This document shows positions 1 to 64,000 of a stretch of 64,000 nt of DNA, piece after piece. Every line of letters begins with the position of its first letter. Positions within the stretch are counted from its first letter, which is position 1. Origin of the DNA: an uncultured Candidatus Saccharibacteria bacterium (lineage in GTDB: Bacteria; Patescibacteriota; Minisyncoccia; UBA6257). Position numbers and translations under genes: made by a program. Location: the NCBI GenBank assembly GCA_964479005.1, contig CAYZJA010000001.1, positions 192,001 through 256,000 of the forward strand, read 5' to 3'. The notes under the pieces are model-generated. The model did not search any database and had not been told where the DNA came from. It saw only the letters and a list, made by a program, of their open reading frames with translations.

Positions 1-124
1 TAGGATTATTAAAGAAGAATCATCGGGGGCAGGCGTTAGGAGAATTAAGGCTGTTTTAGAATAGAGTTTGTGGTATAATAAATTACTTTTTTATGGTATA
101 CTTAAAACATAACTTGCAATAAAA

Positions 125-1522
125 ATGGAGAATTCTCAAAAAAGGAAAAGAAAAGTTAAAGATATTTTTTCCCCACACGAATTAAATAATTATTCGTCTG
201 ACGAAAAAAAAGTTGAGGAAAAAGAAATTCCAATTCATTTGACTGATAAATTACAGCAAGAAAGAAAGGTCGAAGACGCTAAAACAGAAAGTGAAGAGAG
301 TATAACAGTCATTACTTCTGGTCTTAAAGAAAAATGGGCGAAAAAGGAAAAGGCAATTAATAAAAAGATAATGATCCTTCTTGGAGTATTTTTTTCTTTG
401 GTTGCCTTTTATTATTTAGGATTTGTATTTTTAGCTAAGGCAGAAATTAATATTATTACCAAGAAGATAGAGATGCCTTTTTCAGGCGTTGTTTTAGTGG
501 ATACAAATGTTTCGACAATAAATTTTAATGAAGCAATAATTCCTGGAAATCCATTTATTTTTAAAGCAGAAGAGACGCAAGAATTTTCAAGTTCTGGACA
601 GGGCAAAGACGAAAGAAAAGCCAAGGGAATAATTACTATATATAATAATTACTCAACTTCTCCTCAGATTTTGGTAGCTACAACCCGTTTTGAAACACCT
701 GATCATAAGATATTTCGCTTAGATTCCCGTATTGTTATTCCAGGAGCTACTACTAAAAATGGAGAACTTGTACGGTCTACGATTGATGTAAAAGTTACTG
801 CAGATAAATCAGGGCCTGATTATAATATAGAGGTTTGTAATTTGCCTGATTGTAAATTTACTATTCCAGGATTTGAAGGAACATCAAAGTTTGATGGCTT
901 TTATGGTATTTCTACTAAAGTGATGGCAGGAGGAGCCCTTGCTTCAGTTCCTTTAGTAACTTCAGAAGATTTAAAAGGGGCAGAAGAAATTATTTTTGAA
1001 AAAGTTATGGATTCTATTAATCAGGATTTAGAAAATAAAATTCCAAAAAAACCAAAAGAATTAAAAGTATTACCAGGAGCAAAAAGCAGTATAAATCTTA
1101 CTAATTTGAGTAGTGATGCCAGTATTGGAGATTATCGTGAAAAGTTTTCAGTTAGTGTTGAAGGTGAAATTAAAGTCATTGCGTTCGATGAAGACAGTAT
1201 TATTGAATACATACAAGGAATTCTCGAAAAAGACAAGGATGAAAATTATCATTATTGCCAAAAGCCAGAATTAGAATATTTAGAATTAAAAACCGACTTC
1301 AGTAAAGGCACGATGAGAATGTCAATTAAAACAAATCAAATTGTGTGCCATAAATTATCTTTGGAGGAAATAAAGCAACTTGTTGTTGGAAAAGACAAAA
1401 AGGAGTTAAATCAGATTTTTGGGGCTAATCCTGGTATAAAGGATGTAGAAGTAAATCTTCGGCCATTGTGGATAAGAAAAGTTCCAAATTCTTTAGACAA
1501 AATTAACCTTTTTATTGACTAA
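125..1522 (+). CDS. hypothetical membrane-anchored protein (basic N-terminus, one predicted TM around residues 82-104, large extracytoplasmic domain)
   Basis: 465-aa ORF with a hydrophobic segment ILLGVFFSLVAFYYLGFVFLA; no recognisable catalytic motif; upstream extended -10 TGgTATAAT at 71-79. Confidence 0.45.
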   Translation: MENSQKRKRKVKDIFSPHELNNYSSDEKKVEEKEIPIHLTDKLQQERKVEDAKTESEESITVITSGLKEKWAKKEKAINKKIMILLGVFFSLVAFYYLGFVFLAKAEINIITKKIEMPFSGVVLVDTNVSTINFNEAIIPGNPFIFKAEETQEFSSSGQGKDERKAKGIITIYNNYSTSPQILVATTRFETPDHKIFRLDSRIVIPGATTKNGELVRSTIDVKVTADKSGPDYNIEVCNLPDCKFTIPGFEGTSKFDGFYGISTKVMAGGALASVPLVTSEDLKGAEEIIFEKVMDSINQDLENKIPKKPKELKVLPGAKSSINLTNLSSDASIGDYREKFSVSVEGEIKVIAFDEDSIIEYIQGILEKDKDENYHYCQKPELEYLELKTDFSKGTMRMSIKTNQIVCHKLSLEEIKQLVVGKDKKELNQIFGANPGIKDVEVNLRPLWIRKVPNSLDKINLFID

Positions 1523-1554
1523 AATTAGTTATTCTGATAAACTAATAACGCTTT

Positions 1555-1776
1555 ATGGTACAGAAAAAAGAAGCTGATCGCAAAGAAGGGATTATAACTG
1601 AATCTTTGCGCAATACAATATTTAGAGTGCGTTTAGATGGAGACGATAAAGAAATTTTAGCTCATTTAGCTGGCAAGCTTCGTCTTCATCACATTAAAAT
1701 TCTTCCAGGTGATAGAGTCGTAGTAGAACTATCACCATATGATTCTAGCCGTGGTCGCATTGTTTATCGGCTGTAA
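1555..1776 (+). CDS. infA: translation initiation factor IF-1
   Basis: 73 aa; [50 protein letters not shown] matches the IF-1 S1-like fold consensus; sits directly upstream of rpmJ/rpsM as in the conserved operon. Confidence 0.85.
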
Positions 1777-1798
1777 ACCGATTTTATTTTTAATATAT

Positions 1799-1912
1799 AT
1801 GAAAGTTAGAGCATCAGTAAAAAAAATTTGTAGAAATTGCAAGATAGTGCGACGAAAAGGTCGTGTATATGTAATTTGTCAAAATCCTAAGCATAAACAA
1901 AGACAAGGCTAA
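1799..1912 (+). CDS. rpmJ: 50S ribosomal protein L36
   Basis: Unlisted 37-aa [40 protein letters not shown] (C-x2-C...C-x4-H zinc ribbon of L36) between infA and rpsM. Confidence 0.85.
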
Positions 1913-2006
1913 AGCTCAGATAATTGTTTTAAAAACACGCTAATCGCTATAGTTTTTCTAAACAATTACCTTCGCTTTAATATTTAATCAAATTAAATAA
2001 ATTAAT

Positions 2007-2399
2007 ATGGTTCGTTTTTTAGGTATAAATATACCAGATGATAAAAATATAAATATTGCCCTTACATACATTTATGGAATAGGGCGTTCTTCATCAGAGA
2101 AGCTTTTAAAAGAAGCTAATATTGATTTTCAAAAAAAGACAAAAGATTTAAGTGTTTCCGAATTAAATTCTTTAAAGGAATTAATAGAAAAAAATAAAAT
2201 AAATACAGAGGGTGATTTAAGAAGAAAAGTTAGATCAAATATAAAACGTCTTATAAATGTTAATTCTTATCGTGGAATAAGGCATACAAAAAAATTACCA
2301 TTAAGGGGGCAAAGGACAAAAACAAATTCTCGTACAGTAAGAGGGAATGTACGAAGGACAGTTGGTTCTGGGAAAAAGAAAGCCCCAACAGCAAAGTAA
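2007..2399 (+). CDS. rpsM: 30S ribosomal protein S13
   Basis: 130 aa; INIALTYIYGIGRSSSEKLL... and a basic C-terminal tail typical of S13. Confidence 0.9.
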   Translation: MVRFLGINIPDDKNINIALTYIYGIGRSSSEKLLKEANIDFQKKTKDLSVSELNSLKELIEKNKINTEGDLRRKVRSNIKRLINVNSYRGIRHTKKLPLRGQRTKTNSRTVRGNVRRTVGSGKKKAPTAK

Positions 2400-2424
2400 G
2401 ATTAATAATTTTTAATTTTGGGAT

Positions 2425-2868
2425 ATGGGCAAAAAGAGAGTTATTACTAAATCTGGAGAAGATATTAGTAAAATAGAAGAAAAAGCATCTTCTATTAAAG
2501 CTAAAGCCTCTTCTAAGAAACACTTAGAAACAGGAAGAATTTATATTCGCGCTTCTTATAATAATACATCTGTATCACTTACTGATCTAAAAGGTGGTCT
2601 TATTGCTTGGTCTTCAGCCGGATCTTTAGGGTTTAAGGGACCTAAGAAGGCAACTCCTTTTGCTGCGTCAAAAGTAGTGTCTGTTCTAATGGAAAAAACA
2701 AAGAAGATTGGATTAAAAACTGTAGAAATTTATGTAAAGGGGATTGGTGGTGGAAGAGAAACAGCAATTCGCTCTTTAGCTAACCATGGGCTTGATATTC
2801 TTTTAATAAAAGATATAACGCCAATGCCCCATAACGGACCACGTCCTCCAAAGGTGAGGAGAGTTTAA
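2425..2868 (+). CDS. rpsK: 30S ribosomal protein S11
   Basis: IYIRASYNNTSVSLTDLKGGLIAWSSAGSLGFKGPKKATPFAA matches S11. Confidence 0.9.
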   Translation: MGKKRVITKSGEDISKIEEKASSIKAKASSKKHLETGRIYIRASYNNTSVSLTDLKGGLIAWSSAGSLGFKGPKKATPFAASKVVSVLMEKTKKIGLKTVEIYVKGIGGGRETAIRSLANHGLDILLIKDITPMPHNGPRPPKVRRV

Positions 2869-2888
2869 GAATTAAAAATTATAATAGT

Positions 2889-3506
2889 ATGTTGGATGAT
2901 AAATGTAAAAAATGTAGGGCAGTTGGGGAGAAACTGTTTTTAAAAGGAGAAAGATGCTTTACTCCCAAATGCGCCTTAATAAGAAGGGGATTTAGGGTTT
3001 TAGGAAAAAGGAGAAGAAGAAAAACGTTAACTTCTTATGGCAAACAGTTATTAGAAAAACAAAAGGTAAAGTTAGCTTATGGAATGAGGGAAAAACAATT
3101 TAGAAGATATTTTAAAATGGCGTTAAAAAAGAAAATTTCTACTCCAGAAGCTTTTGCTCAATTAATAGAAAATCGTTTTGATAATACAGTGTTTCGTTTA
3201 GGATTTACTATTTCCAGAACGATGGCTAGACATTTAGTAAGCCATGGCCATTTTTTCTTAAACGGACGAAAACACAATATTTCTTCTACAATTGTGAAAA
3301 AAGACGATGTTATTTCTATCAGGCCACAGAGTAGCAGCAAAGCGCCTTTTAAAGATATTAAAGAAAGATTAAAAAAATATAGTCCTCCAAAGCATCTTAA
3401 ATTAGATATGAATAAAATGGAAGGAAAAGTTATGGCAGATCCAGATTTAGAAGAATTACAATTGCCTTTTGATTTCACTTCAATTGTAGAATTTTATAGC
3501 AGATAG
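2889..3506 (+). CDS. rpsD: 30S ribosomal protein S4 (zinc-ribbon type)
   Basis: N-terminal CKKC...CFTPKC zinc ribbon; S4 domain NGRKHNISSTIVKKDDVISI. Confidence 0.9.
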   Translation: MLDDKCKKCRAVGEKLFLKGERCFTPKCALIRRGFRVLGKRRRRKTLTSYGKQLLEKQKVKLAYGMREKQFRRYFKMALKKKISTPEAFAQLIENRFDNTVFRLGFTISRTMARHLVSHGHFFLNGRKHNISSTIVKKDDVISIRPQSSSKAPFKDIKERLKKYSPPKHLKLDMNKMEGKVMADPDLEELQLPFDFTSIVEFYSR

Positions 3507-3559
3507 TATTAATTTGATTTAAAATTAAAAACTACAAAATTAAAAATTATATTAATATC

Positions 3560-4486
3560 ATGTTTCATTTACCTTCTTCAATAAAAATCATTGAGCAAGA
3601 AAAAAACTATGGAAAATTTGAAATCGAAGGACTATATCCTGGTTACGGAGTAACTATTGGTAATGCATTAAGGCGAGTTCTCCTTTCTTCCATAGAAGGC
3701 GCGGCAGTAACATCCTTTAAAATTAAAGGGGTTCATCATGAATTTTCTACTATTAATTATATTTCTGATACAGTTTTGGACATAATGCTTAATTTAAAAC
3801 AATTAAGAGTAAAACTGCACAGTAACGAGCCTCAGGTTTTAAAATTAAAGGTTGAAGGCGAAAAAAAGGTATATGCCAAGGACTTTGAATCTAATTCCAT
3901 GGTGGATGTAATGAACCCTGATTTATATATTACAGCCATTACAGATAAAAAAGGCAAAATAGAAATGGAGGTAGTGGTAGAAAAAGGATTAGGTTATTCA
4001 CAGGTAGAAGAACGCAAGGAAGATAAGATACCAATAGGTACTATTGCTGTTGATTCTATTTTTAGTCCGGTTCGAAGGGTTAATTTTCAAGTAGAAAATA
4101 TGAGAGTTAGGGAAAAAACCGATTACAATCGTTTAATTATTTCAATTGAAACAGATGGCTCTGTTTCTCCAAAAGAAGCGCTAAATAAAGCATCTGCGAT
4201 TTTAAAAGATCATTTTATTAATATTGAAGAAAAATTTGTTCCAGAACTTAAAGAAGAAAAAAAGGTTACTTCAAAAAAAGCAGGTAAGGAACCAAAAGAT
4301 ATCCTCATAAAAGATTTAGATTTGGGCTCTCGAACAAAAAAAGCCTTAATAAATAATGGAGTCAAGACTTTAGCTGGCTTATTGAGATATAACGAAGAAA
4401 ATTTATCAACCATGGATGGTTTAGGTAAGAAATCATTGGAAGAAATAAAAGCAATTCTTAAAAATTTAAAGTATACATTAAAGTAA
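3560..4486 (+). CDS. rpoA: DNA-directed RNA polymerase subunit alpha
   Basis: 308 aa; NTD YGKFEIEGLYPGYGVTIGNALRRVLLSSIEGAAV; CTD with LGSRTKKALINNGVKTLAGLL. Confidence 0.9.
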   Translation: MFHLPSSIKIIEQEKNYGKFEIEGLYPGYGVTIGNALRRVLLSSIEGAAVTSFKIKGVHHEFSTINYISDTVLDIMLNLKQLRVKLHSNEPQVLKLKVEGEKKVYAKDFESNSMVDVMNPDLYITAITDKKGKIEMEVVVEKGLGYSQVEERKEDKIPIGTIAVDSIFSPVRRVNFQVENMRVREKTDYNRLIISIETDGSVSPKEALNKASAILKDHFINIEEKFVPELKEEKKVTSKKAGKEPKDILIKDLDLGSRTKKALINNGVKTLAGLLRYNEENLSTMDGLGKKSLEEIKAILKNLKYTLK

Positions 4487-4524
4487 GAACCTGCTCGCTC
4501 TGCTCGCAGAACCTTGTTTCTCAC
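4487..4524 (+). promoter_or_regulatory. conserved intercistronic motif GAACCTGC-N-CAGAACCTTGTTTyTCA immediately after the rpoA stop (second copy after priA at 32711-32740)
   Basis: Near-identical 30-38 nt motifs, TAAGAACCTGC...CAGAACCTTGTTTCTCA versus TAAGAACCTGCTTTACAGAACCTTGTTTTTCA, both fused to a TAA stop and followed by the next cistron (rplQ, def). Confidence 0.4.
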
Positions 4525-4544
4525 TTTGTTCGAAATAAAAATAG

Positions 4545-4931
4545 ATGAAGCATCTAAAGAAAGGGAAAAAATTCCATAGAAAGACAGGCCAACGAAAAGC
4601 TCTTTTAAAAGGTTTAGCTGCCAATTTAATATTACGGGAAAGAATTAAAACCACTCCAGTAAAAGCTAAAGAGACAAGAACTAAAGTAGAGAAATTAATA
4701 ACTATTGCCAAAAAACAAAATTTAATTGCCCTAAGAAAAATTAAAGAAGATTTACCAGAGAAAGCAGCTAATAAATTATATTATGAAATTGCTCCATTGT
4801 ATAAAGATAGAAAAGGCGGATATACCAGAATTATTAAAACCTCAATGAAAAAGGTTAGAGATGCTTCGCCTTTAGTCATATTAGAATTTGTTAAAGAACA
4901 AAAAACAGTAAATACAGTAAATAAAGAATAA
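4545..4931 (+). CDS. rplQ: 50S ribosomal protein L17
   Basis: MKHLKKGKKFHRKTGQRKALLKGLAANLI...GGYTRIIK typical of L17. Confidence 0.9.
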   Translation: MKHLKKGKKFHRKTGQRKALLKGLAANLILRERIKTTPVKAKETRTKVEKLITIAKKQNLIALRKIKEDLPEKAANKLYYEIAPLYKDRKGGYTRIIKTSMKKVRDASPLVILEFVKEQKTVNTVNKE

Positions 4932-5294
4932 ATGGAAAAAGAGAACAAAAATGTTGTTACAATAGATGCCAAAGACAAATCTTTAGGAAGAATGGCGTCC
5001 AGGATTGCTGTTTTGCTTCAAGACAAACATAAGGCTCAATATGCCCCAAATAAAGTTGGTGATACAGTTGTTATAATAGAAAATCTTAGCAAGATAAAAC
5101 CGTTTAAGGAAACAAAATTAAGAACAAAAACTTATTATAAGCATACTGGTTACATAGGCCACTTAAAAGAGACAAAGTTATCTGATATGTGGGAAAAAGA
5201 TCCAGTAAAAGTCCTTAAAATAGCTGTTAGAGGTATGTTGCCTAAAAATAAACTCAGAGATAAAAGACTAAAAAGATTAGAAATAAACTTGTAA
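4932..5294 (+). CDS. rplM: 50S ribosomal protein L13
   Basis: 120 aa; LGRMASRIAVLL...VVIIENLSKI...GMLPKNKL matches L13. Confidence 0.85.
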   Translation: MEKENKNVVTIDAKDKSLGRMASRIAVLLQDKHKAQYAPNKVGDTVVIIENLSKIKPFKETKLRTKTYYKHTGYIGHLKETKLSDMWEKDPVKVLKIAVRGMLPKNKLRDKRLKRLEINL

Positions 5295-5331
5295 CAATTA
5301 ATAAATGATAGGGAATAAATAACAATAAATA

Positions 5332-5859
5332 ATGGATAAAAAGAAAACAGTTAAAAAAACAACATCTGTAAAGAAAGAGACAAAGAAAACGGTGAAGAAA
5401 GAAGCGAAGAGAAAAGTAAAAAAAGAAGTCAAAAAAGCTGTAACAAAAAAGGAAGTCAAGAAGGAAATCAAGAAAAAGTATATTGAAGCTGTTGGTAGAA
5501 GAAAAGAATCTGTAGCTCGTGTAAGGCTTATCAAAGACAAGCCAGGTTTTATTATTAATGAAAAAACAATGGAAGAATATTTTTCTTTGCGGGATTATCA
5601 CAAAAAGATATTAGATCCTTTCAAAACAACTAATTTAGAAAATAGTTTTTTTGTTTCAATAAAAGTAAAAGGAGGTGGAATTACCGGTCAAGCTGAAGCT
5701 ATTAGATTAGGAATTAGCCGTTGTTTAATAAAAATTGATAAGAAATTAAAACCAGCATTAAGAAAAGCGGGATTTTTGACACGTGATGCTCGTATTGTAG
5801 AAAGAAAGAAATATGGTTTGAAAAAGGCTAGAAAGGCTGCACAGTGGTCAAAAAGATAA
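5332..5859 (+). CDS. rpsI: 30S ribosomal protein S9 with a lysine-rich N-terminal extension
   Basis: C-terminal 130 aa matches S9 (GRRKESVARVRL...GGGITGQAEAIRLGISRCL...RDARIVERKKYGLKKARKAAQWSKR); N-terminal 45 aa are VKKE-type repeats. Confidence 0.9.
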   Translation: MDKKKTVKKTTSVKKETKKTVKKEAKRKVKKEVKKAVTKKEVKKEIKKKYIEAVGRRKESVARVRLIKDKPGFIINEKTMEEYFSLRDYHKKILDPFKTTNLENSFFVSIKVKGGGITGQAEAIRLGISRCLIKIDKKLKPALRKAGFLTRDARIVERKKYGLKKARKAAQWSKR

Positions 5860-5895
5860 ATTAACTCTTTACCTTTCTTATTAATTCTTATTAAA

Positions 5896-5925
5896 AAGCA
5901 TCTCTCAATAAGGTGCTTTGTTTCT
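5896..5925 (+). terminator. intrinsic terminator of the ribosomal operon
   Basis: AAGCATC-tctcaataa-GGTGCTT stem (one G-U pair) followed by a TGTTTCTT run. Confidence 0.55.
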
Positions 5926-5953
5926 TGACAAGATGAGATATATTTGTTATATT
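5925..5953 (+). promoter_or_regulatory. sigma70-like promoter (TTGACA-17-TATATT) at the left edge of the inserted island
   Basis: TTGACA at 5925-5930, 17-nt spacer, TATATT at 5948-5953. Confidence 0.55.
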
Positions 5954-6088
5954 AAATACAATAGAACAGTTACTGATATAACCATCGGAAGGTAATAAAA
6001 TTAAATAAATCTTATTTAAAGAAAAACGGGTTTCTACAATTCAAGAAAGTGAGTTAAATGTGAATAATTCTCCTAATCGGGTATAATT

Positions 6089-6316
6089 ATGAATAACAAA
6101 CCCATCATAACTAAGGAGAAAGCACAAAAACTTTCTAAGCTTTTCGATAATCCTACTAATTTTAAACAGGCTTGTATTAAGGTTTTATTAGAAGTACCTG
6201 ATGAAAAACTGGATTTTTACAAAGGGAACTTGACTTTTTCAAAAAATGGTGGTACAATTTTGACGAAAATAGAACAATTTTGCGAACAGAAACAATTTAA
6301 GAGTTTTAAGAATTAA
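6089..6316 (+). CDS. small hypothetical protein, paralogue 1 (75 aa)
   Basis: MNNKPIITKEKAQKLSKLFDNPTNFKQACIKVLLEVPDEKLDFYKGNLTFSKNGG...; about 70% identical to the next ORF; no SD; ATG abuts a TATAAT box. Confidence 0.5.
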   Translation: MNNKPIITKEKAQKLSKLFDNPTNFKQACIKVLLEVPDEKLDFYKGNLTFSKNGGTILTKIEQFCEQKQFKSFKN

Positions 6317-6317
6317 A

Positions 6318-6428
6318 CAATTGAATCATACAATTTAATTAGTTTGCCGAGAAGGTGACGCTAACCGAAGAGGGGCGTCTAGACTATCTCTAAGTTTATT
6401 AGGGGTCGTCTGGACACCCCTTTTTTCA
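6318..6428 (+). repeat. about 110-nt GC-rich structured 3' element, copy 1 of 2 (nested hairpins GGGGCGTC...GACACCCC plus T-run)
   Basis: Near-identical copy at 6662-6772; ends in CCCCTTTTTT (terminator-like). Confidence 0.6.
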
Positions 6429-6653
6429 ATGAATAACAAATTTATTATAAACAAAAGAAAATATCAGGAACTTTCTAAACTCTTTGATAATCCTACTAAT
6501 TTTAAGGAAGCTTGTATAAAACTTCTGTTAGAAATACCAGATAAAAAATTAGATTTTTACAAAGGGAACTTGACTTTTTCAAAAAACGGTGGCATGATTC
6601 TAATGAAAATAGAAGAATTATGTGGGTCAAAACACTTTAATTTTAAAGATTGA
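6429..6653 (+). CDS. small hypothetical protein, paralogue 2 (74 aa)
   Basis: MNNKFIINKRKYQELSKLFDNPTNFKEACIKLLLEIPDKKLDFYKGNLTFSKNGG...; ATG lies 2 nt after the T-run of the preceding hairpin. Confidence 0.5.
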   Translation: MNNKFIINKRKYQELSKLFDNPTNFKEACIKLLLEIPDKKLDFYKGNLTFSKNGGMILMKIEELCGSKHFNFKD

Positions 6654-6661
6654 ACCTACAT

Positions 6662-6772
6662 AGATTAAATCATACAATTTAATTAGTTTGCCGAGAAGGT
6701 GACGCTAACCGAAGAGGGGCGTCTGAACTATCTCTAAGTTTATTAGGGGTCGTCTGGACGCCCCTTTTTTTA
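6662..6772 (+). repeat. about 110-nt structured 3' element, copy 2 (stem GGGGCGTC/GACGCCCC plus T7)
   Basis: Direct repeat of 6318-6428 with a perfect outer stem in this copy. Confidence 0.6.
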
Positions 6773-6938
6773 TTGGAAATTATTGGGAAAAAATATCAAC
6801 TGGATATTGAGAAAAAAATAGTACTTTATAGCACCTTGAAAAATAGCACCTTGAAATAAAAATTTAGTGAAATGAGAGATAAGAAAAAGATAAAAGTATA
6901 AGAAAGAAATGTATTAGAAAGAAAGGAGGTGAAACAAA

Positions 6939-8138
6939 ATGACAAAACGCAAATGGACTAAAGAAGATGACGAATATCTTATCCAACATAGTCCGAAACA
7001 ACGGGGAGATTATGGGAAGTTGGCTATCAAACTTGATAGAACAGTAGAAGCAGTGAGGTATAGGTGTAGAAATCTAAAATTGGAAAATGTCCAAAAGAAT
7101 AGTCAGGCACAGAGAACAGATGTTCCATTAGAAGATAGGATTTACGAATTGCTTTCACATTCCAAAAAACATTCTATTGAGGAGCTAAGTAATACATTTG
7201 ATATTTGTGTAGGAAAGGTTAAAGAAGCATTAGGTGTATTACAGAGCAGACGGATTTTAATAGACGCAATAGATGACAAAATTGTTTTAGGGAATACGAT
7301 TAAACCACCAAAAGCCACTCCAATTCCGATGAAGATTTATCATAATAGGTGGATTAAGTTTGGAGTAATCAGTGATACTCATTTGAACTCCAAATATCAA
7401 AGATTGGATATTTTAAACCACGCTTATAAAATCTTTCAGAAAGAAGGAGTGAAGAATGTTCTACACGCTGGGAATATTATAGATGGTTATGGTAGATTAA
7501 ATCAGTTTGATGTATTTAACATCGGGACAGAAGACCAAATCAACTATTGTATTGAAACCTATCCTTGTAAGCAAGGGATTACTACTCACTTCATTACTGC
7601 TGATGATCACGAGGGATGGATTGTAAGGAGAGAACACATTAACATCGGAGAATTACTTGAACTCAAAGCTAACAAAATGGGTAGAAAAGATTTGAAACAT
7701 TTAGGATATATTGAAAGTGATGTGTTAGTTAAAGTTGGAAGCAAACCTACAAGAATTAGAGTATTCCATCCTGGCGGAGGCACAGCATATTCTCTTTCTT
7801 ATAAACCTCAGAAGATTGTTGAGTCCTTACAGGGTGGAGAAAAACCTGATATATTATTAGTCGGACATTTTCATAAACTCGGACATTTTGAATGGCGGAA
7901 TGTGGAAGTGTTATTGACTGGTTGTATAGAAGACCAAACTCCATTTATGAGAAAGAAACATATTGCTGCTCATCTTGGTTTCTATATTGTGAAAGCCCAT
8001 ATTGCTCCTGACGGTTCTGTCAATAGATTCATTCCAGAAAAGATTAGCTATTACGATAGGAAATATTATACCAGCAGAGCTTGGAAGAAAACTCCTACCA
8101 GTTTTGAAAAACCTATTGAATGGTTTTACAAGTGGTAA
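6939..8138 (+). CDS. Myb/SANT-like HTH + winged-helix + calcineurin-like metallophosphoesterase fusion protein
   Basis: N-terminus W-x2-EDDEYL...G-x-W-x2-IA-x2-L-x-RT-x5-R (Myb-like); phosphoesterase motifs GVISDTHLN, HAGNIIDG, LLVGHFHK; strong SD AAGGAGGTG. Confidence 0.55.
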   Translation: MTKRKWTKEDDEYLIQHSPKQRGDYGKLAIKLDRTVEAVRYRCRNLKLENVQKNSQAQRTDVPLEDRIYELLSHSKKHSIEELSNTFDICVGKVKEALGVLQSRRILIDAIDDKIVLGNTIKPPKATPIPMKIYHNRWIKFGVISDTHLNSKYQRLDILNHAYKIFQKEGVKNVLHAGNIIDGYGRLNQFDVFNIGTEDQINYCIETYPCKQGITTHFITADDHEGWIVRREHINIGELLELKANKMGRKDLKHLGYIESDVLVKVGSKPTRIRVFHPGGGTAYSLSYKPQKIVESLQGGEKPDILLVGHFHKLGHFEWRNVEVLLTGCIEDQTPFMRKKHIAAHLGFYIVKAHIAPDGSVNRFIPEKISYYDRKYYTSRAWKKTPTSFEKPIEWFYKW

Positions 8139-8208
8139 GTATTCGCTCTTAAAACAAAACGGGGTGTCTTAAACACAGACACCCCTAATCTCACAGGAGG
8201 TGATTTTG

Positions 8209-8781
8209 ATGAAAATCTTAATCGATTTGGACGGAACAGTATTTGAGACTTACGACACTTTAGAAGAAAAGTTTGTCCAGAAATTTAATCGCAAAATGAA
8301 CTGGCAGGCGCTGAAAAGCGGCAAGAATCATTACTGGCAAACAGATGGGGGTAAGTGGATAGTCAAGCAATTCAAAGACCCAAACTTTTATTACAATTTA
8401 GAAACTTATCCTGATGCTCCCAAAGTGTTAAGGCAACTTGCCCGAAAACATACAATCATATATTGTACCGCGAGGAGGTTTGGATTAGAAAATGCCACCT
8501 CCTATTCGCTTGGTTATAGAAAACTGCCATTCGGGAAGGTATATTGTATTGGCAGGAGACACATTGCGGGGGTTAAAAAGAGAATTGCCTTAGATGAAAA
8601 AATTGACCTTGCTATTGATGATGAATCAAAAGTGGTAGAAAAACTTTCTGAAGTCTGTCAAGTTTTGATATTTACTCAGAATTATAATAAAGGTTGTAAA
8701 TTCGGTAAGAGAGTAAAATCTTGGAAGGAGGTGCGTCATGAATTACAAGCAAAGAAAAGAAATAATAGAACAAGCAAATAA
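8209..8781 (+). CDS. HAD-superfamily 5'(3')-deoxyribonucleotidase-like protein (NT5C family)
   Basis: MKILIDLDGTV (HAD motif I DxDGT) after SD AGGAGG; phage-type nucleotidase architecture. Confidence 0.55.
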   Translation: MKILIDLDGTVFETYDTLEEKFVQKFNRKMNWQALKSGKNHYWQTDGGKWIVKQFKDPNFYYNLETYPDAPKVLRQLARKHTIIYCTARRFGLENATSYSLGYRKLPFGKVYCIGRRHIAGVKKRIALDEKIDLAIDDESKVVEKLSEVCQVLIFTQNYNKGCKFGKRVKSWKEVRHELQAKKRNNRTSK

Positions 8782-9073
8782 AAGACGTCAATCCTTAATG
8801 CTTAATAAAGGAAAAGAATATTCAAAGGGTAATGCCGATATTAATTATAACTTTAAAGAAGTTGCTGATAGATTAGGCACTCGTCTTGCTGGAACTCCTG
8901 AATATACTTGTTTAGTTTATTTATTCAAACAGATTTTATCAATAGAGAAATGGGCAAGAGATGGAAAGTTAAGTTCAGGGGAAACAATTTTTTCAAGATT
9001 AGATGATGCCAGAAACTACATGGATATTTTAGAAAGTCTGATAAGAGAAAAATCCGATGTACAAGGAAGGTGA
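8738..9073 (+). CDS. hypothetical protein (111 aa)
   Basis: ORF with an SD-like GGAGGTG upstream; overlaps the end of the preceding gene. Confidence 0.35.
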   Translation: MNYKQRKEIIEQANKRRQSLMLNKGKEYSKGNADINYNFKEVADRLGTRLAGTPEYTCLVYLFKQILSIEKWARDGKLSSGETIFSRLDDARNYMDILESLIREKSDVQGR

Positions 9074-9220
9074 TGGTATGGAAATTCAGAATGTTTACTG
9101 TTTGATTAAGATTACTTGTGTTGTGATTATTGTAGTAGGATTTTTCGCAATTGTTCAATTACATCTTAAAAGAGAAAAGCAAAGGATACGGGATTATTAT
9201 AAAAGAGGAGGTGATAAGCG

Positions 9221-10303
9221 ATGAAAAAACTACTCGTAGTATTGATTTGTTTGTTTCTATTAGTTCCAACTGTAATTTCTGCACCAGTTGAAAGATTAAG
9301 TGTAGGAGATTTTACTCGTGCAGTAACGGCTCAGATAGTCTGTAATGTTGATGTGTATAGACGGGATTTAACCTGGTATAAGATTGAGGATGGTCAGGTG
9401 ATCCCTGAATTCAAAGATTTAGATGAAGATGACTGGGCATATCAATGGTTAAAGAAAGGCTGGTTCGTGGTATATGGCGAATGGAATACAGAACCTCGCA
9501 AAGGTAAGATAATGGGTTCTGGTGAAGTATTATATTCCTGGTTATTACCTATGGGGATTAACTTAGAAGGTAAACCTGCTGCAACTTATGTAGGCACAAA
9601 TGCCCATGTGGTAGATGTATTTATGTTAGAAGCCAGTAGGGGTTCAAGAGATAAACCATTAGACCTATATGCCGAGAAGGACACGATGAAGACAATGAAT
9701 ATGCTTAGAACGACTTATAAAGAAGAGGCTAAACCAATAGCCCAGTATTACTTTGATATAGATAACAGTTATATCACTGTAAAGACCGAAGCAGACCAAA
9801 GATTTAGAACTAAAGTTAACATCGTATTGTTTGACATAGCATTAGATTTTGCCTTATTGGAAATGGAAAATGTTTTAGGTCTGCCTTATGTGAGTTTTAG
9901 AGGCACTCCTATACAGGTTGGCGAAACGATTAAAATCTGTGGAGCACCATTAGGATTTGCTTTTAGTAGAGACGAAGGACGAGTAAGTCAAGTTCACTTA
10001 AATCTCGGAACTGATGGAGTGGAAGATTATATTGTATGGGATAACCAAGTGCGTATGGATATTGCTGCTGCACCAGGAAGTTCGGGTAGTGCGATATTTG
10101 ATAAAGATGGCTATATGATTGCCCAATTACACGGAATAATGGTTCACAACGGCAACTATATTCAAGGCGGACAATTAGCAGTAGACCAAGAAGATATAAT
10201 TCGTTTTCTGGTGTTAAATGGTTTTTCGTGGATAGTTCAAAATCCTTATGGAATTTGGGCTAACGCACCATATAATACAGTCCGACCAAAAGTAGGAGAA
10301 TAG
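9221..10303 (+). CDS. secreted trypsin-like (S1/HtrA-type) serine peptidase
   Basis: Signal peptide MKKLLVVLICLFLLVPTVISAP; catalytic-triad-like motifs GTNAHVVD (His), DFALLE (Asp), APGSSGSAIF (Ser). Confidence 0.55.
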   Translation: MKKLLVVLICLFLLVPTVISAPVERLSVGDFTRAVTAQIVCNVDVYRRDLTWYKIEDGQVIPEFKDLDEDDWAYQWLKKGWFVVYGEWNTEPRKGKIMGSGEVLYSWLLPMGINLEGKPAATYVGTNAHVVDVFMLEASRGSRDKPLDLYAEKDTMKTMNMLRTTYKEEAKPIAQYYFDIDNSYITVKTEADQRFRTKVNIVLFDIALDFALLEMENVLGLPYVSFRGTPIQVGETIKICGAPLGFAFSRDEGRVSQVHLNLGTDGVEDYIVWDNQVRMDIAAAPGSSGSAIFDKDGYMIAQLHGIMVHNGNYIQGGQLAVDQEDIIRFLVLNGFSWIVQNPYGIWANAPYNTVRPKVGE

Positions 10304-10536
10304 AAATGAGAATTAACGCAGAGGGGGCTTACCTTGATGGTTTCTAAAAGTCCCCCTCCAGCTGTATGGAGGTGATTAAGATGAGGTGGTTATTACTCAC
10401 ATTTGCAATATCTACTATCATATCTTTTGTAGGATTTGTGAATTGTAAAATGGAAAAGGAGAAAGATTGGTTTATTGCGTTATTGGTTTCTGCAACATTA
10501 GTTGTATTGATGTTTGTTGAATTATCTTAGGGGGAG

Positions 10537-10893
10537 GTGATAGAGATGAAGAAACGAAGAAAAAAGCAAAAAGTTAAGAGAGAAGTTTTAAAGAAAATTG
10601 TTAGAGAGAAAAAGGTTTGTTATTTCTGTGGAACTACCGAGAATATAACCGAGCATCACATAATTTTTAAGTGTTTCATTAAAGGCGGAGAGTTACCAAA
10701 TAACAAGAAAGACATTTGTGATAAGTGCCACAAGCAGTTTCATAAATTAGCAAAACCTGTTGTGGATTTACTCTTATCGGTAATTCAAGGATTACAACCG
10801 AAACCAACTCGGAAAATAGGATTCATAAGAACGAACAACAAAGGAGGCGAAAGAAATGAGAAACATAAAAAGATGTCTATTGTTCTATCCTGA
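10537..10893 (+). CDS. HNH-type zinc-finger nuclease-like protein
   Basis: CYFCG...EHHIIF...CDKCHKQFH (C-x2-C...HH...C-x2-C-H). Confidence 0.5.
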   Translation: MIEMKKRRKKQKVKREVLKKIVREKKVCYFCGTTENITEHHIIFKCFIKGGELPNNKKDICDKCHKQFHKLAKPVVDLLLSVIQGLQPKPTRKIGFIRTNNKGGERNEKHKKMSIVLS

Positions 10894-11080
10894 CATACTG
10901 CCAGCTTTACCTTGTTCTTATCCCGATGAGGATAAATGCGGTAGATATATGAAAATCTATCGTAGAAGTAAGAACAGAAAACAGGCAATAGTTCTTTGCT
11001 CACATCGGGTTAAAGAATTAGGTAGAAAGACTTGTGTCAGAGAACAAATGAAACTCAAAGATTCTACAATTTACAGGTAG
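10856..11080 (+). CDS. Cys-rich mini-protein (74 aa), paralogue of 11436-11630
   Basis: Shared motif PC-x-YPD-x2-KCGR and a later C-x-H/C pair. Confidence 0.35.
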   Translation: MRNIKRCLLFYPDILPALPCSYPDEDKCGRYMKIYRRSKNRKQAIVLCSHRVKELGRKTCVREQMKLKDSTIYR

Positions 11081-11113
11081 AATTCTCAAAGCCATTAGAA
11101 GGAGGGAGAAGAA

Positions 11114-11275
11114 ATGAAAACAAGAATAGTAGTAATTGTAGAAAATGAAATATCTTATTCAGTAAATGATTTTACCAGAATGGAACTCAAAGTTTTCAAG
11201 AAAAGGATTAAGGAACAGATAGAAGAGAAATTGTTAGCAGGTTGGAAAGTGATAAAAATAAAAATTAGGAGGTAA
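11114..11275 (+). CDS. small hypothetical protein (53 aa)
   Basis: ATG 8 nt after GGAGGGAG; MKTRIVVIVENEISYSV... Confidence 0.3.
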   Translation: MKTRIVVIVENEISYSVNDFTRMELKVFKKRIKEQIEEKLLAGWKVIKIKIRR

Positions 11276-11435
11276 GAAGTAATGAGAATAACAAGAGAAG
11301 AGCTCGTAAAACAAGGATGGTCATTTATGAGAAGAATAAGCAGAAATTGCGAAATCTGGACAAGAGAAGAAGGAATGATCCTATGGAATAGAGAAACATT
11401 AAAGGTTTATGTGATATGTTAGGAGGTAAAAAGAA

Positions 11436-11630
11436 ATGAGAGATATTTATCGTTGTCCGATTATGTGGAAACTTTTAAAGAAAGCAACTCCTTGTGCGTA
11501 TCCTGATGTTGAAAAATGTGGAAGAGTTGGTGGCTCTTTCCTTTGTAAATATCGGATAGCTGAAATAGGTAAAAAGAATTGCCTTAAAGAAGTTGCTGAG
11601 TTGAAAGATTTTGCTAAAACTCTCAAATAA
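11436..11630 (+). CDS. Cys-rich mini-protein (64 aa)
   Basis: MRDIYRCPIMWKLLKKATPCAYPDVEKCGRVGGSFLCKYRIAEIGKKNCLKE; SD AGGAGGTAA. Confidence 0.35.
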   Translation: MRDIYRCPIMWKLLKKATPCAYPDVEKCGRVGGSFLCKYRIAEIGKKNCLKEVAELKDFAKTLK

Positions 11631-11794
11631 AAGCCAATGGCAAGAGGGCTATATCTCTTGCCACTCTCTCGGAGGGTATTTGTAGATGTTGTTCAAAATC
11701 ACATAAGTCCCATTTTTCTACAAGTATCTTCCGAGAGGGTAATTTCCTCAAACTAATAAAGGTCTTTAAAAAATAATCATAAATAAATATAAAT

Positions 11795-11995
11795 ATGAAA
11801 TTTTGGAAACCTCTCACAAAATACAGATATAGCAAAGAGAGAAATGAAGTTAAATATCATACTGATTTTATGCTTGATAAAGAAGAAGGATTTGAATTAA
11901 GATTTGCGGACTTTATGTTTAAGGAAAAAGTTCCAAAAGATAAGGTTTGGAAATGTCATCTTGAGCTTGCTGTGGAGGAATTTAATGAAAAATAA
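11795..11995 (+). CDS. hypothetical protein (66 aa)
   Basis: ORF only. Confidence 0.25.
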   Translation: MKFWKPLTKYRYSKERNEVKYHTDFMLDKEEGFELRFADFMFKEKVPKDKVWKCHLELAVEEFNEK

Positions 11996-12103
11996 AACAA
12001 CCAAAAAACATTGTGCGTTACATTATAAATCTAAATAAACTTAGTTATATTATTTTAATAGATTAAAACAATTTTTAAATTTTACGAATTAGAATATGTT
12101 CCA

Positions 12104-12556
12104 ATGTTCCAAATATCCGAAGAAAAATTAAAAAAGATAAGAACGGTAGAAATTGCCATCAATAAGAATTTATTTTTAATTTGTATTGTTATTTCAGTAA
12201 TAACAATGAGTATTTTAGGAATAGAATTTTTTAGCCATAGAATCTTTCCTTCTTCTAAAATAAGTTTTTTTTACATTGGGATTTTGTTGATTTATTCTAT
12301 TCATAAGGAAATGTTGAGATGGGTAGGAGCAAAAAGAATAGAAAGGCAAGGTGAGTGGTTTGTTTATTTTTGGATCGGATTTACTATCATCTTATATGTT
12401 ATTAATTTCTCTACAAAAGGTTATTTTAATTATCCTTTAGGAAATACATCATCGGAATCGCTTAATCAAATTGCCGTTACTACTTTAGAAATCTGCGGCA
12501 TTTTTATTGTTTCTAGATTATCTAAGATGGCAAAGATTATTTTGGAAAAAAGATAA
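12104..12556 (+). CDS. hypothetical integral membrane protein (4 predicted TM)
   Basis: Hydrophobic segments throughout. Confidence 0.4.
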   Translation: MFQISEEKLKKIRTVEIAINKNLFLICIVISVITMSILGIEFFSHRIFPSSKISFFYIGILLIYSIHKEMLRWVGAKRIERQGEWFVYFWIGFTIILYVINFSTKGYFNYPLGNTSSESLNQIAVTTLEICGIFIVSRLSKMAKIILEKR

Positions 12557-12624
12557 TAATAATATTCTAAGATAGAACATTTTTTGTATTTTGAAAATTA
12601 AAAAGAGAGGAGGTGGACAATTTG

Positions 12625-13258
12625 ATGAAATTATTAAGAGTTTTTTTTGTCAGCTTTTGGGAAAGGAATTATAACTTTGGTTCCAATCTTAATTATTTTC
12701 TGGTTACTTGGACTTTTTTTGGGAGAAAATATGATAACTATGCGAGATATCATATTTTCTATTTTAAGGGGATTACTTCCTAGGGGGATGGTAGTGCAAG
12801 AGTGGATGATTGGTTTAGGATTGATTTTAACTATTCTGTTTGTCGGTTTAATTTCTTCATCAATTTTCAAAAGAATCTACGCCTGTACAGGTAGATTAAT
12901 AGGTAAATTAATCCAAAAATCATTAACAGGGAAAATAAAAGAACAATATCAGGATCAGGGTATGGTGATATTTGAGTTTAGGGAAGGAATATGGATTCCA
13001 GGAATTATAGTTGGATATATAGCAGGAAGTGAAAAACTTAAGGGTGGAAAATTTTTGAGAATCTTTATTCCCAATGTACCCATACCTTTAACTGGATTTT
13101 CACCTATTTTTGTGCAAGAAAGCAAAGTGATACATATCGATCTTCCGGTTGATGAGGTACTTAATATGTATATTTCAGCTGGGATATTAGGCCCTAAAAG
13201 ACTCCCAGAAATAGTCAGGGAATTAGAGAAAAGAGAAATAATATCAAAAATAGACTAG
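12625..13258 (+). CDS. DUF502-family membrane protein, interrupted by a +1/-1 frame change in a T8 homopolymer (12641-12648)
   Basis: SD AGGAGGTGG is 9 nt upstream of ATG 12625 (frame 0), which reads MKLLRVFF... The long DUF502 body (P-x-P-x-TG motif FIPNVPIPLTGFSPIFV) is in frame +1 from 12647. One extra T would fuse them into MKLLRVFFLSAFGKG..., a typical DUF502 N-terminus. Confidence 0.55.
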
Positions 13259-13276
13259 TAGAGACTTTTAAAGGCG

Positions 13277-13322
13277 GTCTCAATATTTATCTGAGAACCG
13301 CCCTTTTTTTTGGTATAAGAAA
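13277..13322 (+). terminator. intrinsic terminator after the DUF502 gene
   Basis: GGCGGTCTC...GAGAACCGCC stem followed by T8. Confidence 0.6.
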
Positions 13323-13432
13323 ACTCTAATCTATACCAGGGATGGATTGACTAACAAGATTATTAGTGGTATAATTGGATTACTCTACTTAGTACTCTTG
13401 AAAATTTTAAAAAAAGGAGGAAAAAGAAAAAG

Positions 13433-13675
13433 ATGAAAAGGATATTATTTGAAAAGAACGCTAAAAGAATTACAAAGGCAGTAGCAGAATTTGTTGCAGA
13501 AGAATTTAAGCCTTTGAGGGAAGGGGATAAGATAAAAAAGATAGGAGAGCTGTTAAAGGGTTTTGAAGACACAAAAAAAATAAATGGAAATTTTTTTGTT
13601 GTTCTTCGATTACCTGAAGGGACAGAAGCAGCAATTGACTTACAAGGAAGACTTTATGACTTAAATGAAATTTGA
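13433..13675 (+). CDS. hypothetical protein (80 aa)
   Basis: SD AAGGAGG upstream. Confidence 0.35.
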   Translation: MKRILFEKNAKRITKAVAEFVAEEFKPLREGDKIKKIGELLKGFEDTKKINGNFFVVLRLPEGTEAAIDLQGRLYDLNEI

Positions 13676-13703
13676 TTTTAGGCAATAGGAGGCGAAAAAC
13701 ATA

Positions 13704-13787
13704 ATGACAGTAACTACATTTTCAGAATTCTTGCCCTGGTTTGTAATAATGATCGGAGTGTATTTTTTATCTCTTTGGATAAAATAA
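13704..13787 (+). CDS. small hydrophobic peptide (27 aa, MTVTTFSEFLPWFVIMIGVYFLSLWIK)
   Basis: Unlisted ORF with a perfect SD AGGAGG 7 nt upstream; single TM. Confidence 0.35.
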   Translation: MTVTTFSEFLPWFVIMIGVYFLSLWIK

Positions 13788-13842
13788 GACAACAAAACCG
13801 CTTAGAAGGTTGCATAAGTGTAACTGGACAAGCGGTTTTAAA

Positions 13843-13871
13843 TTGCTATATTCGCTTTTTTGTGATATAAT
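13843..13871 (+). promoter_or_regulatory. promoter of the efflux operon (TTGCTA-17-TGaTATAAT, extended -10)
   Basis: TTGCTA 13843-48; TATAAT 13866-71 preceded by TGa; upstream stem AAACCGCTT/AAGCGGTTT. Confidence 0.5.
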
Positions 13872-13889
13872 TTTAGAACAAAAATACTT

Positions 13890-15461
13890 ATGGATATTCT
13901 CAAAAACATATACAAAGAATTTATTAAAAGGCGGGTTATTGTTATTATCGGCGCTATTATTTTATTAGTAATTTATTTGTTCTTTTTTAGAAATAACAAA
14001 GAACCAGAATATAACTTAGCAATAGCTGAGAGAGGATCTATAAGAGAAGAGGTTTCAGTTACAGGTAAAATAGAAGCTATTGAAAACATAGATTTGTCTT
14101 TTAGGGCTACAGGAAATGTATCCCAAGTTTTAATTGAAACTGGAAGTGAGGTTAAAAAAGGTCAAGTTTTAGCTAGTTTAGAAAATAATGATTTATGGGC
14201 TCAATTAAGACAAGCTAAAGCTAATTTAGAGGCTGAAAAAGCTAAATTAGATGAATTAGAAAAAGGAACCAGACAAGAAACAATTAATATTAAACAGACA
14301 GAGCTTTCTAAAGCCCAACAAGACTTAGATAATTATTATTTGGATATCTTAGATGTCTTAAATGATTCTTATGCTAAAGCTGAAGAAGCTATCAAAATAA
14401 AAATCAAGGATATCTTTTTAGGAGCAGAAGCGGCAAATAGCTATATATTGAATTTTGATACTTGCGTGTCTAATGAGATATCTTCAGATGTTGGATATTC
14501 ACGATTAGTATCTGAGAGGGAGCTTAAAGAATGGAAAAATCAATTATCCATAATTAACATTAATTCTTCCAAAGAGGAATTAAATTTGGCAATAAAGAAT
14601 GCAAAAGAATATACGGTTTCTTTTAAAGATTTTTTTGGAAAATTAAATAATATTTTATTAGCAGATTGTTCTTATAGTAATCCTAACCTTGATGTTTATA
14701 GAATTGATACAAATACTGGTAGAAATCTTATTATTACCGCGATAACTAATATTAATAATTTAGAACAGAGTGTTGCCTCTCAAAAATTATTAGTTGAAAA
14801 AACACAAAACGAATTAGATCTTTTGTTAGCCGGTTCTACAAAAGAACAAATTATTACCCAACAAGCAAAAGTAGAATATGCTGAAGCTGATATAGCTAAT
14901 CGTTATGCGCTAATTGAAAAAACCATTATTCGCGCCCCAATAGATGGTTTTATAGCCAAAAAAGAAATAAAAAAAGGTGAGGTAGTATTGGCAAATGTTT
15001 CAGTAGTTAGTCTTATGGCAGAAAAAGGATTACAGATTAAAACATATGTTCCTGAGGTTGACGTTTCTAAAGTTAAGGTAGGGGATAGAGTTTTGATAAC
15101 TTTAGACGCTTTTCCTCGAAAAGAATTTTTTGGAGAAATAATACATATTGATTCTGCTGAGACGATTGTTGATGGTGTAGTTTATTATAAAGTAAAAAGT
15201 ACAATTGATACTAAAGATACTAATATTAAATCAGGGATGACTGCTGATATTATTATTATCACCGATTCAAAAGAAGATGCTTTGATTATTCCAAGAAGAG
15301 CTGTGATAGAAAAAGAGGGAAAGAGCATGGTAAGAATTCCTGTTAATGGGGATTTTCAAGAAATTGAAGTTGAAACAGGCTTAGTAGGCTCTGATGGAAA
15401 TATTGAAATCATATCTGGATTAAAAGAAGATGATAAAGTAATTACTTTTATCAAAAAATGA
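13890..15461 (+). CDS. HlyD/MacA-family periplasmic adaptor subunit (efflux)
   Basis: N-terminal TM, long coiled-coil, C-terminal beta-barrel/lipoyl-like segments; upstream of the MacB-like ATPase and permease. Confidence 0.7.
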   Translation: MDILKNIYKEFIKRRVIVIIGAIILLVIYLFFFRNNKEPEYNLAIAERGSIREEVSVTGKIEAIENIDLSFRATGNVSQVLIETGSEVKKGQVLASLENNDLWAQLRQAKANLEAEKAKLDELEKGTRQETINIKQTELSKAQQDLDNYYLDILDVLNDSYAKAEEAIKIKIKDIFLGAEAANSYILNFDTCVSNEISSDVGYSRLVSERELKEWKNQLSIININSSKEELNLAIKNAKEYTVSFKDFFGKLNNILLADCSYSNPNLDVYRIDTNTGRNLIITAITNINNLEQSVASQKLLVEKTQNELDLLLAGSTKEQIITQQAKVEYAEADIANRYALIEKTIIRAPIDGFIAKKEIKKGEVVLANVSVVSLMAEKGLQIKTYVPEVDVSKVKVGDRVLITLDAFPRKEFFGEIIHIDSAETIVDGVVYYKVKSTIDTKDTNIKSGMTADIIIITDSKEDALIIPRRAVIEKEGKSMVRIPVNGDFQEIEVETGLVGSDGNIEIISGLKEDDKVITFIKK

Positions 15462-15468
15462 TAACTCT

Positions 15469-16179
15469 ATGATACAAATAGAGAGTCTTAAAAAGATTTA
15501 TCGCAATGATTCTGTTGAAACCCCAGCTCTTCAAGGGGTTTCTTTTAGGATTAAACAAGGAGAATTTGTTTCTATCATGGGACCTTCTGGTTCTGGGAAA
15601 TCAACTTTAATGCATATCATGTGCTTTTTAGACAGACCAAGTTCAGGAATTTGTAAATTTGAAGGAAAGAGTATTGATAGTTTAACTGATGATGAGTTAG
15701 CAAGAATCAGAAATAAAAAAATGGGTTTTGTTTTTCAATCCTATAATCTTTTATCCAGAACTACTGTTTTTGACAACGTGAGATTACCTTTAATTTATAC
15801 TGGTTTTTCTAAACAAAAAGAATATGAGATGACAAAACAGGCCCTTGAGGCAGTTGGTATTTTACATAGGGCTTCTCATTTTCCAAATCAGCTTTCTGGT
15901 GGAGAACAGCAAAAAACAGCAATTGCCCGGGCAATAGTCAATCATCCGTCTGTAATTTTTGCAGATGAACCAACTGGTAATTTAGACAGTAAATCTGGTC
16001 AGCAAATAATGGATATTTTTGAAAAACTTAATAATCAAGGCCATACTGTAATTTTAGTTACGCATGAGAAATATACTGCTGAAATGGCAAAAAGGATTAT
16101 TTCATTAAAAGACGGAAAAGTAATTAAAGATGAATTAGTAAATTCAAGGCATTATGCTAAGGATGGTTTAATTAAATGA
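15469..16179 (+). CDS. ABC transporter ATP-binding protein (MacB/LolD family)
   Basis: Walker A GPSGSGKST, signature LSGGEQQ, Walker B IIFADEPTGNLD. Confidence 0.85.
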   Translation: MIQIESLKKIYRNDSVETPALQGVSFRIKQGEFVSIMGPSGSGKSTLMHIMCFLDRPSSGICKFEGKSIDSLTDDELARIRNKKMGFVFQSYNLLSRTTVFDNVRLPLIYTGFSKQKEYEMTKQALEAVGILHRASHFPNQLSGGEQQKTAIARAIVNHPSVIFADEPTGNLDSKSGQQIMDIFEKLNNQGHTVILVTHEKYTAEMAKRIISLKDGKVIKDELVNSRHYAKDGLIK

Positions 16180-16183
16180 AATT

Positions 16184-17437
16184 ATGAAATTTAATAATTC
16201 TTTTAAAACAGCAATAATAGGATTAAAAACGAATAAAACACGTTCTTTTTTGACTATTTTAGGAATTGTTATTGGAATAGCATCAGTTATTTTAATGATG
16301 TCATTAGGAGATGGAGCTCAGAATTTAATTTTAAGGCAAATTATGTCTATGGGCGCTAATAACATTTATGTTGAACCAGGTGCTTTCACAGGAGGAGGGG
16401 ATATAACACAACAAATGATGGAGGGGATGGAAATTAAAACACTAACCTTTGAAGACATGGAAGCAATTGAAAAAGATCCATTAGTGGAAATGGTTGCTCC
16501 AATAGTTGTTAGTGTTAGCAGAGTAATTTATAAAAATAATGATGAAAAGATTACCTTTTATGGTACTACCCCGGCATATAATAAAATAACAGATGTTCAA
16601 ACTATATTAGGGTCTGATATTACTGATTTTGACGTTCGTAGTATGTCAAAAGTGGTTGTTTTAGGATATAAAATAAAGGAAGATTTATTTGAAGATGAAA
16701 ATCCAATTGGTAAGATTATTAGAATTAAACAAACAAATTTTAGGGTTATTGGTGTTATGGAAGAACAAGGAACGCAGATGTTTCAAAATTTAGATGAATA
16801 TATATATATTCCGATTACTACCGCCCAGAAATTTTTATTAGGCATTAATCACGTGCAGTCTTCCGTGGTTAAAATAGTTAGTCAGGATAAAATTGATGAA
16901 GCTGTAGAAAGCGTTCGTTTAATGTTACGAGAACGGCATAATATATATAATCCAGAGGGCGATTTAGCTAAAGATGATTTTAAAGTGGTGAGCGGGAAAG
17001 AAACTGCAGATATTATGAATACGGTTACAAGTATCCTTACATTACTTTTATCATCTGTAGCCGCTATTGCTTTAATAGTTGGTGGAGTTGGAATTATGAA
17101 TATTATGTTAGTTTCAGTGGCTGAAAGAACAAGGGAGATTGGTTTGAGAAAAGCGGTCGGCGCCCGTAAAAAAGATATTCTTTATCAATTTTTAATTGAA
17201 TCAGTAGTTCTAACTGGTTTAGGCGGAATATTAGGAATTTTATTAGGAGCTATTTTTTCTTATCTTATAAGCATTGCTTTAACTATGGCTTTAGGTATAA
17301 AGTGGGACTTTGTTCTTTCTTTAAGTTCCATAATTCTAGCCTTTGGAGTAGCTACAAGCATTGGTCTTGTTTTTGGAATTTATCCTGCTCGCAAAGCAGC
17401 AAAATTAAGCCCAATTGACGCTTTGAGATACGAATAA
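16184..17437 (+). CDS. ABC transporter permease (FtsX/MacB-type, 4 TM with a large periplasmic domain)
   Basis: MacB periplasmic-domain architecture plus the C-terminal FtsX TM bundle. Confidence 0.8.
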   Translation: MKFNNSFKTAIIGLKTNKTRSFLTILGIVIGIASVILMMSLGDGAQNLILRQIMSMGANNIYVEPGAFTGGGDITQQMMEGMEIKTLTFEDMEAIEKDPLVEMVAPIVVSVSRVIYKNNDEKITFYGTTPAYNKITDVQTILGSDITDFDVRSMSKVVVLGYKIKEDLFEDENPIGKIIRIKQTNFRVIGVMEEQGTQMFQNLDEYIYIPITTAQKFLLGINHVQSSVVKIVSQDKIDEAVESVRLMLRERHNIYNPEGDLAKDDFKVVSGKETADIMNTVTSILTLLLSSVAAIALIVGGVGIMNIMLVSVAERTREIGLRKAVGARKKDILYQFLIESVVLTGLGGILGILLGAIFSYLISIALTMALGIKWDFVLSLSSIILAFGVATSIGLVFGIYPARKAAKLSPIDALRYE

Positions 17438-17439
17438 AT

Positions 17440-18759
17440 TTACAGAGATACTTTGATTATTCCTGAATCAGAAAGATAGAAAATATAGTTTATTGAAGGA
17501 TCGTAGAAAAAGTTATTATTCTTTATATTACTGGCAACAGGCCAGGTTTTATTATTTTTAAGCGCGTAAATATTAAGCAGATTATTATTTAAGAATAGAA
17601 GGTAGTTGTTATCAAGAAACCAGGTAACAGGGACATCAGAAAAAAGTTTTTTAGAAGATTTAATTTCGTTTTCTGGATTATAAATTTCAATTTTATCCTT
17701 TGAATATAACAATATTTCTTTTTTGTTTAAAGAAAAAATGCCGTCAATAACATTTTCACCAATTAATTTTGGCAGATTTTCAAATCCTTTTAAATAATAA
17801 GCTTTTTTTAATCCCTCAATAATTAAAAAGTTGTTTTCACTTTTTTCTTTTCTAATTTTAGCTTTTTCTAAATCTTCAAGAGAAAAACTATACAGAGATG
17901 TTTCTATTTCTTTTTTTGTCTCCAAAGAAATTTTAGCAAAGACTCCATTTTCTTTTATAAAATAGATATAATCGTTATCAAATATAAAAGTGGAGCTTTT
18001 GCCTTCATATATTTTTTCTATAGATTCTGTAAGGAAATTAAAAAGATAAATTGCATCAGTAGTTTTAACAATTATGTCGCCATCATTTTTTAGGTAGAAA
18101 GTAGCCTGGTTTATGGTCAGAGAGGTTTGTTTTTCTTTTAATTCCGCCTGATCCAGCGCTTCTTTAAATGGAGTGTTTAAAGAGATGCCATTTTTAATAA
18201 GGCTTTTTGGTAAAAATACAATTTCCCAGTTATTTTTTTCTGAATGAATTAGAATCTTTTTTGAAGAAAAAACAATATCATATGGTAAAGAAGTGGTTTT
18301 ATGAAAGTATTCTTTTTGTTTCGTGCTTCTATCAAAGATATACCAATCATAATTAGAGGATTTTTTTATGAAAAGAATGCGATTAGAATCTGGGCTTAAA
18401 TAGAAACGTTCGATTTTTTCATTCGTTATAATTCTTTCTTCAGGCCAAGTATTAGGGAATAGATAAATATGATTAAGATTAGTTGTTTTATTGCTTTCAA
18501 TTTTTACTTTATCCTCCAAAAATGAATAATCTGGACAAGAAAAAGATATAGAATGTTCGCCAGGATGTAATCTGATTCTAAAAATACCTTGTTTATTCTG
18601 ATAAGTTTTATTATTAATTTTTAAAGTAGTTTCAGCAGGATAAACCCGAGCTTCTAAAATTCCTTGGGACTCTAAATATCTTTGGAAAGAACGAAAACCA
18701 AAAAATATTCCGATTCCTAAAACTAGGATTACTGACAGAATTGTTAGAATTCTATTCAT
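17440..18759 (-). CDS. membrane-anchored PEGA-domain / beta-propeller-like protein
   Basis: N-terminal TM; PEGA-like ARVYPAETTLKINNKTYQNKQGIFRIRL; repetitive beta-rich C-terminus. Confidence 0.4.
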   Translation of the reverse strand: MNRILTILSVILVLGIGIFFGFRSFQRYLESQGILEARVYPAETTLKINNKTYQNKQGIFRIRLHPGEHSISFSCPDYSFLEDKVKIESNKTTNLNHIYLFPNTWPEERIITNEKIERFYLSPDSNRILFIKKSSNYDWYIFDRSTKQKEYFHKTTSLPYDIVFSSKKILIHSEKNNWEIVFLPKSLIKNGISLNTPFKEALDQAELKEKQTSLTINQATFYLKNDGDIIVKTTDAIYLFNFLTESIEKIYEGKSSTFIFDNDYIYFIKENGVFAKISLETKKEIETSLYSFSLEDLEKAKIRKEKSENNFLIIEGLKKAYYLKGFENLPKLIGENVIDGIFSLNKKEILLYSKDKIEIYNPENEIKSSKKLFSDVPVTWFLDNNYLLFLNNNLLNIYALKNNKTWPVASNIKNNNFFYDPSINYIFYLSDSGIIKVSL

Positions 18760-18876
18760 ATAATTCGTACATATTAATATATTTGTATCATTAAGATTAT
18801 ATATGATTTGAGCTTAAAAAGAAAATATTATACAATAGAAGAGTGATAAAAAATAGAAAAGTACTTAAAAAAATAG

Positions 18877-19977
18877 ATGATTAAACCAAATAAACTTAAT
18901 CGTTTGCTCGTTACTTTTAGCGTACTTCTTTTGGTGTTAGGTTTGATTGCCTTAATAAGCGCTTCTGCTGTAATCGGAGAACAGGAACACGGTGATGTTT
19001 ATCATTTTGTTAAAAGACAATTATTTCTTGGAATATTTTTAGGATTAATTTTTGCTTGGATTGTTTCAAAGATAAATTATCACTCTTTAGCAAAACTGTC
19101 CTTAATTTTATTAATTTCTAATATTCTTTTATTGCTTCTATGTTTTATTCCGGCACTTCAACCAATAGGTTCGTCAGCCAATAGATGGTTAAGAATCGTT
19201 TTTATAAATTTTCAACCCTCTGAATTTATAAAACTAACCTACATTCTTTTTCTTGCCAGTTTATTAAGTCGTTTTTCATTAGATAAAAGGCGAAAAATGC
19301 ATATTACGCCTTTTATTGTTTTTGTATGTTCTTTAGCCATTATTGGTGTTATTATTATAAAGCAGCCAGCCACAGGGACTTTAATTGTTTTAGCTTTATC
19401 TAGTGTAATGGTCTATATTGTTGCAGGTATGAGCGTAACTCAATTTTTGTCTTTAGGATTAATAGGTATTTTGGGACTGGTCTTTATAATAAAAAGAACT
19501 TCTTACCGTTTTGAGAGGATATTATCATTCTTGTCGCCAGGAAGTGACCCATTAGGTAAAGGTTATCATATTATTCAATCTTTAATTGGTATTGGTTCTG
19601 GAGGATTACTTGGTATAGGGTTTGGAAGATCAATACAAAAATTTAATTATTTACCAGAGAGCCATACCGATGCTATTTTTTCTATAATTGCCGAGGAATT
19701 TGGTTTTTTGGGATCTTTAATAATAATTATTCTTTTTATTTTCCTTATATCAATTGGGTTGAAAATAGCCAAAAGAGCGCCAGATAACTTAGGAAAATTT
19801 TTGGCAATAGGTTTAACTTGCAATATTGGTTTTCAGGCATTCATTAATATTGCGGCTATGTGCCAGTTGGTTCCTATGACAGGCATTCCTTTGCCGTTTA
19901 TAAGTTATGGTGGTTCTTCTATGGTAGCAACTTTGATAAGTATTGGAATTTTAAGCAATATAGCAAAACAAACATAA
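18877..19977 (+). CDS. ftsW: SEDS-family cell-division/elongation glycosyltransferase FtsW/RodA
   Basis: 10-TM profile; conserved GSSANRWL, FIKLTYIL, PESHTDAIFS, GLLGIGFG. Confidence 0.8.
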   Translation: MIKPNKLNRLLVTFSVLLLVLGLIALISASAVIGEQEHGDVYHFVKRQLFLGIFLGLIFAWIVSKINYHSLAKLSLILLISNILLLLLCFIPALQPIGSSANRWLRIVFINFQPSEFIKLTYILFLASLLSRFSLDKRRKMHITPFIVFVCSLAIIGVIIIKQPATGTLIVLALSSVMVYIVAGMSVTQFLSLGLIGILGLVFIIKRTSYRFERILSFLSPGSDPLGKGYHIIQSLIGIGSGGLLGIGFGRSIQKFNYLPESHTDAIFSIIAEEFGFLGSLIIIILFIFLISIGLKIAKRAPDNLGKFLAIGLTCNIGFQAFINIAAMCQLVPMTGIPLPFISYGGSSMVATLISIGILSNIAKQT

Positions 19978-19997
19978 TAATTAATTCAAAACCTAAT

Positions 19998-21197
19998 ATG
20001 GATCTTTCATTTTTAAAACCTAAATTTTCTTTTGATAAAACCGTACGCATAGTATTTACTGGCGGTGGCTCTGGTGGGCATACCTTTCCTTTGATTGCTG
20101 TTTATAGAGAGCTTAAAAAAGTAGCTGAGACGCAAAAAGTTTCTTTAGAAATTATATATATAGGACCTAATGATTTTACTCTTCCATACATTTTAAAAGA
20201 GCAGGGGATAAAGATAAGAACAATTACAACCGGAAAATTCATGGGTTCATTTAATCTTATTAAAAGTATTTTTGGATTTTTTAAAACCATAGGAGGTATT
20301 TTCCAATCTCTTTATTATGTTTATATTTCAATGCCTGATGTTATTTTTTCTAAAGGGGGATACGGTTCTTTCCCGGTAGTCTTTTGGGGAATTCTTTTCT
20401 TTATTCCTACTTATACGCATGAAAGCGACGCTGTTCCTGGTTTAGTTAATCATATTATAGGAAGATTTTGCCAAAAAGTTTTTGTATCTTTTGATTACAC
20501 AAAAAGATATTTTTCACCAAAAAAAACATTGTTAACGGGAAATCCTATACGATTAGATTTGTTTGATGAAACATTAGATAAAGAAAATACTAAAAAATTA
20601 TTAAAATTAGATATAGAAAAGCCGGTTGTAACAATAATTGGCGGATCGCAAGGTTCTCGCCATATTAATGATTTTATTTTAGATATTCTTCCGAAAATTA
20701 TTAAAGATGTAGAAATAATTCATCAAACAGGCAAAACAAATTATAAAGAGGTAGCAAGAGAAGCTGATATTGTTTTTCAGGAAATCATAGGGGATAAGGG
20801 GCAACAAAAATATTATCATTTTTTGCCATTTTTTGAAGAAACAACAATACCAAGCATTTTTTCTTTAAAAGAAGTATTTGCTGCTAGTGATTTAATTATA
20901 GCTCGCGCTGGAAGTGGCTTAATTTTTGAAATTGCCGCAAGTGGAAAGCCCTCAATTCTTATACCCTTACCATGGGCGAGTCGTGGCCATCAAAAGAAAA
21001 ATGCCTATGAGTATGCTAAAAATGGAGCAGCTATTGTTGTTGAAGAAGGGAATTTAAAACCGAATGTATTCTCAGGTTTAATTCTTCAGATTATTTCTGA
21101 TAAAAAAAAGAATGAAAAAATGAGTGAAGCAGCCCTTGAGTTTTCTAAACCAAAGGCAGCGTACAATATAGCGCAACATCTACTTCAAAATATATAA
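19998..21197 (+). CDS. murG: undecaprenyldiphospho-muramoylpentapeptide beta-N-acetylglucosaminyltransferase
   Basis: VFTGGGSGGHTFPLIAV N-terminal motif; C-terminal GSGLIFEIAASGKPSILIP; the true start is probably the internal ATG at 19998 rather than the ORF-track start. Confidence 0.85.
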   Translation: MDLSFLKPKFSFDKTVRIVFTGGGSGGHTFPLIAVYRELKKVAETQKVSLEIIYIGPNDFTLPYILKEQGIKIRTITTGKFMGSFNLIKSIFGFFKTIGGIFQSLYYVYISMPDVIFSKGGYGSFPVVFWGILFFIPTYTHESDAVPGLVNHIIGRFCQKVFVSFDYTKRYFSPKKTLLTGNPIRLDLFDETLDKENTKKLLKLDIEKPVVTIIGGSQGSRHINDFILDILPKIIKDVEIIHQTGKTNYKEVAREADIVFQEIIGDKGQQKYYHFLPFFEETTIPSIFSLKEVFAASDLIIARAGSGLIFEIAASGKPSILIPLPWASRGHQKKNAYEYAKNGAAIVVEEGNLKPNVFSGLILQIISDKKKNEKMSEAALEFSKPKAAYNIAQHLLQNI

Positions 21198-21231
21198 GGT
21201 ATAGAGTATACTGTATACAAAGTGCATATTT

Positions 21232-22731
21232 ATGGATGATCCTAAAACCCCACAATCATTATTCGGGCCTAGGGTCAGGTTAGCCCCTAGCCCCACTGGT
21301 CTATTTCATTTAGGCACTGCCAGAACAGGTTTATTTAATTATTTATTTGCCCGTAAAGCAGGCGGAAAATTTATTTTAAGAATAGAAGATACTGATAAAG
21401 AGAGATCAAAAAAAGAATACGAGGATAATATACTTGAAGGATTAAAATCTTTAGGAATTGAATGGGATGAAGGCCCTGACATTGGCGGATTTCTTGGTCC
21501 GTATCGCCAAAGTGAAAGATTGGAAATTTATGAAAAATACCTTCGTCAATTATTAAAAGAAAAAAAAGCTTATTATTGTTTTTGTTCTCCAGAGGAAATT
21601 GAGGCGCAAAGAGAGGAAATGATTGCTCGTGGCGTTCCACCTAAGTATTCAGGTAAATGCCGCGATTTATCAGAAAGCGCAGCAAAAACCTATTTAGCTG
21701 AAGACAAGCCAGCTGTTATAAGGATAAAAATGCCTAATAAGGTAATTAAATTTGAAGATATTATTCGTGGAGAAGTACAATTTGATTTGAGCTTAATAGG
21801 CGATATAGTGATAGCTAAAAGCTTTAAAGATCCTTTATACAATTTTGCTGTGGTTATAGACGATTATTTAATGAAAATAACGCACGTAATTCGCGGGGAA
21901 GACCATATTTCCAATACACCTAAGCAAATGACCGTTCAAGAAGCATTAGACCTTCCTAGACCCAATTATGCGCATTTACCGATGATTTTAGGGTCTGATA
22001 GGTCTAAATTAAGTAAAAGACATGGGGCTATGGCTTTAACAGAGTATAGAAAAATGGGTTATTTACCTGAGGCTTTGGTTAATTTTTTAGCGTTTTTAGG
22101 GTGGCACCCAATAGGGAATCAGGAAATATTAAATTTAGAAGAGTTAATTGATAAATTTGATTTAGAACGTGTTCAAAAAGGAGGCGCTATTTTTAATATA
22201 AGAAAATTAGATTGGTTTAATGCTCAGTATTTTAAAAGAATGTCTTCAGACGAATTAATGAATAGGGTAGTGGATTATATTAAAAATTTTTCATCTACTC
22301 CACAAATAATCAAAGAATATGATATTGATTATATAAAAAAAGTTATTGATATAGAAGTTCCAAGAATGAATAAGTTGAGCGATTTAATAGATTTATCAGA
22401 TTTCTTTTTCAAAAAGAAGATCGAATATTCAAAAGAACTTTTAAAATGGAAAGATATGACTGACATAGAACTAGCAAAATCACTGCAAGATTCTTTAAAC
22501 ATTTTGGAAAAAATAAAAGAAAGTGAATTTAATAGAGTTAATCTGCAAATAAAATTTTATAATTTTATAGATGAAAATCCAAATTATACAGGGAATAAAG
22601 GTAAACTACTTTGGCCTTTAAGAGTTGCCTTATCTGGAAAAAAGGCTTCACCAGGTCCATTTGAAATAGCTGAGGTTTTGGAAAGAGAGAGAAGTATTGA
22701 GAGGGTGAAACAAGCTTTAAAAAATTATTAA
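21232..22731 (+). CDS. gltX: glutamate--tRNA ligase
   Basis: PSPTGLFHLGTART (HIGH region), KLSKR (KMSKS). Confidence 0.9.
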   Translation: MDDPKTPQSLFGPRVRLAPSPTGLFHLGTARTGLFNYLFARKAGGKFILRIEDTDKERSKKEYEDNILEGLKSLGIEWDEGPDIGGFLGPYRQSERLEIYEKYLRQLLKEKKAYYCFCSPEEIEAQREEMIARGVPPKYSGKCRDLSESAAKTYLAEDKPAVIRIKMPNKVIKFEDIIRGEVQFDLSLIGDIVIAKSFKDPLYNFAVVIDDYLMKITHVIRGEDHISNTPKQMTVQEALDLPRPNYAHLPMILGSDRSKLSKRHGAMALTEYRKMGYLPEALVNFLAFLGWHPIGNQEILNLEELIDKFDLERVQKGGAIFNIRKLDWFNAQYFKRMSSDELMNRVVDYIKNFSSTPQIIKEYDIDYIKKVIDIEVPRMNKLSDLIDLSDFFFKKKIEYSKELLKWKDMTDIELAKSLQDSLNILEKIKESEFNRVNLQIKFYNFIDENPNYTGNKGKLLWPLRVALSGKKASPGPFEIAEVLERERSIERVKQALKNY

Positions 22732-22739
22732 TTAAAATT

Positions 22740-22934
22740 ATGGATAATATAGATCAACTAATTGCGCAGGCTTCACAAATTTTTACTAAAGTTCTTTATG
22801 AGATAACTCATCTCACAGATCAGGTTTTTATATCTGGAATATTAGGACATTTATGGGCGTTTTTAAAAACAATAATCCAATTTATTATTCTAGCATTAGA
22901 AGCATTAGTTAGAATTTTAAAGTTTTTCGTTTAA
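22740..22934 (+). CDS. hypothetical small hydrophobic protein (64 aa)
   Basis: ORF only. Confidence 0.25.
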   Translation: MDNIDQLIAQASQIFTKVLYEITHLTDQVFISGILGHLWAFLKTIIQFIILALEALVRILKFFV

Positions 22935-22993
22935 CAAATAACAATAAAACAATTTAGCAATTTAGCAATATACTGAATTTGGGGGGAGTACTC

Positions 22994-23021
22994 TTGACAA
23001 GTCATCTAAGATGGCTATAAT
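22994..23021 (+). promoter_or_regulatory. promoter of the recombinase gene (TTGACA-16-TATAAT), with an AATTTAGC x2 direct repeat upstream and a GTTCGC-N14-GCGAAC inverted repeat in the leader
   Basis: TTGACA 22994-99, TATAAT 23016-21; tandem CAATTTAGCAATTTAGC at 22958-22975; inverted repeat at 23035-23063. Confidence 0.5.
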
Positions 23022-23109
23022 TAAAGTATAATAAGGTTCGCATAATTATAGTTAAGCGAACATCTAATATAGCTTATAATAGCCTATTATACATTGTCAC
23101 GTTAATAAC

Positions 23110-24066
23110 ATGAAAAAGAACCAAAAACCAATCCCCTGTCATTTATCTGATTTTTTAGATTGGTTAGATATTGAAAAAGGTTTATCTTCTAAATCCCAGG
23201 AAAATTATAATAGATTTTTAAAAAAATTTTTAGATTGGTTAAAATCAAATAATTTAGAGGGTTTAAAGCCTCATGAATTAACTACTGATCATGTTTGGAA
23301 ATATCGGGTTTTCCTCTCGCGCCGATATCTTCCTAAAACGAAAACACCCCTTAAAAAAACAACTCAAAATTATTATTTAATAGCTTTAAGGTCCTTTTTG
23401 AATTATTTTGCTGATAGAGATATTTTGTCTTTACCATCTGAAAAGATAAAATTAGCTAAAGATAGAGATGAAAAACAAGTTAGTTTTTTAAATTTAGAGC
23501 AATTAGAGAAATTATTTTCAGCTCCTGACACTTCTAAAAAGCAAGAATTGCGGGACAGAGCTATTTTAGAGGTTTTATTCTCTACTGGTATGAGGATAGC
23601 AGAATTAGTTTCATTAAACCGGGATCAAATTAAAATAAATCCTGGAATAAAAGAATTAGAAGTTGGGATTATTGGCAAAGGGAAAAAACTACGAACTGTT
23701 TATTTCTCTGAAAGAGCTCTATCTTGGTTATCTAAATACTTTAAAACCCGAAATGATGATGAAAAAGCGTTATTTATCAATTATAGAAGCAGGAAAGGAG
23801 CGCCACGGAGATTAACTCCACGTTCAATTGAAAAAAATATGAAAAAATATGTGATTATGTCAGGGGTTCCAATAACAACTACTCCTCACGCCATGCGCCA
23901 TACTTTTTCGACAGATCTTTTAAATCAAGGCGTGGATTTAAAAATACTCCAGGAATTTCTTGGCCACAAAAGCATTGCCGCTACACAAATTTACGCGCAT
24001 GTTACGAGTAAAAAACTTCGTGAGGTACATCGGAAATTTCACAGTGGCCGTAAATTAAAAACATAA
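23110..24066 (+). CDS. tyrosine site-specific recombinase (XerC/XerD / phage integrase family)
   Basis: N-terminal SAM-like domain; catalytic region HAMRHTFSTDLL...LGHKSIAATQIYAHV (R-H-R-Y signature). Confidence 0.8.
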   Translation: MKKNQKPIPCHLSDFLDWLDIEKGLSSKSQENYNRFLKKFLDWLKSNNLEGLKPHELTTDHVWKYRVFLSRRYLPKTKTPLKKTTQNYYLIALRSFLNYFADRDILSLPSEKIKLAKDRDEKQVSFLNLEQLEKLFSAPDTSKKQELRDRAILEVLFSTGMRIAELVSLNRDQIKINPGIKELEVGIIGKGKKLRTVYFSERALSWLSKYFKTRNDDEKALFINYRSRKGAPRRLTPRSIEKNMKKYVIMSGVPITTTPHAMRHTFSTDLLNQGVDLKILQEFLGHKSIAATQIYAHVTSKKLREVHRKFHSGRKLKT

Positions 24067-24085
24067 GTAAAATAAATAAAATAAG

Positions 24086-24113
24086 GTAGAGGTTTGTTCC
24101 CCTACCTTATAAA
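24086..24113. terminator. bidirectional stem-loop between the convergent recombinase and small-gene operon
   Basis: AAGGTAGAGG-tttgtt-CCCCTACCTT. Confidence 0.5.
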
Positions 24114-24129
24114 TTCAGCTTCTATGTTT

Positions 24130-24336
24130 CTACATTTTATTTTCAATCAATCTTAGAATTCTTTTCCATTTCTCAAAATTCTTATTAATAACTTTTGAAA
24201 TTTTTTTCCAATCTTCAGGGGATGGCTCACGTATGCCCTTTTTTGGTTCCCCTAAAAAGATTTCCCCTGTTTTTGTATCACAAACAATATCATCTCCATT
24301 TTCTAATTTACCTATTTCTTCCCAATTAGCCATCAT
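24130..24336 (-). CDS. hypothetical small protein (68 aa)
   Basis: 11-nt overlap with the upstream gene suggests translational coupling. Confidence 0.35.
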   Translation of the reverse strand: MMANWEEIGKLENGDDIVCDTKTGEIFLGEPKKGIREPSPEDWKKISKVINKNFEKWKRILRLIENKM

Positions 24337-24649
24337 TTTTCACCTCTTCGATAATTTTATCAATCTTTAATCTATCATTAGGTACAAGATCTTTCATTTT
24401 GAGACCGAAAACCTCATTAATTACGCGAGTAAGGATGTTTTCTAGATTTTCATTTACTTTTTCCTCTAATTCTTTTATTTGTCTCAGTAGGCCGTCAATC
24501 TCGATGTCTTTATGGATGTTTTTAGCTTCCAGCTCAGACCATAGATTCTCAAAATAAGATTTAATGGCTATGTCTAGCAGGTCTTTTTGGGTATCTGATA
24601 GATAGTTACAATTCCAAATAAAATCAATAAGTTTTTCCCTGAGAGTCAT
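24326..24649 (-). CDS. hypothetical acidic coiled-coil protein (107 aa)
   Basis: ORF; operon with its neighbours. Confidence 0.35.
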   Translation of the reverse strand: MTLREKLIDFIWNCNYLSDTQKDLLDIAIKSYFENLWSELEAKNIHKDIEIDGLLRQIKELEEKVNENLENILTRVINEVFGLKMKDLVPNDRLKIDKIIEEVKNDG

Positions 24650-24701
24650 TTATTCACTCCTCCTTTTTTTATTTATTTCAGATTTTTGAATCTCAATCTA
24701 T

Positions 24702-24899
24702 CTAATAAATTTGTGTCTTTTCTTTATGTATACCATCAAGAATTGCTTTTATTCGCGGTTCTGATTTTTTATTGATGTACTTCCCTTGGTCTTTTATTTC
24801 TTTTTTGCTCATTTTCTTACCTTTTCCTCTTGTCCGCGGTCTTTTTAGAATATCAGCCGGACTAGAGCACAATGTTATTTGCTCTGATATTTTTGCCAT
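24702..24899 (-). CDS. hypothetical small basic protein (65 aa)
   Basis: Lys/Arg-rich; first gene of a three-gene minus-strand operon. Confidence 0.35.
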   Translation of the reverse strand: MAKISEQITLCSSPADILKRPRTRGKGKKMSKKEIKDQGKYINKKSEPRIKAILDGIHKEKTQIY

Positions 24900-25121
24900 T
24901 ACAATCCCCTCCTTCTATATATTTTTTATATTTTTATTATTATTCAGTTTTCAATCTGCAAGCTACACAGTCATGTAGCCTTATTATATCAATAATCATT
25001 AGACCTGTCAACCCAGCACTACCTATACATAGGTGCGTGGGGTATATGAAATTGAATAAATAAATGCTAATATAACTAACATTGCCCATTATTATTTGTT
25101 AATTGTTATTTGTTAATTTTT

Positions 25122-26303
25122 ATGAGAATAAGTTATTCCAGTTTAGAGAATTTTAAACAGTGTCCTCTAAAATATAAGTTTTCTAATATAGATAAAATAA
25201 AAGAGCCTAAAAGCAAAGAGGCTATTTTTGGCACTTATATTCATAAAGTTCTGAAATGGTTTTATCAAAAAGATCCACACTTCCCTACTCTTGATGCTTT
25301 ATTAAAGTATTATCGTGATTATTGGCCTAGAAAAACAGAAGGATTTGAATGGAAAGATCCTGAAGAAGAAAAATCTTATTTCAAAGAGGGGTTAAGAATA
25401 TTAGAAGAATTTTATAAGAAAAATATTCCACATAAAACATCTATTTTGGATTTAGAAACAAGGTTTGAAGTTGTTATTGATGAAAATCCTAATAAACCAA
25501 ATGGCAAGCATATTTTAACAGGCGTAATAGATAGAATAGATAAATTACCAGATGATACAATTGAAATAATTGATTATAAAACAGGAAAAAGAATGCCTTC
25601 TCAAAAAGCTTTAGATAAAAATGATCAACTTTCTCTTTACGCTATTGGATTAAAAAGCCGTTGGCCAAGAACTAAAATTGAAGATTTACGCCTAAGCTTA
25701 TATTTTCTTAAGTTCAATGAAAGAATAAATACCAAAAGAACAGAAAAAGACTTGGAAGAAGCAAAAGATAAAATAATAAATTTAATTCATCGAATAGAAA
25801 AAAGCGATTTTGAACCTCATTCTTCAGCATTATGTGGTTGGTGCGGTTATCGTAATATTTGTCCAATTTGGCGGCATTTTTATGAAGACGAGGAAAGCAA
25901 TCATTTAAATGATATAGATATTAAAGAAAAAATAGATAAATACTTTGTTTTAAAAAAAGAAAAAGAAAAATTAGAACAAGAATTATTAGAATTAAAGAAT
26001 TTAATTGATGTTTATTGTCATCAAAAAGGATTAAAGCGCGTATTTGGTGAAAATGGTTATTTTAGCCATACTGTTTATAACAAAGTTTCTTATGATATTC
26101 CTAAATTAAAAGAAATTTTAGAGCCATTGGAAAAATGGGAAGATATTATTGAAATTAATGCTAAAAAATTAAAAAAGGTTTTAAAAGAGATACCTGCTGA
26201 TTTGAGGGAAAAAATAAAAGAAACAGAAAAAATAGAAGAAAAATTTAAATACTTATCCACCAACCATATAAGCAAAAAAGAAATCAAAGAGCAACTGCCT
26301 TAG
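25122..26303 (+). CDS. PD-(D/E)XK nuclease family protein with a Cas4/AddB-like 4Fe-4S cysteine cluster
   Basis: N-terminal ISYSSLENFKQCPLKYKF; D...ExK core GVIDRIDKLPDDTIEIIDYKTGK; C-terminal CGWCGYRNIC. ATG at 25122 is preferred over TTG at 25110. Confidence 0.65.
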   Translation: MRISYSSLENFKQCPLKYKFSNIDKIKEPKSKEAIFGTYIHKVLKWFYQKDPHFPTLDALLKYYRDYWPRKTEGFEWKDPEEEKSYFKEGLRILEEFYKKNIPHKTSILDLETRFEVVIDENPNKPNGKHILTGVIDRIDKLPDDTIEIIDYKTGKRMPSQKALDKNDQLSLYAIGLKSRWPRTKIEDLRLSLYFLKFNERINTKRTEKDLEEAKDKIINLIHRIEKSDFEPHSSALCGWCGYRNICPIWRHFYEDEESNHLNDIDIKEKIDKYFVLKKEKEKLEQELLELKNLIDVYCHQKGLKRVFGENGYFSHTVYNKVSYDIPKLKEILEPLEKWEDIIEINAKKLKKVLKEIPADLREKIKETEKIEEKFKYLSTNHISKKEIKEQLP

Positions 26304-26668
26304 TTGCATCTAGTATTATAAATATATCCCCTATTTTCAGCTTCTTGTTGGGTTTTAAAATAGATTCGATTTTCTTCTTTTAATGAATTAGACAAACTAC
26401 AATCTACTGGATAATAATATTTTCCTCTGGAACTGGCTACAAATGAAAATTCTTTAGCTGTTATTGTAGTTTTATCTATTATAGGTTCATCAATGCTTGT
26501 TATTAATTCTTTTTCTATAATGATCGGTGGACGGGAGATAATATCAGCTCCAATAATAATACCAAGGGAAAAAGATAAAGTTATACTTAAAAATCCAAGG
26601 CTGAACAGCCAAAAATTCTTTTTGACAAATAGAACAAATTTTGTTAGAATTTTCAAACAGTGGGGCAT
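26300..26668 (-). CDS. membrane-anchored protein with a C-terminal Y-x4-C...RIYF...EA-x2-GY...C motif
   Basis: N-terminal TM; C-terminus GKYYYPVDCSLSNSLKEENRIYFKTQQEAENRGYIYNTRC. Confidence 0.4.
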   Translation of the reverse strand: MPHCLKILTKFVLFVKKNFWLFSLGFLSITLSFSLGIIIGADIISRPPIIIEKELITSIDEPIIDKTTITAKEFSFVASSRGKYYYPVDCSLSNSLKEENRIYFKTQQEAENRGYIYNTRCN

Positions 26669-26688
26669 AAAAATTTTAATTTTTAAAT

Positions 26689-26979
26689 ATGGCGCATGTT
26701 AAATCGGGTGGTTCAACAAAATTAGGAAGAGATTCAAGATCTAAAAGATTAGGAGTTAAAAGATTTGATGGTCAGATAGTAAAATCTGGCAATGTTTTAA
26801 TTAGGCAAAGAGGAACTAAGTGGCATCCTGGATTAAACACTAAGTTAGGTTGCGATGATACTATTTACGCTCTTATCAATGGAATAGTAAAATTTTCTAA
26901 TAGAAGAAAAAGAACTTTTACAGGCAAAACAAAAAGAATTAGTTTAGTAAATGTCATTCCTTCTGCTCAGAAACAATAG
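26689..26979 (+). CDS. rpmA: 50S ribosomal protein L27 (with a C-terminal basic extension)
   Basis: [48 protein letters not shown]. Confidence 0.9.
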
Positions 26980-27418
26980 CTTTAATTCTTACCTTCAAGG
27001 AGGTTTCTATTTTAGGATATAGAATTAGACGCACATCATAAAGTCCCTCTTTTTTGAGGGGTTTTTTTAATTCAATTTGGTTTTCTAATAAATGAATGCC
27101 TTGGGATTCTAATTCTTCAATAATTCTTTTGCTATTTACAGAGCTATAAGCTTCTTTTCCTTTTTCAGGGAATTTAAGCGGAATTTCTAAAATAATCTTT
27201 TTAAGACGGGTGGCTAGTTTAAGAGCTTGCTCTTTTTGTTTTTTATCAGTTTTTATCTTCTGTTCTTTTTTTTCTGAAACCTTTTTGATAATATCTGAGT
27301 CAGCTCTTTGGGCAATTTTTTGGGGAAAAAGATAATTTATAGCATAACCATCTGCTACATTTTTAATTTCTCCTTTATTGCCTAAACTTTGGACATCTTT
27401 TAAAAGATAAATTTTCAT
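26954..27418 (-). CDS. rplI: 50S ribosomal protein L9
   Basis: [36 protein letters not shown]. Confidence 0.85.
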
Positions 27419-27426
27419 AGGGATTA

Positions 27427-28686
27427 TTAATTAGTGGTTAGTAATTTTTGTAATTCTGCTATAGCTGTTTGTAATTGTTTGTCTTTTTCTAAATCTATTT
27501 TAGAAAAAGTGCCAAATTCTTCCTCGTTTTTAACTTCAATATCAGGAATAAGGCCATTATCTTCAATAATAGTTTCATTGGGGGTCAGCCATCGTGATAT
27601 AGTGATTTTAACGCTATTATTATCTTTTAAGGAAACTAATTCTTGTACAGATCCTTTGCCAAAGGTTTTCTCCCCAATTAATTTAACTCCCCTATTATCT
27701 CTTAAAGCGCCAGCTAATATTTCTGAAGCTGAAGCTGTGCCTTCGTTTATTAGAATAACTGTAGGAATCTCTTTAAGTAATGCTTGCCCAATTCTTACCC
27801 GAAAAATTTTTATTTCATCATTGCCAAAATCTTCTTTAAGAATAATATCTCCTTTTTCTAAGAACCAACCACTAATATTAACGACTGATTCTAAATATCC
27901 GCCTGGATTATTTCTAAGATCTATAATTAGTCCCTGTGGCCTGGTAAAAGCTATTTCCAAAGCTGTTTTATAGAAATTAAGGGTAAGAGGCTGGTTAAAA
28001 TTATAAATTTTCAGATAAGCAATATTATTATCTATTTTTTCCCATTTTACTGAAGGAATAGAAATCTTTTTTCTAATTAATTCTATCTTCTTTGTTTCAT
28101 CCCAGCTTGATCGATAAATAGTTAATATTACTTTTGTTCCTTCTGGCCCTCGTATTAGTTTAGCAGCTTCAAACGGAGATAAATCAATTGTTTCAGTTTC
28201 ATCTATTTTAATAATTTTATCGTTTGCCCTCAATCCAGCTTTTTCTGCCGGAGTATCTGAAAGAGGCGCTATGACTATCAAAAATCCATCGCGTCTTCCA
28301 ATTTCCATTCCTACACCATAGAATTCTCCGGATAATTCCTGAGAAAGATTCTCTGTTTGCTCAGAATCCAAAAATTCTGAATAAGGGTCTTTTAATGCGT
28401 TTATTATACCTCTGGTAGCGCCTAAGATTATTTTTTGGGCATCTAAATCATTTCTACCAACATATTTTTCTAAAATAACTTTCCATGTATCCCAAAAAAT
28501 ACTCATGTCAGTTTCTGTGATTTCCGCAGGTTTTTCTTTATTGATAATTTTTTCAAAAGGAGAAGGTAAATTAGCTTTCCAACCCCAATTTGCGCCTTGA
28601 GAAAAACCAAAAACCCATGCGCCTGCGAGGCAAATTATAATTAAAATTACTAAACAAGTTTTTCTATAATTGTTATTCTTTTTCAT
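27427..28686 (-). CDS. ctpA: S41-family carboxy-terminal processing peptidase
   Basis: N-terminal TM, PDZ segment, S41 catalytic region [13 protein letters not shown]...KGSVQ. Confidence 0.8.
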
Positions 28687-30073
28687 AACTTTTCAATAAA
28701 TTAATAAATTTAGGGGGCATATTCGCTATTTTCCCTGGACCAGCAAAAAGGAAAACATCACCATCTTTTTGAAATTTGAAAAGATTTTTCAAAAAAGATG
28801 ATTCATTTTTTACAAGATGTAATTTATTTTTACTTAGGGTTTTTGTTTTTAATATCTCTTTATATATTTTTTCGCTGTTAATCCTTTTAATAGGTTTTTC
28901 ATTAGATGAATCTAGTGGTAAAAGAAATAAAATGTCACAATTCTTTATTGCTCGAGCAAAGTCTTTATACAGAAGAAAAATCCGAGAATAACGATGAGGC
29001 TCTAAAATGAATATAATTCTTCTTTTTGGAAAAACAATTCTTGCCATTCTTAAAGTACCTTTTATTTCAGTAGGATGATGCGCATAATCATCAACTATTG
29101 CAATTTCTTTATTATATAGGATGGAAAATCTTCTTTTTATACCAGTAAAGGTTTTTAAATATTGCAAGGCATCTTTTAAAGGAACATTGAGAATTTGTGA
29201 AGCAGAAATAGCGCCTAAAGCATTATAGATATTTTCTTTTCCAGGCAAAGAGAGTTCTAATCTTCCTTGAAATTTATTATTTATGAATAAATCCGAAAAA
29301 GTTTTTATTCCTTTATAATCAATATTTTTGACAAAAAGATCGGCTTTATTGTCTATCCCAAAAGTTAAAGATTTTCTTTTCTTTTGTTTTGCTATTTTTC
29401 TTAAAAAAGAATCATCATTATTTAAAACAATAAATCCAGACTGATTATTTTGAGAAAAATCTTCAAAAGCTTTTTTCAATAAAGAAAATTGTCCTTTGTA
29501 AGGACCATTAATATCTAAATGATCCTTATCAACATTAGTAATTACACAAAGAAAAAACGGAGTTTTTAAAAACGATTTATCGTGCTCATCTGTTTCCAAA
29601 ACAGAATATTCTCCTATCCCCCATTTACTTCCCAATGGATATGTTTTATTTTTAGCCCCTAAATAAACCGTTGGTTTTAATTTTGCTTTTTCTAAAATAT
29701 GGGCAATCATTGCTACAGTAGTACTTTTTCCATGAGTTCCTGCAATGCTAATAATCTTTTTTTCAGTCAGAATATCCATCAGAAAATCAAAACGATTCGA
29801 TAAAGGAACATTCATCTTTTGGGCTGTTTTAAGCTCAATGTTATTGACAGGAATTGCAGAAGAATAAATTACAATTTCTGCTTTTTTTATATTATCAGCC
29901 TTATGACCAATATATATCTTTGCTCCTTTTTTTTCTAAAATTCTTCTTGCTGCAAAATCATTTTTATCAGAGCCTGATAATGAATATCCTTTTTCTAATA
30001 AGAGATTGGCTAAAGCGGTCATTCCTACTCCTCCAATGCCGATTAAATGAATTTGCTTTTTCTTTATAGCCAT
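28673..30073 (-). CDS. murC: UDP-N-acetylmuramate--L-alanine ligase
   Basis: IHLIGIGGVGMTALANLL, GTHGKSTT (Mur ligase P-loop). Confidence 0.85.
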   Translation of the reverse strand: MAIKKKQIHLIGIGGVGMTALANLLLEKGYSLSGSDKNDFAARRILEKKGAKIYIGHKADNIKKAEIVIYSSAIPVNNIELKTAQKMNVPLSNRFDFLMDILTEKKIISIAGTHGKSTTVAMIAHILEKAKLKPTVYLGAKNKTYPLGSKWGIGEYSVLETDEHDKSFLKTPFFLCVITNVDKDHLDINGPYKGQFSLLKKAFEDFSQNNQSGFIVLNNDDSFLRKIAKQKKRKSLTFGIDNKADLFVKNIDYKGIKTFSDLFINNKFQGRLELSLPGKENIYNALGAISASQILNVPLKDALQYLKTFTGIKRRFSILYNKEIAIVDDYAHHPTEIKGTLRMARIVFPKRRIIFILEPHRYSRIFLLYKDFARAIKNCDILFLLPLDSSNEKPIKRINSEKIYKEILKTKTLSKNKLHLVKNESSFLKNLFKFQKDGDVFLFAGPGKIANMPPKFINLLKSYEKE

Positions 30074-30084
30074 TTAGTAATTAT

Positions 30085-30112
30085 ATAGTTTAAACACTGT
30101 TTTTGTCAATTT
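30085..30112 (-). promoter_or_regulatory. candidate murC promoter (minus strand TTGACA-16-TATATAAT)
   Basis: Reverse complement of 30085-30112 reads TTGACAAAAACAGTGTTTAAACTATATAAT. Confidence 0.45.
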
Positions 30113-30114
30113 TA

Positions 30115-30185
30115 CCCCCACATCATAATGAGCACCGAGTGCTTTGCACTAACTAAACAGAGTATGTGCTCGTTTGGTGTGGGGG
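30115..30185. other. 71-nt GC-rich nested palindromic element (CCCCCACA...TGTGGGGG enclosing GAGCAC...GTGCTC and GTGC-ttt-GCAC); candidate structured RNA or operator
   Basis: Three nested inverted repeats in an otherwise AT-rich divergent intergenic region between murC and thpR. Confidence 0.4.
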
Positions 30186-30232
30186 TTTAACAGCTGGAAA
30201 TTACAGTAAAAATAAGATAAAATACAAGGTAT

Positions 30233-30790
30233 ATGGGACATCGTATATTTATTGCTTCACATTTACCAAATGATGTTAAGAAAATCTTTTTAGATTATCA
30301 ACAAAAGAAACTCCACAATTTTGGTTTTCGGCTTATACCTGAGCAGGCCTTACATTTAACATTGGTCTTTATTGGATATGTTAGTAATGATAATATATTG
30401 AAAATTAATAAAGCTTGTCAAAATATTGCTTCCTTGTTCTTTCCAATAGAGGTTAAATTAAATAAAATAACTTATGGTCCAAATCCACACTCCCCTCGCC
30501 TAATTTGGGCAGAAGGCGAAATTTCAAAGAATTTAGACAAACTTCATAAAGCATTAGAAAATGAATTAATGGACCAGGGAATAAATTTTAAAATAGAAAA
30601 TCGTTTATTCAAACCCCATGTTACTTTAGCGCGCTTCCAAAATGAAACAAAACCACCACGTCTATCAGAACTGGAAGAAAAAATTAATAAATCTTTTGTA
30701 ATTAATTCCATATCTATTATAGAGAGCGAATTAAGTCGTTCAGGACCACAATATACGGATTTAGCCACATATACATTAAATTTTAAATAA
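30233..30790 (+). CDS. thpR: RNA 2',3'-cyclic phosphodiesterase / 2'-5' RNA ligase (2H phosphoesterase, LigT/ThpR)
   Basis: Two H-x-T-x motifs: HLTLVFIG and HVTLARF. Confidence 0.75.
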   Translation: MGHRIFIASHLPNDVKKIFLDYQQKKLHNFGFRLIPEQALHLTLVFIGYVSNDNILKINKACQNIASLFFPIEVKLNKITYGPNPHSPRLIWAEGEISKNLDKLHKALENELMDQGINFKIENRLFKPHVTLARFQNETKPPRLSELEEKINKSFVINSISIIESELSRSGPQYTDLATYTLNFK

Positions 30791-31626
30791 TGTTTATTAT
30801 TAACGTAATTCCATTGACTAATATTCCAAGGCCTCAACCACAAATTTTTTCTTATTTTTATAAGTCGGATTTAATAAAAGGATCTATTGTTGAAATACCT
30901 TTAAGACGCAGGAATGTAATGGCAATAGTGTTGAATTCAGCGTCTGTGTCTTCAAAAAAAGCAACCTTAAAAAAGGCTGATTTTGTTTTAAAACCAATAA
31001 ATAAAGTTATCTCTTCAAGGCAGATAGTTCCACCATTATTTTTTTCTTTAGCAGATTTTATCTCTCGTTATTATTTTTATCCAATTTCGTTGTGTTTGAA
31101 AATTATTTTACCACGTCGCATGAAATCTTTAATAAATTATGTAGAAAAACTAGAAAAAGATTTTCCAAAATATTTTGATCCATCAGTTTCAAAGACAAAA
31201 AAAGATAAAATAGAAAAAATAGGTTCCTACAATTTTTCTGATGTTATTAAAAAAATAAAGGCAAATCTTAAAAACAAAAAACAGGTGTTAATTCTCGTTC
31301 CAACTATTTTCTATCAAAATTATTATTTTACTAAATTATCATCTAAAATCTCTATACCAATTTTTATTTCCTCAAATGATTTAAAAATTAAAGAATTTAA
31401 TTCTTTATGGACAAAAATTAATTCTCAGGAAGCGCAATTAATTATAGGACGGCGTTCTTCTCTGTTTCTGCCATGGCAAAATTTAGGACTTATAATTGTA
31501 GTGGATGGAAGCAATAATTCTTATAAATCGTGGAATCAAAAACCTTATTATAACGCCGCTTTTCTTATTAACTATTTAGCTTTGTATTATAATACTTCAA
31601 TTATTTACTATAATGCCTGTTATTAA
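30790..31626 (+). CDS. priA: primosomal protein N' (PriA) N-terminal part: 3'BD/WH plus a degenerate helicase lobe 1
   Basis: Aligns to E. coli PriA up to motif II, but Walker A GSGKT is replaced by GSYNF and DEEH by VDGS; QVLILVP and LIIGRRSSLFLP are conserved. Confidence 0.6.
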   Translation: MFIINVIPLTNIPRPQPQIFSYFYKSDLIKGSIVEIPLRRRNVMAIVLNSASVSSKKATLKKADFVLKPINKVISSRQIVPPLFFSLADFISRYYFYPISLCLKIILPRRMKSLINYVEKLEKDFPKYFDPSVSKTKKDKIEKIGSYNFSDVIKKIKANLKNKKQVLILVPTIFYQNYYFTKLSSKISIPIFISSNDLKIKEFNSLWTKINSQEAQLIIGRRSSLFLPWQNLGLIIVVDGSNNSYKSWNQKPYYNAAFLINYLALYYNTSIIYYNACY

Positions 31627-32710
31627 AATTATTGATCTAAAAAAGGTTAGAAAAGAGAAAAAACTATTTCAGGCTATTTCTCCTGATGCTTTTATTGAAA
31701 TTCAAAAAGCCCTAAAAAAAAGAAAAAGGATTATTATTTTTATTAACAGAAGGGGGTTAGCAACAAGCATTATATGCCAGGAATGTGGTTTTGTATTTAA
31801 ATGCCCAAATTGTGATATCCCCTTGGGGTTTCATAATAAATCTAAGCTTATTTGTCATCATTGTAATTATAATGTTTCTATACCACCAGTTTGTCCTTCT
31901 TGCAGGGGCTATAAGCTTAAAGCTTTGGGAATTGGTATTGAGAGAATTGCTGAAGAAATTAAAAAATTTATTATTCCAACGCCTATTTTTATGTTAATCG
32001 AAGGGGAAACTTCTGATGAACAAAAATCAGATATTTTCGATAAATTTAATCGAGGAGATATTAAAATATTAATAGGGACTGAAGCTCTTTTAAACCCTCA
32101 ATTAAAAGCTGCCCATTTAGTAATAGTGGCTTCTGTTGATCCTGCGCTTTTCTTACCAGATTATTATAGCGAGGAAAGAGTGTTTTTAAACCTTTTAAAA
32201 CTAAAAGCTTTGTCTAAAGAAAGATTAATAATACAGACATTAATTCCTGAGAATAAATTATTCCAATATCTTATAAAAAACGAAGGAAAAAAATTTCTAC
32301 AAGAAGAAAAAAGATGGCGAAAAGATTATCTTTGGCCTCCCTATGTTCAATTAATAAAATTGACACTTTCTGACAAAGATCAAAAAAAGGGGGTGAAAGA
32401 AGCTGAAGAAACAAAAAGAAATTTAGAGCAAGCCATAAATAAGTTAATTCCAGAAAACCATCAAAAAGATTTTATTATTTTAGGACCTGCGCAAGCCTTT
32501 GTTTTTAAAGAAAAAAGCTTTTATAAATGGAATATTTTGGTAAAATATAAGTACTTTGAAAGTAAAATTAAAGAAGAGATTAACTCTTTGTTAGGACTCA
32601 ATTTACTTTCACCTGTTTTAACTAAAAAAGAATTAATGCTCAGAAATAAAATTTTAAAATACGTTCCTTTAAACTGGAAAATTGATGTTGATCCAATAAA
32701 TATATTGTAA
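31613..32710 (+). CDS. priA: PriA C-terminal part: Cys-rich zinc-binding region, helicase lobe 2 and CTD; separate frame with a 14-nt overlap
   Basis: IIIFINRRGLAT, CQECGFVFKCPNCD...CHHCNY...CPSC (CRR zinc fingers), ILIGTEALL; motif VI is degenerate (KLKALSKERL). Confidence 0.65.
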   Translation: MPVIKIIDLKKVRKEKKLFQAISPDAFIEIQKALKKRKRIIIFINRRGLATSIICQECGFVFKCPNCDIPLGFHNKSKLICHHCNYNVSIPPVCPSCRGYKLKALGIGIERIAEEIKKFIIPTPIFMLIEGETSDEQKSDIFDKFNRGDIKILIGTEALLNPQLKAAHLVIVASVDPALFLPDYYSEERVFLNLLKLKALSKERLIIQTLIPENKLFQYLIKNEGKKFLQEEKRWRKDYLWPPYVQLIKLTLSDKDQKKGVKEAEETKRNLEQAINKLIPENHQKDFIILGPAQAFVFKEKSFYKWNILVKYKYFESKIKEEINSLLGLNLLSPVLTKKELMLRNKILKYVPLNWKIDVDPINIL

Positions 32711-32753
32711 GAACCTGCTTTACAGAACCTTGTTTTTCATTTCATTCAAAATA

Positions 32754-33224
32754 ATGGAAATACTTACTGGAGAAAATAATAAAACCTTAAGACAAAAAAG
32801 CCTTCCTGTGAAGCATATTAACACAAATGTGCGTAGTTTGATTGAACAGATGAAAGATGTGGTAAGACAAAATAATGGAGTAGGATTAGCGGCAATTCAG
32901 ATAGGAGAACCTACTCGCATTATTATTTGTGAAATAGACGATAAGTTTTATACTTTTATTAATCCTGAAATCATAAAGTTTTTTCCAGAAACTTCAGTAA
33001 TGGAAGAAGGCTGTTTAAGCTTGCCAAATATTTATGGTGAGGTAGAAAGACCAAAAAAAATATCTCTAAAAGCCATTAATTTTGACGGCAAAAAGATAAA
33101 AATGAAAGCTTTTGGTTTATTAGCGAGAGTAATTCAACATGAATTAGATCATCTTGATGGTGTGCTCTTTATTGATAAAGCAAAAAATATAACAAAACAA
33201 ATACGAAAAACAGCAGCTCTATAA
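32754..33224 (+). CDS. def: peptide deformylase
   Basis: GVGLAAIQIG, EGCLSLP, HELDHLDG. Confidence 0.85.
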   Translation: MEILTGENNKTLRQKSLPVKHINTNVRSLIEQMKDVVRQNNGVGLAAIQIGEPTRIIICEIDDKFYTFINPEIIKFFPETSVMEEGCLSLPNIYGEVERPKKISLKAINFDGKKIKMKAFGLLARVIQHELDHLDGVLFIDKAKNITKQIRKTAAL

Positions 33225-33228
33225 AATT

Positions 33229-34167
33229 ATGCGCTTTATATTCTTTGGTTCATCTAAATTTGCAGAAATAATACTTAATAAACTTCTTAAATCTGATATG
33301 AAGCCAGTTTTAGTAGTAACTACTCCACCCAAACCAAAAGGGAGGAAAAAAATTCTTTCCCCTACCCCTGTTTATAATTTAGCTAAACAAAATAATATCC
33401 CTGTACTTACACCAGAAAAATTAGAAGACGAAGAGTTTTTATCAACTTTTAAAGATTATAATCCGGACTTAGTGATTCTTACTGCTTATGGAAAGATTAT
33501 TCCTTCAAAATTGCTATCAATTCCCAAAAAAGGAGTTCTGAATCTTCATCCGTCCCTCCTCCCCAAATGGCGCGGAGCTACTCCTATTCAATCAACTATT
33601 TTAGCAGGTGATAATGAAACAGGCGTTACCTTATTTTTAATGGATGAAGAAATAGATCACGGACCAATAATACAAGATGCAAAATACAAGATACAAGATA
33701 CAAGAATCATTTATCCGGAGTTAAGTAAAGAATTGGCAGAATTAGGAGTAGATCTTATAATCAAAACTGTACCACTGTGGTTTGAAGGAAAAATTAAACC
33801 AATGCCGCAAAATCATTCTTTAACAAGTTATTGCCATAAAATTTTACCTAAAGATGAAAAAATAAATTGGGAAAAATCATCTATAGAAATAGATAGAAAA
33901 GTAAGAGCTTTAAATCCTAAACCAGGCGTTTTTACCATAGCGAATGATATAATTATCAAGATAGTTAAAGGTTATCCAATAGATGATCCAACTCTTTATA
34001 CTGATAAGCCAGTGGGTTCTATTTTTCAATTTCAAGATAAATTGGCAGTTAAATGTGGCAAAGGGATTTATATCATTGAAGAATTAAAACCAGCAGGAAA
34101 AAACACGATGAATAGCGAAAGTTTCTTAAGGGGTAATAAATGGATATTAGAGATTAAATTATTATAA
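33229..34167 (+). CDS. fmt: methionyl-tRNA formyltransferase
   Basis: MRFIFFGSS...; formyltransferase core NLHPSLLPKWRGATPIQ. Confidence 0.85.
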   Translation: MRFIFFGSSKFAEIILNKLLKSDMKPVLVVTTPPKPKGRKKILSPTPVYNLAKQNNIPVLTPEKLEDEEFLSTFKDYNPDLVILTAYGKIIPSKLLSIPKKGVLNLHPSLLPKWRGATPIQSTILAGDNETGVTLFLMDEEIDHGPIIQDAKYKIQDTRIIYPELSKELAELGVDLIIKTVPLWFEGKIKPMPQNHSLTSYCHKILPKDEKINWEKSSIEIDRKVRALNPKPGVFTIANDIIIKIVKGYPIDDPTLYTDKPVGSIFQFQDKLAVKCGKGIYIIEELKPAGKNTMNSESFLRGNKWILEIKLL

Positions 34168-35189
34168 TGCTTTTATTCTTTAAAAAATATGGTCATATAA
34201 TTTTAAGCCTTTTTTTGCTTATTATTTTTGGGTTTTTTGTCAGTAATGGGCTAATAGAAAAAAAATATTTGACTTCATCGTTAATCCAACCAAATGCGGA
34301 AATAATTATTGATTCCTTTGATAAATCAAATTTAGAGCATTTAAATATTGAAATTCCGCAACATATTAATCTAACTAATTTTTATAGAACATATGGACAG
34401 AGAATGTTAGGTAATGAAAATATAAAAATAATCAGCAGAGAGGAATGGGGCGCTGATAATCGTTATTCTGATCCTCAATTCATAGAAGATTTCTGTCAGA
34501 AAAATTATTGCTATGAAGATAGATATAATCCTGAAGATACGTTTTCTGAAAAAGAATATTGGAGATCTCTTGAATTATTAATTAATTACAACCAAAATTT
34601 TAAATCATACGATAATTTTTTTCTCCAGAGCCTAAAAAAAGAAAATGGTTTTGTCTATTATTATCTGCCGGTAGAGGAAATTGTTGTTCATCATACTGCC
34701 GGAAAATTTACTACAAATTTTGAAGAATCAAAAAAAGAATTGCGAAAAATTCATCTTATGACAGCTGCTCAAAGAAAATGGAGGGATATTGGATATCATT
34801 ATTTAATAGATGGTAATGGCAGGATTTACGAAGGAAGTTTGGGAGGAAAATATTCAGTCGGAATTCATGCTTATGGGCATAACAAAGGAACAGTGTCTAT
34901 TTCTTTAATGGGTGATTTTCGCCCTGACCATGATAAATTAACTAAGGCAATGGAAAAAGCCTTTATTAATCTTGTTGAATATTTGATTACTGAATATGAA
35001 TTAGATATTAACCAAGAAGAATTTTATCTTCGAAAGCCAAACTTATCTGGTCGGGAAATGAACAAAAATATCATAAAAGGACATATGGAATTGGATATTA
35101 GAGAAGAACCGACAGAATGTCCTGGAATAGACCCAGAATATCTCAGAGGATTAATCTATCCTTCTTTAAAAACTTCTGCGCTATATTGA
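34167..35189 (+). CDS. membrane-anchored N-acetylmuramoyl-L-alanine amidase (Amidase_2/PGRP domain)
   Basis: VVHHTAG, GYHYLIDGNGRIYEG, IKGHMEL...CPG. Confidence 0.7.
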   Translation: MLLFFKKYGHIILSLFLLIIFGFFVSNGLIEKKYLTSSLIQPNAEIIIDSFDKSNLEHLNIEIPQHINLTNFYRTYGQRMLGNENIKIISREEWGADNRYSDPQFIEDFCQKNYCYEDRYNPEDTFSEKEYWRSLELLINYNQNFKSYDNFFLQSLKKENGFVYYYLPVEEIVVHHTAGKFTTNFEESKKELRKIHLMTAAQRKWRDIGYHYLIDGNGRIYEGSLGGKYSVGIHAYGHNKGTVSISLMGDFRPDHDKLTKAMEKAFINLVEYLITEYELDINQEEFYLRKPNLSGREMNKNIIKGHMELDIREEPTECPGIDPEYLRGLIYPSLKTSALY

Positions 35190-35737
35190 TAAACTTCCAA
35201 GTTCATCTTTTTCCATTCATTTTTATCTAATCCTGCTTTTTCGCATAAATGAGAAATAAACAATTCAGCAGAAGTTAAATCTTCCCAGACCTGCGGTAAA
35301 AAGGTGGCTTGATAACCTCCTTTTTTTATTAATAAACCTGGCTTGTATTTATCTAAATATTTAAGAAAAGAATCTGAACTGGTAAAATCTGGGAGTTTTT
35401 TTAATTCTGATAAAACAGAAATTTCTATTTTTATATCATTTAATTCATCATTTTTTAAAGGCGTAAAGCGAGCATCAAGCAAAGCGCTTGCCAAACAATT
35501 ATCAATTACGCTTTGATAAATTGGTTTTTTACTTTCTAGATCGCCTATGCAACCTCTTAATTTATCATTTTTCCATAAGGTGACGAAAGTTCCACTTTTT
35601 TCTTTTAAAGTTTGCGGCAAATCATCTTCATTAATTTGAAGAATTCCTTCGTCTTGAAAGTATTTTTGCATAGCCCTTCTGACTAATTTTAAAAAGTATT
35701 TTTTATGTTCTTTATTCATAATATGCAATACTCGCAT
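35156..35737 (-). CDS. AMMECR1-domain protein (AmmeMemoRadiSam system protein A)
   Basis: LRGCIGDLES conserved cysteine motif; co-operonic with the MEMO1-like and radical SAM genes. Confidence 0.75.
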   Translation of the reverse strand: MRVLHIMNKEHKKYFLKLVRRAMQKYFQDEGILQINEDDLPQTLKEKSGTFVTLWKNDKLRGCIGDLESKKPIYQSVIDNCLASALLDARFTPLKNDELNDIKIEISVLSELKKLPDFTSSDSFLKYLDKYKPGLLIKKGGYQATFLPQVWEDLTSAELFISHLCEKAGLDKNEWKKMNLEVYQYSAEVFKEG

Positions 35738-36503
35738 ATCCTACAACTTGGTTTTTATCCCCACTAGTTTCTCCGGAATTCATAGCGCATAAGAGTTTAG
35801 GTTTCCATTGTTTTTTATCCGCAATATTTAATAAAATCTCAATTGATGTTTTTCCACAAGCATTACCATATTCATTAAATCGCTCAATATCATTTGCTAA
35901 TATCGCGTCAATTGTTACTTTGTCTATCATCTTTGCTTCATTATATGGTAAATAATGGCTTAAGTCAGAGCTAATCAAAAAAAGAGTTTTCTCGTCATAA
36001 ATTGATAACAAGATATCGCTAACTTTTCTATAATCAACAATATTGCCAGTTAATAAAGGAAAAATCTGAGAATCGTCTAAAACTGTTTGTAAAAATGGCA
36101 ACTGAACTTCTAATGAATGTTCTGGCTGATGAATTTCAGATGATTCAATAATTTCTTTTTTGTTTTTAAGTTTTGGAAAATCGTCTTTTGATAATATTTC
36201 TATCTTTCCTAATGGTGTTTGCCAATATTCTTTAGCGCAAGAAATAAGATTATCAAATGAAAAATGATGGCTAGGTCCCAAGAGAAAAATCTTTTCATAT
36301 GAACAATTTTCTATAAGTTTAAAAGCGTATGCGGCTATTGGACCAGAATATACATATCCTGCATGAGGAACAATAAGGGCTTTGACTGACAACTGATGTT
36401 TTTCTACTGTCGCATTATCCAAAAAACCCTTGATTTGTTGTTTTAAAATATCAGGATCATCAGGATAAAAACTACCAGATACAGTTGGATGTCTTAATTC
36501 CAT
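35712..36503 (-). CDS. MEMO1-family protein (AmmeMemoRadiSam system protein B)
   Basis: GSFYPDD, VPHAGYVYSG, GPSHH. Confidence 0.75.
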   Translation of the reverse strand: MELRHPTVSGSFYPDDPDILKQQIKGFLDNATVEKHQLSVKALIVPHAGYVYSGPIAAYAFKLIENCSYEKIFLLGPSHHFSFDNLISCAKEYWQTPLGKIEILSKDDFPKLKNKKEIIESSEIHQPEHSLEVQLPFLQTVLDDSQIFPLLTGNIVDYRKVSDILLSIYDEKTLFLISSDLSHYLPYNEAKMIDKVTIDAILANDIERFNEYGNACGKTSIEILLNIADKKQWKPKLLCAMNSGETSGDKNQVVGYASIAYYE

Positions 36504-37531
36504 ATTCCTTTTATTTTTGTATTACATTTTGGGCATTTCTCGTTTTTCAAATTATTTTCTAAGACTTCCATACCCCATCGTTCTATGATAAGTGAATTAC
36601 ATTTTGGGCAATAAGTACTTTCATAATCAGAATTTGGTATATTTCCAGTATAAATATATCGTAATCCAGCTTTTTTACCGATTTCACAAGCATTAATTAA
36701 AATTTCTTGGGATGTGGGCGCTTGAGTAAGCATTTTATAGCATGGATAAAAAGCAGAAATATGCCATGGCAAGTCTTTGGAAATTCCTACCAGAAATTTT
36801 GCTATTTGTTTTAGTTCTTTTGTGGAATCATTAAATCCAGGAATTACTAAAGTAGTAACTTCTATCCAAATTCCCATTTTCCAGATTTTTTTAATATTCT
36901 CTTTAACTGGCTCTAATCGTCCCTTACAAGTTTTTCGATAAAACTTTTCTGAAAAACTTTTTAAATCTATGTTAATTGCGTCAAGATAAGGCGCGATAAA
37001 ATTAAGGGTTTTTTCTGTCATAAAACCATTAGAAACCCATATATTTTTAATCCCCTCTTTTTTTGCTAATCTCATTGTATCTAAAGCGTATTCTGCCCAA
37101 ATAGTAGGTTCATTATACGTATAAGCTATAATGGGAATATTGTTTTCTTTGCAATAATTTACTATTTTTTCTGGTCCCCATTCTTCTCCATAATGTTTTA
37201 TGCCCTGAATTTTGTCAAAAGGTTTTGGGGCTTGAGAAATTTCCCAGTTTTGACAAAAATCACAATCAAAATTGCATCCTAAAGTTCCTAAAGAAAAAGC
37301 TTTCTGGCTTGGTAAAAAATGAAAAAGAGGCTTTTTTTCTATGGGATCAATATTTACACTTATAGCTTTCCCGTAAACTAAAAGATAAAGGTCGCCATTT
37401 ATATTTTGACGCACCCCACAAATTCCAATTCTTTTATTGTTAATGAGGCACTGGTTATGACAAGCCAGACATTGAACTTTATTATCCTTTAATTTTTCAT
37501 AAAGAATCGCCTTTTTCATATTTTTATACAT
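36494..37531 (-). CDS. AmmeMemoRadiSam system radical SAM enzyme
   Basis: CNFDCDFCQNW (C-x3-C-x2-C); N-terminal CLACHNQC and C-terminal CPKC...CPKC extra cysteine pairs. Confidence 0.8.
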   Translation of the reverse strand: MYKNMKKAILYEKLKDNKVQCLACHNQCLINNKRIGICGVRQNINGDLYLLVYGKAISVNIDPIEKKPLFHFLPSQKAFSLGTLGCNFDCDFCQNWEISQAPKPFDKIQGIKHYGEEWGPEKIVNYCKENNIPIIAYTYNEPTIWAEYALDTMRLAKKEGIKNIWVSNGFMTEKTLNFIAPYLDAINIDLKSFSEKFYRKTCKGRLEPVKENIKKIWKMGIWIEVTTLVIPGFNDSTKELKQIAKFLVGISKDLPWHISAFYPCYKMLTQAPTSQEILINACEIGKKAGLRYIYTGNIPNSDYESTYCPKCNSLIIERWGMEVLENNLKNEKCPKCNTKIKGIWN

Positions 37532-37662
37532 TATACCAAAAATTTGAAAAATATTCCTACTATTGATAAATAACCAATAATCTGGTATAATCTAAACACA
37601 TAAAATGGTTCCTTTACAATCTTAATTTTAAAATTCTAATTAATTTTTAGGAGGTAGAATAA

Positions 37663-38004
37663 ATGTATTTATTGGATTTATTTAGAAAAAAGATTTTTCC
37701 TTTTTCTTCTATTTTCTCAAATTCTAGAGAAATAGAAAACAAGTACATAGTTTGTTTCTATCCAGAGACAATACAAAATCTCATGAGAATTAAATGGCTT
37801 TTAGAAAGATCTAAACCAGAAAGTAAAAAATGCTCCGAGAATAATAATGAATCCACGGCAGAACTTTTTAGAAAAGTTGTAGGTGTTGCATATACTATTC
37901 TATTTTATTCATCTAATGGATGCAAGGTAATAATAGAAAAAAGAAAGAAGAAGAATTCGAAAATTTGCTGGCGTAAATACTTCTCTATCTTAAAAAATAA
38001 TTAA
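37663..38004 (+). CDS. hypothetical protein (113 aa)
   Basis: SD AGGAGG upstream. Confidence 0.3.
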   Translation: MYLLDLFRKKIFPFSSIFSNSREIENKYIVCFYPETIQNLMRIKWLLERSKPESKKCSENNNESTAELFRKVVGVAYTILFYSSNGCKVIIEKRKKKNSKICWRKYFSILKNN

Positions 38005-38040
38005 TAAGAAATAAATTTTACTTAGATTAGAAGTTTAAAA

Positions 38041-38075
38041 GGGCACTTTAGTTGCCCTTTTTCATTTTTTTATTT
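38041..38075. terminator. intrinsic terminator GGGCA-ctttagt-TGCCC plus T-run
   Basis: AAAAGGGCACTTTAGTTGCCCTTTTTCATTTTTTT. Confidence 0.6.
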
Positions 38076-38171
38076 TAATCTTTTTTACTTTTTTTACTTT
38101 TCGAATTCTAAACGAAGACGGCGTCCGATAAGCTGTTTTATGAGGCTTAAACTGTCTCGCCCAATTTTTCA

Positions 38172-38666
38172 TTAATTCTTTATCCGTTTATTCCAATAGG
38201 CTCGAATTATTTTTCTTGTTCCATTATAAGTCCAATGATGAATCACGGGAAAATTATGATAAGCCCAAATACTTACGGCTTTTTCATAGCCAATATAAAA
38301 TCCAATATGATAATGTTTTTCGCGTTTTTTTACCTGTTTATCAGCAAGTAATTTTCTTTCCCAAATTAAAACACTGCCTTTAGGCATCTTAGGGGAAGTA
38401 GAAATTTTTTCCCAACCTGATTTTTTTAAATCTTTTTCTGTGCCATTTACAGTAAGATGAAGACCTTCAATAAGATCAAAAAGCTTTAAAATAGAGCTGG
38501 CAAAAAAAGCGCATGAAGCTAAGCCATTATGAACAATATCCTTTCTTTTTCCGTTTACCAAAGCATAATAATTACTCCAAATTACTGATCCGCAAGAATT
38601 CTCTACTATCGCTAAATAGGTATCTTTCAAAAGTGTTTTTACTGAAAGTTTTTTAGTTTTAGACAT
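38172..38666 (-). CDS. NlpC/P60-like (papain-fold Cys-His-His) putative peptidoglycan hydrolase
   Basis: Candidate catalytic Cys in NGLASCAFFASSIL; His in HIGFYIG and AYHN. Confidence 0.4.
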   Translation of the reverse strand: MSKTKKLSVKTLLKDTYLAIVENSCGSVIWSNYYALVNGKRKDIVHNGLASCAFFASSILKLFDLIEGLHLTVNGTEKDLKKSGWEKISTSPKMPKGSVLIWERKLLADKQVKKREKHYHIGFYIGYEKAVSIWAYHNFPVIHHWTYNGTRKIIRAYWNKRIKN

Positions 38667-38692
38667 GATTTTAATCTATTATATTGTATTTA

Positions 38693-39235
38693 TTATATCA
38701 TAGAAAATTCACACCCGCAGTATCTTTGACGATAAAGGTGATATTTTTTGGAAAGTTTTAAGCCAAGCCCGTATGCTTTATTAAAATCTATATCAAACCT
38801 TTTATATTTAATTTTATATTTATTTGCTAAAGATTTGCCATATTTATTAATAAATTCTGTATTTTTAAAGCGATTTACGTTTAAAGTAGTAGTAAATTCA
38901 TCAAAATTATTTTTTTTGGCAAATTTAACGGTTTCTTCCAAACGAAAACGAAAACAACTTAGACACCTTTCGCTGTTTTCTGAATAAAATTCAGGCAATT
39001 GAGGCAATGATTTTTTAACATAATCTAACCACTTACTGTGTTCATATCCTCCTATAATCAATTTTAACCTATAAATTTCAGATATTTTTTCCACATCTTT
39101 TAATCTTTTTTCATATTCTCCTTGAGGATAAATATTAGGATTATAAAAATACAAAGTAATATCTTTTACTTTTTCTCTTAATAAATATTCAATTATTGGC
39201 AATGCGCACACAGCGCAACAAGTATGAAGAAGCAT
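38693..39235 (-). CDS. queH: epoxyqueuosine reductase QueH (DUF208)
   Basis: MLLHTCCAVCA N-terminal motif and C-terminal CGCEFS; adjacent to tgt/queA. Confidence 0.7.
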   Translation of the reverse strand: MLLHTCCAVCALPIIEYLLREKVKDITLYFYNPNIYPQGEYEKRLKDVEKISEIYRLKLIIGGYEHSKWLDYVKKSLPQLPEFYSENSERCLSCFRFRLEETVKFAKKNNFDEFTTTLNVNRFKNTEFINKYGKSLANKYKIKYKRFDIDFNKAYGLGLKLSKKYHLYRQRYCGCEFSMI

Positions 39236-39359
39236 AAAATCAAATTAACAATTAACACAGAACAATTAATAATTAATTAAGCAATAATAAGGCGAGAAGA
39301 TGTTGTTGAAAAAACGATAACGATTAGCGTGTTTTTGAGATAATATCTTCTCGCCTTTA

Positions 39360-40481
39360 CTATCTATTTGCCATCCGTAATGTTTCTATTAGTCTCATCA
39401 TAAATCTTAAATTATGAATACTTGCTAAACGCAAATAAAGAGACTCTTTAACTGAATATAAGTGATGAAGGTAGGCTCTGGAAAAATTTTGACAAGTATA
39501 ACAATCACAGTTTTTATCAATAGGATTGTTATCATTCTCAAAGCGGTTGTTAGATATTCTTAAACATCCTTTTTCAAATTCTGACTCAAAACTATAGAGA
39601 GAACCATGCCGAGCTGTTCTTGTTGGTGCAACACAATCAAACATATCAACTCCCCTTTTTACAACTTCGATTATATCATAAGGTGAAGCGCCTAATCCCA
39701 TAGTATAGCGAGGTTTATTTTCTGGTAAAAAATCCTGCAAATAATCTAAAATCTCTAATGTTTTTGGCATATTATAACCAATTGTTTCTCCACCTAATGC
39801 GATTCCATCAAAAGGAAGACTGGTAATAAACTTGGTTGATTCTTTTCTTAAATCTTCAAAAATTCCTCCTTGAATAATTCCGAAAATCAAAGGCGGTTTT
39901 TGTCCTAAGCTTATACATTTTTTACTAAGTTCTTGATGTTTTTTTAATGACCTTTCTGCCCAGCGATGAGTTCTTTCCATTGATTTTTTCGCGTATTCTT
40001 TGTTATCAGAATCAGGACTGCATTCATCAAAAGCCATAATAATATCACAACCTAATTTATGTTGAATTTCTATTGATTTTTCAGGTGTAATTAGATGTTT
40101 TGACCCGTCAATTGGGGATGAAAATTCTACACCATTTTCACTGATTTTAGCTAACTTCTGCCCTTCTTTTGCTCTATTTTTAGCAAAGCTCCATACTTGA
40201 AACCCTCCAGAATCGCTCAGAATAGGCCCAGACCAGCCCATAAATCGATGAATGCCTCCTTGAGCATTAATTAGATCTTCCCCTGGCTGTAAGTGTAAAT
40301 GAAGCGTATTAACCAAGAGTATCTCTATACCAATTTTACTTAAATCATCAGGCCCAACTGCTTTAACAGTTGCTTGAGTTCCAGGCGGCATAAAAATTGG
40401 TGTTTTTACAATATCATGATTTGTTGATATTTCGCCCAAACGAGCTCTATCAACCTTAGATTTTTTAATAATTTTAAACAT
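39360..40481 (-). CDS. tgt: queuine tRNA-ribosyltransferase
   Basis: FMPPGTQATVK, DSGGFQV, zinc site CDCYTCQ...H. Confidence 0.85.
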   Translation of the reverse strand: MFKIIKKSKVDRARLGEISTNHDIVKTPIFMPPGTQATVKAVGPDDLSKIGIEILLVNTLHLHLQPGEDLINAQGGIHRFMGWSGPILSDSGGFQVWSFAKNRAKEGQKLAKISENGVEFSSPIDGSKHLITPEKSIEIQHKLGCDIIMAFDECSPDSDNKEYAKKSMERTHRWAERSLKKHQELSKKCISLGQKPPLIFGIIQGGIFEDLRKESTKFITSLPFDGIALGGETIGYNMPKTLEILDYLQDFLPENKPRYTMGLGASPYDIIEVVKRGVDMFDCVAPTRTARHGSLYSFESEFEKGCLRISNNRFENDNNPIDKNCDCYTCQNFSRAYLHHLYSVKESLYLRLASIHNLRFMMRLIETLRMANR

Positions 40482-40483
40482 AA

Positions 40484-41569
40484 TTATACGATAAACATTG
40501 CGTCTCCAAACGAGAAGAATCTATATTTTTTTACAATAGCTTCTTGATAAACTTTTAAAATTAAATCTCTATCAGCAACCACGTTAAACGTGGTATCAGT
40601 CGCGTTAAACGCGACAAAAGCGGAAACCAACATTAATAAAGTGGACTTAGGAAGGTGAAAATTCGTAATCAAAGAGTCAACAAACTTAAATTTATATCCA
40701 GGATAAATAAATAAATTTGTTTGATCTCGTTTCGGTTTTAATTCTAAGCTTTCATCTACACAACTTTCTAAAACACGAGCTGCAGTAGTTCCAACAGCAA
40801 TAATCCTCTTGCCCTCTGATTTTGACTTATTAAGTATTTTAGCAGTATCTTTAGAAAGTTCAAAAAATTCAGAATGCATTTGATGTTTTGTAATGTCTTG
40901 CGATTTTACTGATAAAAAAGTTCCCAATCCTATATGTAAAGTAATAAATTGCATATCAATCCCCTTTTCTTCAATTTTTTTTAAAAGGTTTTTTGTAAAA
41001 TGAAACCCTGCAGTAGGAGCGGCAATTGAGCCTTCTTTTTCTGCATAAATTGTTTGATACTCTAAAAATGATCTTTCAGTAGGCTCGGTAATATAAGGCG
41101 GTAAGGGAAATTGCCCTAAAGATAAAGCCTCCTGTTTTAAATCCTCACCTTCCATATTAAAACATATGATTCTTTCATAATTTAAAACCTCTTTTATCTC
41201 CCCCTTTAATAATTTACTAAATTCAATAATTTGCCCTTGTTTTAATTGAGGTTTCCCAATAATTACCCATCGTTTAGGCCATGAGATAAAATCAAAAATT
41301 TCTTTATTCTCAGGCCGAATAAGAAGAATTTCCGCTTTTCCATGGCTTGGAATTTTCTTTCCATATAAACGTGCTGGTACTACTTTACTATTATTAAATA
41401 CTAAAACATCATTATCAGACAAATAATCTAATATCTCATAGAATTTTCTATGTTCTATTTTTTTACTTTTTCTATCTAATATTAAAAGACGCGAGTGATC
41501 TCGCGGCTCTATTGGTTCCTGAGCAATAAGCTCTTTTGGTAAATGATAATCAAAAAGCGAAATATCCAT
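40484..41569 (-). CDS. queA: S-adenosylmethionine:tRNA ribosyltransferase-isomerase
   Basis: MDISLFDYHLPKELIAQEPIEPRDHSRLLIL. Confidence 0.85.
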   Translation of the reverse strand: MDISLFDYHLPKELIAQEPIEPRDHSRLLILDRKSKKIEHRKFYEILDYLSDNDVLVFNNSKVVPARLYGKKIPSHGKAEILLIRPENKEIFDFISWPKRWVIIGKPQLKQGQIIEFSKLLKGEIKEVLNYERIICFNMEGEDLKQEALSLGQFPLPPYITEPTERSFLEYQTIYAEKEGSIAAPTAGFHFTKNLLKKIEEKGIDMQFITLHIGLGTFLSVKSQDITKHQMHSEFFELSKDTAKILNKSKSEGKRIIAVGTTAARVLESCVDESLELKPKRDQTNLFIYPGYKFKFVDSLITNFHLPKSTLLMLVSAFVAFNATDTTFNVVADRDLILKVYQEAIVKKYRFFSFGDAMFIV

Positions 41570-41575
41570 AAAAAA

Positions 41576-42118
41576 TCACTCTTTACAACAATCCATTATA
41601 CTTTTAATAATACCGCCTAATTTGTCAAAAACATTAAATTTTTTCCCTTTTGCTATTTCAATATTATTAGTTTCTTCCTCATTTCGTTGTCTAATATCCT
41701 TTACATCTATCAAATTTAAATTTAATCCCCAAAATATATCCCAAAGCGCATAAGCCTTATCAAATAAATCTCTTGCCTCTTTTTCTTCTTTGTTTCCCAG
41801 TTTTTTAGTTCCTACTTCCATTAGCCGCATACTTGCAGATAATAGATGCTTTGAAATACACCAAATTTCTCCATCAGGATTTTTAACAATCTTTGCTAAT
41901 AGCTCTTTTCGAGAATCCCTTGTTTTATTAAGCAAGTCTAAATACTTTTTGTCTTTGGTTTTTTCATAAGTAAAAAAGAAATGTTCTTCCATGGAAATTA
42001 AATTCATAACAGCAATACCTAAATCTTCCTTAGATGATAAATCCAAAGCATTCCCTTCTTCTTTTAATTTCTTTATTTTATTAAATAAGTCTGCGACTTT
42101 TTGTTCTTCAATATTCAT
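41576..42118 (-). CDS. hypothetical protein (180 aa)
   Basis: ORF only. Confidence 0.3.
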   Translation of the reverse strand: MNIEEQKVADLFNKIKKLKEEGNALDLSSKEDLGIAVMNLISMEEHFFFTYEKTKDKKYLDLLNKTRDSRKELLAKIVKNPDGEIWCISKHLLSASMRLMEVGTKKLGNKEEKEARDLFDKAYALWDIFWGLNLNLIDVKDIRQRNEEETNNIEIAKGKKFNVFDKLGGIIKSIMDCCKE

Positions 42119-42143
42119 AATTTTTAATAATTAAATGCTTTAA

Positions 42144-42578
42144 TCAACACATTGCTTCTATAATCATACTCACAATAATTAAACCAATAATCGGGATGAT
42201 GACCTTTTGATAATAAAAATAAACCTTTTTATTGTGTTTATCGATTACAAAAAGATTTGCTTTATCTACGAGAAAAAGAGTTAATGCTCCCAAAACTGAA
42301 CCACAAATTATACGAGGAAGTCCACAAATATTACAAACAGGATCTTGGGTTAAAGTTTTTAAAATTGGCAAAAATGACAAAAGATATGTTGCTATAAAAA
42401 TAACCCAAAAACTATATGGAAAACTTTTACCTTTTTTGCTTAAAAATATATTAAATTGGATTGAAAAAGATAAAATAAGCGCTCCAATCCATAATCCTAA
42501 AGTTATATCATCTATACCAAGCCAGCGAGAAATTCCTAATCCACTAGCGATACCTATGGCACATATTGGTCCACACAT
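42144..42578 (-). CDS. Cys-rich integral membrane protein (possible thiol-disulfide oxidoreductase, DsbB/VKOR-like?)
   Basis: 4 TM; cysteine pairs MCGPIC and CNICGLPRIICG; adjacent to trxB. Confidence 0.3.
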   Translation of the reverse strand: MCGPICAIGIASGLGISRWLGIDDITLGLWIGALILSFSIQFNIFLSKKGKSFPYSFWVIFIATYLLSFLPILKTLTQDPVCNICGLPRIICGSVLGALTLFLVDKANLFVIDKHNKKVYFYYQKVIIPIIGLIIVSMIIEAMC

Positions 42579-42636
42579 ACTACTATAATTTTTAATTTAC
42601 AATTTTTAATTTTAAAACCCTAAAGAGTATTTTATA

Positions 42637-43560
42637 TCATTTTTGCAGTTTTCTCAACCATTTATCAGCATCCAAAAGAGCCATTGCGCCCAAACCAGCA
42701 GCAGTAATTGCTTGTTTATACTTAGTATCGCAAACATCTCCTGCGGCAAATATCCCATCAACAGAAGTTTTTGTATTCTCCTTTACTTTGATATAACTAT
42801 TATTATCTAAATCAAGCTGATTTTGGAAAATATCAGTTGATGGTTTATAACCAATTGATACAAATAATCCATCTAATTCTAAAAATCTTTTTTCTTTTGT
42901 ATTTACATCCTTTATATAAACTCCTTCTAAAGAATCTTTTCCTTTAATTTCTGAAATAACAGTATTCCAAATAAATTCTATTTTTGGATTATTAAAAACT
43001 TCCTCTTGCAATTTTTTAGACGCCCTTGATTCATTTCTACGATGAATAATAAAAAGTTTTTTTGCATATTTAGTTAAAACAATAGCATTTTCCATAGCGC
43101 TATCGCCTCCTCCTACAACACCTACGATTTTATCTTTAAAGAAAAAACCATCACATACAGCGCAAGCAGAAACACCATGGCTAATTAATTCTTGCTCATT
43201 TTTTAAACCAAGCCATTTAGTAGAAGCTCCAGTAGCTACAATTACAGCTTTTGCCAAATATTCTTCATTGTCTGTTTTTATAACAAAAGGCTTTTTTTGA
43301 AAATCTACAGAAACCACATTCTTTTCTATCATTTCTACACCAAATTTTTTAACTTGTTCAATTATTTTTTTAATAAGTTCTGGGCCTGTCATTTTTTCAG
43401 GAAAACCGGGAAAATCATCAATTTGTTCGCTAAGCATTAATTGCCCTCCCAAAGGTAAACCAGTGAATAATAATGTTTTGAGTTTTGCTCTGCCAGCGTA
43501 AATTCCTGCTGTTAAACCAGCTGGACCACTGCCAATAATGATAATATCTTTAATATCCAT
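42637..43560 (-). CDS. trxB: thioredoxin-disulfide reductase
   Basis: GSGPAGLTAGIYAGRA (FAD), CAVCDG redox centre, GGGDSA (NADPH). Confidence 0.85.
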   Translation of the reverse strand: MDIKDIIIIGSGPAGLTAGIYAGRAKLKTLLFTGLPLGGQLMLSEQIDDFPGFPEKMTGPELIKKIIEQVKKFGVEMIEKNVVSVDFQKKPFVIKTDNEEYLAKAVIVATGASTKWLGLKNEQELISHGVSACAVCDGFFFKDKIVGVVGGGDSAMENAIVLTKYAKKLFIIHRRNESRASKKLQEEVFNNPKIEFIWNTVISEIKGKDSLEGVYIKDVNTKEKRFLELDGLFVSIGYKPSTDIFQNQLDLDNNSYIKVKENTKTSVDGIFAAGDVCDTKYKQAITAAGLGAMALLDADKWLRKLQK

Positions 43561-43604
43561 AATTCTTTTATTTTAGCACTTTTAAGCTAAAAATAACAAC
43601 TTTT

Positions 43605-43633
43605 CGCTTCGCCACGTCAAACGTGGCTTCGCT
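43605..43633. repeat. palindromic 29-nt motif CGCTTCG-CCACGTCAAACGTGG-CTTCGCT (copy A)
   Basis: Perfect inverted repeat CCACGT-caa-ACGTGG flanked by direct GCTTCG; reverse-complement copy at 53478-53510. Confidence 0.6.
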
Positions 43634-43674
43634 CAAGAACGTTGTTTTCTCATTTTATTCGAAAATAAAAGAAA

Positions 43675-43702
43675 AACAGGTATCAAAGACACCTGTTTTT
43701 CT
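43675..43702. terminator. orphan intrinsic terminator hairpin between the divergent trxB and murD
   Basis: AACAGGT-atcaaagac-ACCTGTT plus TTTTT; neither flanking gene is transcribed toward it. Confidence 0.5.
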
Positions 43703-43741
43703 GGTGATCCCCTCCTGCAAGCAGGAAGGGAAGCCCCACCG

Positions 43742-43769
43742 TTGACGACCTTGCGATCGTCAGCATAAT
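43742..43769 (+). promoter_or_regulatory. candidate murD promoter TTGACG-16-CATAAT
   Basis: TTGACG 43742-47, CATAAT 43764-69. Confidence 0.45.
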
Positions 43770-43850
43770 TATAACAAATAAAAAAGCAAAAATCAACCCC
43801 AGCATGAAAATTGGCAATAGAAATTTTTGAATGTTAAAATAACTATTATG

Positions 43851-45284
43851 CAAGAAATCAATAAATTTATTAAAGACAAAAAAGTACTAGTAGTAGGATT
43901 AGGAATATTGGGCGGAGGCGTATCTACTTGCTTATGGCTTTTAAAACACAAGGCTAAACTTACTATTACGGATTTAAAACAGAAAAAGGATTTAGAAAAG
44001 TCGCTGAAAAGATTAAAGAGATATTCTGCTAAAATAAAATTAGTACTAGGCAAACATAATAAAAATGATTTTAGTGACAATGATATTATGGTTATAAACC
44101 AAAGCGTGCCAATAAGAAATAATCCGTATCTTAAAATTGCTAATCGAGCAAATAAATTAATAGAAAATGAAATGAGTTTATTCTTTAAATTTAATAAGAA
44201 TCCAGTTGTAGCAATAACTGGCAGTTGGGGAAAAACCACAACGACTAATTGGGTAGGTCATCTTTTGCGCGGAAAATATAATGATGTTGTTGCTGGTGGA
44301 AATACGCCAGATAATCCAGTTCTTTCATTCTTAGATAAATTAAAAGCCGATAACCCAATAGTTTTAGAACTGCCCAGTTATTCATTAGAATTAGTAAAAC
44401 TAAAATACAAAGCGCCCAAAATAGCCATCATCACTAATTTATATAGAGATCATTTAGATCGCCATGGTACTATAAAAAATTATGCCAAGGCAAAATCTCG
44501 TATTTTTCAAAATCAAAAAGATACTGATTATTTAATTCTAAGTTATAACAACAAATGGACTAAATTCTTTCTTTCTTTAAAGCCGCAAAGCCAAGTCTAT
44601 TTTATTTCGCATAATCCCCTGCCTAAAAGTAAGAATGGAATTTTTTACAAAAAAGATAAAATTTATTATCAGAAATATCAAAAGAAAAGATTAATATTCA
44701 ACGCAAGTAAATTTGCAAAGTATTGGGGAGAACATAATGTAGACAATTTAATGACTGCTATATTAGCTTCTAAGTTATTCGGTTTAACTTTTGCTCAAAT
44801 TAAAAAACAAATTGTCTCATTACCTGAAATCAAATTTCGCCAAGAAATAATTTTTCAAAACAAAAAACTGCTTGTTATTAATGATAGTAGCGCTACATCG
44901 CCAGACGCTACTATTGCCGCTCTAAAAAGATTTAAGCAACGTAAAAATAGCAATTTTGTTCTAATCACCGGAGGAACAGATAAAGATTTAGAATATAATG
45001 AATTAGCTAAAGAGATAAAAAGGACTATGCTTCCTAAAAATTTAGTTATTCTTAATGGTTCGGCAAGTAAAAAATTAGTAAAAGCATTAAATAAAATAAA
45101 ATACTCTAATCAATACTTCGTTTTTGAATCTTTAAAAGAGTGTTTTTATTATAGTCTCTATCAGAGAAAACAAAAGAAAAGAAACATCATTCTCTTTTCT
45201 CCTGCCGCAGCAAGTTTTGAAAAGTTTAAAAACGAATTTGACCGTGCTGAACAATTTAACAAATTAATCAAAAGATTAAAATAA
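43851..45284 (+). CDS. murD: UDP-N-acetylmuramoylalanine--D-glutamate ligase
   Basis: VVGLGILGGGVS (Rossmann), GSWGKTTTT (P-loop); the start may be ATG 43827 or 43851. Confidence 0.8.
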   Translation, partial: QEINKFIKDKKVLVVGLGILGGGVSTCLWLLKHKAKLTITDLKQKKDLEKSLKRLKRYSAKIKLVLGKHNKNDFSDNDIMVINQSVPIRNNPYLKIANRANKLIENEMSLFFKFNKNPVVAITGSWGKTTTTNWVGHLLRGKYNDVVAGGNTPDNPVLSFLDKLKADNPIVLELPSYSLELVKLKYKAPKIAIITNLYRDHLDRHGTIKNYAKAKSRIFQNQKDTDYLILSYNNKWTKFFLSLKPQSQVYFISHNPLPKSKNGIFYKKDKIYYQKYQKKRLIFNASKFAKYWGEHNVDNLMTAILASKLFGLTFAQIKKQIVSLPEIKFRQEIIFQNKKLLVINDSSATSPDATIAALKRFKQRKNSNFVLITGGTDKDLEYNELAKEIKRTMLPKNLVILNGSASKKLVKALNKIKYSNQYFVFESLKECFYYSLYQRKQKKRNIILFSPAAASFEKFKNEFDRAEQFNKLIKRLK

Positions 45285-45293
45285 TAAAAAATA

Positions 45294-45322
45294 AAAGGGA
45301 GGTTGGTTCCTCCCTTTTTTTA
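45294..45322. terminator. bidirectional intrinsic terminator GGGAGG-ttggtt-CCTCCC plus T7
   Basis: AAAAGGGAGGTTGGTTCCTCCCTTTTTTT. Confidence 0.65.
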
Positions 45323-45337
45323 ATTTGTTTCAACTCT

Positions 45338-45502
45338 TTAACTAAAGTTTGCGATTAGATTTGCAAAAAATATTATAGTGCAGACAACAACACAAAAAAT
45401 AAAGTATTGTTGAAAGAGATCTTCATGTCTTGGAAGTAGTACCAATATAATACCTATTGCCGCCATTGCTAAACATGTTATTTCTATAATATTCACAATC
45501 AT
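45338..45502 (-). CDS. small hydrophobic peptide (54 aa, 2 TM)
   Basis: Unlisted ORF MIVNIIEITCLAMAAIGIILVLLPRHEDLFQQYFIFCVVVCTIIFFANLIANFS; SD GGCGGTG. Confidence 0.4.
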   Translation of the reverse strand: MIVNIIEITCLAMAAIGIILVLLPRHEDLFQQYFIFCVVVCTIIFFANLIANFS

Positions 45503-45509
45503 CACCGCC

Positions 45510-45635
45510 TTATTTCCTTTTATTATTAAATAATCTTAAAAGAAGTGGAACGATTATAAATATTCCAATCGCATAGCAAGACATCCTAAACACAGCTTCA
45601 CCAGAAGTTAATTCTCCCATATCTTTCACCTCCAT
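45510..45635 (-). CDS. small hydrophobic peptide (41 aa, 1 TM)
   Basis: MEVKDMGELTSGEAVFRMSCYAIGIFIIVPLLLRLFNNKRK; its start overlaps the stop of the upstream peptide by 10 nt. Confidence 0.35.
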   Translation of the reverse strand: MEVKDMGELTSGEAVFRMSCYAIGIFIIVPLLLRLFNNKRK

Positions 45636-45727
45636 CTAATCTTCGCCCCGCCTGCAAGTAATGTCATTATAATAAAAAGTACTATCTTTTTTATTCCTAT
45701 CCAAACCACATTAAAAATCTTTTTCAT
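45626..45727 (-). CDS. small hydrophobic peptide (33 aa, 1 TM)
   Basis: MKKIFNVVWIGIKKIVLFIIMTLLAGGAKIRWR with a strong SD GAAAGGAGG. Confidence 0.4.
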   Translation of the reverse strand: MKKIFNVVWIGIKKIVLFIIMTLLAGGAKIRWR

Positions 45728-45768
45728 TTTCAGTCCTCCTTTCAGATTTTTCTATTTTCTCCTTTTTT

Positions 45769-46026
45769 CTACCATTTTGTCCACCTTTTTTTAATCAATC
45801 CAAACATTCCAATAATCAATCCCGAAATAAGTAAAGTTATAAAAACTTTTAGGCTAGTGGCAAAAAAGAATAATATAAAGATTGTAATTAATACAATTAA
45901 TATAATTTCGTTGCTTTTTACTCTTTTTTGATCTGCCACTATATCCATTACTGATTTACTTCTCAATTTATTCTTATCGCCTAAGTCGCTAAATGAAATT
46001 AAATTTTGCCATTTTATTCTTTTCAT
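45769..46026 (-). CDS. small membrane protein (85 aa, 2 TM)
   Basis: ORF; hydrophobic core IILIVLITIFILFFFATSLKVFITLLISGLIIGMFGLI. Confidence 0.45.
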   Translation of the reverse strand: MKRIKWQNLISFSDLGDKNKLRSKSVMDIVADQKRVKSNEIILIVLITIFILFFFATSLKVFITLLISGLIIGMFGLIKKRWTKW

Positions 46027-46032
46027 TTCTTC

Positions 46033-46392
46033 TCACTCTCCTTTTTTCTTTATTTTTATTTTTTCATCAATAGCTTTTCTTAAATGAGGTCTTATTATTT
46101 TATAGACATTATCCAAATCTAAACTATCAATTTTCACTATTTTTATATTGGAACAAAATTGTAGCGAAAATAAGTCTTTTACCTCTAACCAACCAGATGT
46201 CCTGGGACCATTTCTTGGTCCAAGCTCTTCTGTTTTACCCCTTTTACGATAAAGATAAGAAATTAAATCACAATTAAACAAATATGGAATCTGGCTATCT
46301 GTGTCAAGCTCAATTACAATAAGATTACAGACCATGCGCTTTCCATTCAATTTTCCATTGAATCGAATTACCCAATAAAATTTCATCATTTC
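46033..46392 (-). CDS. hypothetical soluble protein (about 119 aa), first gene of the small-peptide operon
   Basis: The ATG after SD GAAGGAG gives MMKFYWVIRFNGKLNGKR...; the ORF track extends it to 46425. Confidence 0.4.
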   Translation of the reverse strand, partial: EMMKFYWVIRFNGKLNGKRMVCNLIVIELDTDSQIPYLFNCDLISYLYRKRGKTEELGPRNGPRTSGWLEVKDLFSLQFCSNIKIVKIDSLDLDNVYKIIRPHLRKAIDEKIKIKKKGE

Positions 46393-46448
46393 TTTCTCCT
46401 TCTTTTTTTTATTTTTAATTGTCAAAGGACTGACGTTCTACCATCCTA

Positions 46449-46477
46449 ATTATATAACATTATATAATTTAAGTCAA
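46449..46477 (-). promoter_or_regulatory. minus-strand promoter TTGACT-17-TATAAT for the small-peptide operon
   Basis: Reverse complement: TTGACTtaaattatataatgttaTATAAT. Confidence 0.5.
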
Positions 46478-46546
46478 TATTATATGAAACCATAAAAAAT
46501 GGCCAAATAATGACCATTTTTTAATATTTTATATCTCTAATAAAAT

Positions 46547-46810
46547 CTACGCGCTTGCTTTTTCAATAATAGCATCAGGTTCTTCAATTATTGTACCAAA
46601 GTCATCTTTTTTTGTTTCAACTATTTCACCGTCTAAATCAATTTTAGCAATATCATGATCATCAAATTCAATTCCTTTGTCTTCCATCCATGCTTTAAAT
46701 TCTTCATCATCTGGCTCGCCACCACTATGCTCTAACCATTCTTTCTTTGTTATTTTTGGAATCCCTTTTTTTTCGGGATTAGGAGTTGGAATATTTTCAA
46801 TACTACCCAT
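46547..46810 (-). CDS. hypothetical acidic protein (87 aa)
   Basis: ORF only. Confidence 0.3.
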   Translation of the reverse strand: MGSIENIPTPNPEKKGIPKITKKEWLEHSGGEPDDEEFKAWMEDKGIEFDDHDIAKIDLDGEIVETKKDDFGTIIEEPDAIIEKASA

Positions 46811-46891
46811 ATTTTTATTATTAATTAATCATTGTTAACAAGAACATACATCGACCATTAAAATTATATAAAAATCATATCATAATATACC

Positions 46892-47443
46892 TTAATGGTC
46901 AATATGAAAGTTGCCTTTATTTTGTTGCGCTTTCCCATATCCTTTTGATATAAATCGTACTCTTTTTTCTCTAATATCTATTATTTGATATTTAAAATAA
47001 AACCCTATTCCTCCTATTGTCTCACAATAAATCTTTAAAATTCCCCCGTTTAGTTCCTTTGGATTTTCTATTTCATCATTAGGTTTTTTTACAATTTCTA
47101 TAGACAATTCCTCTTGTAAACCAATCTGATGATTTTGATATTTTACGATTTTAAAATTATCGCTCTCAATATATGTATTTAAAGCAACATCATTACCTTC
47201 ATTACGAATCTGTAAAAAATAATCAGAATCAGCAATTAAATAACCATTCTCTTTAATCTTTTCTTGTTTATTCTTGGAGTATTCTTTTATACTTTTAATA
47301 TCTAAAATTAAGACGGGTTCTCGCCTTTTGTTTTTAATAAAACGAATTGATAATAAAGAAATAATAATTGGCGCCATAAATTGTATGAATTGTACTAATC
47401 CAGGATTTTGGCTAAACCAATCTTTAATTCCCTCAATATACAT
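46892..47443 (-). CDS. hypothetical membrane-anchored protein (183 aa)
   Basis: N-terminal TM. Confidence 0.3.
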   Translation of the reverse strand: MYIEGIKDWFSQNPGLVQFIQFMAPIIISLLSIRFIKNKRREPVLILDIKSIKEYSKNKQEKIKENGYLIADSDYFLQIRNEGNDVALNTYIESDNFKIVKYQNHQIGLQEELSIEIVKKPNDEIENPKELNGGILKIYCETIGGIGFYFKYQIIDIREKRVRFISKGYGKAQQNKGNFHIDH

Positions 47444-47594
47444 AATATATTCTTTATTCTAATTATATACTGTATTTTATCAAAAAAAATGCTGTCGCCT
47501 TTCGAAATTAGATAGCAAGCTATTTAATATCTCTAGACAACAGCATCCCCATTATAGCAAATCAAAATAATTTGTCAAGCCCTACCCCAATTTT

Positions 47595-48350
47595 TTAATC
47601 AAGTTCTATTCCTATTGGACAATGGTCTGAATAAATAACTTTATTGAGAATGAAACTTTTCTTAATTTTTGGAATTATCATTTTTGAAACAAAAACATAA
47701 TCTAACCGCCAGCCAAGATTTCTTTCTTTTGCATTGAATCTATATGGCCACCAAGTATAATTTTCTCCTTTTTTATTGAATTTTCTAAATGTATCAATAA
47801 ACCCTAATTCAATTATTCTATCTATTTGCCTTCTTTCTTCTAAAGTGAACATTATATTATTTTTATTATCTTCCGGTCTGGCTAAATCAATTTCCTTATG
47901 AGCTATATTAAAATCACCAATTAATATAATGTTTTTATCTTGAATCTTTTTCAAATAATTAATGAGACGATTATAAGTTTTTAATTTGTAAGCAAGATTC
48001 CTTTTATCGTGCGCTCCGTGTGGAAAGTAAAGATTAATTAAAGTAAAACCAGGATATTTAAGCCTTAAAATCCTTCCTTCTTGGTCAAATCTTTTTAATC
48101 CTAATTTATACTCAATTCTTAATGGTTTCTTCTTAGTATAAACAGCTGCACCACTATATCCTTTTCTTTCTGCAAAATTAAAATAAGAATAATATCCTTC
48201 TGGTTTAATCAATTCTTCTGGTATTTGTCCTTTTTGTGCTTTTATTTCCTGTAGACATAATATATCTGGATTGGTTTTTCTCATCCATTTGAAAAAATTC
48301 TTTCTATATACCGCCCTTATTCCATTAACATTCCATGAAATAATCTTCAT
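47595..48350 (-). CDS. xth: exodeoxyribonuclease III (AP endonuclease, EEP family)
   Basis: MKIISWNVNGIRA, LCLQE, GDFNIAH, SDHCPI. Confidence 0.85.
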   Translation of the reverse strand: MKIISWNVNGIRAVYRKNFFKWMRKTNPDILCLQEIKAQKGQIPEELIKPEGYYSYFNFAERKGYSGAAVYTKKKPLRIEYKLGLKRFDQEGRILRLKYPGFTLINLYFPHGAHDKRNLAYKLKTYNRLINYLKKIQDKNIILIGDFNIAHKEIDLARPEDNKNNIMFTLEERRQIDRIIELGFIDTFRKFNKKGENYTWWPYRFNAKERNLGWRLDYVFVSKMIIPKIKKSFILNKVIYSDHCPIGIELD

Positions 48351-48435
48351 ATTCTAATTCTACCCCTTTAACAGGCTCAGGGCAAACAAAAAATCGCCTC
48401 TTTCACCATTTTAAAAGTATTCCAATAAATTTAAA

Positions 48436-48462
48436 ACCCCGGTTTTAAACCAACCGGGGCTC
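48436..48462 (-). terminator. intrinsic terminator CCCCGGTT...AACCGGGG for the 48504-49109 gene
   Basis: 8-bp GC stem followed on the minus strand by TTTTAAATTTATT. Confidence 0.55.
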
Positions 48463-48503
48463 TTAAAATACTTTGATGAATATACAATTAGTTTGTATAT
48501 TCT

Positions 48504-49109
48504 TTAGGGAAGATAATATGGCATAGAAGCAAAGCCGAAGAAGAAAACAAGACCAATGATAATACATGCTAACACACCTACGCAAACAATAATATCTTCT
48601 TTATTGTCGTAATGAAAGTTTATTTCTCCTAAACCTTCACCCCAGGACCAACCTTCAATCCAGTACCTCCTATTTCCTTCTCTGTATTCATACAAATCAC
48701 TGTAAATAATCACTCCAAGTCCGCTAACAACAGCCGAGTATATTTTACTCAAGGAATAGTATCTATCTGTTTTAAGAAACTTGGATTCCTTTTTTCTAAG
48801 TTCAAAAAACGTATAAATAGTTCCTTCTGGTACCAATTCTAAAAATTGCTCCAAGCTGTCACACAGCACTGCATAATTTCCAAGAATACCAGCTTTTATT
48901 TCTTCTGAAAATTCCCCTTCTACACTATCAAACATATTCTCTATATTCACTTCTACCGCTCCATGAATTTTTTCTGACTTGAACATAATCTCTACATCTT
49001 TACTAAAGTGAATCAGAAAAACCACAGACCAAATTACAAAAATGCCTACTACAACTAAACTAATTATCATCCAGCATTTCAATCCTTTATTCTTCTTTCG
49101 ATTACTCAT
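48504..49109 (-). CDS. hypothetical membrane protein (201 aa; N- and C-terminal TM)
   Basis: ORF; SD AAGGGAGGAAG; preceded by the R1 leader module. Confidence 0.4.
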   Translation of the reverse strand: MSNRKKNKGLKCWMIISLVVVGIFVIWSVVFLIHFSKDVEIMFKSEKIHGAVEVNIENMFDSVEGEFSEEIKAGILGNYAVLCDSLEQFLELVPEGTIYTFFELRKKESKFLKTDRYYSLSKIYSAVVSGLGVIIYSDLYEYREGNRRYWIEGWSWGEGLGEINFHYDNKEDIIVCVGVLACIIIGLVFFFGFASMPYYLP

Positions 49110-49128
49110 TTTTCTTCCTCCCTTTTAA

Positions 49129-49340
49129 ATTTTTTTATTTTATATTATTAAACTATTTACTATATAACTAACTACTAATAATTTATAATAATCAGTTATA
49201 TAGTAAATAGTAAAAATATTGTTTTTCAAAGAACTAAAAATATCCTATTACAGGATATCATAAGTATAACATATTTTATATTGTTAGTCAATATATAATT
49301 TAGCTGGGGCTATGGAACGATGTTGGAACTTATTTCATAG
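49129..49340 (-). promoter_or_regulatory. R1 promoter-leader module: GTTCCA direct repeats, TTGACT-17-TATACT, operator palindrome ATATCCTATTACAGGATAT, perfect 18-bp inverted repeat in the leader
   Basis: About 80% identical to R2 (50262-50460); -35 at 49286-91, -10 at 49263-68, palindrome 49240-58, stem arms 49152-69 and 49194-211. Confidence 0.6.
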
Positions 49341-49345
49341 AAAAA

Positions 49346-49702
49346 TCACAATTTTAATTCTGAAATTATTGTTCTTCCAGATTCTTCTTTCTTTTTAAAA
49401 ATTAAGAATTTGGGACTAATCTTCAAATTTGGATCATTTGATGTCTCGGGTTTTAAAAACTCTGCTATTCCCTGAATTTGGAGTGTACCTTCTCTTGTTT
49501 GATCATCTATGACTAAAGAAACTGTTTGATTATTTAACAGATTTTTAAACTTTAATGAATCAGGGTTAGTTGAAATATATATATTAAAATCATCATCAAC
49601 TATATAATTAACTGTTGCTGCCCAGGGTCTATCTTCATAAGAAGTAGCCAACACACAATGCTTATGTTCTTTTAACCATTTTTTAATAAGTTCCTTTTCC
49701 AT
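49346..49702 (-). CDS. pyridoxamine 5'-phosphate oxidase-like FMN-binding split-barrel protein
   Basis: KWLKEHKHCVLATSYEDRPWAATVNY typical of the PNPOx-like / general stress protein 26 family. Confidence 0.6.
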   Translation of the reverse strand: MEKELIKKWLKEHKHCVLATSYEDRPWAATVNYIVDDDFNIYISTNPDSLKFKNLLNNQTVSLVIDDQTREGTLQIQGIAEFLKPETSNDPNLKISPKFLIFKKKEESGRTIISELKL

Positions 49703-49790
49703 TGTTCATATTTTACCAAAAAATCGCCTCTTTGACTATTTTAATTTAGCTACCCCTATGAAACGATATTGGAACCCATTTCATTAAATA

Positions 49791-49830
49791 AAATGGAGGC
49801 TGAAGAAATCTTATTTCTTTGCCTCCATTT
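49791..49830 (-). terminator. intrinsic terminator AAATGGAGGC...GCCTCCATTT
   Basis: 10-bp stem; on the minus strand followed by TTTATTTAAT. Confidence 0.55.
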
Positions 49831-49837
49831 AAAAAAA

Positions 49838-50242
49838 TTATTCCTCTATTACTTTTTTTATCATTTGTGCTTCAATCTCATTAGCTATAGCCGATACTAT
49901 AAGTGCAAACGTGAGCATTCCGTTTGCAATAGTACCAGTAACATCATGAAAGAACAAATAATTTCCCATGGCCACCCAGAAAAGAGCTACTGTAAACATT
50001 TCTTTGATAAAAATACCCCTCCTTATTCCACCCTTTGTGATGCTCCCGTAGATAATCCGAAGCATTGTTTTACTTGGGTTTCCCTTATGAGTAGGTACTT
50101 CTAGAGCTAAAAATATAGCTACTGCAGGACAAAAGAGAATTCCTGGATTGCGTGTTGCCCAAATCAACAATATCAGAAATGAAACTATTGAAAGCACAAC
50201 TCCTATTGCGTGAAGTACAGATATATATACTGGTCTATTCAT
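49838..50242 (-). CDS. hypothetical membrane protein (about 134 aa, 4 TM)
   Basis: The ATG (M4 of the ORF-track protein) sits 8 nt after SD AGGAGG; preceded by the R2 module. Confidence 0.4.
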   Translation of the reverse strand: MNRPVYISVLHAIGVVLSIVSFLILLIWATRNPGILFCPAVAIFLALEVPTHKGNPSKTMLRIIYGSITKGGIRRGIFIKEMFTVALFWVAMGNYLFFHDVTGTIANGMLTFALIVSAIANEIEAQMIKKVIEE

Positions 50243-50261
50243 TTTTTCCACCTCCTTTCAA

Positions 50262-50460
50262 ATTTTAATTAATATTAAACTACCTGTTATATAACTGACC
50301 ACTAATAATGTAATGACCAGTTATATAACAAGTAGTAAGTATATTGTTTTTCAAACAACTAAAAATATCCTATTACAGGATATTATAAATATAACATATT
50401 CTATGTTAGGAGTCAATACATAGCTGGTCCTATGGAACGATGTTGGAACCTATTTGGCTC
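50262..50460 (-). promoter_or_regulatory. R2 promoter-leader module (paralogue of R1): GTTCCA repeats, TTGACT-17-TATATT, the same operator palindrome, 18-bp stem with compensatory changes
   Basis: -35 at 50411-16, -10 at 50388-93, palindrome 50365-83, stem arms 50280-97 and 50318-35. Confidence 0.6.
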
Positions 50461-50543
50461 TCCTTCATTGAATACGCTTATAACTTTAGATTGATGAACT
50501 ATAGTAAAAGATTTATTTCTATTTGATAATTTAAATTTGAAAA

Positions 50544-50990
50544 TTATGGAAATATCCAATTGAGCAATTTGGTTTCTATCTTTTCCCGTAGCACAATGTT
50601 TTGAATTTTACCTATCAGCGAATTTTGAGAAAAAATGCATCCGTCAATCCTGGTTGCCTGACAAATAATTGCTCTCATCGGCTGTCTATAAATCTCCTTT
50701 GGATGTAAAAATTGATAATCGGATAATTTTATTATTTCATTTACTTTATCCTCGTAAAGCTTAGTTTTAGATAAGGGAATAGCAAATGCCATACTCTGAG
50801 ACCAAAAAGATTGATCCAGCCAAAGTATAATCGGTCTTGGTTTACCAATAACATTGCTCACTGTGTTATTTTGTCCGCAATAAGGACAAGAATAATTTGT
50901 AATAGAAAAATCCCTGCAACAGCGCGGATTAGAACATTTAATTGTTTCCGGAAATCTAGATATATAAATAATATCCCATTTGTGAAACAT
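50544..50990 (-). CDS. MazF/PemK-like toxin-fold protein with a 4-Cys zinc-ribbon insertion
   Basis: WDIIYISRFPE...[CSNPRCC...CPYC]...GKPRPIILW...AFAIPLSKT follows the MazF/PemK consensus, with a C-x4-CC...C-x2-C insert after strand 1. Confidence 0.5.
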   Translation of the reverse strand: MFHKWDIIYISRFPETIKCSNPRCCRDFSITNYSCPYCGQNNTVSNVIGKPRPIILWLDQSFWSQSMAFAIPLSKTKLYEDKVNEIIKLSDYQFLHPKEIYRQPMRAIICQATRIDGCIFSQNSLIGKIQNIVLREKIETKLLNWIFP

Positions 50991-50993
50991 ATT

Positions 50994-51521
50994 TTAAAAT
51001 GGCAAATCTTCTTTTTCTTCCGGCTCTGATTCCGTTTTTTTTGCAACATCCAAAATATCGTCCCTTTTTGATTCTTGAACAATTGGAAGTTTATAAACTA
51101 TATCAAGCAAATTTTGAAGACTAAGATTACCAAATGAATCAACGACTTCATCAATTATTAATAATTTTTCAGGGCCGAGCGATTTTAATAACTGTTCTTT
51201 TATAGAAACTTCCTTTTTTAAATAATATCTGGTATAGGATTTAGTTTCCTTTCTAGTTAAAGGAAACTTCTTTATTTCAATATACCCAATGTTAGAAAGA
51301 TGATTAGTATAATTGTCTAATTCTACTGTAAACGGGCCGTGTAAATATTTTTTGTATTCCATCACGGTAATTTTTTCTTTTAATCTCCGCATTGCTAAAA
51401 TATCACTCAAAAAAAGTAATTTTTGAAGATGGGTTTTACCGAGAATACCATCTAATCTTGAAATCAAATAAAAAACCACTGCGAGAGTATCTTTATCTAA
51501 CTTAGCTTCGCTTTTGACCAT
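50994..51521 (-). CDS. Panacea-domain (DUF4065, SocA-like) putative antitoxin
   Basis: HLQKLLFLSDILAMRRLKEKITVMEYKKYLHGPFTVEL matches the Panacea core; 4 nt upstream of the MazF-like gene. Confidence 0.55.
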   Translation of the reverse strand: MVKSEAKLDKDTLAVVFYLISRLDGILGKTHLQKLLFLSDILAMRRLKEKITVMEYKKYLHGPFTVELDNYTNHLSNIGYIEIKKFPLTRKETKSYTRYYLKKEVSIKEQLLKSLGPEKLLIIDEVVDSFGNLSLQNLLDIVYKLPIVQESKRDDILDVAKKTESEPEEKEDLPF

Positions 51522-51603
51522 AATATTGAACTTTCTTTATTTTAAGTATAGCCTAAAAAGAAAGTCAAGTAAACAAACCAGTAATAACTTTTCTTTCATA
51601 GAT

Positions 51604-51915
51604 TTATTTATTTTGCTCTTTCTTCGCTGAATTAAAAATATTAGCTTCTATCTTTTTCATTATTCTTCCGCCAATAGATATATAAACGATAAAGGCTAAA
51701 ACAATTGTTGTGATTCCAGCTATCCAAGAAAAAATAAAAAACGTAGTAATAATTAATATAATCCCTAAGATAATAAGGGAATTATTCCAAATCAAAACAT
51801 TTGGTTTTTTAGATAGAATCTTCTTGGACCAAGTATTATTAACAGTAATATAGGCAATAATCAATATTGATCCTAACAATAGTAAATAAAAGATATTTCC
51901 AAAAAATTCAAACAT
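51604..51915 (-). CDS. hypothetical membrane protein (103 aa, 3 TM)
   Basis: ORF only. Confidence 0.35.
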   Translation of the reverse strand: MFEFFGNIFYLLLLGSILIIAYITVNNTWSKKILSKKPNVLIWNNSLIILGIILIITTFFIFSWIAGITTIVLAFIVYISIGGRIMKKIEANIFNSAKKEQNK

Positions 51916-52023
51916 AGATTTATTTTAACTTCTTTCGCCACGCCTAGTACCCATTGTTTATTCTACCAAAAAATCGCCTCTTTGGCGATTTCGATGTATC
52001 TCGGTCCCTCGATAAAAAAACTA

Positions 52024-52062
52024 GACGGCTGGGGGACTAGGATTCGAACCACTCGGGTCGTC
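52024..52062 (-). other. decayed tRNA 3'-end fragment (T-arm GGTTCGAATCC plus acceptor-like TCCCCCA), possible att remnant
   Basis: The plus-strand text tggggga-ctagg-ATTCGAA-cc parallels the T-arm and acceptor layout of the intact tRNA at 52732-52821, but the T-stem 3' arm is mismatched and no 5' half exists. Confidence 0.45.
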
Positions 52063-52082
52063 CTATTGTCCCAACAATATCC

Positions 52083-52676
52083 TCATAATAGATAATCTGG
52101 AATAGGATAATCTTTAAATTCATTTAAAAGTAATTTTCCAAAAATCAATCTTGAAAATGCCTCTGCTTCCACTTTTGCTCCAGTTAAGGCATTATGGGGC
52201 CTTGGTTCATCAGGTAATCCTATATAATTTAAAATTTTATCTGAATTTAGATCTGTTTTATTATCTTTTATTGGAGGTTTGAGCCCTCTTTTAAGATAAT
52301 GGGTGTAGCATAAAGAATGTAAATCAATGGTCCTATAACTAAGAGTCCATTCAATTCCATATTTTTGCATAGAAGATTTAAGAAAATCTCTATCAAATGA
52401 TGGATTTTCGCCAGCCATTGTTTTGTCTTTAATATCTTCTGCCCATTTAAGAAAATCCTTTATTATTTCTTCTAAATTTCTTTTATTAGGATCTATAATT
52501 TCTGCGTTCGAAAAACCATTAATTTTTAATGCTTCTTCTGTCACTTCTGCGCCATCCCAAATTTTGCATTCTTGATAAAATTGATTTTCTGGATTAAAAA
52601 AATCTACAGCTCCAATGCTTACGATTGAATTTTTGTAAGGATCCAGTCCAGTTGTTTCAGTATCAACTACTATCAT
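52083..52676 (-). CDS. DnaQ-like DEDDh 3'-5' exonuclease
   Basis: MIVVDTETTGLDP (Exo I), later H-x4-D motif region. Confidence 0.7.
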   Translation of the reverse strand: MIVVDTETTGLDPYKNSIVSIGAVDFFNPENQFYQECKIWDGAEVTEEALKINGFSNAEIIDPNKRNLEEIIKDFLKWAEDIKDKTMAGENPSFDRDFLKSSMQKYGIEWTLSYRTIDLHSLCYTHYLKRGLKPPIKDNKTDLNSDKILNYIGLPDEPRPHNALTGAKVEAEAFSRLIFGKLLLNEFKDYPIPDYLL

Positions 52677-52729
52677 ATGTTTTTATTATTTTTAAAATAT
52701 GATTCAAAATTAACATTTTTTGCTTATTT

Positions 52730-52821
<92 letters not shown>

Positions 52822-52876
52822 ATATTTACCTACCCAAATTTTATAACAAAAACTTGGGTAGATAAATTACTAGTCT

Positions 52877-53266
52877 TTAAATTTTAATCTTGCTAGCGTA
52901 TTTTCCTAAAACAGGTAATTCTTTTGTTTTGTCTCCTAAAACATTAATAATACCCACAATAGATAATATTATCCATAACAAGCTAGCTAAAGGAGCAATA
53001 ATCCAACCAAGAAAAGGAATTGCAGCGACAAAAGCTGTTATTACTTCAGCAATAAAAAGGACTAATCCTTGTTTAGCGTGAAAGAAAACAAATTCGTCAT
53101 CTTTCTTTGTTAAAAGAGGGATAAGGCATAAAACTCCAATATAGCTTAAAATAGCTATTAATTTATTATCCTCAGCTTTTTTAGGAGCTTGTTCTGGTGT
53201 TTCTGGGGTAGATGTTTGTTCTGGGGCTTGTTCTTCTAAAGGTTCTTTTTGAATATCTTCGTCCAT
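52877..53266 (-). CDS. DUF4870-like small membrane protein with an acidic N-terminal tail
   Basis: LIAILSYIGVLCLIPLLTKKDDEFVFFHAKQGLVLF. Confidence 0.5.
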   Translation of the reverse strand: MDEDIQKEPLEEQAPEQTSTPETPEQAPKKAEDNKLIAILSYIGVLCLIPLLTKKDDEFVFFHAKQGLVLFIAEVITAFVAAIPFLGWIIAPLASLLWIILSIVGIINVLGDKTKELPVLGKYASKIKI

Positions 53267-53395
53267 AATTTTAATTAATTTTGTTAAATTTTTTATTTCG
53301 ACCTCATAAACATTTTAGCAAATTTTTCTTATTTTGTCATTAATATTAATTAAATAACAAATAATAACTAACAATTAAAAATATAAAATTTCTCA

Positions 53396-53592
53396 AGAAG
53401 CAAGTATTTGCTCCTGAACGACATTAGTGGAAGCAGAGATACAAACAAATGAAACGAATGATAGGGAAAGCCGAAACTGGAGCGGAGCCACGTTTGACGT
53501 GGCGGAGCGGAATTTCGGAAGGCTTCCAGAGCGAGTGAATATTGTTTGTCTCTGCTGGAATGCAGGAGAGAAGGGGGAAATACTTGCTTCTA
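53396..53592. ncRNA. candidate roughly 197-nt rod-like structured RNA (6S-like architecture), strand undetermined
   Basis: Perfect 13-bp closing helix GAAGCAAGTATTT/AAATACTTGCTTC (53397-409 and 53578-590); further long-range pairs CTCCTG/CAGGAG and GCAGAGATACAAACAAAT/ATATTGTTTGTCTCTGC; apical hairpin carries the CCACGTTTGACGTGG motif; unusually GC-rich; 323-nt intergenic. Confidence 0.45.
53478..53510. repeat. palindromic motif copy B (reverse complement CCGCTCCG-CCACGTCAAACGTGG-CTCCGCTCC)
   Basis: Same core and flank pattern as 43605-43633, inverted orientation, at the apex of the rod-like structure. Confidence 0.6.
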
Positions 53593-54474
53593 CACATCCA
53601 TTTGTCTCAAAGCCTTTACCCTTTCTTCTATAAGAGGATGAGTCATCCAAAGCTTGCTTACTGCTTTTTTTCTAAAAGGATTAGAAATAAAAAGATGGCT
53701 TGTCGCATTTGAAGCAACTCGTAAAGGATTTGGATCCTGAGAAATTTTCTCTAATGCACGTGCTAATCCTTCTGGATAGCGAGTTAAAAGCGCTCCTGAA
53801 GCATCAGCTAAGAACTCCCTTTTTCTTGATATGGCTAGTTTGAGTAAAGTAGCTGCTAAAGGCGCTATAATAGCGGCTACGATGCCAATTACCAGCATAA
53901 TAAGACCTAAATTACCTTTACTATCTCTATTTCTTCTTCCCCAAAACAAAGACCTGAAAAGCCAATCTGATAATAAAGCAATCATACCAACCAAAACCAC
54001 AACTACTGAGGATAAAAGAATATCACGATTGCCAATATGAGCTAATTCATGAGCAATAACTCCTTCTAATTCAGATTTTTCCAATTTATCTAATAATCCT
54101 TGCGTGACACAAACAACCCCGTGTTTAGCATCTCTCCCAGTGGCAAATGCATTAGGAGAAATATCATCAATAATATAAATCTTCGGCATTGGCAATCCAG
54201 CTGTAATAGAAAGATTTTCCACTATCCTGTATAATTCTGGATTATCCTCTTTTTTTATTGGTTTTGATTTAGTTAAAGCAAGAATAATTTTATCAGAATG
54301 CCAATAACTGGAAAAACTCCAAAATACACTAAAAATAACAGCAATATATAAAATCAACAACGATTCAAAAATATAACTAAAAACCCATCCTAAGGCAATA
54401 ATTAATATCAAAAAAACCGTGATTAAAAACCACGTTTTCCGAATATTAGAATCGACTTGTGTGTAAAGAGTCAC
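53590..54474 (-). CDS. htpX: zinc metalloprotease HtpX (M48)
   Basis: HELAHIGN (HExxH), 4 TM. Confidence 0.85.
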   Translation of the reverse strand: MTLYTQVDSNIRKTWFLITVFLILIIALGWVFSYIFESLLILYIAVIFSVFWSFSSYWHSDKIILALTKSKPIKKEDNPELYRIVENLSITAGLPMPKIYIIDDISPNAFATGRDAKHGVVCVTQGLLDKLEKSELEGVIAHELAHIGNRDILLSSVVVVLVGMIALLSDWLFRSLFWGRRNRDSKGNLGLIMLVIGIVAAIIAPLAATLLKLAISRKREFLADASGALLTRYPEGLARALEKISQDPNPLRVASNATSHLFISNPFRKKAVSKLWMTHPLIEERVKALRQMDV

Positions 54475-54493
54475 AAATTAGTAGCGCAGCAAT

Positions 54494-55039
54494 TTAAAAT
54501 TTGACCTTTACTGCTTTGCGTTCTTCAGCTTCAGTAATTTCAAATAATGGCTCCGCTTTAAAGCTAAAAAGTTGAGCAAGCATATTTCTTGGAAAAACTT
54601 TTATGGCAATATTGTAATCCCGTACATTAGAATTATAGAATCGGCGAGAAGCTTGAATTTTATCTTCTGTGTCTACTAATTCTTTTTGTAATTCAATAAA
54701 GCTCTGATTAGCTTTTAATTCCGGATAATTCTCAGCAACAGCAAAAAGGGTTTTTAATGTTTGAGTAAATTGATTTTCCGCTTTTATCTTTTCTTCGCCA
54801 TCAGGAGTACCCATAGCTCGCGTTCGTGCTTGAGTTACCTTTTCAAACACTTCTTTCTCATGAGCCATATATCCTTTTACCGCTTCAATCAAATTAGGAA
54901 CTAAATCATAACGACGTTTTAATTGAACATCAATATCTGCCCAAGCTTCTTTTACCCGTTGGCTTTTTCTAATAAGAGAATTGTAAGCTAAAACAACGAA
55001 CAAAGCGATTACGATTAAAGCGAACCAAAATATACTCAT
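54494..55039 (-). CDS. lemA: LemA-family membrane protein
   Basis: N-terminal TM plus a conserved LemA helical domain; typical htpX partner. Confidence 0.8.
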   Translation of the reverse strand: MSIFWFALIVIALFVVLAYNSLIRKSQRVKEAWADIDVQLKRRYDLVPNLIEAVKGYMAHEKEVFEKVTQARTRAMGTPDGEEKIKAENQFTQTLKTLFAVAENYPELKANQSFIELQKELVDTEDKIQASRRFYNSNVRDYNIAIKVFPRNMLAQLFSFKAEPLFEITEAEERKAVKVKF

Positions 55040-55058
55040 GTTTTTAATTTTTAATTTT

Positions 55059-56705
<1,647 letters not shown>

Positions 56706-56716
56706 TTATTTGTTTT

Positions 56717-57004
56717 TTACTCAATAATGGCGAGCACATCATCTTCACGAATAACAAGATATTCTTTTTCATCTACTTTCACTTCATTAGGTGTATATTT
56801 AGTAAATAGAACTTTATCCCCTACTTTTACATTCAAAGAAATTAATTTTCCTTGATCAGTTGTTTTTCCAGGACCAATAGCAATTACTTTCCCCATCATT
56901 GGTTTTTCTTCAGATGAAGCAGGAATAAAAATACCACTCTTGGTAGTTTTTTCTTCATTAAAAGTTTCTACAAAAATATGATCAGATAACGGTTTTATAT
57001 TCAT
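56717..57004 (-). CDS. groS: co-chaperonin GroES
   Basis: MNIKPLSDHIFVE...; the internal ATG (57004) is preferred over the ORF-track start. Confidence 0.9.
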   Translation of the reverse strand: MNIKPLSDHIFVETFNEEKTTKSGIFIPASSEEKPMMGKVIAIGPGKTTDQGKLISLNVKVGDKVLFTKYTPNEVKVDEKEYLVIREDDVLAIIE

Positions 57005-57027
57005 TGTTATTTTTTTAATCTTTTTAA

Positions 57028-57054
57028 TTGGCAATCCCCGACTTTAATTGCTAA
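57028..57054 (-). promoter_or_regulatory. CIRCE-like inverted repeat TTAGCAAT-N11-ATTGCCAA in the groES leader, downstream of TTGACA-16-TAAAAT (57061-57088)
   Basis: Arms at 57047-54 and 57028-35; resembles HrcA CIRCE TTAGCACTC-N9-GAGTGCTAA but shortened and divergent. Confidence 0.4.
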
Positions 57055-57074
57055 TCTTATATTTTACTTAAAAA

Positions 57075-58136
57075 TTATTTTTTGTCAATTTCTTCTTGCC
57101 TTGGTTTTTCTATTTCTAATGGCTCTGCCCCAATTTTTTTCCCTGAAACCTTATAAACATCTTTGTCTATCTTGCCAAACTCTTTATAAGCAGAATTGTA
57201 CATATTTACTGTAGTACCTAAATGATTGCCCATTTTTTGCATATAGGTCTCATAACTAGTTAAATGACGAGCTAAATTTTCTACTCCTTTTTTAATTTCT
57301 TTAGCAGACTCCTCTATTTGTAAAGCTCTTAATCCTTGAAGAACAGTCTGTAAATACGCCAAAAAAGAAGTTGGCGAAACAATAATTACTTTCTTCTGTC
57401 CCATGGCATATTCTACTAAATCACGGGTATTGGCTTTTACAGTACCAATTTTGTTAATTAACAAATCATAATAAATCGCTTCGGATGGAATAAACATAAA
57501 AGCAAATTCCATTGTTCCCTCTTCTGGCTTTATATATTTAGCTGTTTCATCAATTCTGCTTTTTAAATCATTTTTAAAAATTTCTTCCAATTTCTTTTTT
57601 TCATTCTTATCGTTTGTCTCCAATATCCGATTATAATTTTCCAAACTAAACTTGGAGTCAATAGGAATAATTTTATCTTTAATGAATATTACAGCGTCAA
57701 CCTTTGTACCATCTTTAAATTCATATTGCGTCTGATAACTTCCTGGAGGAAGAACGTTTTTTAGCACTGTCTCTAGATAATACTCCCCTAATACCCCTCT
57801 TTGTTTTGGATTTTTTAAAATATCCTGAAGATTTTTAAGCTGGTCAGCAAAATTAACTACCTGTTTATTTGTTTCGTCTAATTTTGTTAATTTTTCAGTT
57901 ACCTCCCTAATAATTTTAGCGCTTTCTCCAAATTGATTACGAATTACATTAGGAATTTCTCCAAGTTTAGCATCAAGTGTGCGCGTAATTTCTTGTATTT
58001 GATTCTGTAATAAAAGAAACGATTGATTGTCATCTTTTTTGGCTTTTTCTTTCTTTATTACAAAAACATAAAAAATACCAGCTAAAAAAATACCTGCTAA
58101 TACTCCTAATAAAATATAAAGATATAAAAAGTTCAT
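57075..58136 (-). CDS. rmuC: DNA recombination protein RmuC
   Basis: N-terminal TM, coiled-coil, conserved C-terminal RmuC region. Confidence 0.65.
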   Translation of the reverse strand: MNFLYLYILLGVLAGIFLAGIFYVFVIKKEKAKKDDNQSFLLLQNQIQEITRTLDAKLGEIPNVIRNQFGESAKIIREVTEKLTKLDETNKQVVNFADQLKNLQDILKNPKQRGVLGEYYLETVLKNVLPPGSYQTQYEFKDGTKVDAVIFIKDKIIPIDSKFSLENYNRILETNDKNEKKKLEEIFKNDLKSRIDETAKYIKPEEGTMEFAFMFIPSEAIYYDLLINKIGTVKANTRDLVEYAMGQKKVIIVSPTSFLAYLQTVLQGLRALQIEESAKEIKKGVENLARHLTSYETYMQKMGNHLGTTVNMYNSAYKEFGKIDKDVYKVSGKKIGAEPLEIEKPRQEEIDKK

Positions 58137-58852
58137 TATATTTCTGCTTGTGTTTGTGCTTGTATTTGTATTTCTTTAGATTTCTTTAATTCCAAATAAA
58201 TTAGATATAAGAACATGATACCAAACGGCATATAGAAAAGCTGAAAAACAGAACCTAATAAATTATTAACCGAGTCTAAAATAAAAAATATAAGACTAAA
58301 AACAATATTTAGTGAGATTAATCTACCAAATACTTTCCACCAATTACCTTCTACTAATTTCCAACTATGTTTTAATGCTTTCATGCCCCTTTTCCCTTCA
58401 ACAATAAAAATATAAGAATAAAGGGTTAAATAGGTTCCCACTATAATACCTGGAATAACGAAAAAAAGACTGGATAAAACAACAAAAAAACCTACTAATA
58501 TTACAAGCCAAAGATACTGGCCAAATTTTTTCCAGGCCTCCTGAAAAATCTCTTTTAATTTAGTTCCAACAGGTTTTACTGTCAATATTATAAAGGTAAG
58601 TCCGATAAATATTGTCCACAATACTATAGCTGAGAACATTCCAATAACTAATGGTGAGAAAAATAAAGCTTTCGCAGTTTCTGTAGCAGCGACGTCTTTT
58701 AATTTCAAAACCGAAAACATCATACTTCCTCCTAAGGACACTCCAAGAATTGTCATTACGACTCCAGAGATAAGCAAGATAAGTAAAATTGGTATTATCT
58801 TTTGCTTATAAACTCCAAAACTTTCTTTTATTAACGTAGTAAAATTTTTCAT
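58136..58852 (-). CDS. hypothetical integral membrane protein (6 TM)
   Basis: ORF only. Confidence 0.35.
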   Translation of the reverse strand: MKNFTTLIKESFGVYKQKIIPILLILLISGVVMTILGVSLGGSMMFSVLKLKDVAATETAKALFFSPLVIGMFSAIVLWTIFIGLTFIILTVKPVGTKLKEIFQEAWKKFGQYLWLVILVGFFVVLSSLFFVIPGIIVGTYLTLYSYIFIVEGKRGMKALKHSWKLVEGNWWKVFGRLISLNIVFSLIFFILDSVNNLLGSVFQLFYMPFGIMFLYLIYLELKKSKEIQIQAQTQAEI

Positions 58853-58931
58853 TATTTTATTATTTTTAATCTTTTTTGTATTCTCTTGACCTTGTTTAGA
58901 GAATAATTACTAATTACTTATTATAACAAAA

Positions 58932-60674
58932 TTATGATTCATTTTGAAGAGCAGATTGTAATTCCCAAAATTCCCTATATACTCCATTCGGTTTTTTAAT
59001 TAGCTCTTCGTGTTTTCCCATTTCAACTATTCTCCCTTTTTTCAAAACCAAAATCTTATCTGCATTTTTAATAGTACTAAGACGATGAGCAATAATAAAA
59101 CATGTTCTATCTTTCATTAAATTATTTAATCCTCCCTGAATCAACTTTTCTGAAACTGAATCTAAAGCTGATGTAGCCTCATCTAAAATTAAAATTTTTG
59201 GATTTCTCAACAAAGCCCTAGCAATAGCTACTCTTTGTTTTTGACCAGTGGAAAGTTTAATCCCTCTTTCCCCTACTAGTTGATTATATTTTCCAGGAAA
59301 TTTTTCTATAAACTCTGACGCATTAGCTATTTCTGCAGCTTTTTTAATTTCTTCATCAGTAGCATTAAATTTACCATAACGAATATTCTGTTTAATAGTA
59401 TTATTAAATAAAACCACTTCTTGAGGAACAATTGATATCTGGCTACGTAAACTCTTTAATTTTATCTTTTTAATATTTACTCCGTTAATAAAAATCCCGC
59501 CCCGTCGAGGTAGATAGAATCGCTCTATTAAATCAATCAAGGTAGTCTTTCCTACCCCACTCTCACCAACAAGGGCAATCTTTTCTCCATCCTTAGCCTC
59601 AAACGAAATGTCTTTTAATATTGGCGTGGTTTTTTTGTAATAAAAATCAACATTACGAAATTCTACATTTCCTTTGATATCTAAATCTTTAGCTCCAAAA
59701 AAATCTTTCTCCTCCCCTATTTTATAGTAACCTATAGCCCTCCGAAAAGCAGTTAAAGATGTACGCAATTGACGGTATTGAGATGCAAGCCTATTAAGAG
59801 GCCTTGAAAGAAGTGAAATATACCCTATAAACATTACTAATTTACCTGGTGATAATTGTCCATTTCTTAACATTATTATTCCTAATCCTAAAACAGAACT
59901 AAAACTTAATACATTAATAACTTTTTGCCAAAAACCCATTCTAATCCAAATAGAACGCCAGTTTTTATCAATACGACCAGCTGAATTAAACCTTCTCGTA
60001 TTATCCTTCCTTTCTAAGTCTTCACTGGTATTTGATTTAATTGTATGAGCATTAACTATTGAATCATATAAATAACCATACGCTCGTTCATAAGCTTGAT
60101 GAACTGATATTTGAGCTTTAATAATCTTTTTTGTATAAGCAATGGTTACTATGATGAAAATTACCATAGCAACTAATAAAATTGTACTTAACCGCCATTC
60201 TGCCCAGAAAAGAATTGATAGAGCAAGAAAAAAGGAAATGATAGTAGGGGCAAAAGAAAACAAAACATTCTCAATTAAGTTGTAAAGGCTTGAAACACCT
60301 CTGTTAATTTTCCGTAAAACCTTTCCTGTCTTTTGTTCTTTATGAAAAGAGATTGGTAAATTAATAATGTAAGCATAAAGATCAGTAGTCAAATAATTAG
60401 CTAAATCAACAGTGATTTCATAGCTATTTTTTGTACTATACCTTTCTAAAACATTTGCTATTAAATTAATGCCTGTCCAAAGAAAAATTAATTGTATTAT
60501 AAAAACAAGTGAAGAATTAGGATCAATTGCCAAGTCAACCAAACTTCCATAAATATAAGGAACAATTGTAATTAAAATACTTGATATTAAGATAGCAAAA
60601 ATTCCCCAATAAAATTTTGAAGGATGTTTTATTCGGCTTAAAATAAATTTTAAATCCTGTTTAATTTGAGTCAT
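58932..60674 (-). CDS. ABC exporter, fused permease/ATPase (MsbA-like, type I exporter)
   Basis: 6 TM; Walker A GESGVGKTT, signature LSTGQKQR, Walker B ILILDEATSALD. Confidence 0.8.
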   Translation of the reverse strand: MTQIKQDLKFILSRIKHPSKFYWGIFAILISSILITIVPYIYGSLVDLAIDPNSSLVFIIQLIFLWTGINLIANVLERYSTKNSYEITVDLANYLTTDLYAYIINLPISFHKEQKTGKVLRKINRGVSSLYNLIENVLFSFAPTIISFFLALSILFWAEWRLSTILLVAMVIFIIVTIAYTKKIIKAQISVHQAYERAYGYLYDSIVNAHTIKSNTSEDLERKDNTRRFNSAGRIDKNWRSIWIRMGFWQKVINVLSFSSVLGLGIIMLRNGQLSPGKLVMFIGYISLLSRPLNRLASQYRQLRTSLTAFRRAIGYYKIGEEKDFFGAKDLDIKGNVEFRNVDFYYKKTTPILKDISFEAKDGEKIALVGESGVGKTTLIDLIERFYLPRRGGIFINGVNIKKIKLKSLRSQISIVPQEVVLFNNTIKQNIRYGKFNATDEEIKKAAEIANASEFIEKFPGKYNQLVGERGIKLSTGQKQRVAIARALLRNPKILILDEATSALDSVSEKLIQGGLNNLMKDRTCFIIAHRLSTIKNADKILVLKKGRIVEMGKHEELIKKPNGVYREFWELQSALQNES

Positions 60675-60680
60675 TAAAAA

Positions 60681-61808
60681 TTACTCCTCGATTTCCTTTT
60701 GCAGTTTTTCCAAAAGTTCTTTTGCCTGCGCAGAAACTTTCTTAGGAGTCCTAATCCTTATTTTAACATATAAATCCCCTTGGCCTGGAGCGTCAAAATG
60801 TTTAACCCCGTTTCCTCTGATACGAAAGATTTCTCCAGATTCTGTTCCAGAAGGAATTTTTAAAAGAATCTTTTTCTCTCTATCTTTTAATGAACTAAGA
60901 ATTTTTACCTCTTTTTTAGTTCCAAGCACTGCCTCGGTAAAACTTATGTACAAAGTCGTATGCAAATCATCGCCCTTTCTTTCAAATGCCAAGTGTCGCC
61001 TAATTATTATTCTAATGTATAAATCCCCGCTTAATCCATCCAATATCCCAACTTCCCCTTCTTTTCTTATCCTGATTGTTTCTCCATCTCTTATTCCAAC
61101 AGGAATATCCACTTTGATCTCTTTGTTGCCATAATAACGGCCATCACCTCCGCAAGTTTTACATGGCTTTTCTGGAATTTTTCCTCTTCCTTTACATTTT
61201 GGGCATTCAATTATTTGAGTAAACTCTCCTAAAAAGGTCCTGCGTAATTCTCTAATCACCCCTTCTCCTTTACAATTTGAACATTCTTTTAACTTGGAAT
61301 TTGGTTCATATCCTTTGCCATTACAATGTTCGCAAACAAGATAAGTTTTAAAGGAAATATCCTGTCTTGCTCCAAAAGCCGCTTCTTCTAAATCTATTTC
61401 TAGATTAACCTCAATGTCTCTCCCCTTATTTTGATATGCGCTTTTCCTTTTTCTTGTAGAAGTAGCTGCTTCTTTGAAAAAATCAGAAAAAATGTCCCCA
61501 ATATCAAAGTTTCCAGAAAAACCAAATGGCGATTGGGATCCGCCTTCTTGCCATTCAAATCCGGGAAATCCCTGTTGAAATCCAGCTCCTGCTCCCTCAA
61601 ATACACGGCCAAATTTATCATACTGGGTTCTTTTCTCTTTATTAGATAAAACCTGATATGCTTCGTTTATCTCTTTAAATTTTTCTGAACTACCTCCTTT
61701 ATCTGGATGATGCTTATGAGCTAATTTATAAAAAGCTTTTTTGATTTCTTCTGGAGAAGCTGAGCGCGAAACACCTAAAATATCATAATAATCTTTCATA
61801 TTTATCAA
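60681..61808 (-). CDS. dnaJ: molecular chaperone DnaJ
   Basis: J domain [12 protein letters not shown]...HPDK, G/F region, four CxxCxGxG repeats. Confidence 0.9.
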
Positions 61809-62776
61809 CTAATAATAATTTCTTGTTTTTCTACTCCAATACGTTTAATTTTTAAGTATTTAAGAGATAAAAGAATTTGAAGAAAAATCCAACTAACTGC
61901 AATTAAAATAATAGAGAATATAATATTAAAAAATCTTAAGAAACTTATCATAAATAAAAATACCAAAGCGCCAACTCCAATTTTTAATAAAGGAGAAAAA
62001 GTTTGCCAACGGGATTTTAATACTTCTATTATCAAAGACGACAATTTTTCCTTACCAGAGACAGGATATTTTAAAAATTCAGAAAGCTTTGATTTCGTTT
62101 GTTGTAAAAGAGGTTGATTAACTATTGAATTAAAAACTCCTAAATCTGGCGTTTGTTGTTCAATATATTTTCCTAAGATATCATCAATTGTTCCAGATAG
62201 CTGTAAATTAGAAAAAGGTTGTATAGCTCCTGCTTGAGAAAACATAGAATCCAAAGCTTTAGTTCCTTCTTGTTCTATTAATGTCGTATTTTTCTGAAAA
62301 TAAGCCAAACTAGATAAAGATATTACCAAAACTAAAAGAATATAAAAAGAACTTTTACCAACTATACGCATCCATTGAAGATTTATTAAGGAGTTATATT
62401 CAGTTTTTATTCTTATTCTTGATAATAAAAAGAGGACAAAAATACCTCCCCAAATAAGCCAGATAATTTTACCAAATTGATGGCTAAGAAATAATGGAAT
62501 GAATGCGCTTGCGCTAATAATTAAATTCCAAAACAGAAAATCTTTAATCGGAAGTATTAAAAAGAATATTGGAAGTATACCTAACCCCATAATCCAAAAA
62601 ACACAAAATCCAATTAAATTAGCGTTGCTAACCCCTTGTAATAATCCAATAAAAAAAAGAGACCCTAAAGCAAAACAAGCTACAATTAAAATACCTATGA
62701 TAGAATTTTTAAAGAAAATTGTTCTATCTTGATAAGCTAATTTGTAACTGTTTAAAAAATTAGGGTTCTTAGCCAT
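61805..62776 (-). CDS. hypothetical polytopic membrane protein inserted between dnaK and dnaJ
   Basis: About 8 TM; 4-nt ATGA overlap with dnaJ. Confidence 0.4.
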
Positions 62777-62811
62777 TGAAATTAAAATTTTCTTGCTTCA
62801 ATCATACCATA

Positions 62812-64000
62812 TCATTGTTTCTCCTCAAAATCAGCATCTTTAGCATCTTTATCTTCCTTATCATCCTTGTCATTCTTATCTGTTTCTTTTTCTTCTGATT
62901 TAGTTTTTTCCTCTTCTTGCTTTTGTTGTTGGTAAAGATGAGTTCCTACTTCTTGTAATGATTGCGACAATTCTTCGGTTTTTGTCTTTATAACATCAAA
63001 GTCATCATTTTTCAGCACTTCTTTTAATTCTTTGGCTTTATCTTCTATTTTAGCTTTTAAATCTGCTGGAACTTTTTTACCTGCGTCTTTTAAGGTTTTT
63101 TCTGTAGTATAAACCAATGATTCTGCATTATTTCTTATTTCAATATTTCCCTTTTTCTTTTCATCTTCTTCTCTATGTAATTCTGCTTCTTTTTTTAGTT
63201 TTTCTACTTCTTCTTTTGACAAACCTGAAGATCCCTCAATGTGAATGGATTGCTCTTTTCCAGTAGCTTTATCTTTAGCAGTAACATTTAAAATACCATT
63301 AGCATCAATATCAAAAGTTACTTCAATTTGAGGAATACCGCGAGGAGCAGGAGGAATGCCATCTAATATAAATCGCCCAAGAGATTTGTTATCAGCAGAC
63401 ATTGGTCTTTCTCCTTGAAGCACGTGGATTTCTACTGATGTTTGATTTTCTGCTGCAGTGGAAAATATCTGGCTTTTAGCAACCGGAACAGTAGTATTTT
63501 TGGAAATTAAAACAGTATTCACTCCACCCAACGTTTCTATGCCCAAAGAAAGAGGAGTAACATCTAAAAGTAAAACGTCCTTCATTTCGCCACCTATAAT
63601 GCCGGCTTGAACAGCTGCCCCAATTGCAACTACTTCATCTGGATTAATTTCTTTATTTGGTTCTTTGTCAAATAATTTTTTCACTTCTTCTTGAATTTTA
63701 GGCATTCTTGTTTGCCCACCAACTAAAACTATCTCTTCTATATCAGAAACCTTCAGTTTACACTCTTTCATCGTTTTTTTAGTTAAATCAATTGATTTTT
63801 TAATATAATCATCAACTAATTCTTCTAATTTGGAACGGCTTAGACTATAAGAGAGGTGCTTTGGACCAGAAACGCCAGAAGTGATAAACGGCAAGTTAAT
63901 TTCCACTTGCATTGTTGAAGATAATTCTTTCTTTGCTTTTTCAGCCGCTTCTTTAATTCTTTGTAAAGCCAAAGGGTCTTTATGTAAATCTATATTTTCA
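62812..64000 (-). CDS. dnaK: molecular chaperone DnaK (C-terminal part; gene continues beyond the window end)
   Basis: [32 protein letters not shown], acidic C-terminal tail. Confidence 0.9.

Follow-up and report, generated by a model that had tools for sequence, protein, structure and literature searches.

R1 and R2, two probable members of a portable promoter and structured 5' leader module family in CPR/Patescibacteria

The window analyzed here is a 64,000-nt stretch of DNA from an uncultured Candidatus Saccharibacteria bacterium. It contains two similar regions, R1 (49129-49340) and R2 (50262-50460), both on the minus strand, that head genes for small membrane proteins within a cassette island bordered by a tRNA-Ser gene. 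The features of the locus are as follows.

47493-52731, minus strand: hypervariable cassette island of 5.2 kb, with flanks syntenic with loci L040/L070/L106 and L021 and an unrelated interior
48433-48463, minus strand: intrinsic terminator closing the R1 cassette
49107-49122, minus strand: R1 Shine-Dalgarno sequence (SD) GGGAGG and ATG of a 201-aa ORFan membrane protein (ORF 48504-49109)
49152-49211, minus strand: R1 hairpin P2, an RNA stem of 26 bp closed by a loop of 8 nt
49212-49238, minus strand: R1 linker UUUUUAGUUCUUUGAAAAACAAUAUUU, conserved, rich in U, and probably unpaired
49239-49259, minus strand: R1 hairpin P1, where the transcript is predicted to begin
49263-49291, minus strand: R1 promoter, TTGACT, 17 nt, TATACT, with a TG extension
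49303-49329, minus strand: R1 box A (GTTCCAACATCGTTCCATAGCCCCAGC), a repeat that marks a cassette border and looks like a tRNA 3' end
49709-49775, minus strand: R3, a third box (GTTCCAATATCGTTTCATAG) followed by the canonical terminator/promoter composite of the lineage, heading a PNPOx-like gene (49346-49702)
50240-50255, minus strand: R2 SD GGAGG and ATG (50242) of a 134-aa ORFan membrane protein (ORF 49838-50242)
50279-50336, minus strand: R2 hairpin P2, an RNA stem of 26 bp closed by a loop of 6 nt
50364-50384, minus strand: R2 hairpin P1, predicted to be 5'-terminal
50388-50416, minus strand: R2 promoter, TTGACT, 17 nt, TATATT, with a TG extension
50423-50449, minus strand: R2 box A (GTTCCAACATCGTTCCATAGGACCAGC)
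52028-52054, minus strand: box T, a pseudo-tRNA 3' fragment (GAGTGGTTCGAATCCTAGTCCCCCAGC) at the usual box position
52732-52821, minus strand: tRNA-Ser(GGA), which bounds the island proximally with its 3' end

The 201-aa and 134-aa proteins are unrelated to each other, matched no Pfam family, and have two and three predicted transmembrane (TM) segments, respectively, by a crude hydropathy count, in agreement with the initial annotation of the two genes as unrelated and encoding small membrane proteins. R1 and R2 aligned with each other over their full length and were 86% identical over a 112-nt core and 84% identical between the leaders. They had been described as paralogous and about 80% identical; the likeness is real, but local paralogy is contradicted by the copies from other genomes, to which R1 and R2 are each 90-91% identical and thus closer than to one another. 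Copies were collected with a pattern spanning the -10 element and the start of P1. It retrieved 86 loci from metagenomes and 28 from genomes, among which 74 modules proved genuine and 55 of these were unique. The further copies for which the initial annotation proposed a search are therefore present, with at least 55 distinct ones in CPR/Patescibacteria MAGs and metagenomes. When a covariance model was applied to the window, R1 and R2 were the sole matches (103 and 108 bits; antisense, 31-33 bits), and the model identified five further copies in MAG loci that had been retrieved via the box repeat. At the Rfam gathering threshold only tRNAs passed in the window and in 10 module-rich loci, and use of an E-value cut-off added just chance matches to miRNA-like hairpins (18-23 bits). 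No description of the module or the box elements was found in the literature on CPR integrons, islands, and RNA motifs. We conclude that the R-type module family is previously undescribed and matches no Rfam family, and that R1 and R2 are probably two members of a large, portable family in CPR/Patescibacteria that joins a promoter to a structured 5' leader.

The genes behind R-type modules are almost all ORFans. Pfam assigned no family to 49 of 51 R-type-led ORFs and DUF5658 to the remaining two, the best PHROGs match for such ORFs reached an E-value of only about 3e-4, and approximately half of these small genes encode predicted TM segments. Among 155 homologues of R-type-led genes, 136 were again R-type-led and none stood behind the canonical promoter of the lineage. 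Because the homologues keep the module and none was found behind that promoter, module and gene move together, and the R-type genes make up a closed pool. The 55 modules head unrelated ORFs, the pattern by which putative mobile promoters are recognized. The multiplicity of copies, within and between genomes, could also be explained if the 200-bp module were itself a small mobile element, such as a MITE or a transposon end, that inserts upstream of genes, and the window does hold a clear insertion with terminal inverted repeats, the separate element at 53342-53595. The module, however, has neither terminal inverted repeats nor target duplications, is always co-oriented with and at a fixed distance from an SD-bearing start codon, and is kept by homologous genes, none of which lies behind a canonical promoter, so that this explanation is highly improbable. 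The initial annotation had set transposon ends against leaders, and that was a false choice: the modules are leaders, yet they travel with cassettes that are mobile or swappable.

Each module comprises, in order, TTGACy, a 17-nt spacer, an extended -10 element (TGTTATAyT), P1, the U-rich linker, P2, an A-rich spacer, and a strong SD, with a leader of approximately 145 nt. The R-type promoter is a near-consensus sigma-70-type promoter. The two promoters originally recognized (TTGACT-17-TATACT and TTGACT-17-TATATT) are present, both also with an upstream TG, and the view of the modules as promoter-leaders is sustained by all 55 copies, each with exactly 17 nt separating TTGACy and the -10 element; neither this spacing nor the -35 element was part of the search pattern. 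The palindrome ATATCCTGTAATAGGATAT occurs in the window at R1 and R2 only, with 0.06 occurrences expected by chance. As RNA it forms P1, an 8-bp hairpin whose first base lies 5 nt past the -10 hexamer, and a start site at the usual distance would consequently fall within the first base pairs of P1. The start site, the 5'-terminal position of P1, and any P2 processing are inferred.

The same palindrome had been read as operator-like, and a perfect palindrome (ATATCCT-N5-AGGATAT) over the predicted start site in both R1 and R2 is what would be expected of a regulon under a DNA-binding regulator, with the palindrome and/or the linker at +20 to +45 serving as operators and the GTTCCA-N5-GTTCCA repeat as an activator site. 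The P1 core (ATATCC/GGATAT) is conserved strongly enough to be compatible with protein binding, although conservation at the -10 element and the start of P1 is partly an artefact of retrieval because the search pattern covered those parts. The variation in P1 consists solely of U-A to U-G changes (A-to-G) confined to the 3' arm, which keep the RNA paired and are never mirrored on the 5' arm. One-armed variation of this kind is more readily explained by an RNA hairpin at the 5' end than by a symmetric site for a protein. The presence of the palindrome is upheld, and it may additionally act as an operator in DNA. The linker is nearly invariant across copies, its conservation exceeds that of any helix, and it contains no supported helix, features that also suit a protein-binding site. 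A third small hairpin proposed within the linker (GUUCUUU/AAGAAU) was rejected as equal to shuffled sequences and slid controls.

Folding of the whole leaders gave minimum free energies of -40.4 kcal/mol for R1 (z = -6.7) and -41.3 kcal/mol for R2 (z = -6.6). The hairpin now called P2 had been described as an 18-bp inverted repeat around a 20-24-nt loop; it is real, but its size was understated, with 26 bp and loops of 6-8 nt when G.U pairs are counted. Throughout the family P2 has 24-26 bp, and most copies lack internal loops. Pairing of P2 was 97.2% across 52 copies compared to just 30-53% for slid controls. Double-sided changes occurred at 13 of 24 pairs, amounting to 103 cells versus 24 ± 4 in shuffled alignments, none of 500 of which reached the observed value, and two unrelated sequence classes of stem adopt the identical fold. 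G.U pairs account for 279 of the 1671 pairs (17%). The mean folding energy was -31.8 kcal/mol for the sense strand versus -16.5 kcal/mol for the antisense strand, with the sense strand favored in 53 of 53 comparisons. An apical AUUA/UUAGU motif and one U.G wobble are invariant. P2 is a conserved RNA structure upheld by compensatory and G.U changes: a compensatory helix on the transcribed strand, located between promoter and SD as in a structured cis-acting 5' leader RNA, and longer than the approximately 20 bp of double-stranded RNA typical of RNase III sites. The three covarying positions originally noted between the R1 and R2 stems are correct, the assignment of the long stem as an RNA hairpin rather than a protein site extends to 52 copies, and the arms keep their pairing instead of mutating independently, the outcome named beforehand as a refutation. 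A leader peptide was ruled out, as indels of 1-2 nt and loop lengths that are not multiples of three break every frame.

The thermosensor and attenuator functions that had been offered for the hairpin gained no support from R1 and R2, in which the SD is unpaired and not occluded by P2 and in which no terminator was called, and no U-run occurs, after P2. More generally, P2 and its flanks might switch in response to a ligand, to temperature, or by attenuation, exposing or hiding the SD or terminating transcription. Twelve of the 52 copies (those with "type 2" stems plus L032 and L090) do carry a conserved anti-SD sequence, UACCUUCU, just 5' of P2, that pairs with the SD at -9 to -12 kcal/mol (z about -2.9), whereas it is absent from R1, from R2, and from the 40 remaining copies (mean of -3.8 versus -2.8 kcal/mol for shuffled sequences). 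The fold consists of two plain hairpins with neither junction nor pocket, there is no U-run or called terminator past P2, and no function common to the downstream genes hints at a shared ligand. We consider such a riboregulator quite unlikely; the likely role of the module is portable expression combined with an RNA-stability or processing leader.

The box GTTCCAACATCGTTCCATAG was found at 49310-49329 and 50430-50449, and a third copy with two mismatches at 49756-49775 had been missed in the original count of two; these three matches in the window compare with a chance expectation of 0.01. The GTTCCA direct repeat had been assigned to the R1 and R2 modules. Its presence is verified but its membership is not, for the GTTCCA-N5-GTTCCA box is far commoner than R-type modules, also precedes other promoter types and terminators, stands at a variable distance from the -35 element (13 to more than 40 nt), and coincides with cassette borders. 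Real tRNA 3' ends occur at the box position, those of tRNA-Asn and tRNA-Trp directly abut modules, and fragments of the box T kind were detected in the window and in several loci; box T of the window is followed by the same CGTCTAG... sequence as box A in other genomes. Box orientation follows the upstream gene in 151 of 153 cases, and boxes occupy 11 gaps between convergent genes but just two between divergent ones. No hairpin folding was seen for boxes A, B, and T (z between -1.6 and +1.3), and an attC-like fold of the box was rejected on that ground. A reverse-strand protein (LQDAFRTIDW) that apparently overlapped box D was dropped, since that place holds no ORF of 40 aa or longer. On the basis of this distribution, the box is an independent element that marks the borders of single-gene cassettes, not a part of the promoter-leader. 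The same observations bear on the regulon introduced above. The 11-bp period of the direct repeat, one helical turn, and the closed pool of genes that always retain the module are in its favor, but an activator site would hardly vary in its distance to the -35 element, precede other promoters and terminators, prefer convergent gaps (11 versus 2), or be replaced by real tRNA 3' ends, and together with the one-armed changes in P1 these features make a DNA-binding regulator an unlikely basis for the family.

Comparison with related genomes defined the island. Homology with L070 stops exactly at the 3' end of tRNA-Ser (52731) and restarts at 47492, and the cassettes within this interval are unrelated. 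Different cassettes thus occupy the tRNA-Ser island in related genomes, and tRNA-Asn islands show the same pattern. The cassettes recur elsewhere in other orders and contexts, and the shared blocks begin 0-15 nt upstream of the box. The co-oriented cassettes thus vary in content and order among relatives as in integrons, and an island that is bounded by a tRNA 3' end and contains partial repeats of such ends is characteristic of tRNA-linked islands and tycheposons. Neither an intI gene beside an array nor an island-encoded integrase was found: Pfam analysis of 118 neighboring proteins revealed no recurring integrase family, and phmmer with the Xer-like protein of the window gave no matches among ORFs of at least 100 aa in the loci screened, so that a local integrase near the arrays was rejected. 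The sole tyrosine recombinase seen was this Xer-like protein (23110-24066), 26 kb away. In L016 an rve-family transposase adjoins tRNA-Ser, and it is non-recurrent. Because no recombinase lies near the arrays, the term mobile cassette rests on comparative patterns, and homologous recombination between conserved modules could also yield those patterns. A viral origin was rejected after IMG/VR scans, which gave no matches for box A, three for the leader pattern, and one for box B. L121 was a chance match within phage structural genes, and L122, in which box B sits exactly where an AT-rich stretch of about 120 nt meets a phage of 45-57% GC, was left out as a probable assembly chimera.

In this context, P2 could instead be an attC-like recombination hairpin of single-stranded DNA, the true cassette junction, with a recombinase reading the folded strand. 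The cassette arrays, a structure kept while its sequence varies, the strand asymmetry, and an upstream sequence shared by L042 and L068 that stops exactly at the start of P2 are consistent with that reading. P2 does fold, but it always lies in the 5' UTR between promoter and SD in the orientation of transcription, has neither RYYYAAC/GTTRRRY cores nor conserved bulged bases, and includes 17% G.U pairs, one U.G being invariant. Furthermore, cassettes with canonical promoters are equally shuffled yet lack a P2-like hairpin, shared blocks begin at the box rather than at P2, and no tyrosine recombinase is near any array. We regard an attC-like function of P2 as very unlikely and retain its assignment as a leader RNA element.

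Several known systems resemble parts of this arrangement. The 5'-terminal stabilizer hairpins of the Escherichia coli ompA leader and the Bacillus subtilis 5' stabilizers are stem-loops flush with the 5' end, as is predicted for P1, and the phage RNase III processing hairpins (T7 R sites and SP82 early RNA) are, like P2, long perfect helices of at least 22 bp ahead of many small genes. Generic RNase III substrates need no invariant apical motif or U.G wobble, whereas P2 has both. BOX elements of Streptococcus pneumoniae and BIME/REP of E. coli are modular intergenic repeats, and the pdif modules of Acinetobacter are gene modules with short border sites. The intergenic regions here are likewise built from a few recurring modules (pre-box, box, and promoter/terminator types), and, as with pdif modules, short sites delimit gene modules that carry no recombinase of their own; the box, by contrast, has neither inverted XerC/XerD-type arms nor a hairpin, and its orientation is strictly tied to the genes. 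Integron arrays (attI/attC, IntI) similarly contain co-oriented single-gene units with a recurring separating site, a distal terminal site, and content and order that differ among relatives, but the box here is linear and hairpin-free, each cassette has its own promoter, and the arrays have no adjoining integrase and start at a tRNA 3' end rather than at attI. Further relatives in kind are the additive flexible genomic islands linked to tRNAs and the tycheposons (bioRxiv 10.1101/2020.12.28.424599; Alteromonas, PMC4898812). They share the border exactly at the tRNA 3' end, the internal partial tRNA 3' repeats, and the replacement of content between strains of a streamlined genome; here, in contrast, each unit is one gene of 0.4-1.5 kb and lacks an integrase, and the repeat has diverged to its own consensus (boxes A and B) and is found also away from tRNAs. 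Putative mobile promoters are closely similar promoter regions ahead of non-homologous genes within or across genomes ("Promoter propagation in prokaryotes," PMC3488235; PMC3575422). R-type promoter regions also precede non-homologous genes, but the R-type unit adds a 145-nt structured leader under RNA-level selection and stays with its own closed ORFan pool rather than with arbitrary genes.

A working model may be proposed. The module would give acquired genes ready-made, strong, and uniform expression, P1 would shield the mRNA against decay that needs a free 5' end, and P2 would be the recognition helix for a factor that binds double-stranded RNA, most plausibly RNase III; a factor reading P2 could set the processing, half-life, or translation of the whole R-type gene pool. 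The box would serve as a recombination or boundary site, not as a promoter element. It is possible, and we put this forward tentatively, that genes are acquired in an integron-like manner without a local integrase, with single-gene cassettes inserted and shuffled at sites that descend from tRNA 3' ends (boxes A, B, and T), whether through a trans-acting recombinase or some other mechanism, and with the ORFan class carrying the P1-linker-P2 leader to be read post-transcriptionally by a lineage-specific RNA-binding factor.

CPR/Patescibacteria have tiny genomes and are not yet routinely manipulable, and to our knowledge little is known about the expression and exchange of their accessory genes. 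The leader family provides a concrete and testable RNA element with strong covariation, and the near-consensus R-type promoter could become a genetic tool for CPR organisms. The resemblance of the box to tRNA 3' ends and the islands at tRNA 3' ends point to a form of cassette exchange unlike that of integrons, tycheposons, or Xer modules. The module marks dozens of small, often membrane, ORFan proteins that are probably co-expressed and are candidates for roles in host interaction or defence.

The modules R1 and R2 align end to end, with 86% identity in a 112-nt core and 84% in their leaders, and they lie in a part of the window (∼46-53 kb) where all genes are on the minus strand. Their parts, in transcription order, are as follows.

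49129-49340, minus strand: promoter-leader module R1
50262-50460, minus strand: promoter-leader module R2
Box, first in both: 27 nt, GTTCCAACATCGTTCCATAG plus CCCCAGC or GACCAGC
Promoter: TTGACT-17-TATACT or TATATT, with a TG extension
Palindrome (P1) at R1 and R2: ATATCCTGTAATAGGATAT
Remainder: conserved linker, long hairpin (P2), A-rich spacer, SD, ATG

R1 and R2 are the sole sites of ATATCCTGTAATAGGATAT in the window (0.06 expected). The box pattern matched three times versus 0.01 expected; the initial annotation had recognized the two module boxes and overlooked the third, at 49756-49775. P2 had been described as an 18-bp stem with a 20-24-nt loop, a description that gives way to 26 bp with 6-8-nt loops once G.U pairs are counted. 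Folding energies were -40.4 (R1) and -41.3 kcal/mol (R2), with z = -6.7 and -6.6. The downstream proteins have 201 aa for R1 and 134 aa for R2, if the latter starts at ATG 50242, a codon properly spaced from the SD, and a crude hydropathy count predicted 2 and 3 transmembrane (TM) segments. The two proteins have no Pfam family and no mutual relationship, in agreement with the claim that the genes are unrelated.

A scan with the box pattern, performed on one genome per species, retrieved 28 loci, mostly from CPR MAGs (labels Saccharibacteria, Nealsonbacteria, and Jorgensenbacteria), and one 484-kb contig carried at least 11 exact copies. The metagenomes were scanned with a 21-nt pattern composed of the -10 and the first palindrome bases; 86 loci were retrieved, and the hits comprised 74 true modules, 55 of them distinct, with a maximum of four per contig. 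TTGACy was located exactly 17 nt upstream of the -10 in 55/55 modules, a spacing outside the search pattern, and the predicted 5' UTR had a median of 145 nt. With a covariance model built on 52 leaders, R1 (103 bits) and R2 (108 bits) were the window's only hits, against antisense scores of 31-33 bits, and five further copies were identified in MAG loci that had been retrieved via the box alone. The nearest relatives of R1 and of R2 are copies elsewhere (90-91%), whereas R1 and R2 share 84%; the pair, termed paralogous in the initial annotation, is therefore not a local duplication. No Rfam match was obtained for the modules, and literature searches found no description of them.

RNAalifold, a check suggested at the outset, recovered two helices, P1 and P2, from the 52-sequence alignment. 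P2 comprises 24 pairs with 97.2% of cells paired, and two-sided changes affect 13/24 pairs (103 cells versus 24 ± 4 in shuffles, with 0/500 shuffles as high). When the partner was slid by 1-3 columns, pairing fell to 30-53%. Two stem classes, CUAUCUGCUAUAUAACUG... and AUAGGCACAAGAAAAGUG..., have nearly no letters in common and form the same fold in register. As RNA, the sense strand folded better than the antisense (means of -31.8 versus -16.5 kcal/mol) in 53/53 cases because 279/1671 pairs are G.U and turn into C.A on the opposite strand. The inference that the leader forms a conserved RNA hairpin is well supported by these results. No copy departs from the apical AUUA/UUAGU or from one U.G wobble, suggesting that a factor reads the apical end. 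P2, being perfect, two and a half turns long, and capped by this motif, is probably a protein-recognition helix. The T7 and SP82 early RNAs, with their repeated processing hairpins, offer an analogy that makes RNase III the obvious candidate.

P1 has 8 pairs and is 98.5% paired in the same alignment. Its variation consists solely of A-to-G changes on the 3' arm (U-A to U-G, ∼20 cells) that the 5' arm never mirrors, the pattern that would be expected of a 5'-terminal RNA hairpin rather than a symmetric protein site. The earlier reading of the palindrome as an operator gains no support here, although the core is so strongly conserved that P1 may double as one. As the -10 ends 5 nt before P1, transcription would start in the first bases of P1 and yield an mRNA whose 5' end is flush with a hairpin. 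Hairpins of this sort (the ompA leader, 5' stabilisers) block decay pathways requiring a free 5' end in E. coli and B. subtilis. The family is characterized by a strong conserved promoter and by two leader helices that are both kept at the RNA level. The linker between them, UUUUUAGUUCUUUGAAAAA, is nearly invariant; a small hairpin can be drawn in it but is without support.

An anti-SD, UACCUUCU, lies just 5' of P2 and pairs with the SD (-9 to -12 kcal/mol, z of about -2.9) in 12/52 leaders.

Anti-SD leaders, type 2 (ten): L026, L040, L042, L045, L055, L065, L079, L089, L095, L113
Anti-SD leaders, other (two): L032, L090

It is absent from the remaining 40, including R1 and R2, and the family therefore has two regulatory designs. 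In this minority, P2 would hold the SD against its anti-SD until cleavage or binding set the SD free. The thermosensor or attenuator initially envisaged is not supported; R1 and R2 lack the anti-SD, and no terminator follows P2.

The ORFs behind R-type modules encode 50-200 aa, with TM segments predicted in about half; 49/51 have no Pfam family, and PHROG gave no meaningful match. Among 155 homologues in the retrieved loci, 136 are R-type-led or the second gene of an R-type-led operon, and none lies behind a canonical promoter. The small ORFan genes to which the modules are attached form a closed pool. Larger proteins (≥170 aa) near boxes or modules are mostly ordinary enzymes (methyltransferases, UDG, HAD hydrolases), and the canonical-promoter cassettes examined in detail are of this type, such as the M20 peptidase in L010.

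The box was found in ∼180-190 distinct contexts in the retrieved loci. Its three subtypes are listed here, together with the box T of the window.

Box A: GGTTCCAACATCGTTCCATAGCCCCAGC
Box B: GGTTCTAACATCGTCCAGTTCCCGGAGC
Box C and D forms: rarer subtypes
52028-52054, minus strand: box T, a tRNA 3' fragment in box position, then CGTCTAGTTTTTTTATCGAGGGACCGAGA, the same as after box A in other genomes

Downstream of the box comes the canonical composite (terminator hairpin, T-run, TGGTAGAAT) in 53 cases, including the third box of the window, an R-type module in 38, and a third promoter type in 6; in other contexts, plain terminators or different sequences come next. Conversely, a box or box part is directly upstream of 35/55 R-type modules, and at 8/55 it is replaced by a real tRNA 3' end or fragment (tRNA-Asn, tRNA-Trp, or box T, GTGGTTCGAATCCACGTCCCCCAGC), whose last 7-8 nt and spacer agree with the corresponding box subtype. 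The box is commoner than, and separate from, the modules. It has no fold, is intergenic in 167/179 cases, and is oriented like the upstream gene in 151/153 and the downstream gene in 142/153; its neighbours are convergent 11 times but divergent only twice. A terminator-like hairpin was present in the 100 nt downstream of the box in 59% of cases and in the 85 nt upstream in 16%. These data are consistent with a border element that belongs to the end of the unit before it. The repeat had been listed as a part of the modules; an activator site does not fit the variable distance to the -35 (13 to >40 nt), the varied followers, and the convergent positions. An RNA-level role is possible, given that the box often lies within the 3' UTR of the upstream gene, but the favoured reading is a recombination or boundary repeat that originated from tRNA 3' ends.

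Altered boxes were also observed. In L033 (8890-8945), L059, L039 (9560-9620), and L090 (3910-3960), a 24-31-nt insert with its own small hairpin interrupts the box at a shared position, behind GGTTCYAAC or AACATC, so that the halves are evidently separable. In L037 (3350-3460, 4190-4300), L075 (∼2020-2100), and L034, ∼110 nt separate the left half from a right part consisting of ACTGGGGAGC and a promoter; the insert holds a small reverse-strand ORF, e.g. MENKDYIAIMKEKLLKIKRIYGNLELNPMAEQC, ending within the box. L079 (5657-5700) has a box B left half head-to-head with an inverted box D (GTTCTAACATCGTCCAGTCCCC|CTACAGGACGCGTTTAGAACC), a fusion that inversion between two boxes, with crossover between left and right parts, would produce.

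The window is syntenic with L040, L070, and L106 on both sides of an island.

52732-52821: tRNA-Ser(GGA), whose 3' end is the exact homology break (52731)
23110-24066: Xer-like gene, the only recombinase of the window

Flank homology extends from 56318 to 52731 at 79-87% identity and picks up again at 47492; the interiors, 5.2 kb in the window versus 7.8 kb in L040, hold unrelated cassettes. L021, from the 484-kb MAG contig, shares the distal flank and has other cassettes, each with a box and canonical promoter. Four contigs have dnaX, tRNA-Gln, dcd, and tRNA-Asn in common and diverge totally from the tRNA-Asn 3' end on, and in L010 an array of three cassettes begins at tRNA-Ser(CGA) and closes with a terminal box adjoining a convergent core gene. 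Box-delimited segments recur in differing order and neighbourhood: two units adjoining in L075 are apart and order-reversed in L036, and the neighbours of cassette C13 differ between L040 and L066. In the comparisons made, shared blocks start 0-15 nt upstream of a box. The setting is one of tRNA-linked islands of box-delimited units that differ among relatives. Exchange may be site-specific, with a recombinase acting in trans, or may be ordinary recombination after DNA uptake, for which the conserved modules would supply the homology. None of the arrays has a tyrosine recombinase gene nearby, the 118 neighbouring proteins include no recurrent integrase family, and phmmer found no match to the window's Xer-like protein among the ORFs (≥100 aa) of the loci scanned.

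Several further features of the islands were noted. Box T (window; L010, L016, L017, L040, L051, L100) follows three different tRNA-Ser genes by 15-35 nt and does not resemble the tRNA-Ser 3' end. A DnaQ-like exonuclease gene (197 aa, 52083-52676) lies between tRNA-Ser and box T in the window, and the same interval is 28 nt in L040, which looks like an occupied and an empty site. A SocA/Panacea-domain protein (175 aa) and then a 148-aa Cys-rich ORFan (50544-51521, minus strand) are likely a toxin-antitoxin-type pair; a similar pair is a box-bounded cassette in L010. In L016, an rve-family transposase (103-1047) is encoded directly upstream of tRNA-Ser(GCT), and one of the box-bounded cassettes is formed by a 533-aa reverse transcriptase (RVT_1, 3387-4988). 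In the IMG/VR contig L122 (14690-14819), ∼120 nt of AT-rich, CPR-like sequence change abruptly into a phage of 45-57% GC that has terminase, portal, and capsid genes, and box B sits precisely where the two meet; this is probably an assembly chimera at the repeat, and would be important if a true integration.

Other elements of the window are listed here.

53342-53595, minus strand: GC-rich structured element, ∼200-250 nt, with a 14-bp terminal inverted repeat (AGAAGCAAGTATTT / AAATACTTGCTTCT)
43602-43637: second, inverted copy of its inner hairpin, GCCACGTCAAACGTGGC
37500-37527, 48387-48414, 49717-49744, and 51967-51994, minus strand: canonical intergenic composite AATCGCCAAAGAGGCGATTTTTTGGTAGAAT, also in many loci
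6089-6775, plus strand: tandem repeat of ∼340-bp units, 78-95% identical

The first (RNA MFE -62 kcal/mol, z = -6.7; no Rfam match) is precisely absent from the syntenic L040 and L070 and is therefore an insertion, either MITE-like or a small mobile RNA gene. The composite joins a short GC hairpin and T-run (terminator-like) to an extended -10, often with an ATG within the next 10-20 nt, and looks like one module that both terminates the preceding gene and drives the following one, whose leader is short or absent. Each tandem unit holds a ∼75-aa small ORF (MNNKPIITKEKAQKLSKLFDNPTNFKQAC...) and a GC-rich hairpin-terminator element, and the surrounding metallophosphoesterase and trypsin-like peptidase genes suggest another accessory region.

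The setting resembles integron arrays but departs from them in defining traits, with no attC fold, no adjacent integrase, and cassettes with their own promoters. It also resembles tRNA-linked additive islands and tycheposons (bioRxiv 10.1101/2020.12.28.424599; PMC4898812), although this island does not qualify as an integrase-bearing one. The R-type module behaves like a 'mobile promoter' (PMC3488235) joined to a putative stabiliser/processing leader. The original observation of the R1 and R2 modules is confirmed, and we infer that the module would serve as a portable expression/stability unit and a common control point of the ORFan pool.

Follow-up and report, generated by a model that had tools for sequence, protein, structure and literature searches.

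A two-gene locus on the minus strand

The stretch of DNA analysed here (the window, 64,000 nucleotides) contains two adjacent minus-strand genes, panA and a downstream gene that we refer to as panT, which encode a Panacea-domain antitoxin and a toxin with a predicted MazF/PemK fold respectively (Table 1). A first-pass annotation had placed two open reading frames (ORFs) here, and both were recovered exactly where it put them, on the strand it gave, with all of the amino acid motifs it had quoted (HLQKLLFL, GPFTVEL, WDIIYISRFPE, GKPRPIILW and AFAIPLSKT) present in the translations. The junction between the genes reads TAA-AAT-ATG, leaving a 3 nt spacer; the toxin ATG thus begins at the fourth base past the panA stop codon, as that annotation had described in stating that the toxin starts 4 nt after panA. 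The two genes also share a reading frame.

Since stop codons are frequent at the G+C content of the window (about 30%, with values of 0.27-0.34 throughout), ORFs of these lengths are unlikely to have arisen by chance. Both products have homologues (toxin, 29-70% identity; antitoxin, 42-69%), and these are always encoded as neighbours. On such sequence grounds, we regard both ORFs as real genes. They are probably co-transcribed from a promoter lying directly upstream of panA. A promoter-like site in this position, with a score of 10/12 in a consensus scan, is listed in Table 1 as a candidate because the total number of promoter-like sites in the region (14) was not above that in shuffled controls (10.8±3.1).

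Table 1. Coordinates of the panA-toxin pair, its predicted functional elements and nearby features in the window.
Feature	Position	Strand	Description
panA (antitoxin gene)	50994..51521	-	175 aa; one Panacea (DUF4065/SocA-like) domain, then short acidic tail
PanA C-terminal tail (residues 164-175, ESEPEEKEDLPF)	50997..51032	-	Predicted disordered, acidic, with hydrophobic end
Toxin gene (panT)	50544..50990	-	148 aa; predicted MazF/PemK fold; no family model matches
Cys4 zinc-ribbon insertion, predicted (toxin residues 18-45; C19, C24, C35, C38)	50856..50939	-	Tip of β1-β2 hairpin
Arg52 codon	50835..50837	-	Predicted general acid/base (counterparts: B. subtilis MazF Arg25, E. coli MazF Arg29)
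Ser74 codon	50769..50771	-	Predicted transition-state stabiliser (counterparts: B. subtilis MazF Thr48, E. coli MazF Thr52)
Candidate operon promoter (TTGACT, 18 nt, TAAAAT)	51539..51568	-	Ends 18 nt upstream of panA ATG
tRNA-Ser(GGA)	52732..52821		1.2 kb from gene pair

PanA is a standalone Panacea protein with an acidic tail

The upstream 175-aa protein, which had been read as a Panacea/DUF4065 protein from its motifs, passes the Pfam SocA_Panacea model (PF13274), for which the gathering score is 25.7, with 46.7 bits over residues 32-144 (E = 6.9e-12), and precomputed annotation assigns the same family to all 18 PanA homologues. In PADLOC it weakly matched PDC-M19A and DarG (C-terminal part). 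The AlphaFold2 model of PanA, built from the 18 homologues (pLDDT 80, pTM 0.79), consists of a single globular domain covering about residues 5-150, and DarG is also its best structural match. No additional HTH, PAD1 or zinc-binding domain was found in PanA, which therefore belongs to the "standalone Panacea" type.

The protein ends in a tail (residues 164-175) that is modelled with pLDDT below 50. Across the 13 orthologues compared, the net charge of the last 25 residues always lies between -3 and -7, and in 12 of them a bulky hydrophobic residue stands at the C-terminus or 1-2 positions before it. The corresponding sequences end in LPF (EDLPF), LSFE, ISF (DISF), LFA (IDLFA), APF (EAPF), DII, LHL, DIF (ADIF) or DIL, the exception being LFND (DLFND) in locus L005. 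The toxins, on the other hand, are basic (pI 8.7-9.7), so that the charges of the toxin and the PanA tail are complementary. By analogy with the tails of MazE and PemI, the acidic, disordered segment with its hydrophobic end might occupy the groove of the toxin. We hold this view tentatively, at somewhat below even odds, because neutralisation can fall to the globular Panacea domain itself, as it does in some PanA systems (PMC10440598), standalone ones among them.

The toxin is predicted to adopt a MazF-type fold

Sequence models alone give little indication of what the toxin is. It matched no model in Pfam, NCBIfam or PADLOC, and the Pfam PemK_toxin family (PF02452) was absent from its results even at E <= 10, while five genuine MazF, Kid and ChpBK sequences scored 85-131 bits in the same test. 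Searches of PDB sequences with phmmer and with a profile returned nothing meaningful. The family itself is small, comprising 15 clusters among 5.8 billion proteins, and a HMMER profile search of 1.84 billion proteins retrieved 19 representatives, all from the toxin's own family and none from outside it.

Structure prediction was more informative. The AlphaFold2 model of the toxin, built from 15 sequences only (pLDDT 79, pTM 0.72), contains a strand at residues 6-18, a small ribbon (a strand at 27-29 plus single bridges), a strand at 47-58, a short helix at 61-65, strands at 68-74, 84-87, 92-94, 105-108 and 125-129, and a final helix at 132-146. This order of elements is that of MazF (β1-β2-short helix-β3...β7, C-terminal helix), except that β1 and β2 are longer and carry a cluster of cysteines as a cap. 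When viral structures (BFVD) were searched with Foldseek, the best matches were phage PemK-like or endoribonuclease proteins, with non-significant E-values.

Profile-profile comparison by hhalign, using as target a small alignment of verified MazF, Kid and ChpBK sequences, led to the same fold. With the full-length toxin, residues 50-145 aligned weakly to residues 23-108 of B. subtilis MazF (E = 0.12; 0.025 in a rerun). Once residues 18-45 had been deleted, positions 2-114 of the remaining 120 aligned to positions 3-107 of 116 over 103 columns (E = 0.008), collinearly over essentially the whole of both proteins and with D6 paired to D7, P14 to P15, R52 to R25, S74 to T48 and Q111 to Q79 of B. 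subtilis MazF. This collinearity indicates that the toxin consists of an entire MazF core (about 120 residues) into whose β1-β2 loop a single segment of 28 residues has been inserted.

These results bear out the MazF/PemK strand order that had been proposed from the sequence; a fold outside the CcdB/MazF superfamily, which had been named as the finding that would count against it, is not what the prediction gave. The approximately 50-residue C-terminal extension proposed at the same time does not exist, since the ribbon-deleted toxin aligns with MazF from end to end: the last 74 residues correspond to the ordinary second half of MazF, including the QxxRxD strand and the C-terminal helix. On the evidence of the predicted structure, therefore, the toxin is a member of the MazF/CcdB structural superfamily, yet it fails the PemK_toxin sequence test of Pfam.

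A cysteine-rich ribbon replaces the β1-β2 loop

In ordinary MazF proteins the loop between β1 and β2 is flexible, has a length of about 10 residues and closes over the substrate. Here, about 28 residues stand between the two strands, close to the Cys4 ribbon of roughly 25 residues that had been placed in this loop from the sequence. All 25 homologues, the most distant at 29% identity, keep its four cysteines C19, C24, C35 and C38; the neighbouring C25 is not conserved. The knuckles follow the pattern C19-X(2-4)-C24, X10-12, C35-X2-C38 (C-x-C, X1, in P0015), and short strands are predicted between them. Block-mean pLDDT values are 76-82 over residues 11-40, which include most of the ribbon, and 65 over residues 41-50.

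The matches of this segment to other proteins were all below threshold, and all were to Cys4 ribbon proteins, namely eS27, RNA polymerase subunit P and the tail of anaerobic ribonucleotide reductase. The ribbon presumably binds zinc. Most likely it lies along the RNA groove as a rigid wall or lid. Full-text literature searches turned up no relevant MazF or PemK protein with a zinc ribbon or zinc finger, and both the insertion and the toxin family that bears it appear to be undescribed. RAZR, a zinc-finger RNase (PMC13017515), was considered as a possible relative and set aside, being an unrelated HEPN enzyme.

The catalytic pair of MazF is retained

In MazF, the catalytic Arg (Arg25 in B. subtilis, Arg29 in E. 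coli) acts as general acid/base (PMC11394972, PMC8887465) and the catalytic Thr (Thr48 and Thr52 respectively) stabilises the transition state (PMC11394972). Two hhalign runs place R52 of the toxin on R25 and S74 on T48, in alignments that are statistically weak (E = 0.008-0.12). Conservation within the family adds to this placement: R52 lies inside a K-x-R-P motif and is invariant in all 25 sequences, position 74 is Ser in 24 and Thr in one, and K50, P53 and P72 are likewise invariant among these homologues, the most distant of which share 29% identity. The retention of R52 together with Ser or Thr at position 74 argues that the family consists of active RNases.

The same two residues, and the loop that the ribbon replaces, are involved in inhibition of MazF by its antitoxin. 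The β1-β2 loop repositions upon antitoxin binding, and acidic residues of MazE-mt3 form hydrogen bonds to exactly this Arg and Thr (PMC11394972, PMC8887465).

The pair is conserved as a unit in unrelated surroundings

Lack of conserved linkage between the two genes had been named beforehand as a result that would speak against the proposal. It was not seen. We compared 13 contexts (the window and loci L001, L003, L005, L006, L007 and L013-L019), and in 13 of 13 panA lies directly upstream of the toxin gene, on the same strand, with a spacer of 0-14 nt, while the flanking genes are unrelated between loci. The PanA subfamily is as small as that of the toxin (19 proteins), and a reciprocal check gave the same picture: of the closest PanA homologues, all those looked up have this toxin encoded downstream, including two that had no previously linked toxin contig. 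Pairwise identities of PanA and toxin are correlated (Mantel r = 0.73, reached in 1 of 5000 permutations), which indicates that the pair has been inherited as a unit. An upstream ORF encoding a 103-aa membrane protein (51604..51915) was considered as a third component and rejected; it is not kept beside the pair elsewhere, and the module is therefore one of two genes.

The only two named relatives of the toxin family, from a scan of GTDB genomes with the 15-sequence alignment, belong to Ca. Nealsonbacteria and Ca. Collierbacteria, and the family for this reason looks restricted to Patescibacteria (CPR). The window itself, part of a metagenome contig of 551,616 bp, probably comes from the same group. 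These are lineages that surveys based on reference genomes had not covered. Phage and plasmid collections gave no match when searched by tblastn.

In 5 of the 13 contexts (L001, L003, L005, L007 and L019) the pair adjoins restriction-modification (R-M) or other toxin-antitoxin genes, the R-M genes including a methyltransferase-Mrr fusion, an MmeI-like enzyme, and pairs of methyltransferase and helicase. Further toxin-antitoxin genes also lie nearby in L005. Such neighbourhoods fit a mobile defence or addiction module. In the window, the neighbours are housekeeping genes, encoding an RNase T-like exonuclease, PNPOx, exonuclease III, GroES/EL and a Mur ligase. The locus had also been described as a tRNA-proximal island. 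The tRNA is indeed there, as tRNA-Ser(GGA), but the island finds no support: Pfam annotations within 10 kb and the unannotated neighbours contain no integrase, the 23-nt 3' end of the tRNA occurs once in the window even when 3 mismatches are allowed, and G+C is flat along the window, with no compositional deviation. We accordingly discarded a tRNA-associated genomic island as the setting of the pair.

The pair belongs to the PanAT class by its antitoxin

Kurata et al. 2022 (PMC8832971) reported PemK matches among the partners of DUF4065 proteins, as well as PanT clusters with about 99.5% HHpred probability to EndoA and MazF. Two PanA pairs of this kind, from Pseudomonas moraviensis and Bifidobacterium ruminantium, were validated in that study; their MazF/PemK/EndoA-like PanTs are toxic, are neutralised by PanA and block protein synthesis (PMC8832971). 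The present pair resembles these systems (PMC8832971) in having a Panacea antitoxin that lacks any further N-terminal domain and whose gene directly precedes that of a toxin which domain databases miss and fold recognition identifies as MazF/PemK/EndoA-like. The module probably works like the PanAT class, and it belongs there by its antitoxin.

This comparison also narrows what is new. The first-pass annotation considered a Panacea-MazF pairing with a metal-binding insert to be uncharacterised; the pairing is already known from the two validated systems (PMC8832971), and the new element is the zinc-ribbon insertion. The words zinc and ribbon have 0 occurrences in connection with PanT in the text and supplementary files of Kurata et al. 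2022 (PMC8832971), and their RefSeq-based dataset holds no entries from Parcubacteria or Microgenomates (PMC8832971). The two validated pairs and PanT clusters T5 and T6 are the closest known systems; in sequence searches, the present toxin retrieves its own 19 representatives only.

Differences from the MazF/PemK/Kid family (PF02452; B. subtilis MazF, E. coli MazF and M. tuberculosis MazF-mt3) go beyond the unmatched PemK_toxin HMM. Where those proteins have a flexible β1-β2 loop some 10 residues long, the present toxin has a 28-residue Cys4 ribbon, and its antitoxin is a Panacea protein, whereas MazE and PemI are of AbrB or RHH type. Other toxins compared, namely the F-plasmid gyrase poison CcdB and the type III toxins ToxN, CptN and AbiQ, scored below MazF. 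CcdB is moreover without the RNase catalytic pair, and type III toxins are neutralised by repeated RNA, while no tandem RNA repeat precedes the present toxin gene. An RNA antitoxin of the type III kind was thus rejected, Rfam matches near the genes being to tRNA only.

On the antitoxin side, the fold of PanA is common to SocA of the Caulobacter SocA-SocB system and to the C-terminal domain of DarG in DarTG, and the Pfam family that PanA matches is named after SocA. SocA is the adaptor that links its toxin, whose target is the replication clamp, to ClpXP, and DarG carries a macrodomain enzyme. Unlike the present pair, neither system has a MazF-like partner.

A model for the pair, and the alternatives to it

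Taken together, we consider it likely (a probability of roughly 75%) that the pair is a type II module of the PanAT class, in which a MazF-type endoribonuclease acting through R52 and S74 carries a rigid, presumably zinc-bound lid and is bound directly by PanA. In this model the 148-aa toxin would be a ribosome-independent endoribonuclease of MazF/PemK fold that probably cuts single-stranded RNA by 2'-OH transesterification, with Arg52 as general acid/base and Ser74 stabilising the transition state. The 28-residue Cys4 ribbon would replace the mobile β1-β2 gate by a rigid lid bordering the RNA groove, contributing both to RNA recognition and to the surface that the antitoxin must cover. PanA would bind the toxin directly through its single Panacea domain. 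Its tail, with the hydrophobic anchor at the end, would, if it takes part, most likely lie in the basic RNA groove as in MazE and PemI, while the globular domain would hold the toxin and possibly sense a trigger.

A more far-reaching proposal is that the ribbon defines a distinct subclass of MazF, either because the metal-bound lid redirects the nuclease to a structured RNA (tRNA or rRNA), or because the Panacea domain clamps the lid and releases it on a trigger. We regard this as speculative and put it well below even odds. Phage infection, zinc status and redox state were considered as triggers for such a release. If the proposal were true, the small genomes of Patescibacteria would contain a MazF toxin that is controlled in a new way.

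Among sequence-specific RNA "interferases", the MazF toxins have been studied best, and both closure over the substrate and inhibition by the antitoxin depend centrally on their flexible β1-β2 loop. A natural exchange of this loop for a ribbon therefore offers an existing test case for the part that the loop plays in specificity and regulation, and the ribbon-bearing family could provide an RNase tool that cleaves with a new specificity. The pair also adds a node to the network of Panacea partners, and it does so in a group, the CPR bacteria, in which to our knowledge almost no toxin-antitoxin system has been examined. The significance is limited in that the architecture of PanA plus a MazF-like toxin has already been validated; the advance is a variant and not a new principle.

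Two other accounts of the toxin's activity would retain the fold and dispense with the nuclease. Since the fold is common to MazF and CcdB, the toxin could be a gyrase poison that traps the GyrA cleavage complex, is sequestered by PanA and has no RNase activity. F-plasmid CcdB binds GyrA through its C-terminal Trp99-Gly100-Ile101, and the present toxins have an invariant Trp near their C-terminus. Against this, the toxin has conserved an RNase pair and scores higher with MazF than with CcdB, which makes a gyrase poison very improbable in our view. We give about as little credence to the idea that the genes are not a toxin-antitoxin system at all, and that a MazF-fold protein with a ribbon, having lost its nuclease activity, binds nucleic acids or has a regulatory function as the partner of a Panacea protein that is winged-helix-like. 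Against this, both catalytic positions (Arg and Ser/Thr) are kept in 25 sequences, and the tight two-gene layout with the antitoxin first, the varied contexts and the acidic tail are hallmarks of type II systems.

The preferred reading, a PanAT-type nuclease module, can also be questioned with respect to its biological role. Instead of addiction or stress response, the pair may serve mainly in defence against phages by abortive infection, with the Panacea domain sensing a phage cue and the RNase then being released to halt translation. The R-M and toxin-antitoxin neighbours described above point in this direction, as does the resemblance of PanA to DarG, part of the DarTG defence system, and Ernits et al. 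2023 (PMC10440598) propose that Panacea is a sensor and connect toxin-antitoxin with defence systems. On the other side, PADLOC has no model of the toxin, homologues are absent from the phage and plasmid collections, and the neighbours in the window are housekeeping genes. On balance, we think defence as the main role unlikely, though far less so than either of the two accounts without a nuclease. Under it, the ribbon would be a surface for sensing or docking rather than for RNA recognition. This question is one of biological role, and a role in abortive infection is compatible with the same biochemistry.

The pair in the window and at homologous loci

In the window, panA (the Panacea-domain antitoxin gene) and the toxin gene lie in one frame with only TAA-AAT between them, so that read-through of the stop codon would yield a fused protein. 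In-frame junctions also occur at two homologous loci, L001 (3-nt gap) and L005 (0-nt gap). At the other ten loci the two genes are out of frame, with gaps of 1, 2, 5, 7 or 14 nt, and because the common frame is not found there it is probably coincidental.

Restriction-modification genes frequently adjoin the homologous pairs (L001, L003, L005, L007 and L019), and include a methyltransferase-Mrr fusion, an MmeI-like type IIG enzyme, and pairs of a methyltransferase with a ResIII/DEAD helicase. The pair in L005 additionally adjoins a PIN/MazE-like pair and a CopG-like gene. The surroundings of these five pairs are defence-island-like, and a neighbourhood of this kind is absent from the window.

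Coordinates of features around the window pair and at homologous loci
Feature	Location	Remarks
panA/toxin gene junction	window 50988-50999	
Repeated intergenic element	window 49150-49335 (copy A), 50277-50455 (copy B), 49747-49781 (partial)	~185 nt
Hairpin with T-run, three copies	window 48379-48421, 49709-49751, 51959-52001	AAAAAATCGCC-TCTTT-GGCGATTT; repeat family D2
Sub-threshold Rfam matches over tRNA-Ser gene	window 52735-52781 (+), 52661-52833 (-)	
Restriction-modification/TA neighbours	L001 2029-3279; L003 1693-4386; L005 5841-10018, 1198-1835; L007 5510-6813; L019 1-2912	
PanA orthologue	L016 1339-1974	called length 211 aa

Repeated and non-coding elements

An intergenic element is repeated in the window, with copy B lying between the toxin stop codon and a 137-aa membrane ORF (49838..50251) and copy A upstream of a 201-aa ORF (48504..49109). 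The copies are 86% identical across 112 nt and have the common core TAGCTnnnnCTATGRAACGATRTTGGAACyyATTT. In minus-strand orientation, copy B contains a promoter-like TTGACT-17-TATATT followed by a palindrome, ATCCTGTAATAGGAT; an Rfam search gave no match to the element. The element probably represents the duplication of a promoter or leader; it could instead be a small RNA or the binding site of a regulator.

Each of the three T-run hairpins lies 3' of one of successive minus-strand genes and, when read on that strand, has the form of an intrinsic terminator. The Rfam matches at the tRNA-Ser gene, to the Plastid-psbl-rps4 3'UTR (43 bits versus a gathering score of 68) and to the sX4 sRNA, almost certainly arise artefactually from the tRNA sequence.

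Apparent N-terminal extension of one PanA orthologue

As called, the PanA orthologue of L016 begins with ~35 additional residues of hydrophobic character (MYYAVLALISKMWYNF...), which are missing from the other orthologues. The cause is probably a wrongly called start codon and not a genuine additional segment.
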